A DNA stretch of 25,796 nt from Synechococcus sp. GTDB lineage: Bacteria; Cyanobacteriota; Cyanobacteriia; Thermostichales; PCC-7336. The position numbers were made by a program, and so were the translations under genes. Below the pieces are notes generated by a model that was not told where the DNA came from, ran no database searches, and saw nothing but the letters and a program-made list of their open reading frames with translations. Below, piece by piece: positions 1-25,796 of this stretch. Positions within the stretch are counted from its first letter, which is position 1. Each line of letters begins with the position of its first letter. Location: the NCBI GenBank assembly GCA_051439425.1, contig JBFRWD010000058.1, positions 1-25,796 of the forward strand, in the 5' to 3' direction.

Positions 1-147
1 GATGACCTGACCCAATTTATGCCAATTTCTCTGGGAGCTAATACTGCTGGTACTTTTGGGGGAACGATTTTTGACGGAGATGACGCGGGGTTTTCAACTG
101 TTGATGCATTCTCCCTCTACTCTGCTGGTCTGCAAACTCTACCGTAA
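1..147 (+). CDS. Possible 3' end of a CDS entering from the left (DDLTQFMPISLGANTAGTFGG...AGLQTLP*), product unknown
   Basis: Frame 1 is open from base 1 to TAA at 145-147; too short to assign. Confidence 0.35.
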   Translation, partial: DDLTQFMPISLGANTAGTFGGTIFDGDDAGFSTVDAFSLYSAGLQTLP

Positions 148-263
148 TCCTGCGCTGAAACAACACATATTGCAGTCGCCCTTCATGTTTGGACAGTGCT
201 CTGAAGACAGAATCGGGAGCCTCTCAAAGAAAGTCAAAGGGATGGAGAGTCTAGCGTAAGCGG

Positions 264-406
264 TATTGTTTACGGCGGGTCGATTCCCCGCTGCTCGCAG
301 CATTCGTAGCAGCAGCATCCGAAGGGAGCTGCTGAACGAAGATGAGCCGCAAAGCGGGTGAGCGAAGTGAAGTGATACCCCGTCCCTTGGGGCGGGGATG
401 TTCATT
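264..406 (-). mobile_element. Non-autonomous IS200/IS605-like palindromic mini-element
   Basis: Minus strand starts AATGAACATCCCCGCCCCAAGGGACGGGGTATC (hairpin 378-397) and ends GCTGCGAGCAGCGGGGAATCGACCCG. These resemble the subterminal hairpin ends of IS200/IS605-family elements. No transposase inside; internal hairpin at 303-340. Confidence 0.6.
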
Positions 407-757
407 CAAACGCCTCGGAATCTCCGCGCGGTCAACAAGTTTTTCCGTAAACTGATCAAACCACAAGTTGCACCTTCGAGAGTAGTCGTTACAAGCAAAC
501 TCAGAAGTTACGGAGCTACTGTGAAGAGGATACTCAAAGTAGTAGGGGATAAGCAGAATAGGGGTTGAACAACCGATCCGAAAGTCCTTACCATCTAACA
601 AGATTGAAAGAAAAACGGATGGGTCGGTTCAAATCTCTCGGACAGGCACAACAGTTTTTGGCTGAAATAGAACCAATAAGAGATTATTTTTATATCCATT
701 AGCACAAACTCTCGGCAATATAATTTCGAGAAACGATAAGTCATCGCTTCAAGAGCT
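407..757 (+). pseudogene. IS6-family DDE transposase remnant (C-terminal half)
   Basis: Manual translation: RNLRAVNKFFRKLIK..SRVVVTSKLRSYGA, frameshift near 560-565, then LNNRSE..RLKEKRMGRFKSLGQAQQFL..IRDYF..H*HKLSAI*FRETISHRFKS. Matches the IS6 motifs TDKLRSYGAA, LNNRAE and MKRFKS..AQRFL. One frameshift and two in-frame stops. Confidence 0.85.
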
Positions 758-760
758 GTA

Positions 761-847
761 GCAATCCGCAGTAAGGTCTGGAGCGCGAGGACAGTCAAAC
801 CCTCGATCTACAGGAAAAATAGCTAGAGTATCTCCATAGCTGATTGC
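761..847 (+). repeat. ~90-bp MITE-like dispersed repeat, copy 1
   Basis: GCAATCCGCAGTAAGGTCTGGAG...CTCCATAGCTGATTGC; imperfect terminal inverted repeats; aligns with copies at 6570, 19318 and 22802. Confidence 0.85.
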
Positions 848-861
848 CTAGCGCTATATAT

Positions 862-886
862 AAAAAGTGGGGGATTTCTCCCCCAC
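862..886 (-). terminator. Intrinsic terminator downstream of the OYE gene
   Basis: Perfect 8-bp stem GTGGGGGA-tttc-TCCCCCAC (867-886) with an A5 tract at 862-866 (U-tract on the minus strand). Confidence 0.75.
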
Positions 887-917
887 ATAAATTTGTCCCG
901 CTTCCCATACAATTGCT

Positions 918-2030
918 TCAGGATATCGCTGCTACATCCAAGGCAGGATAGTCCGTGTATCCTTCCGCGCTGCCACCGTAATACGTAGATGGATCGGGGC
1001 TATTGAGTTCGGCATTCAATTTAAAGCGCTTGGGCAAATCTGGATTGGCAATAAACGACTGACCGAACGCCACCAGGTCGATCGCCCCCGAGGCAATCGC
1101 CTCATTCCCTTTCTGGCGATCGTAACCACCATTGGTCATCACCAGCCCATTGAAAATAGCTCGATAGCGACTGGCCGGAATAAACATACCGCCGTATCTC
1201 AGATCCGCCTCATCCGCCTCGCGAATATGCAGGTATGCCAAATTGAAGTGATTGAGGGACTCCACCGCATAGTCAAATGTGGCCACCGTATCGGAATCGC
1301 TCATATCGTTGAACGTCCCGCCTGGAGATAGCCGCACCCCCACGCGATCGCCCCCCCAAACATCCACCACCGCTTGGGTAACTTCCTGCAACAGGCGCAA
1401 GCGGTTTTCTAGCGATCCCCCATAGCGATCGGTTCGCTGGTTGGAACCATCCCGTAAAAATTGATCGAGTAAGTAGCCATTGGCGCTATGCACCTCAACA
1501 CCATCAAAGCCTGCTGCCAAAGCATTTTGCGCCGCTAGACGGTAATCCTGAATAATGCCGGGAATCTCGTCTAATTCGAGCGCCCGAGGAATGGCAAAAT
1601 CCTGCATTCCCTCGTAGGTCATCGCCTGTCCGGTTGAAGGGGCAATCGCCGAAGGGGCGACAGGTAGCTTTCCATCGGGTTGCAACGACGGATGGGAAAT
1701 ACGGCCCACATGCCACAACTGCAGAAAGATCCGACCACCCTCTTCGTGCACGGCATCTGTCACTAGCTTCCATCCTTCAACCTGCTCGGCGGAATGGATA
1801 CCCGGTGTGCGAGGATAGCCCACCCCCTGCGGAGAAATCTGCGAGGCCTCTGTAATGATGAGACCGGCAGAAGAGCGTTGCCGATAATAGGTGGCATTTA
1901 ACTCGTGCGGAACATTGCCCTCCCCAGCTCGGTTGCGAGTGAGGGGAGCCATTACGATGCGATTGGATAGGCGATACGGCCCCAACTGGATGGGGGATAA
2001 CAGAGGCACTGCTGAATCTGAAACAGTCAT
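918..2030 (-). CDS. Old yellow enzyme / NemA-like alkene reductase (FMN)
   Basis: NRIVMAPLTRNRA, IFLQLWHVGRISH, GFDGVEVHSANGYLLDQFL, NQRTDRYGGSLENR motifs. Start set at ATG 2030 (AGGA upstream). Confidence 0.93.
   Translation of the reverse strand: MTVSDSAVPLLSPIQLGPYRLSNRIVMAPLTRNRAGEGNVPHELNATYYRQRSSAGLIITEASQISPQGVGYPRTPGIHSAEQVEGWKLVTDAVHEEGGRIFLQLWHVGRISHPSLQPDGKLPVAPSAIAPSTGQAMTYEGMQDFAIPRALELDEIPGIIQDYRLAAQNALAAGFDGVEVHSANGYLLDQFLRDGSNQRTDRYGGSLENRLRLLQEVTQAVVDVWGGDRVGVRLSPGGTFNDMSDSDTVATFDYAVESLNHFNLAYLHIREADEADLRYGGMFIPASRYRAIFNGLVMTNGGYDRQKGNEAIASGAIDLVAFGQSFIANPDLPKRFKLNAELNSPDPSTYYGGSAEGYTDYPALDVAAIS
1344..1351. repeat. HIP1 octamer GCGATCGC (representative; many copies across the window, e.g. 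4603, 5451, 8107, 10907)
   Basis: Directly visible and strongly over-represented; hallmark of cyanobacterial genomes. Confidence 0.9.
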
Positions 2031-2178
2031 GGTGAAATTTCCTATGCGAACGTTTAAAGCGCTTGCCATTTCAGCTAGAACAACGATTTCCAAAAGAATC
2101 AGAACAATTTGATGAACCGGATATGGAAATGCGCCAATGTGGTTAGACCGAGTAACGGGATCGAACCCATTCGAGCAA

Positions 2179-2526
2179 TTAAACCGAAGGGGTTGTCCGA
2201 ACCTGGGCAGCGAGCTTCTGCGCTAGTTCTGCTTTAGGGACAATCCCTTGAATGCGATCGACAATCTCGCCATCGCGGAAAATCATCAGAGTCGGAATAC
2301 TGCGAATGCGGAATTCTGTAGCCGTGTCGGGATGCTCGTCAACATTGAGTTTGACGATCTTAATTTGACCGGAAAATTCGTCCGCCAATTCTTGAAGAGT
2401 CGGCGCAATCGCGCGACAAGGGCCGCACCACGGAGCCCAGAAATCCACCAACACCGGCTCGGTATTAGTCAAAACCTCTTCAACAAATGTGTCGGTCGAG
2501 ACCGCCTGAATCTTTGTGGGTACCAC
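2179..2526 (-). CDS. trxA: Thioredoxin
   Basis: [13 protein letters not shown] active site and SIPTL cis-Pro motif; GTG start at 2526 preceded by AAGGAGG. Confidence 0.93.
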
Positions 2527-2711
2527 GATAGGACCTCCTTTGGATACTCGCTCCATCCTCATGCAGGATGCTGCCGTTGGCGCATGAAGCAACAGACGAA
2601 CGGAGCATTGAGATGAAATACAACGGTTGAATCAATAGCCATGGACTCGGCGAACGCGACGCCGCTGGGTCTTGCACCAGCCAGCGATCGCCTTACGATC
2701 GAGCGAGCGAC

Positions 2712-3356
2712 TTACAGCGCCCGTAAAGCGGCTGCAATATCGGCGGGGTCGAGACGCTTCGTGTAGTCAGCATCGACAAAGGCGTGGGCAACCGTGCCAT
2801 CGGTTGCAATGACATAGGTAGCAGCGATGGGCAACTCGAAGGTTTCATCACCATTGTGCGCGGGGAGATCGATACCAAACCCCGTGTAAATCGGGCGCAG
2901 ATTTTCGGGCAACTGGAACACCAACCCGTAGTCCCGGGCCACGCGGTTGCCTACATCGCTGAGCACTTCAAAGGTCAGCTCGTTCTTCTCAACCGTCGAT
3001 AGCGAATTATCGGGGGTTTGAGGGGAAATCGCCACCAACGTTGCACCCGCGGCACTAATGTCGGGGAAGGCTTGCTGCAGCGCCCTCAGCTCTAGGTTGC
3101 AGTACGGACACCATTGGCCGCGATAAAAGCTCAGCACAACTGGCCCCTGACTCAGTAACTGACTGAGCTGAATGGTTGTGCCTGTTGCATTCGGCAAGGT
3201 GAAATCGGGGGCAGTCGATCCGCTAGAGATGGCTGCCTCCAGAATTCCGGAAGTCGCCAATTCGACGGTAGCCGTGCTCATGCTGTCGCGCACATCCTGG
3301 GGGAGCTGCGCGACGATGTCGGCCTGCTGCTGAGCAAGAGTATCGGTAAGACTCAC
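2712..3356 (-). CDS. Peroxiredoxin-like (AhpC/TSA, PRX_like2) protein
   Basis: APDFTLP, VVLSFYRGQWCPYCNLEL, LVAISP, ELPIAATYVI motifs. Confidence 0.9.
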   Translation of the reverse strand: MSLTDTLAQQQADIVAQLPQDVRDSMSTATVELATSGILEAAISSGSTAPDFTLPNATGTTIQLSQLLSQGPVVLSFYRGQWCPYCNLELRALQQAFPDISAAGATLVAISPQTPDNSLSTVEKNELTFEVLSDVGNRVARDYGLVFQLPENLRPIYTGFGIDLPAHNGDETFELPIAATYVIATDGTVAHAFVDADYTKRLDPADIAAALRAL

Positions 3357-3452
3357 AATCGAACCTCGAAATTAATATGTAACGGCTGTTGCTGGTGACA
3401 TGCCCTACGGACATCCGACCCGGAAAGAGCCTTCCACCAATCACTCAATCCA

Positions 3453-3476
3453 TTAGTTAAACAAGTACTTAACTAA
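3453..3476. promoter_or_regulatory. Candidate ArsR/SmtB-type operator
   Basis: TTAGTTAA-acaagtac-TTAACTAA inverted repeat in the divergent region; degenerate second copy AGTCAAGCAGTTATTTAAGT near 3501-3520. Confidence 0.6.
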
Positions 3477-3766
3477 AATAGTAATCAGAGGAGTCGATCA
3501 AGTCAAGCAGTTATTTAAGTATTAAACTTGAAGTAGTGATTCACTGCAGGGCGAACGTGATTCATGCCCCTTGACTCCACTGTTGGGGAAAAATCGCTGT
3601 ATTAACTGAGCATTGAATGAGAACATCCTTAGAAGCACAGCAATCACTCGATCGCTTGCTTTCGGTATGGCGATCGTCTGTTCTTCAACACGTTCGGGCG
3701 GCACGATATCCAACCCCTTAAAAGCTTGAGTTGCCTTCCCCTGTCTCCCTCCACCTCGTGAGTGTT

Positions 3767-4093
3767 ATGTCCTCTTTAGACGATTGCGTATACGAATCAC
3801 TCACCACCGCCCCCGCCCTCGATACCACCGAGGCACGGGCCAAGATTTTTAATGCCCTAGCCGACCCGACGCGCTTGCGTATTGTTGAAATCCTGCTGAC
3901 AGAGGGAGAACTGAGCAGCACTGACATTGCCAACAAGCTCGACATCAGCTTGGCGTTGCTGTGCCATCACTCCAAAGTGTTGATCGAAGCGGGTGTTCTG
4001 ACCCTACGCAAACAGGGACAAACAAAATTTCGGTCGGTCAATCGCGCTTTACTGAAGGCCTGCTTCGATCGCCTGCAGGCCTTAGATTCTTAG
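3767..4093 (+). CDS. ArsR/SmtB family transcriptional regulator
   Basis: IFNALADPTRLRIVEIL, HTH (STDIANKLDISLALLCHHSKVL), wing RKQGQ. Start codon uncertain (3731/3758/3767). Confidence 0.9.
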   Translation: MSSLDDCVYESLTTAPALDTTEARAKIFNALADPTRLRIVEILLTEGELSSTDIANKLDISLALLCHHSKVLIEAGVLTLRKQGQTKFRSVNRALLKACFDRLQALDS

Positions 4094-4156
4094 GCACTTG
4101 TCCGGTTTGCGGGAGGACAACAGTCAAAACGAAAACAAGGAATCCCCATCCGCTGA

Positions 4157-4858
4157 CTAGCAACGGGCCTTCTGAATCGATTCGGCTACGTCAGAATAGC
4201 GATCGCGTTGCTCTAATTGCCAGTACAGATTTGCGGCCTGACTCCAGTCTTGGCAGGCCCCAGCAGTGTTCTCTAGCTGATGGTGGGCATTGCCTCGTAA
4301 CAAATAAGCAGCTGCAAAATCTGGATTGATGGAAATCGCGTGGGAGGCATCCCCAATAGCCTCGTGCAGTTGCCCCACCTGCAAATGGGACATGGCCCGT
4401 CCGACAAAATTTGCCGCATCAGTGTTGGCAATTCCGTTACTCAACTCCAACGCTCGCGTGTAATCAGAAATGGCTGCGTGGGGTTGCTGTGATGACAAAT
4501 GGGCGGTACCGCGCAGAGAGAACGCCTGAGGAGCACTGTCATCAAGTTGAATCGCTTGGGTGTAGTAGGAAATCGCCCCAACATAATCCCCGCCGGTAAA
4601 CCGCGATCGCCCAATATCCAAAAAGCGTTCGTAAGAACTAATCGAGATTACCGTTCGCTGGTTTGCTGGGGGTTCTCGTAGTTCGTCTTCTAGGTCGCGG
4701 CAACGAACCCCAAACTCTCCGTCCACTCGACAGACCGTACCGGTGGGCATCTGCGCCACAGCCTTAGGTAAGTGTTTGCCCAGCAGGCCAACTGCAGCCG
4801 TGGCAATACCTGATAATGTTATCGACGCAATGGCGATAGCCAATCCCCGACTCTGCAT
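4157..4858 (-). CDS. Tetratricopeptide repeat protein with N-terminal signal/TM segment
   Basis: Repeated GAISYYTQAIQLD / AAISDYTRALEL / EAIGDASHAISINPDFAAAYLLRG helices. Confidence 0.85.
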   Translation of the reverse strand: MQSRGLAIAIASITLSGIATAAVGLLGKHLPKAVAQMPTGTVCRVDGEFGVRCRDLEDELREPPANQRTVISISSYERFLDIGRSRFTGGDYVGAISYYTQAIQLDDSAPQAFSLRGTAHLSSQQPHAAISDYTRALELSNGIANTDAANFVGRAMSHLQVGQLHEAIGDASHAISINPDFAAAYLLRGNAHHQLENTAGACQDWSQAANLYWQLEQRDRYSDVAESIQKARC

Positions 4859-5078
4859 GCCCCAATGTCCTCACTCACTTTCAAGATAGCCCTGGAGCCT
4901 AAAAATGGAGCAGTAGCTAGCAAAATTCTATAAAGACTGGCAGACAAAAAGTAGCAACCGGTGTTACCTCTTCCCGCAATTATCTCAAGCGGAAGACAAA
5001 AGCTCTCTCAAGCTACCTGCAAATACCCATAACTCGATGGCGTCATTTAACCCGCTCGATTGAACAACAACCATCGAG

Positions 5079-5723
5079 CTAATTCTGAGGATTGGCGCGA
5101 GATTGAGCGCTGGCCATTTCGATGGCTACAGCCGACGAAATCCGCGGACTGCTAACCTTCCATAACGACTGTCGTCCCTGCCGTCCGGCCCGACTAAACG
5201 ACCACGATTGCCACTGACAATCACCTGCAGATTTCACCCGAGACAGCAGCGTATTGGGCTTGAGGCCGGTAATGGAACAGACCTGTCCGGTGGTCAACAG
5301 CCACAGCCGGGCCGCACAATCATCCAAAAACTCGAACCGCTGGCGTAATTGCGGTACTGACAGCGACTCGCCAATATTTTCTTCCGAATAGCTATTGGTG
5401 CGAACGATCGCCGAGCGGGAGGCCAATGCCTGTTGAGACGGAATTTGCAAGCGATCGCCTGGATGGCGAGACAGCTCGTGATGGGGGAGCACATCGGGCA
5501 GCATAGCACCGGGGAAGTTTTCCAGTTTTCCTCCAGCAACCAAATGTCGGTTGAGGGCATCCAGAATCGAAATATCTTGCGCCTCAATCTGGCCGTGGCG
5601 ATCGACACCATCGGGGCTGGGGTACACCTGAATGTCCAGATACATTAACCAACGCATCAATTCTTCGAGATCGGTGAGATAGCGTTTCTGCAAATCCAGC
5701 AGGGAGTATCGGCTATTGCCCAT
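5079..5723 (-). CDS. Hypothetical protein, C-terminus possibly winged-HTH-like
   Basis: 214-aa ATG ORF filling the gap; WLLTTGQVCSITGLKPNTL...FSRAGRQGRQSLWKV segment. Confidence 0.7.
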   Translation of the reverse strand: MGNSRYSLLDLQKRYLTDLEELMRWLMYLDIQVYPSPDGVDRHGQIEAQDISILDALNRHLVAGGKLENFPGAMLPDVLPHHELSRHPGDRLQIPSQQALASRSAIVRTNSYSEENIGESLSVPQLRQRFEFLDDCAARLWLLTTGQVCSITGLKPNTLLSRVKSAGDCQWQSWSFSRAGRQGRQSLWKVSSPRISSAVAIEMASAQSRANPQN

Positions 5724-5940
5724 AGAAGCACCGACTGCGTGACATTCTAAATTTCAATCTTAGTCAGATTTGTAGTGGGGAGTGGCAAATTGTATCCTTC
5801 CCGTTACACACTGCCAAATCTCCTTACACCAGTGGACGTTTGTGCCCTCCAAGCACAGTGGGGCAGCTGTTTTTAAAACCAGCTACTTGCTCCATTCGAG
5901 CGAACGAAACGGTTCACCTGCTTCATGTTTTGCAATGTTC

Positions 5941-5971
5941 GACAGTCTGTCTATTGCTACGACTGAGTGTC
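5941..5971. promoter_or_regulatory. Tandem GAC-N5-GTC palindromes upstream of petJ (candidate PetR boxes)
   Basis: GACAGTCTGTC (5941-5951) and GACTGAGTGTC (5961-5971), 20-bp period. Confidence 0.5.
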
Positions 5972-6097
5972 ATTGGCCAATAATTGCCACGTTTGACGTC
6001 TGCCAGGTTTGAAGTCTGTCAGATTTGTCTTCTGTAGAGCTTGTCAGACAGTTTGTGTTGCGCGTTTGAGGAAACCACTGTGAGACCCCCGATCGAT

Positions 6098-6436
6098 ATG
6101 AGAAAACTGGTCACGATCGTTTGCATTGCCCTGACTGCAGTTACGTTATTCTTCTCGTCTCCTGCTAGCGCCGAGCCCGATTTGGCAATCGGTAAGCAGG
6201 TGTTTGGTGCCAACTGCGTTGCTTGCCACAAAGGTGGCGCTAACTTGGTTATGGCCAGCAAGAATCTGAAGAAGGCGACTCTGGCCCAGTACGGTATGGA
6301 TTCTATGGATGCCATCCAAACTCAGGTCGCTAGAGGTAAAAACGCGATGCCCGCATTTTCTGGCCGTCTCGATCCCCACCAAATTGAATCTGTCGCTGCT
6401 TACGTGTTGGCTCAGGCGGATGCTGATTGGAAATAG
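6098..6436 (+). CDS. petJ: Cytochrome c6
   Basis: Signal peptide ending ASA, CVACH heme motif, QVARGKNAMPAF with axial Met. Confidence 0.93.
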   Translation: MRKLVTIVCIALTAVTLFFSSPASAEPDLAIGKQVFGANCVACHKGGANLVMASKNLKKATLAQYGMDSMDAIQTQVARGKNAMPAFSGRLDPHQIESVAAYVLAQADADWK

Positions 6437-6490
6437 CTCCCTATCTATGGATTCGAGGCTAATCTGACAATACTGATGAAACTAAAAGTG

Positions 6491-6520
6491 GCGATGTTCT
6501 TGAAGCATCGCTGTTTTTTT
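6491..6520 (+). terminator. Intrinsic terminator after petJ
   Basis: GCGATG...CATCGC stem (6491-6511) followed by T7. Confidence 0.7.
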
Positions 6521-6569
6521 GGCGAGATTGGCTAAGAGTATTCTGAATCACTCGCTCCTGTCGCTCTAA

Positions 6570-6659
6570 GCAATCCGCGATGGAGAGTTCTCCAATCATC
6601 TCTCCTTATGGGATAAGACGTTGAGGCGTCTCCCGACTCTAGACCTTACAGCGGGTTGC
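6570..6659 (-). repeat. ~90-bp MITE-like dispersed repeat, copy 2 (inverted)
   Basis: Reverse complement reads GCAACCCGCTGTAAGGTCTAGAG...CTCTCCATCGCGGATTGC. Confidence 0.8.
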
Positions 6660-6886
6660 CATACATTCCCCGGCAAGCATATTTTGCAGACTGGGCCTGA
6701 CGTTGCGATGAGTACAGAGTTACATCCTGTAACTGAAAGAGCGCTTAAGACTTCCGCTACATATACTGGTTTTTGTCTGAATCTGACCAAAGATGAAGGC
6801 ATATGTGGTGCTCGATCGCGCAGGATGTCGGCCTGTAATTAAGCGGCGACCGCCCTAGAACTTGTTGACCTACTAGAGATAACGCC

Positions 6887-7816
6887 GTGACCGCTCAGCC
6901 AGGGTTGTTTTCAGGGATCTCCCGCTTTTTCACCAAGATCGATTATTTATTCAGAGAAACCCTATTGGGCTTGCGGCGAGGTGGCTGGCTAAACTGGGCC
7001 GCGGTCAGCACGTTGATGGTGCTGCTGTTCTTGGTGGGCATTAGCTTGCAGCTATCGTGGGGGCTGGATAATACGCTGGACTCCCTCGGCTCTCAGGTGG
7101 AAATTTCCGTGTTTTTGGAGCCGGAGGTAAGTGCGGACGCGATTGAACCGTCGATCGCCGCACTGGATGGAGTAGCAGGGTTTTCTACTATTTCCAAAGA
7201 TGATGCCTTTAACGAGTTGCTGTTAGCGATGGGGGAAGATAACCCCGAACGAACGGCAGAGGATTTAGGCAGCAACCCTCTAGTCGATAGTTTCAGAGTC
7301 CAGGTGGCATCGACGGATCGGCTAGATACGATTGCCACCACTCTGCAAAACATTGAGGGAGTGGATGAAGTGTATTACGGCAGCGAAGTGGTAAAGCGGC
7401 TGGGGCAGCTTCAGAGTGGACTGGGATTGGGCACAATCGCCATTACGGGAGGGTTAACTCTGACCACTGTGGCAGTCATCACCACGACGATCCGACTAAT
7501 TGTGATGGCCCGCCGCCGCGAGATTGAAGTTATGTCGTTGGTCGGGGCCACCTCCACCTGGATTTACATGCCGTTTATCTTGCAAGGAGTATTCTTCGGA
7601 GTAATTGGAGCGTTAGCGGCTTGGGGAATGGTGTTGGGGTCGCAAAAATTGCTGACGGATGTGCTGGCCAATGTGTTGGCAATGCCGTTTTTGAGCATCT
7701 CTAGCGCCCCATCGGGAATGACTCTGGCCCTACTTCCGCTAATTTTGCTGGGAATTGGCACAGTGCTGGGAGCCACAGGCAGCTTATTTGCGGTCCGAAA
7801 GACAGCAATTCGCTAG
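6887..7816 (+). CDS. ftsX: Cell division permease FtsX
   Basis: N-terminal TM, periplasmic domain with NPLVDS, TTIRLIVMARRREIEVMSLVGAT..I.MPFILQG signature. Confidence 0.92.
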   Translation: MTAQPGLFSGISRFFTKIDYLFRETLLGLRRGGWLNWAAVSTLMVLLFLVGISLQLSWGLDNTLDSLGSQVEISVFLEPEVSADAIEPSIAALDGVAGFSTISKDDAFNELLLAMGEDNPERTAEDLGSNPLVDSFRVQVASTDRLDTIATTLQNIEGVDEVYYGSEVVKRLGQLQSGLGLGTIAITGGLTLTTVAVITTTIRLIVMARRREIEVMSLVGATSTWIYMPFILQGVFFGVIGALAAWGMVLGSQKLLTDVLANVLAMPFLSISSAPSGMTLALLPLILLGIGTVLGATGSLFAVRKTAIR

Positions 7817-7880
7817 TCACCCCCAATCGATATCAAAGTCCGAGACAATCATCGAGCTCCCTAACATTGCCAGACGCAAT

Positions 7881-8711
7881 CTACAACTCTCCACCCGACT
7901 CAGCAAGCACTAGCAACGTTCCGCCAACAGTTGCCACTGGCAAAATCAATAAGTTGAGTATGGGGACAGTAAAGACAATAAACGTCACTACACCAAACCC
8001 CAACAACAATGACAAATTCTGGCGCACGAACCCCAACTTGCGATTGAGAGAATAGCCACGCAGTCCCAACGCAGGGTCCACCATATCGAGAGTGGTCAGA
8101 AAAATCGCGATCGCTACTGACGGTAACGTCCCCACTCCAGGCAGAATCAGACTGACTCCCACTAACAACACCAAAACACCAAGCTGCAGCCCCAACCCTT
8201 TGGCCACCTCCCACAATGAAGCCAACAGCCCCAGTCCTTCATCCGTCACTCTGCCGCGCACCAGCTTTTCGGTGTGCATGGACATGGCATCGCGGAAGGG
8301 GCCGGACAGAATACCCACCAATGGCAGAAACAGGATGTAGCAAAGGATAATTGCCGCGATCGCTATTGCCGAGCTACCAACCGCTTCAGCCGCAACCGCC
8401 AACCATCGGGGAACGTTGGCCAGCCAATCTCCTACACGTTCATTGAAAAAACGCACCGCAAACCAGATCGCCCCAGCAACACTTCCACCCGTCATGGCAA
8501 TCGGAAAAAGACCCAAAAGCTGTAGGCGAGGCGATCGCAAGAACATTCGGAGCCCTGCTAAGCCAAACCGCAACCCCATCCAAAATTTGAAACACGGGCC
8601 GCGCTGGGGATCGTAGCGATCGAGAAGGGGAAGTTGCATTGCAACTGTAGTTGCATCGGGCTGCTGTAGTGGATTGGGAGATTGCGATGATCTGTTTGAG
8701 GCAGTAGACAC
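7881..8711 (-). CDS. EI24/CysZ-like membrane protein
   Basis: Multi-TM; ILSGPFRDAMS..TEK and VPILNLLILPVATVGGT motifs typical of EI24/CysZ. Confidence 0.75.
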   Translation of the reverse strand: MSTASNRSSQSPNPLQQPDATTVAMQLPLLDRYDPQRGPCFKFWMGLRFGLAGLRMFLRSPRLQLLGLFPIAMTGGSVAGAIWFAVRFFNERVGDWLANVPRWLAVAAEAVGSSAIAIAAIILCYILFLPLVGILSGPFRDAMSMHTEKLVRGRVTDEGLGLLASLWEVAKGLGLQLGVLVLLVGVSLILPGVGTLPSVAIAIFLTTLDMVDPALGLRGYSLNRKLGFVRQNLSLLLGFGVVTFIVFTVPILNLLILPVATVGGTLLVLAESGGEL

Positions 8712-8866
8712 GGTGCGGACAATGCAAATAACTTGGATTATTCTGGCACTTTGCTGGATGGCTTATCCTGTTGATTGTGAAGGCTGGCTACACGCTTTAT
8801 TTCAGCAATCCATTTGCCCTCGCGACTCTTTTCGTTCTGTCAATTCTTGCGCCGAAATTTCTTGCA

Positions 8867-9181
8867 ATGCCGACCTCAGTCACCTGCGCCCTCTGCGATC
8901 GCCACGTCCCCAAACTCACCAAGCATCACCTCATCCCCCGCACCCAACATAAGTATTACCGACTCAAAAAGGGATACAGTCGCGACCAACTCAATCAGAC
9001 GGTTCCCCTATGTCCTGCTTGCCATAAAAACGTGCACGCTACCATTAGTGAAAAAGAACTAGCTAGTGCTTACAATACCGTCGGTACCTTGCAACATCAC
9101 CCCGAGATTTCGAAATTTACCGAGTGGGTGCGCACCAAGCGAGGCAATCTCAAAGTTTCCTTCTGCCGTCGGCGCAGATGA
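8867..9181 (+). CDS. Small HNH-type (Zn-binding) endonuclease-like protein
   Basis: CALC..LTKHHLIP....LCPACHKNVH; start set at ATG 8867. Confidence 0.8.
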   Translation: MPTSVTCALCDRHVPKLTKHHLIPRTQHKYYRLKKGYSRDQLNQTVPLCPACHKNVHATISEKELASAYNTVGTLQHHPEISKFTEWVRTKRGNLKVSFCRRRR

Positions 9182-9319
9182 CAAAGCTCGCCACCCATCT
9201 CCCTCCAAATTGGGCGATAAAGCAAGTTTGCTGAAAACGGTAAATGCCTCCACTTGCCTCCCTCACGACACCACCCGATTTGTTCGTCATACTAGAAGTA
9301 GTTAGTACGTTCTTGTCGA

Positions 9320-9814
9320 ATGTTGGAACTAAATGCCGCGCTGCTTTGGCTCATTGCTGGCGCTGGTCTGCTATGTATTGAGCTAATTGGAATTCCCGGT
9401 TTTGTGGTTGGTTCAGCAGGGGTCGCAGCCATTCTCACCGCCCCAGTTGCACTGGTTACGCCCGTACCCTTTCAGTGGGTCGTGTGGGCGATCGCCACTG
9501 CCAAGCTGATTCAATATGCCCGCAAGCTCGTGCCAAAAAATACGGTGGTATTTCAAGAAAGTACCGAAGCCCGATCCCTCAAGCCCATCCCCGCCGGACA
9601 AAAAGGCCGGGTTCGCTATTCCGGTTCTATCTGGGATGCCAAGTGCGATATTGAAGACCTCACTATTCCAGCCGGAGAAGACCTGTACGTCCTGGAACGG
9701 CGTGGAAATATCTTAATTGTGATTCCCGAGCGTTTGGCCGCCGGACGCGATAAACCTCAATCACCCCCCTCTGGCACTACGCCCTCTGACACTGCACCAG
9801 GCACTGCAGGATAA
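9320..9814 (+). CDS. NfeD family protein
   Basis: Hydrophobic N-terminus, GRVRYSGSIWDAKC OB-fold, adjacent to an SPFH gene. Confidence 0.9.
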   Translation: MLELNAALLWLIAGAGLLCIELIGIPGFVVGSAGVAAILTAPVALVTPVPFQWVVWAIATAKLIQYARKLVPKNTVVFQESTEARSLKPIPAGQKGRVRYSGSIWDAKCDIEDLTIPAGEDLYVLERRGNILIVIPERLAAGRDKPQSPPSGTTPSDTAPGTAG

Positions 9815-9880
9815 CCAAGCGCCACTGATGAGATTCTCACCCAAGAATCTTGCTATATATTCCGAATTTGGAGATCGACC

Positions 9881-10759
9881 ATGGAAGGCATTATTGCCGC
9901 TTTGGTACTTATTGCTGTTGGCTTTATTTTCCAATCCGTCAAAATTATCAATCAGGGTTACGAAGCACTGGTAGAACGCCTAGGCCGCTACAGTCGCAAA
10001 TTGACTCCGGGGTTATCGTTTATCGTTCCGGTCCTAGAACGCATCGTCTTCAAAGACACCATCCGCGAACAGGTGCTCGACGTTCCCCCACAGCAGTGCA
10101 TCACCAAAGACAACGTTTCGCTGTCGGCGGATGCGGTGGTGTATTGGCGAATCACCGACATGATCAAGACCTACTACGCCGTAGAGGACGTCGAAAAAGC
10201 TCTCGTGAATTTGGTCCTCACCACCCTGCGCTCCGAAATTGGCTTGCTAGAGCTGGACGAAACCTTCTCGTCCCGAACCGAAATCAACGCTCGCTTGCTG
10301 GCCCAATTGGACGACGCCACCGATCCCTGGGGCATCAAAGTAACGCGTGTTGAAGTCAAGGATATTAACCCATCCCGCACCGTGCAGGATTCGATGGAAA
10401 AGCAGATGGCTGCAGAGCGGGAAAAACGGGCGGCAATTTTGGCATCGGAAGGTGAACAGCAAGCCAATATTAACCAGGCCACCGGTAATGCTCGGGCATT
10501 GATTTTGCGCGCAGAATCGGAAAAACAAGAAAAATTGCTGCGGGCTCAAGGTACGGCAGAAGCACTGCAAACCATTGCAAACACCCTCAGTCAAGGCTCT
10601 GAAGCTGAGGCCGCCCTCCAGTTTCTACTGGCCCAAAATTATTTGGATATGGGACGGATTGTTGGTAACGCCCCCAGCTCTAAGGTGGTGTTTATGGACC
10701 CCGGATCCATCCCCGGTACATTACAAGGCATGTTATCCATGCTGGATAAGGAGGAATAG
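9881..10759 (+). CDS. SPFH/band 7 (stomatin-like) protein
   Basis: [37 protein letters not shown]. Confidence 0.93.
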
Positions 10760-10902
10760 GTCTAGCCTTCGCGGTCCGAGGCCCCTGCCAGTTTGCCTTT
10801 TTAATAGATCGATACTGAACCCTGCCCATTTGTGGTGGGGTTTTGTAGTGGGTCGCTTAAAAAAGCTAGGGTTTTCTGCTCGGTCTAATACAAGCCTCTT
10901 TG

Positions 10903-10918
10903 TGTAGCGATCGCTACA
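10903..10918. promoter_or_regulatory. Candidate NtcA binding site
   Basis: tGTA-N8-TACa (TGTAGCGATCGCTACA) with -10-like CATATT/TATTAT at 10940-10947, upstream of a nitrogen-catabolic operon. Confidence 0.65.
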
Positions 10919-11117
10919 ACAACCAAAAAGCTTTGAAACCATATTATTGAGATTCTGTAGAGAAAGCCTTCCGGGCCGATTTTGAGGATTACTGTGCGCA
11001 CAGGAAACGTAGCTCAGCCAACTAAAGTTACGGTTTGACACTTTAATTCCCCCTCGAATTTATGCTTCTTCTGTCTGAATTGCAGGAGCTATCGTTTGCC
11101 TCCAATCCGAATGTTTA

Positions 11118-12356
11118 GTGAGGAATTTTGGCTTGAATACCAACAAAACGTACCTTCGTTTGACACGGCGTAGCTTTGTTCGAGGAATTGTTTCAACCGT
11201 TGCCATTGGCGCAACTACCAAGCTAGCTGCGTGCGGTTCTGGCAGTGACACGGCCCCTACCCCTTCGACTGCCGACCCTGCAACCCCCGACACTGCAGCC
11301 CCCGAACCAGCAGCACCGGAAGTCATTAAGGTGGGGTTCATTTACGTCGGTCCTCAAGATGACTTTGGTTACAACCAGGCCCACGCAGAAGGCGCTGCAG
11401 GCATTGCCGGACTGGATACAGTCACCATCATTGAGGAAGCGAACGTCCCCGAAACGGTTGCCGTGCAAGAAACGATGCGCAGCATGATCGAGCTGGACGG
11501 CGTGACCGTACTGTTCCCCACCTCCTTCGGTTACTTCGATCCCCATATCTTGGCCTTAGCAGAAGAATTCCCAGACGTTCAGTTCTTCCATGCCGGTGGC
11601 CTCTACGAAGAGGGAGTCACGCCCGAAAATGTTGGTAGTTACTTTGGATATATCGACGAAGGTCAGTACATTGCTGGCATTATTGCCGGGCATGCCAGCG
11701 AAACTGGCAAGCTTGGTTTCGTCGCGGCCAAGCCGATTCCGCAAGTACTGCGCAACATAAACAGCTTTACTCTGGGGGCTCGAACGGTCAATCCCGAAGC
11801 AACTACACAAGTGGTATTTACCGGTGATTGGGCGCTGCCAGTCAAAGAAGCTGAAGCGGTCAATAGCATGGCCGACCAAGGCATTGAGGTTATTACCTGC
11901 CACGTTGATAGCCCCAAAGTGGTCATGGAGACTGCCGAACGACGAGGGATGCTGACCAGTGGTTATCACGCCGACCAATCGGCGCTTGCCCCTGAGGGTT
12001 ACCTAACCGGGGCCGAGTGGGACTGGAGCAATATCTATAACAACTACATGGTCATGCTGTCGGAAGGAAATACCTTGATGAATGGCGGCATCCCCCATTT
12101 AGTTCGGGGTGGATTAAAAGACGGTTTTTGCAAATTGTCACCGTTTGGGCCTGCGGTCTCTGACGAGGCAAAAACAGCGGCAGAAGAGGCGATCGCCCAG
12201 TTCAATTCTGACTCTGGCTTAACCATCTACACTGGCGAGCTGAAAGACAATCAGGGCAATGTTGTCATTGAAAGCGGCACTGAACTCGCCCAAATCGATC
12301 CCGTACTCGAACAAATGGATTACCTCGTAGAAGGAGTGATTGGCAGCATTGGCTAA
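11118..12356 (+). CDS. BMP-family ABC transporter substrate-binding lipoprotein (Tat signal)
   Basis: TRRSFV twin-arginine motif, LAAC lipobox, KVGFIYVGPQDDFGYNQAH, FPTSFGY. Start codon uncertain. Confidence 0.9.
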   Translation: MRNFGLNTNKTYLRLTRRSFVRGIVSTVAIGATTKLAACGSGSDTAPTPSTADPATPDTAAPEPAAPEVIKVGFIYVGPQDDFGYNQAHAEGAAGIAGLDTVTIIEEANVPETVAVQETMRSMIELDGVTVLFPTSFGYFDPHILALAEEFPDVQFFHAGGLYEEGVTPENVGSYFGYIDEGQYIAGIIAGHASETGKLGFVAAKPIPQVLRNINSFTLGARTVNPEATTQVVFTGDWALPVKEAEAVNSMADQGIEVITCHVDSPKVVMETAERRGMLTSGYHADQSALAPEGYLTGAEWDWSNIYNNYMVMLSEGNTLMNGGIPHLVRGGLKDGFCKLSPFGPAVSDEAKTAAEEAIAQFNSDSGLTIYTGELKDNQGNVVIESGTELAQIDPVLEQMDYLVEGVIGSIG

Positions 12357-12415
12357 CTGCTGATTCGTACTACTAGAGAGAAGGGCCAAACGAATACTCT
12401 GCCAAACACAAGAGC

Positions 12416-12467
12416 CAGGCTTACTGAAGCAGTTCGAGTAACGGTGACCCTCTTGAAAGTAAGCCTG
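12416..12467. repeat. Intergenic inverted-repeat element A
   Basis: CAGGCTTACT-N32-AGTAAGCCTG, perfect 10-bp arms. Confidence 0.75.
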
Positions 12468-12499
12468 AAACAGATTGGAAACACACTAGAGGTGAGCCG

Positions 12500-13597
12500 A
12501 TGGCGGGCCGGAACTGGCGACAGCAACTGGAAGCGGTGTGTCTGCCCGCAGGGGCATTATTGGTGGCTCTTGCCTTATTCGGAGCCTTTTGTGGATTAGC
12601 CGGAGCCAACCCCTTTGGGGTCTATCACTCCATTTGGAGGGCGGCGTTTGGTAGTGCCAGCCGCTGGCAAGGAACGTTGATTTTGGCAGCACCACTCATG
12701 CTGACCGCCCTATGTACTGCACTTCCCGCCAAGCTGGGGCTGGTGGTCATCGGCAACGAGGGGGCGCTCGTCATTGGCGGGCTGGCAGCAATTGTGGCGG
12801 GCTTGGGGTTGCAGACTTTGCCGACCCCGTTGGTACAAGTGGCGATGGCGATCGCTGCCATTGTTGGAGGGGGATTGTGGATCGCGGCTGTGGGGGCACT
12901 CCGTCACTATCGGGGGGTGAATGAAACCATCAGTAGCTTGCTGATGAACTTCATTGCGATTGCCATCCTCAATCAATTAGTGGAGGGGGTGCTGCGCGAC
13001 CCCAGTTCCCTGAACAAGCCATCTACCTGGCCCCTGTTGGACATCCACCGACTGGGGACCATTCCAGGAACGAGAGTGCACTTCGGGTTGATTTACGGAT
13101 TGGTCGCTTGCGCGATCGCCTACGTGCTAGTTCAGCAAACGACCTTTGGCTTTGCTGCACGAACGGCAGGGGGAAACATTCGGGCAGCCCGAATTGCTGG
13201 GCTACCGGTTGGAAAACTGACTCTCATCATTTGCTTTTTGGCGGGCTCCTGCGCGGGATTGGCGGGGATGGTGGAGGTGGCAGCGGTGCATGGCGTGGCC
13301 AACGCATCGCTGAATTCAAATTACGGATATAGCGGGATTCTGGTGGCGTTTATTGCCCGCTCGAACGCACTGGTGGTCACACCGATCGCGGTGTTGCTGG
13401 GGGGGATTTTGGCAAGCGGAGGGATTTTGCAGCGATCGCACGATCTTCCGGATGCCACTGTCTTGGTCTTTCAAGGCATCGTCTTTTTAGTCGTTCTCTA
13501 CAGCGAATCCCTTTACGGTCGCTTTGCTTGGTTCAAGCCGAAATCTCCGCCCCCTGCATCCTTGCCAGATGTTCGGGGTGCACCGACGGGTTCGTAG
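12500..13597 (+). CDS. ABC transporter permease (nucleoside/CUT2 type)
   Basis: Multi-TM; IGNEG, RGVNETISSLLMN, GYGYSGILVAF-like motifs. Confidence 0.9.
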   Translation: MAGRNWRQQLEAVCLPAGALLVALALFGAFCGLAGANPFGVYHSIWRAAFGSASRWQGTLILAAPLMLTALCTALPAKLGLVVIGNEGALVIGGLAAIVAGLGLQTLPTPLVQVAMAIAAIVGGGLWIAAVGALRHYRGVNETISSLLMNFIAIAILNQLVEGVLRDPSSLNKPSTWPLLDIHRLGTIPGTRVHFGLIYGLVACAIAYVLVQQTTFGFAARTAGGNIRAARIAGLPVGKLTLIICFLAGSCAGLAGMVEVAAVHGVANASLNSNYGYSGILVAFIARSNALVVTPIAVLLGGILASGGILQRSHDLPDATVLVFQGIVFLVVLYSESLYGRFAWFKPKSPPPASLPDVRGAPTGS

Positions 13598-13678
13598 TCA
13601 TTTGTCAGGCTAACTGAGTAATTGCTTCCTTACACAGAATTACGCCTAGTAGATGTAACAGGGGATCGCGCTCACTCA

Positions 13679-13731
13679 TAGGCTTGCTGCAATGCCCTTG
13701 TAAATTGGCCTCAGCACCCTGAGCAAGCCTA
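13679..13731. repeat. Intergenic inverted-repeat element B
   Basis: TAGGCTTGCT-N33-AGCAAGCCTA, perfect 10-bp arms. Confidence 0.75.
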
Positions 13732-13758
13732 AAAAACAACACGTAGGAAAGAGATAGT

Positions 13759-14691
13759 ATGGCAGCCTCAGCGCTGGGATGGTGGGGGGTTCCCCTCGGA
13801 ATTGTGGCCGGTACTCTACGTGGTAGTACCCCGTTTCTGCTGGTCAGCTTGGGAGAATGCTTGACAGAAAAGAGCGGCAAGATCAACCTCGGCTTAGAAG
13901 GCACGTTGCTGACGGGGGCGATGAGCGCTTATGCCATCTCTTACCTCACGGGCTCGCCGTGGCTGGGGGTCGTCGTTGCCGGTGTGGCGGGCTGCGTGTT
14001 GGGACTGCTGCACAGTTGGCTGGCCCAACAGCCTAAAGTCAGCGACGTGGCCGTCGGCATTGCCATGATTATTTTCGGCAGCGGCATCGCCTTCTTTTTT
14101 GGCAAACCGTTTATCCAGCCGCCTGCGCCCCAATTGCCGACGATTCCATTGGGGGGCTGGAGTAGCATTCCGCAGGTACAGGCTGCTCTGCAAGTCAGTC
14201 CGCTCTTTTTGTTGGGAATTCTCTGTGCCCCGCTGATGAGGTGGTTCTTTCGCAGTACTCGCTGGGGACTGTACGTACGAGCAGTGGGCGATCGCCCGGA
14301 AGCGGCCAAGGCGATGGGAGTATCGGTCAAGCAGGTGCGGACCTGGGCGATCGTGGTGGGCAGCATTTTGGCCGGAATTGGTGGGGCCTATCTGTCGTTG
14401 GTCTATCCCGGTAGCTGGAACGAACGCATTTCCAGCGGCCAGGGGTTGATGGCGGTGGCACTGGTGATTTTTGCCCGCTGGAATCCGATTCAGTGCTTGT
14501 GGGCATCGCTGCTATTCGGCGGAGCGCAGGCGATTGGTCCGGCACTGCAGTCGGTGGGGGTGGATTCCTTCTATTACTTGTGGAATGCGTCACCGTATTT
14601 TCTGACGCTGGCCATCATGATTGTCACCTGCTCTCCCAAGCGGACGTTGGTGGGTGCTCCTGGTGCGCTCGGGCAGCCCAATACTGAATGA
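13759..14691 (+). CDS. ABC transporter permease (nucleoside/CUT2 type)
   Basis: LGECLTEKSGKINLGLEG, RAVGDRPEAAKAMGV, GQGLMAVALVIFARWNP. Confidence 0.9.
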   Translation: MAASALGWWGVPLGIVAGTLRGSTPFLLVSLGECLTEKSGKINLGLEGTLLTGAMSAYAISYLTGSPWLGVVVAGVAGCVLGLLHSWLAQQPKVSDVAVGIAMIIFGSGIAFFFGKPFIQPPAPQLPTIPLGGWSSIPQVQAALQVSPLFLLGILCAPLMRWFFRSTRWGLYVRAVGDRPEAAKAMGVSVKQVRTWAIVVGSILAGIGGAYLSLVYPGSWNERISSGQGLMAVALVIFARWNPIQCLWASLLFGGAQAIGPALQSVGVDSFYYLWNASPYFLTLAIMIVTCSPKRTLVGAPGALGQPNTE

Positions 14692-14757
14692 GTTTGCAGG
14701 CTGACTATTAGAGAAGTCGTCAGATAGCAAAACACTGCAGTTATATAGGTGAACTGG

Positions 14758-14811
14758 TCAGGCTGACTTTGCAGGAGATCGACAAATTGAAAAACACTGC
14801 AGTCAGCCTGA
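14758..14811. repeat. Intergenic inverted-repeat element C
   Basis: TCAGGCTGACT-N32-AGTCAGCCTGA, perfect 11-bp arms; degenerate tandem copy starts at 14697. Confidence 0.75.
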
Positions 14812-14869
14812 ATTGGATTTGCATTTCTCACGTTTTCATTAACAGAACGCTAACAACTGGAGAACGAGG

Positions 14870-15907
14870 ATGAGCGGACTTGGTGGACTGAATAAATCAC
14901 CCAACGGCGTCGTGGTTGGGATGGTGCAATCGCAATTGCCTGTGGTGGTGACCCCCGATGACTTGGCGGCTCAATGCGATCGCATCTGCGAGATGGTGGC
15001 GAAGGCGCGACGCAACATGCCCACTATGGATTTGGTGGTGTTTCCCGAGTACAGCCTGCACGGGTTGTCGATGGACACCAATCCCGAGATCATGTGCCGG
15101 TTGGATGGACCGGAGGTAAAAGCCTTTCAAGCCGCCTGTAAAGAGAACGCCATCTGGGGGTGCTTCTCGATCATGGAATACAACCCCGACGGCAACCCCT
15201 ACAACAGCGGCATCATCATTGACGACACCGGGGAACTGAAGCTGTACTATCGCAAACTGCACCCTTGGGTGCCGGTAGAGCCTTGGGAACCTGGAAATAT
15301 CGGCATTCCGGTGTGCGAAGGTCCAAACGGCAGCACGCTGGCCCTCATCATCTGCCACGACGGCATGTTCCCGGAGATGGCTCGCGAATGCGCTTATAAA
15401 GGAGCCGAAATTGCCATCCGCACAGCAGGCTACACCGCCCCCATTCGCCATTCTTGGAAAATCACCAACCAGGCCAACGCCTTCTGCAATTTGATGTACA
15501 CCGCATCGGTTTGCATGTGCGGCAGCGACGGCACGTTTGACTCGATGGGAGAGGGGATGATCGTCAATTTTGACGGGGTGCCGCTGGTGGAAGGGGGCAA
15601 CCGTCCGGATGAGATTATTACTGCCGAATTGCGCCCCGATCTAGTGCGCGAGGCCCGCAAACACTGGAGTGTCGAGAATAATATCTATCAATTCGGCCAT
15701 CGCGGTTACACAGCCGTCAAGGGTGGTGCTCAAGACTGCCCATATACGTATATGCGTGATTTAGTCGATGAAAACTACCGCTTACCTTGGGAGGACGAGG
15801 TGGTGGTGACCGACGGGACATCCTGCGGGTTCGACGCTCCCACCCGCGAGTATCGCGGCGAAGAGTTGCCAAATGCAGATATCCCATCCCCAGTAGCAAA
15901 AGGTTAA
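14870..15907 (+). CDS. amiF: Formamidase (AmiF-type, nitrilase/CN-hydrolase superfamily)
   Basis: Catalytic E-K-C in [13 protein letters not shown] and [24 protein letters not shown]. Confidence 0.85.
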
Positions 15908-16587
15908 TGATGACCTACGTAGAATCCAGTCCCTACCCGTATCCCTACAACGGCGAGTTGCATCCCACTAATACAGCGCTGATCGTCATCGACATGCAGA
16001 CTGACTTTTGCGGGGTGGGCGGCTACGTGGACAAGATGGGCTACGACCTCACCCTTACCCGCGCTCCTATCGAGCCGATCGCCAAACTATTGGAAGCAAT
16101 GCGGGAGAAGGGGTACACCATTCTGCATACCCGCGAAGGTCATCGCCCCGACCTGTCAGACTTACCTGCCAACAAGCGCTGGAGATCGCAGCAAATCGGG
16201 GCGGGCATTGGCGATCCCGGCCCCTGCGGCAAGATTTTGGTTCGTGGCGAGGCCGGATGGGAAATTATCCCCGAGTTGGCTCCATTGCCGGGGGAACCCA
16301 TCATTGATAAGCCAGGAAAGGGAGCATTTTTTGCCACCGATCTTGACCTGCTTCTCACTCGCTTGGGTATCCAAAACCTCATCCTCACCGGCATCACCAC
16401 AGATGTGTGCGTGCACACCACCATGCGGGAGGCCAACGATCGCGGCTATGAATGCTTACTGCTCTCGGACTGTACGGGGGCAACTGATTACGGCAATTAC
16501 CTGGCGGCTCTGAAGATGGTGGAAATGCAAGGGGGAGTGTTTGGGGCGATCGCCACTTCTACTGCTTTACTGGAGGCGATCGCGTGA
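15907..16587 (+). CDS. biuH: Biuret hydrolase (isochorismatase-like cysteine hydrolase)
   Basis: [45 protein letters not shown] overlap with the formamidase stop. Confidence 0.85.
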
Positions 16588-18137
16588 CAGCAACAACACC
16601 TACGCCAGTCAGCGGGCAGCTCGATTGTTCTCCACCTGAATTAGAGATCGTCGATCTGACCAAAACTTTCGGTACCTTTACTGCCCTCGATCGCGTCTCG
16701 ATGACTGTGAAACCGGGTACGTTTCACGGCTTGTTGGGCGAAAATGGCGCGGGCAAGAGCACGCTGGTGAAGTGCGTAATGGGGTTTCATCAGCCAACAG
16801 CGGGGGATGTATTGGTCGGTCGCCAGTCCCGTCAGATTGGCAGTCCCAAAGACGCTCACCGCTATGGCATCGGCATGGTCTACCAGCACTTCACGTCGGT
16901 ACCAGCCATGACGGTGGCCGAGAACTTAGTGTTATGCCGCTACGACAGCCCATTAGTGATTGACTGGTCAGCAGAGAAGGCTGCTCTACAAGAGTTTGTC
17001 GATGCCTCTCCGTTTCACATTCCGCTGGACGTTCCAGTTGGTCAACTGGCAGCTGGGCAAAAACAAAAGCTTGAAATTCTCAAGCAGCTCTATCTCAACA
17101 GCACAATCTTGATTCTGGACGAACCCACGTCGGTGCTGACCCCCGGCGAAGCTGACGAAGTATTGGGGTTGCTGCGGGAACAGGTGCAGGCCGGTCTTCT
17201 CAGTGTTTTGCTGATTACTCACAAATTTCGTGAGGTGCAGGCGTTTGTAGACGAGGTAACGGTACTGCGAAAAGGCAAGCTGGCCGGACAAGGCCACGTT
17301 TGCGACTTAACCATGTCAGATTTGGCCACCATGATGCTGGGAGAAGCGCGGGCTCCCCAACAGATAGATAAGACATCTGTGGAAACTCCGTCGCCCGTGT
17401 TGGAGATTGCTGACCTTGAAGCGGATGGTGACAACGGATTATCGGCTGTTAATGGTGTCTCGCTGACGGTGAGTGCGGGCGAGATTGTTGGTATTGCTGG
17501 GGTGTCAGGCAACGGTCAGAAAGAATTTGTGGAAGTCTTGGCCGGTCAAAGACTGTCTACCGCAGGTAGTGTGTGTGTCAGCGGCAAGCCCTATCGAGCG
17601 ACGCGAGAAGAGATGGCCGAACTAAACGTGTTCGCTCTTCCTGAAGAGCCGCTGAAAAATGCCTGCGTCCCCCACATGACAGTCGCGGAAAATATGGCAC
17701 TGCGAACCTTCGATCGCCCCCCCCAAGCCAAAGCTGGTCTGCTGTTGGTGTGGAAGGCCATTCGAGAATCTGCGCGATCGCTGGTTCGAACCTTCTCTGT
17801 ACAAACTCCATCCACCGAAGCTCCTATCTCCCAGCTATCCGGAGGTAATGTACAGCGGGCGGTGCTGGCGCGAGAGCTATCGAGCGAGCGAATAAATTTG
17901 CTCATTGCTGCCAATCCCTGCTTTGGGCTGGACTTCAATGCGGTGGATTACATTCACGAGAAAATCGTGGCGGCTCGCAATCGCGGCGTTGCGGTGTTGT
18001 TGGTGAGCGAGGATTTAGACGAGTTGTTGACGCTCTCAGATCGCATTTTGGTAATGAGCGAAGGTCGCATCGCATACGAAAGCCCGATTGCCGAGGCGGA
18101 TTTTGAGGCGATCGGTCGCAGCATGGCAGGTCACTAA
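16584..18137 (+). CDS. ABC transporter ATP-binding protein (two NBDs, CUT2 type)
   Basis: [33 protein letters not shown] overlap with biuH. Confidence 0.93.
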
Positions 18138-18484
18138 TGCAAGAGCAATTGTGCTGGGAAAATCTGCTGAGCATTGGCGATCGCACTGATGACATCCCCT
18201 GGCAGCCGTTCCGCCCAGGAGTCGATATTCACTATTTGTACAAAGACAAGTCGGGAGCAGCTTGCGCTCTGCTACGCTATCAACCCGGAGCCAAGGTACC
18301 GCTTCACAAGCATGGCGGGTACGAACACATCTTTGTCTTATCGGGCGCACAGACCGACGAACATGCCACCCATCGGGCCGGGTCGTTCACCATCAACCCT
18401 CCCGAAACCATTCATAGTGTTGCCAGCGAGGACGGGTGTATTGTGCTGATTATTTGGGAGCGTCCGGTAGAACTATGCCAGTAA
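18137..18484 (+). CDS. Cupin (ChrR-like) small protein
   Basis: [27 protein letters not shown]...NPPETIHSV metal-binding cupin motifs; TAATG coupling. Confidence 0.85.
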
Positions 18485-19134
18485 TTCGCGCTCAACCCTA
18501 CGACTACGATTGCCCGCGAGAGGGTGTGGCTCTGCTGTTGATCGATATGCAGCGTGACTTTATGGAAGTTGGGGGATTTGGAGAAGCGTTGGGCAATGAT
18601 GTCAGCACTTTGCGCGCGATTGTGCCCACGGTTAAATCTCTGCTGGAGTTTTTTCGAGCCCAGAATTTGCCGGTAATTCATACGTTGGAATGTCATCAGC
18701 CAGACCTATCTGATTGCCCGCCTTCGAAACGAGATCGCGGGAATGGCACGCTCAAAATCGGCGATATAGGGCCAATGGGTCGCATTTTGATTCGAGGGGA
18801 ATTAGGGAACGCAATTATTCCGGAAGTAGCTCCACTTCCTGACGAACTGTGTATTTACAAGCCCGGAAAGGGAGCTTTTTACAACACAAATTTGGACGAA
18901 GAGTTGCAAGCACGAGGAATTACTCACTTGATTGTGGGAGGGGTGACAACCGAGGTGTGCGTGCAGAGCACAATGCGCGAAGCGAACGATCGCGGCTACG
19001 AGTGTTTGGTAGTGGAAGATGCCACCGAGAGTTATTTCCCAGAATTTAAACAAGCCACTTTGGAGATGGTGAGAGCGCAGGGTGGAATTGTGGGTTGGAC
19101 GACATCTGCAAAAGAAGTAATGGCGGGGCTTTAG
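18475..19134 (+). CDS. trtA: Triuret hydrolase (cysteine hydrolase, BiuH paralogue)
   Basis: [45 protein letters not shown] at the positions where BiuH has Y/M/Y/D/T/V. Confidence 0.8.
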
Positions 19135-19317
19135 AAATTTCGTAAGCCGATTTTGTGTGACGGACAATTGGCCATCACTCAATGGGGAAGATAGCTTCGC
19201 AATACTGCATCGTGCAATGACTCTCCTGAATTACTTCAGTCCCCAAAAGGCTGCCCAGTTCATACGTTTCTTTGTCTGCATTCGCAATCTCATTCGAACT
19301 CAGTGCTGTAGCTTTTG

Positions 19318-19407
19318 GCAATCAGCTATGGAGAGTGCTCTGGCTATTTCTCCTGAAGAATCAAGATTTTTGACCACCTCCACACTACAGAACTTACAGC
19401 GGATTTC
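19318..19407 (-). repeat. ~90-bp MITE-like dispersed repeat, copy 3 (inverted)
   Basis: Reverse complement reads GAAATCCGCTGTAAGTTCTGTAG...CTCTCCATAGCTGATTGC. Confidence 0.8.
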
Positions 19408-19494
19408 GATATACCCATGCCACACTCTCCTGACATAGACAAGGACATCCTTAGAGAATCGCGCTAGGCTCCTTACTGGTGTTGGGATAAGACA

Positions 19495-21549
19495 ATGGCT
19501 CGTTCAGTACAGTGTCCGAAAACACTATCGCCACAAATGTTATCCATGCCTGCGTCCTCCCCTCCAACCTCTGGTTCGCTGAACTTGCCGTTACAGGGAG
19601 CCACTCCAACGAGAGACAGCATCGGGTCAGTCTTACGCGATTGGGACTTTCAGTTATGGGCTCCCGATGCCCATCAGGTCGATCTCGAACTGTGGCCCGA
19701 CGGCCCCGATCTCCCCTCCCATCGCCTCTCCATGCAGCGACTGCAGGACATCGACCCGACCTCAATCAATCACCTCCCCTCTCCACGCTGCGGATATTTC
19801 ACCACCCGAATTCCTCAACTCCCAACCGGCACCCGCTACCGCTATTGCATCGACGATCGCCCCCGCCCCGATCCAGCCTCCCGCTGGCAGCCGGAAGGAG
19901 TCCACGCTTCATCCGCCCTCTTCGACCCCGATAGTTATAGTTGGACAGACGATCGTTGGTCGGGCATCTCTCTGCGGGACTGCATCATTTACGAAATGCA
20001 CGCGGGGACGGCGACTCCAGAAGGAACCTTCGAGAGCGCGATCGCATTGCTGCCCCATTTAGTCGAACTGGGAGTAACGGCGGTCGAGCTGATGCCGGTG
20101 GCTCAATTCCCCGGCGATCGCAATTGGGGATATGACGGTACTTTCCTTTATTCCGTCCAGCACAGCTATGGCGGCCCCCAGCAGCTCCAGAAACTCGTTG
20201 ATGCCTGCCATCAGCAAGGGTTAGCAGTCTTCCTAGATGTGGTCTACAACCATCTGGGTAACGAAGGCAATTATCTGTGGGGATTGGCCCATTACTTCAG
20301 CAGCGATCGCAATACCCCTTGGGGGCCTGCACTGAATTGGGATGGCCATCACAGCGAACCCGTTCGGGAATTTTTTGTTGCCAACGTGCTGTATTGGTTG
20401 TCGGAGTTCCATTTGGATGGTTTGCGGTTGGATGCCGTGGATTGCATCGTCGATGCTAGTCCCGTTCACCTACTGCAAGACATGCAGGAACGCGTTGACG
20501 CTCTCTCAGCAAAGCTAGGCCGACCGCTGCACTTAATTGCCGAATCTGCCACCAACGAAGCTCGCTACGTCCTCCCCTCCGAGCGGGGGGGCTATGGCAT
20601 GGCGGCCCAATGGACGGATGATTTTCACAACGCTCTATACGCCTATCTATGTGGCGATCGCCAAGCCCACTACCAAGACTTCGGCTCCGCCACACAATTG
20701 GTACACAGCTTCCAGCATCCGTTTGTCTTCACCGGTCAGTACTCCCATTTTTCCAGTCACCGTCGCGGCCTTCCCAATCCGCCCGCTCTTCCCCCCCAGC
20801 AGTCGGTGGTCTTTGCCCTCAATCACGATCGCGTTGGTAACCGTCCCGACGGTCTACGCCTCAATCCCCGTTTGTCTGCCTCCGTTCAACGCTTGGTAGC
20901 CGGTCTATTGCTCCTGTCCCCTTACACCCCCCTGATTTTTATGGGAGAGGAGTACGGAGAAACCGCTCCGTTTTACTTTTTTACGGACTACAGCGATCCA
21001 GTCGTGATTGACGGGGTACGTAACGGTCGCCCGCAGGAGGTAGAGCAAGACGGCCATTTCGAATGGCTCGATCCCCAGAGTCCGTTAGGCTTTGAGCGAT
21101 CGCGCCTCAATCTGCATCTCAAATCAGAAGGAAACCACCAGCAACTGTTTACCTTCCATCAACACTGCATTCGCTTGCGCCAGCGCATTCTGAGCCACAC
21201 CGATCGCTACGAAGTCCTGCAGTTAGAACAAGGACACGAAGCAGCTAAGGACGAAGCCACAACGCAAGATATTGGGCTATTCGGATTGCGGTATGGCAGC
21301 GATCGCCAAGAGTATTTGATTGTGTTCTGCTTACCCGGTGGAGAAACAACCCAAGTTCCAATTCCTGCCCCTAAATTGGCCTCCGCATGGACGTGCCAAC
21401 TCGACTCCGCGACACCTGATTTCACTCCGTCACCTGTTCTTATGGAGTCGGGTAGCGATCGTCCTCAACCTCCTACCCCTCAAACAATAGTTCTACCTGC
21501 CTTTAGCGAACCAGGTGTCAGAGTCTACAGCGCACTCGCAGACAATTAG
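19495..21549 (+). CDS. treZ: Malto-oligosyltrehalose trehalohydrolase (GH13)
   Basis: PDPASRWQPEGVH, ELMPVAQFPGDRNWGYDG, DVVYNH, GLRLDAV, LIAES, NHDRVGNR. Start may be a downstream ATG. Confidence 0.9.
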   Translation: MARSVQCPKTLSPQMLSMPASSPPTSGSLNLPLQGATPTRDSIGSVLRDWDFQLWAPDAHQVDLELWPDGPDLPSHRLSMQRLQDIDPTSINHLPSPRCGYFTTRIPQLPTGTRYRYCIDDRPRPDPASRWQPEGVHASSALFDPDSYSWTDDRWSGISLRDCIIYEMHAGTATPEGTFESAIALLPHLVELGVTAVELMPVAQFPGDRNWGYDGTFLYSVQHSYGGPQQLQKLVDACHQQGLAVFLDVVYNHLGNEGNYLWGLAHYFSSDRNTPWGPALNWDGHHSEPVREFFVANVLYWLSEFHLDGLRLDAVDCIVDASPVHLLQDMQERVDALSAKLGRPLHLIAESATNEARYVLPSERGGYGMAAQWTDDFHNALYAYLCGDRQAHYQDFGSATQLVHSFQHPFVFTGQYSHFSSHRRGLPNPPALPPQQSVVFALNHDRVGNRPDGLRLNPRLSASVQRLVAGLLLLSPYTPLIFMGEEYGETAPFYFFTDYSDPVVIDGVRNGRPQEVEQDGHFEWLDPQSPLGFERSRLNLHLKSEGNHQQLFTFHQHCIRLRQRILSHTDRYEVLQLEQGHEAAKDEATTQDIGLFGLRYGSDRQEYLIVFCLPGGETTQVPIPAPKLASAWTCQLDSATPDFTPSPVLMESGSDRPQPPTPQTIVLPAFSEPGVRVYSALADN

Positions 21550-21558
21550 CTCTCTCCA

Positions 21559-22599
21559 TCAAAAGAAGATAAATCGACTCGCCCAAAATAACGGCACCCC
21601 CACCAACACCAACCAGTCCAGCCACGACATCTTCAACACGTGCCACTGAACGGCATGCTCGGAGCCGATATACCCACGAACTTGCATCGCAGATGCCGTT
21701 TGGTCCGCCCGCAACAACAAATTTTGCAGAATGCGTTCTACCATCGACAACCCCAACTGAGCTGCCCCCTTAAACCCCAACGACTGCCAATGGATGTCGC
21801 GGGTGTTTACCGCTCGAATAATGTTCTGCACCTCCTCCAACACCAACGGCAAAAAGCGCAAGGATAGTGTCAGGGCCAGCACCACCTCCGTCACCGGAAC
21901 ATTGAGCCACCGCAAAGGGCTAGCAAAAAATGCGATCGCCTCTGCAATTTCTTCGGGAGATGTCGTTAGTAGGAATAGCGCCGTACTGTAGAGCAGCGTA
22001 AAAATCAGCGTCCCCAAACGAACGGCCACCGAGAGCGATCGCCGAGTTATCTGAAACTTTCGCCCCAATATTGATGGACTCTCGAACAACTGATATCGAT
22101 ACCCAGTGGGAGAGCCCAAAGTTGTCCAGTCAAAGGCATCAGCTGACGAATCGCTAGCATCGGTGCGCGGATCTTCGGAAATGTTGCTGCCGGATATCTC
22201 GCTATCTGTTATCTCGCCAACCGAAGCATCTCCATTTGGCTGAGTCTCTGGTTCAAGCAGCACCGGAAACCCATACCCCATATCTGCAGCAGGACGAACG
22301 GGCACCGAGTTTACCCCTAATGCATCGGGGGCAAACGCAGTTATGGCGATCGCAAACAAAGCTAGGGCTGCCACCAACAACAGTTGTCGCCGCCACACCC
22401 TCCACGGCAAAGGAGCCGTCCAAGTCAGCAAAATCGTAAACGCCACAATGGCCAAACGCCACCAGCTGTTTGCCAAAATAGGGTTGACCAAAATCGTAAT
22501 CAGCCAAACAAATTTAACCCTAGGATCCAACCGGTGCAGCCATGTTTGCGGAGCTTCCAAATAGGTTCCGAGCGGCACATTGCGCAGCAAATCGACCAT
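21559..22599 (-). CDS. ECF transporter transmembrane component T (CbiQ/EcfT)
   Basis: WLHRLDPRVK, LLTTSPEEI, LSLRFLPLVLEEVQ, AMQVRGY. Confidence 0.9.
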   Translation of the reverse strand: MVDLLRNVPLGTYLEAPQTWLHRLDPRVKFVWLITILVNPILANSWWRLAIVAFTILLTWTAPLPWRVWRRQLLLVAALALFAIAITAFAPDALGVNSVPVRPAADMGYGFPVLLEPETQPNGDASVGEITDSEISGSNISEDPRTDASDSSADAFDWTTLGSPTGYRYQLFESPSILGRKFQITRRSLSVAVRLGTLIFTLLYSTALFLLTTSPEEIAEAIAFFASPLRWLNVPVTEVVLALTLSLRFLPLVLEEVQNIIRAVNTRDIHWQSLGFKGAAQLGLSMVERILQNLLLRADQTASAMQVRGYIGSEHAVQWHVLKMSWLDWLVLVGVPLFWASRFIFF

Positions 22600-22801
22600 G
22601 AGTCACCGGGTTAACTAAAACTGTCTCTCGTGGGGGCACCAGCAGTTCAGGCTTGCGTACGCAGACCTGCACCACAGCCCCTACAAGACATCGACTAACT
22701 TACCAACCCTGACCGCAAATCACCACACAGACCAAAGCCACCCCGCCGGTATGGGATAACAATCCCTTCCTAACAGGATGGCTTGAAAAACTGGCGGTAT
22801 G

Positions 22802-22891
22802 GCAATCCGCTGTAAGGTCTGGAGTACGAGGACAGCTCAACCCCTATAGCTACAGGGACAAATGGCTGGAGTATTCTCCATAGCTGATTGC
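22802..22891 (+). repeat. ~90-bp MITE-like dispersed repeat, copy 4
   Basis: GCAATCCGCTGTAAGGTCTGGAG...TTCTCCATAGCTGATTGC; closest to copy 1. Confidence 0.85.
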
Positions 22892-22940
22892 AGAAAGCTT
22901 TACGGAAGTCGCAGAACCAACAATCTCCAAACCAAGACGA

Positions 22941-25217
22941 TTACAGCGTGGCAAAGCTCTCAATCAACCAGCGATCGCCCTCGCGAACCAAGTTGTAGCG
23001 TACGCGATAGGTGCTTTCATAGGACGCGGGGCTACCCTGCCGCACACCATTCAGAATGTAGTCGGCCACCTCGCTAATGGAGACCACTACAGACCCGGAA
23101 TCTCCCGTGTCAGCCACGGTGACATCCTCAACCTCAACCCCTTTCAAGGTGTAGTTGTAATGGGTGTTGGCTTGCTGTAATGCAGCTGCCCGACTTCGCC
23201 ATTGAGATAGCATCGGCTCGGCCAAAACTTGGCTCAATCCATCTACATCTCTAGTCGAGCCAAGAGCCTCTTGTTTGGCCTCTTGCCAAGATTCAATGGT
23301 GGCTTGAGCCACTGCTTCATTTAAAACAGACGTATCCGGAACAGAAGACGCAGCCAACGGATCGTCAATTTCTCCTGGAGAACTGCCATCCCCTAGAGCG
23401 CCATCCTCCAGAGCGCTATCCCTCGCAGGAACATCGACTGGCGCTGCATCCAACTCTACATTGGCCTGTTCGTCAGGGTTGTCCAGCGATCCACCACCAA
23501 ACAAGCCTGTCAGTGCACGAGCACCAAACAGCACCACCACCACCGCCAGAGCCACAGCGCCTAACTTCCAGATCCAGCCCAATAGAGCCGTTTCTCCCCC
23601 TTGACGGTAACGACGGCGATCGAGAGTCCCATCCTGTTCGTATCGCTCGTCGTAGGCCAGGTCATCATGCCGACCAGTGACCGGATAAAACTCGTCCAAT
23701 GCCTGTTTGGCAGAATTCGAGTATGCGGGATTAGCGTATTCGCTGCCGGAATACCCACCCGCAGAGCCAGAGTAATCAGAGGAGGTGTAGCCATTGCCAT
23801 AGGCCTCGGCAGCAGGCATGGGGGGAATAGGAATATCCACACTCGCAGCATCGTCGACGCTCGCCCCCTCCGAGGACGGCCAGACTTCACTCGTGCCAGT
23901 GCCGGGGTCTGAGTAAGCAACAGAGCCGTCTTGTGCGGACAGCTCTTGACGCACGGGGGGGCAAGGAATCCCGGAATCTCCTTCGCTGATGTTGGTGGGT
24001 ACGCTGGGGAGAGACACGTGCTCGATTTGGCGGGCAAACCATTCCGTATCGGAGTTTGATGCCGGCATCTCATCCAGATATTGCTGAACTTGCGGATTGT
24101 CGAAATAAGCTCGCAGCGATGCCTGACTGGTATCGAGATCGCGATACTCGGGGAATACCTCTTGCTGCAACCAGGTTTCGGTGTAGCGACATAGCCCCAA
24201 CAGGAGATCGGTTTCTCCTCCACCCGAGACCTCGGCCTCTTCGCGAATATTGGCGATCGTTTCCGAATCTTTGCTGCGCTCTAAAAGGCGAGTGGCATCT
24301 TCTGGCTGCCCCAACAACAACGCACAGATGGCTTGTTCGAGATTTACGTCGTGTCGCTGCGTAAGGCGGACCAAATATCCGCGCGCCCTGCGGATTAACG
24401 CCGGTCGATTTTCGACGTAGCCACCTGCAATTAGCGAATACACCGCCAAATACGTCGCAACCACCGATGGTCGCTTGGCTTCTGCTTCAAATAGCTCCTG
24501 CTGTTCGTCGAGAGTCATCTGACCGCGAGCTTTCTGCACAAAGCGCAGGAAATCTTCCGTACTTAATTCGGAGCCATCTTGACCGCTCCCCTCGATTCCC
24601 GCTCGGTCATCCAACATACTGCGGAACAACGATAATCCCTCTTGCCGCTCGGGAGCAGACACGTGGGGATGGCTCAGGAGCTTGAGAATGCGGTAAGGCC
24701 GCAGCTTACTTAGGTCGGAAATCACCTCTGCCTGCACCTCTGGAAATACACGATGGTTAATCAATTCGGCCAACGCCTGTTGCAGCATGCTGGCGGCAGC
24801 GTTGTAGTTGCCATTTGCCCATTCCTCTCTGCCTAAATGCAATCGGGCGATCGCTTGGGTCAGCAACAAGTCGGGAACGGGGTGAGTTTGGCGGAGAACC
24901 TGCTGAACGGACGAGAGGGCTTGCTGATATTCACCGTTTTCGCATTGGATGGCTAGTGCTGCTGCCAACTCTTTGGGCTCGACATCCAAAAGTGGATCGG
25001 TCACCGTCAGCTGTTTGTCGTACTCATCGCGCGTATGAGGATCGCTCAAAATCTGATGAGCGCGCTCCAACAACCGCTGCCGTGATTCCATGGCCTCTAT
25101 AGAATAGCCAGGCCACAACTCCTGAAACAGCCGCGAACGAAAGGCTCGCTCGACGCTACTGGGGTCTGCGTGAACGGGCAGCGATAGAATTCGGTAATAG
25201 TCCAGGGGTACCCGCAC
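22941..25217 (-). CDS. ftn2: Cell division protein Ftn2/ZipN (ARC6 homologue, C-terminal IMS domain)
   Basis: MRVPLDYYRIL J-like N-terminus, LRPYRILKLL, CALLLGQ, LCRYTETWL..EVFP, single TM, C-terminal YRVRYNLVR..RWLI. Confidence 0.92.
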   Translation of the reverse strand: MRVPLDYYRILSLPVHADPSSVERAFRSRLFQELWPGYSIEAMESRQRLLERAHQILSDPHTRDEYDKQLTVTDPLLDVEPKELAAALAIQCENGEYQQALSSVQQVLRQTHPVPDLLLTQAIARLHLGREEWANGNYNAAASMLQQALAELINHRVFPEVQAEVISDLSKLRPYRILKLLSHPHVSAPERQEGLSLFRSMLDDRAGIEGSGQDGSELSTEDFLRFVQKARGQMTLDEQQELFEAEAKRPSVVATYLAVYSLIAGGYVENRPALIRRARGYLVRLTQRHDVNLEQAICALLLGQPEDATRLLERSKDSETIANIREEAEVSGGGETDLLLGLCRYTETWLQQEVFPEYRDLDTSQASLRAYFDNPQVQQYLDEMPASNSDTEWFARQIEHVSLPSVPTNISEGDSGIPCPPVRQELSAQDGSVAYSDPGTGTSEVWPSSEGASVDDAASVDIPIPPMPAAEAYGNGYTSSDYSGSAGGYSGSEYANPAYSNSAKQALDEFYPVTGRHDDLAYDERYEQDGTLDRRRYRQGGETALLGWIWKLGAVALAVVVVLFGARALTGLFGGGSLDNPDEQANVELDAAPVDVPARDSALEDGALGDGSSPGEIDDPLAASSVPDTSVLNEAVAQATIESWQEAKQEALGSTRDVDGLSQVLAEPMLSQWRSRAAALQQANTHYNYTLKGVEVEDVTVADTGDSGSVVVSISEVADYILNGVRQGSPASYESTYRVRYNLVREGDRWLIESFATL

Positions 25218-25796
25218 GGTTAGCTCTCACTCGCAAAGGTTGACATACAACAACTCGCCATACATGCAAATTTGCTCTATCAAACATCCGGCTTAACAAG
25301 CCAAATCGCTCTAACGAACCTCTCAAACATCAACAACAATGAGCTGCATTCAAGCTGCGATCTTCATGGAGCAAAACTACATGAATCAAAACAGCGATGC
25401 TAAGTGAATACACGGGCAAAGTTACAGACATAATAGCGACAACCGATCACAGTATGTCTCCCTTTTCTAGCAGGTTCCACCGATCGCAAAAAAGCGATAT
25501 ACGGCCAAATCGTAGCCAAATATACGAAGTTAACGAGCACTTCAACATTGCTCTCCAGCGGCCGGTACATATATGCATATAGCCACCACTCGTAAAGTGG
25601 GAAAAACTTCATCAGGTTTTAAACTTAAAGCGATCGTTGACCATCCTGAAAGGCGTGCAGATTATCGGTCACTCTTCGTATTGACAGCCATTTGAGGGGC
25701 TTATGTTCCTCGTGAAAGCCCATGCTACCCATGCTAGACCAGACTGTAGGCCTCACTTCCCAGCCCGAGTGGAGATTCCGAGTAGAGATACATAGA

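Follow-up and report, generated by a model that had tools for sequence, protein, structure and literature searches.

Covarying inverted repeats in three expanded gene junctions of a cyanobacterial biuret operon may belong to a small palindromic repeat family

For heterocyst-forming cyanobacteria, Elhai et al. reportedly described small dispersed repeats (SDR) with units of 21-27 nt (Genome Res, 2008). MITEs are usually longer than 100 bp, and some of them, such as Correia/NEMIS, ERIC and RUP, are co-transcribed with their neighbouring genes. The terminal repeats of MITEs measure 15-30 bp, and Nezha is a cyanobacterial example (PMC3733652). REPINs are described as having conserved inverted ends around a spacer that is conserved in length rather than in sequence (PMC3116915). 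The same source states that compensatory changes are common, that singlets are defunct remnants, that tandem clusters occur, and that REPINs are present in RAYT-containing genomes including that of Nostoc punctiforme, a cyanobacterium (PMC3116915). Here we describe three inverted repeats and two decayed copies from a cyanobacterial operon. Their architecture is of a known kind and fits closely the description of REPINs (PMC3116915). We lean slightly towards reading the five together as a small, non-autonomous, cyanobacterial palindromic repeat family of REPIN-like or MITE-like type. On a generic literature search, the family appears to be undescribed.

The stretch analyzed (the window) comprises 25,796 nt of Synechococcus sp. 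DNA and carries an eight-gene operon for biuret utilisation (Table 1). An earlier note on this DNA had reported three inverted repeats in the operon's spacers, and we found all three exactly where it had placed them. The arms of copies 1-3 are perfect inverted repeats of 10-11 bp. The pattern AGGCTNNCT-N28-38-AGNNAGCCT matched the window three times, while none of 100 dinucleotide-preserving shuffles gave any match. When the whole window was scanned for inverted repeats with perfect arms and loops of 20-45 nt, 15 had arms of at least 8 bp, and only in copies 1-3 did the arms reach 10 bp or more. The unit is ~52-54 nt long with an end consensus of (T)YAGGCTKRCT (10-11 bp) and half-site centres ~42-43 bp apart. 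Its core is fixed in length at 32-33 nt and weakly conserved in sequence, and on one side the unit has an asymmetric A/C-rich tail.

Table 1. Features of the biuret operon and of the repeats in its junctions (window positions)
Feature	Start	End	Strand	Basis or description
Host operon	11118	19134	+	Biuret-utilisation ABC-transporter operon, eight genes (Pfam, NCBIfam, synteny)
BMP-family substrate-binding protein	11118	12356	+	Pfam
Permease 1	12500	13597	+	Pfam
Permease 2	13759	14691	+	Pfam
Formamidase	14870	15907	+	NCBIfam, 580.8 bits vs cut-off 406
Biuret amidohydrolase BiuH	15910	16587	+	NCBIfam, 413.5 bits vs cut-off 370
ABC ATPase	16584	18137	+	Pfam
Cupin	18137	18484	+	Pfam
BiuH-like hydrolase	18436	19134	+	Pfam
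Intact copy 1	12416	12467	+	Arms CAGGCTTACT / AGTAAGCCTG, loop 32 nt; orientation as L102 copy
Tail after copy 1	12468	12499	+	Contains Shine-Dalgarno-like CACTAGAGG (12484-12492)
Probable decayed copy	13604	13652	-	Inverted relative to copy 2; loop shortened
Intact copy 2	13679	13731	+	Arms TAGGCTTGCT / AGCAAGCCTA, loop 33 nt; orientation as L102 copy
Partial tandem copy of copy 3	14697	14741	-	One arm and most of loop kept, other arm lost
Intact copy 3	14758	14811	-	Arms TCAGGCTGACT / AGTCAGCCTGA, loop 32 nt; flipped relative to copies 1, 2 and L102

A pattern scan of genomes returned at least 120 loci; 99 of the matches listed carried Pseudomonas titles, and the Synechococcus source genome was absent among the matches listed (at least 120). 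The sole copy outside the operon among the matches listed, L102, came from another genome, a different cyanobacterial MAG. The arms of L102 are identical to those of copy 1, its loop is 32 nt long, and it is situated between the C-terminus of a phosphoketolase and the N-terminus of a glycogen phosphorylase. Another locus, L032 from an Elainellaceae MAG, fell inside a pentapeptide-repeat coding sequence with a 34-nt loop and a model score of 19.9 bits, and was rejected as probably a chance match. In BLAST searches of the plasmid collection, the L102 element and spacer 3 found nothing but matches with E >=2, in non-cyanobacteria, and the window flanks led to no close cyanobacterial replicon.

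Comparison of copies 1-3 with L102 bore out the observation that the arms differ between copies yet stay complementary, since 40 of 40 arm cells retained Watson-Crick pairing (n=4 sequences). Three of the ten arm pairs had changed on both sides and G-U pairs were absent (n=4 sequences), an outcome reached in 9 of 500 shuffles. The arms were still perfect in all four intact copies despite loops that had diverged to 40-60% identity. Orientation was judged from ungapped match counts against L102. When the copy 3 loop was reverse-complemented, 19 of its 32 positions agreed with the L102 loop (9/32 unflipped; 2 of 50,000 shuffles reached 19), and we therefore consider copy 3 to be inverted with respect to copies 1 and 2. 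The copy 1 loop matched that of L102 at 14/32 positions in the same orientation and 6/32 when flipped; for copy 2, flank and loop-end matches to L102 numbered 17/32 and 5/32, respectively. Copy 2 and L102 also have CA-arm-GCAAT in common, with 15 of 17 positions matching over the arm and its flanks. Judged from these alignments, copies 1-3 and L102 share descent, core included. The earlier note was right that the spacer is fixed in length (32/33/32 nt), but its view that the spacer sequences are unrelated gave way once orientation was allowed (copy 3 versus L102), although within the window they are near-unrelated. Similarity across whole spacers was also sought within the window, where local alignments found the arms only (p 0.08-0.4). 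No direct repeat indicative of a target-site duplication abutted the ends of any of the four intact copies, and neither GTAG/CTAC nor CGTC/GACG was present in the 8-nt flanks of their arms.

The architecture had been noted as absent elsewhere in the window, which is correct for arms of at least 10 bp, but two remnants were overlooked. The partial tandem copy begins 5 nt past the stop codon of permease 2 and lies in direct repeat with copy 3 (14697-14741 versus 14759-14803; 45 nt, 76% identity, spacing 62 nt). The probable decayed copy begins 6 nt past the stop codon of permease 1 and has one intact arm (CAGGCTAACT on the + strand) and one degenerate arm. A covariance model matched it weakly on the minus strand (13602-13652, 10.4 bits, E 0.6), and its arm with an ACAAAT tail resembles the arm with ACAAAC of L102. 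Copies and remnants thus number five within 2.4 kb, and neither the inverted-repeat scan nor the covariance model detected a copy in the other 23 kb. The motif AGGCTNNCT occurred 12 times in the window versus 3.15 expected, with 8 of the 12 inside the three spacers. An AAACAC hexamer near the copies (18 versus 12.5 expected, reached in 6 of 100 shuffles) and an apparent match of CTAYTAGAGA between spacers 1 and 3 were not significant.

The first three junctions are the only expanded ones in the operon, measuring 143, 161 and 178 nt. We compared them with the orthologous operons on four proteobacterial plasmids, in which the corresponding junctions measure 20 nt, overlap and 12 nt in Rhizobium (L121), 10 nt, overlap and 12 nt in Pseudomonas luteola (L122), 9 nt, overlap and 12 nt in Klebsiella (L123), and 19 nt, overlap and 22 nt in Peteryoungia (L124). 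At the junctions, the ends of the genes in this operon can be aligned with those in the proteobacterial operons. Because the junctions are tight or overlapping in 4/4 proteobacterial operons, the elements appear to lie in lineage-specific insertions; none of the four plasmid operons has room for them. No transposase or RAYT gene was found by Pfam among the ORFs of the window, and there was no DNA-binding or recombinase gene near the elements. Integron attC sites, which are imperfect inverted repeats placed after each of a series of unrelated cassettes, were rejected because the genes on either side belong to a single syntenic operon kept in four proteobacteria, and because an integrase is absent; the arms are also unlike the attC core-site motif.

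At the RNA level, the predicted folding energies were -18.8 kcal/mol for copy 1 (z-score -2.0), -18.9 kcal/mol for copy 2 (z-score -1.9) and -25.7 kcal/mol for copy 3 (z-score -3.6). In RNA contexts of as much as 450 nt, copies 1 and 3 were predicted to pair their arms with a probability of 0.92 or higher; for copy 2, the value in longer contexts was only 0.01-0.45. With DNA parameters the four hairpins gave -9.7, -10.6, -13.6 and -13.2 kcal/mol. As previously stated, copies 1-3 are not followed by a U-tract and end 32, 27 and 58 nt before the next start codon. The sequence after the copies is A-rich, and no internal terminator or promoter was predicted at the elements. With loops of 32-33 nt, this A-rich sequence and no predicted site, intrinsic terminators were rejected. 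No plausible small ORF was found in the spacers. Rfam gave no match at the gathering score over the whole window, and none in 12300-14900 even when E values up to 5 were allowed. This agrees with the earlier note's failure to recognise a known family as far as Rfam is concerned, but the anatomy fits REPINs closely. In the tail of copy 1, CACTAGAGG lies 7 nt before the permease 1 ATG and is its single occurrence in the window. The L102 copy is followed by the same 9-mer CACTAGAGG at the same 7-nt spacing, and this 9 nt is the longest substring common to the two tails (reached in 20 of 5000 shuffles). Masking of the downstream ribosome-binding site by the loop was considered and dropped, as CCTCT opposite AGAGG occurs in copy 1 only; on inspection, no pairing of this type was seen in the loops of copies 2 and 3 or L102.

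In common with REPINs, the elements have inverted ends around a length-conserved spacer and are predicted to form a hairpin as RNA and as DNA. They also show compensatory changes across it (3/10 pairs; n=4 sequences), orphan single ends, tandem clusters, and an extragenic location, including between cistrons, with no target-site duplication. On the other hand, the ends of the present elements measure only 10-11 nt and do not themselves form short palindromes, the unit is ~52-54 nt while the end 16-mers of GI REPINs are 71 bp apart, no GTAG/CGTC tag (defined in PMC3733652) lies beside the four intact copies, and the window has no RAYT gene. MITEs resemble the elements in their terminal inverted repeats, their lack of coding capacity, their insertion beside coding sequences and their mRNA stem-loops, which can stabilise or destabilise mRNA. 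The elements differ from MITEs in having repeats of 10-11 bp in a unit of 52-54 bp, no flanking direct duplication in 4/4 intact copies and a poorly conserved internal sequence. SDR, too, are very small repeats of cyanobacterial intergenic DNA that appear to be mobile, but they come from a different clade. The hairpin repeats of the Pseudomonas fluorescens group (CAGGCTCRCTCCYACA...), which among the matches listed were found at Pseudomonas-titled loci only, have outer 10 nt that fit CAGGCTNRCT / AGYNAGCCTG and a length of 50-55 nt. However, their perfect stems are typically 15-19 bp and their loops short, and the resemblance of their arms to the cyanobacterial ones is most simply a coincidence.

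The repeat-family reading, which we slightly favour, would have copies entering the operon in either orientation, sometimes adjacent to one another, at its first three junctions, and expanding junctions that other bacteria keep tight or overlapping. It is supported by the identical-armed L102 copy between unrelated genes, by the presence of both orientations (copies 1 and 2 forward, copy 3 flipped) and by the partial tandem copy and probable decayed copy beside intact ones. The arm covariation would be explained if the family spreads or is maintained in the form of a hairpin, in single-stranded DNA or in RNA, as has been proposed for REPINs, and it would be a property of the repeat family and not a tuning by the biuret operon. 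In the polycistronic mRNA, each of the three junctions would carry a stem of 10-11 bp that encloses a large loop. The three downstream genes would be uncoupled in translation, each relying on a ribosome-binding site of its own, and the stems may retard decay by exonucleases or mark sites of mRNA processing. Several observations count against the repeat-family reading. Three intact copies in consecutive junctions are more clustered than random insertion would give, the sole copy outside the operon among the matches listed is from another genome, and neither a target-site duplication nor a transposase or RAYT gene was found in the window. With no copy in the other 23 kb, the family is not dense.

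Perfect arms despite diverged loops could just as well result from selection acting in situ on some host function. Such selection might act on mobile palindromes that have since been exapted as intercistronic mRNA stem-loops and which, in the manner of REP sequences of enterobacterial transport operons, would shield the upstream segments from 3'-exonucleases or define processing sites, so that the binding protein is made in excess of the permease. The strong predicted pairing of copies 1 and 3 is in line with this, as are the ribosome-binding site after forward copies and the first copy's place after the substrate-binding-protein gene; this is the classic position of REP sequences, in the malE-malF and hisJ-hisQ junctions (reportedly Higgins 1982; Newbury 1987). 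We nevertheless find exaptation doubtful, since decayed copies share the same spacers, orientation is not fixed, copy 2 pairs poorly in longer contexts, and a 10-bp stem with a 32-nt loop would be a poor obstacle to exonucleases next to the GC-rich stems typical of REP. The placement of copy 1 and L102 just upstream of a start codon with the same Shine-Dalgarno-like 9-mer hints at a functional position. A further reading, which we consider unlikely, is a portable intercistronic module conserved between cyanobacterial genomes, in which a hairpin with an outward ribosome-binding tail (arm-ACAAAC-CACTAGAGG-N7-start) would insert between co-directional genes without polar damage by supplying the downstream translation start. 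Here it would have turned three coupled junctions into independently initiated, hairpin-punctuated cistrons and so set subunit stoichiometry.

A dedicated structured cis-RNA that evolved in place to set subunit stoichiometry, be it an attenuator, a protein-bound element or an RNase-processing element, was suggested by the earlier note and seems to us quite unlikely. Its covarying, foldable arms stand, and arm covariation, a fixed loop length and three copies in three consecutive junctions with none elsewhere in the window all speak for it. An operon-specific stoichiometry device does not agree with the flipped copy 3, the L102 copy and the decayed copies: another genome has a homologous copy with unrelated genes on either side, and a strand-specific signal in loop or flank would differ between copy 3 and the others. 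The spacers are moreover missing from 4/4 proteobacterial orthologues, a U-tract, a terminator and an Rfam match are all absent, and inspection of the loops showed no consistent anti-Shine-Dalgarno pairing. The earlier note had itself named genome-wide scatter of the motif irrespective of gene function, or its absence from orthologous spacers together with a lack of RNA ends or expression steps, as telling against its reading; in part this is what we found, with the motif at an unrelated locus in another cyanobacterium and no room for it in the four proteobacterial operons. The strict Watson-Crick character of all 40 arm pairs, with no G-U, would also suit double-stranded DNA sites in which two 10-bp half-sites are bound by a dimeric or tetrameric recombinase, transposase or regulator and pairing is a by-product of dyad symmetry. 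The fixed 32-33-bp spacing and the likeness of the arms on both strands, which fits function in either orientation, agree with such sites. We regard them as very unlikely, since half-sites each read as duplex DNA would need no matching change and yet 3/10 positions changed on both sides, no gene for a DNA-binding protein or recombinase lies nearby, and operon-internal junctions would be an odd place for a regulator.

Cyanobacteria are without Rho, and the way in which many of their RNA 3' ends arise is described as unclear (PMC12642595). If the repeat-family reading is true, covariation among local hairpin copies may stem from a hairpin-dependent repeat family and need not mean a regulatory RNA of the host operon, which would be a caution for those who scan genomes. 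With its junctions tight in proteobacteria and expanded in a cyanobacterium, the eight-gene biuret operon offers a clean natural comparison, and the pair could be used to test how small palindromic insertions affect polycistronic expression in cyanobacteria.

The three inverted repeats lie in an eight-gene operon, where the spacers that bear them separate the first four genes; at the other four junctions the genes lie 2 nt apart or overlap. The genes encode a BMP-family substrate-binding protein, two permeases, a formamidase (NCBIfam 580.8 bits against a cut-off of 406), the biuret amidohydrolase BiuH (NCBIfam 413.5 bits against a cut-off of 370), a double ABC ATPase, a cupin and a second BiuH-like hydrolase, whose 241 bits fall short of the cut-off, in that order. 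The operon is a biuret-utilisation cluster with a BMP-type ABC transporter. As listed, the last gene begins within the cupin gene, with an overlap of 49 nt, and its true start may therefore be further downstream. Since the window encodes an ARC6/Ftn2-type division protein and has 32 copies of the HIP1 octamer, it is cyanobacterial, and the 10 copies within the operon indicate long residence in that lineage. Roughly 100 nt before the start of the substrate-binding-protein gene is a sequence resembling the NtcA box, which would fit nitrogen control of the biuret operon. A terminator-like hairpin and T-run 3' of a Band 7/SPFH gene probably marks the end of the transcription unit upstream. A marginal match to HNH endonucleases (22.1 bits against a cut-off of 21.4; E 1.6e-4) was obtained for an ORF located between the CysZ and NfeD genes.

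Repeat copies and neighbouring features (window coordinates unless a locus is named; fold energies in kcal/mol)
Feature	Position	Sequence or structure	RNA fold (z)	DNA-parameter fold	3' arm end to next start codon (nt)
Copy 1	12416-12467	CAGGCTTACT-N32-AGTAAGCCTG, perfect complementarity	-18.8 (-2.0)	-9.7	32
Copy 2	13679-13731	TAGGCTTGCT-N33-AGCAAGCCTA, perfect complementarity	-18.9 (-1.9)	-10.6	27
Copy 3	14758-14811	TCAGGCTGACT-N32-AGTCAGCCTGA, perfect complementarity	-25.7 (-3.6)	-13.6	58
L102 element		arms identical to copy 1, loop 32 nt		-13.2	22 (GTG)
L032 palindrome	5001-5054 of L032	perfect, at least 10 bp, loop 34 nt			
Spacer 2 remnant arm	13606-13615	CAGGCTAACT			
Spacer 3 direct repeat	14697-14741	45 nt, 76% identity to copy 3			
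Biuret operon	11118-19134				
Cupin/BiuH-like overlap	18436-18484				
Resemblance to NtcA box	11009-11022	GTA-N8-AAC			
Terminator-like hairpin	10825-10848 (+)	CCCATTTGTGGTGGG GTTTTGT			
ORF, 136 aa	8771-9181 (+)				

The positions and perfect complementarity that the earlier note gave for the three copies proved exact, as did its range of 27-58 nt to the next start codon. The degenerate pattern AGGCTNNCT-N28-38-AGNNAGCCT had 3 matches in the window and none in 100 dinucleotide-preserving shuffles. Scanning the whole window for perfectly paired arms of at least 8 bp around loops of 20-45 nt returned 15 inverted repeats, among which only copies 1, 2 and 3 had arms of at least 10 bp. The half-site AGGCTNNCT occurred 12 times in the window against 3.15 expected, 8 of these inside the three spacers. 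The inverted-repeat motif is real and statistically solid. We also found no U-tract 3' of any copy, as had been noted, and a terminator scan gave no prediction at the copies; a terminator identity was rejected on these two results.

The same gene order was found on proteobacterial plasmids, adjoining allophanate hydrolase or cyanuric acid hydrolase genes (atzF or atzD), with the cupin and second hydrolase swapped relative to the window in the alphaproteobacterial operons L121 and L124. We examined 4 of 550 matching records, chosen for a match over the whole operon and for different genera. The binding protein-permease 1 and permease 2-formamidase junctions measured 20 and 12 nt in Rhizobium leguminosarum (L121), 10 and 12 nt in Pseudomonas luteola (L122), 9 and 12 nt in Klebsiella pneumoniae (L123) and 19 and 22 nt in Peteryoungia (L124), and the permease genes overlapped in each; the window operon has 143 nt, 178 nt and, between its permeases, 161 nt. 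The protein ends line up across the junctions (the binding protein closes with ...LVEGV(I/V)GS, and the formamidase, ~77% identical to the Rhizobium protein, opens with M(S/N)GLGGLNKS). As the junctions are tight in all four operons and the protein ends align, we read the repeat-bearing spacers as insertions specific to the cyanobacterial lineage relative to these four plasmid operons.

When the pattern CAGGCTNRCT-N30-35-AGYNAGCCTG was scanned across genome contigs, at least 120 loci matched, and 99 of the 120 matches listed (L001-L120) were titled Pseudomonas. Those loci carry a different, longer hairpin repeat (CAGGCTCRCTCCYACA ... inverted) with perfect stems typically of 15-19 bp; very abundant in the Pseudomonas fluorescens group, it has the same outer 10 nt as the cyanobacterial arms and happens to fit the pattern. 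The matches listed included two cyanobacterial loci and none from the source genome. L032, from an Elainellaceae MAG, sits in a pentapeptide-repeat coding sequence and was rejected as a family copy, being probably a chance or coding-driven palindrome. L102, from the MAG Cyanobacteria bacterium J06642_12, lies inside a 184-nt gap between the C-terminus of a phosphoketolase (Pfam XFP_C, E 4.9e-14) and the N-terminus of a co-stranded glycogen phosphorylase (E 9.6e-36 to PDB 9wvu).

Over flanks and loop ends, copy 3 agreed with L102 at 16/32 positions when reverse-complemented and at 7/32 unflipped, while copies 2 and 1 agreed at 17/32 and 10/32 in the same orientation and at 5/32 and 4/32 flipped. 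Across the whole ungapped loop, flipped copy 3 and L102 were identical at 19/32 positions, a value reached by 2 of 50,000 composition-preserving shuffles; copy 1 agreed with L102 at 14/32 as it stands and at 6/32 when reverse-complemented. The loops, earlier described as unrelated, are nearly so within the window (p 0.04-0.9), which makes that a fair impression, but the match of copy 3 to L102 departs from it. The oriented alignment of the copies (A4) shows that the family shares descent through its core. The element has no fixed orientation with respect to transcription: copies 1 and 2 are forward, and copy 3 is flipped. The direct repeat in spacer 3 has kept one arm and lost the other. The spacer 2 remnant, directly 3' of the stop codon and inverted relative to copy 2, has a family arm whose partner is degenerate, and its loop is shortened; a covariance model scored it low (10.4 bits, E 0.6), its arm with ACAAAT tail resembles the L102 arm with ACAAAC, and it is probably a decayed family copy. 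The model found no copies beyond these in the whole window. Three intact copies occupy three consecutive junctions against none in the other 23 kb, a tighter clustering than random insertion would give.

In the four intact copies (1-3 and L102) 40/40 arm cells are paired, 3/10 pairs have changed in both arms and G-U pairs are absent, a result that 9/500 shuffles equalled. The arms do covary, as the earlier note had it, and four sequences are too few to tell RNA-level from DNA-level constraint. Within RNA segments no longer than 450 nt, arm pairing probability was at least 0.92 for copies 1 and 3 and only 0.01-0.45 for copy 2.

The three repeats are most likely a small REPIN/MITE-like repeat family. 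The element has conserved inverted ends, a spacer conserved in length and weakly in sequence, and compensatory changes, and it occurs as single-arm remnants, in tandem or inverted clusters and in either orientation, at extragenic sites that are unrelated loci of two genomes, and it lacks target duplication. Bertels and Rainey describe that same anatomy for REPINs and record REPIN-type repeats in Nostoc punctiforme, a cyanobacterium that contains RAYT (PMC3116915); two further papers also document palindromic repeat families from cyanobacteria (PMC3733652; PMC12306157). The match in anatomy is the ground for our assignment. The element works like a REPIN, yet we do not class it as one: copies are known from this operon and L102, no GTAG or CGTC tag adjoins the arms in any of the four intact copies, the arms are not palindromes in themselves, and no RAYT gene was found in the window. 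It differs from a typical MITE in its short ends, its unit of 52-54 nt and the absence of target duplication at the copies.

A function of the repeats is favoured by their clustering in consecutive junctions, by arms that stay perfect despite diverged loops, and by a downstream 9-mer, CACTAGAGG, common to copy 1 and L102 and set at 7 nt ahead of the start codon in each. It occurs once in the window, and 20/5000 shuffles gave a common substring as long; shared at the same spacing, it suggests that the forward unit may carry a ribosome-binding tail. REP sequences in enterobacterial transport operons act between cistrons as stabilisers or as marks for processing, and by analogy the copies might have been exapted to such a role, which we hold to be rather unlikely. 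The structured cis-RNA setting stoichiometry, or palindromic DNA site, that the earlier note put forward is an unproven regulatory reading and less likely than a repeat-element origin. The analysis shows spacers inserted relative to other bacteria, a homologous copy at an unrelated locus, mixed orientation and remnants; mobility of the elements, its mechanism and any effect on mRNA are what we infer. The REPIN/MITE-like family would have colonised three operon junctions, and the covariation of the arms would reflect its own need for a hairpin. In the Rfam comparison proposed earlier the element matched no family; the kind of element is known, and the family itself appears to be new.
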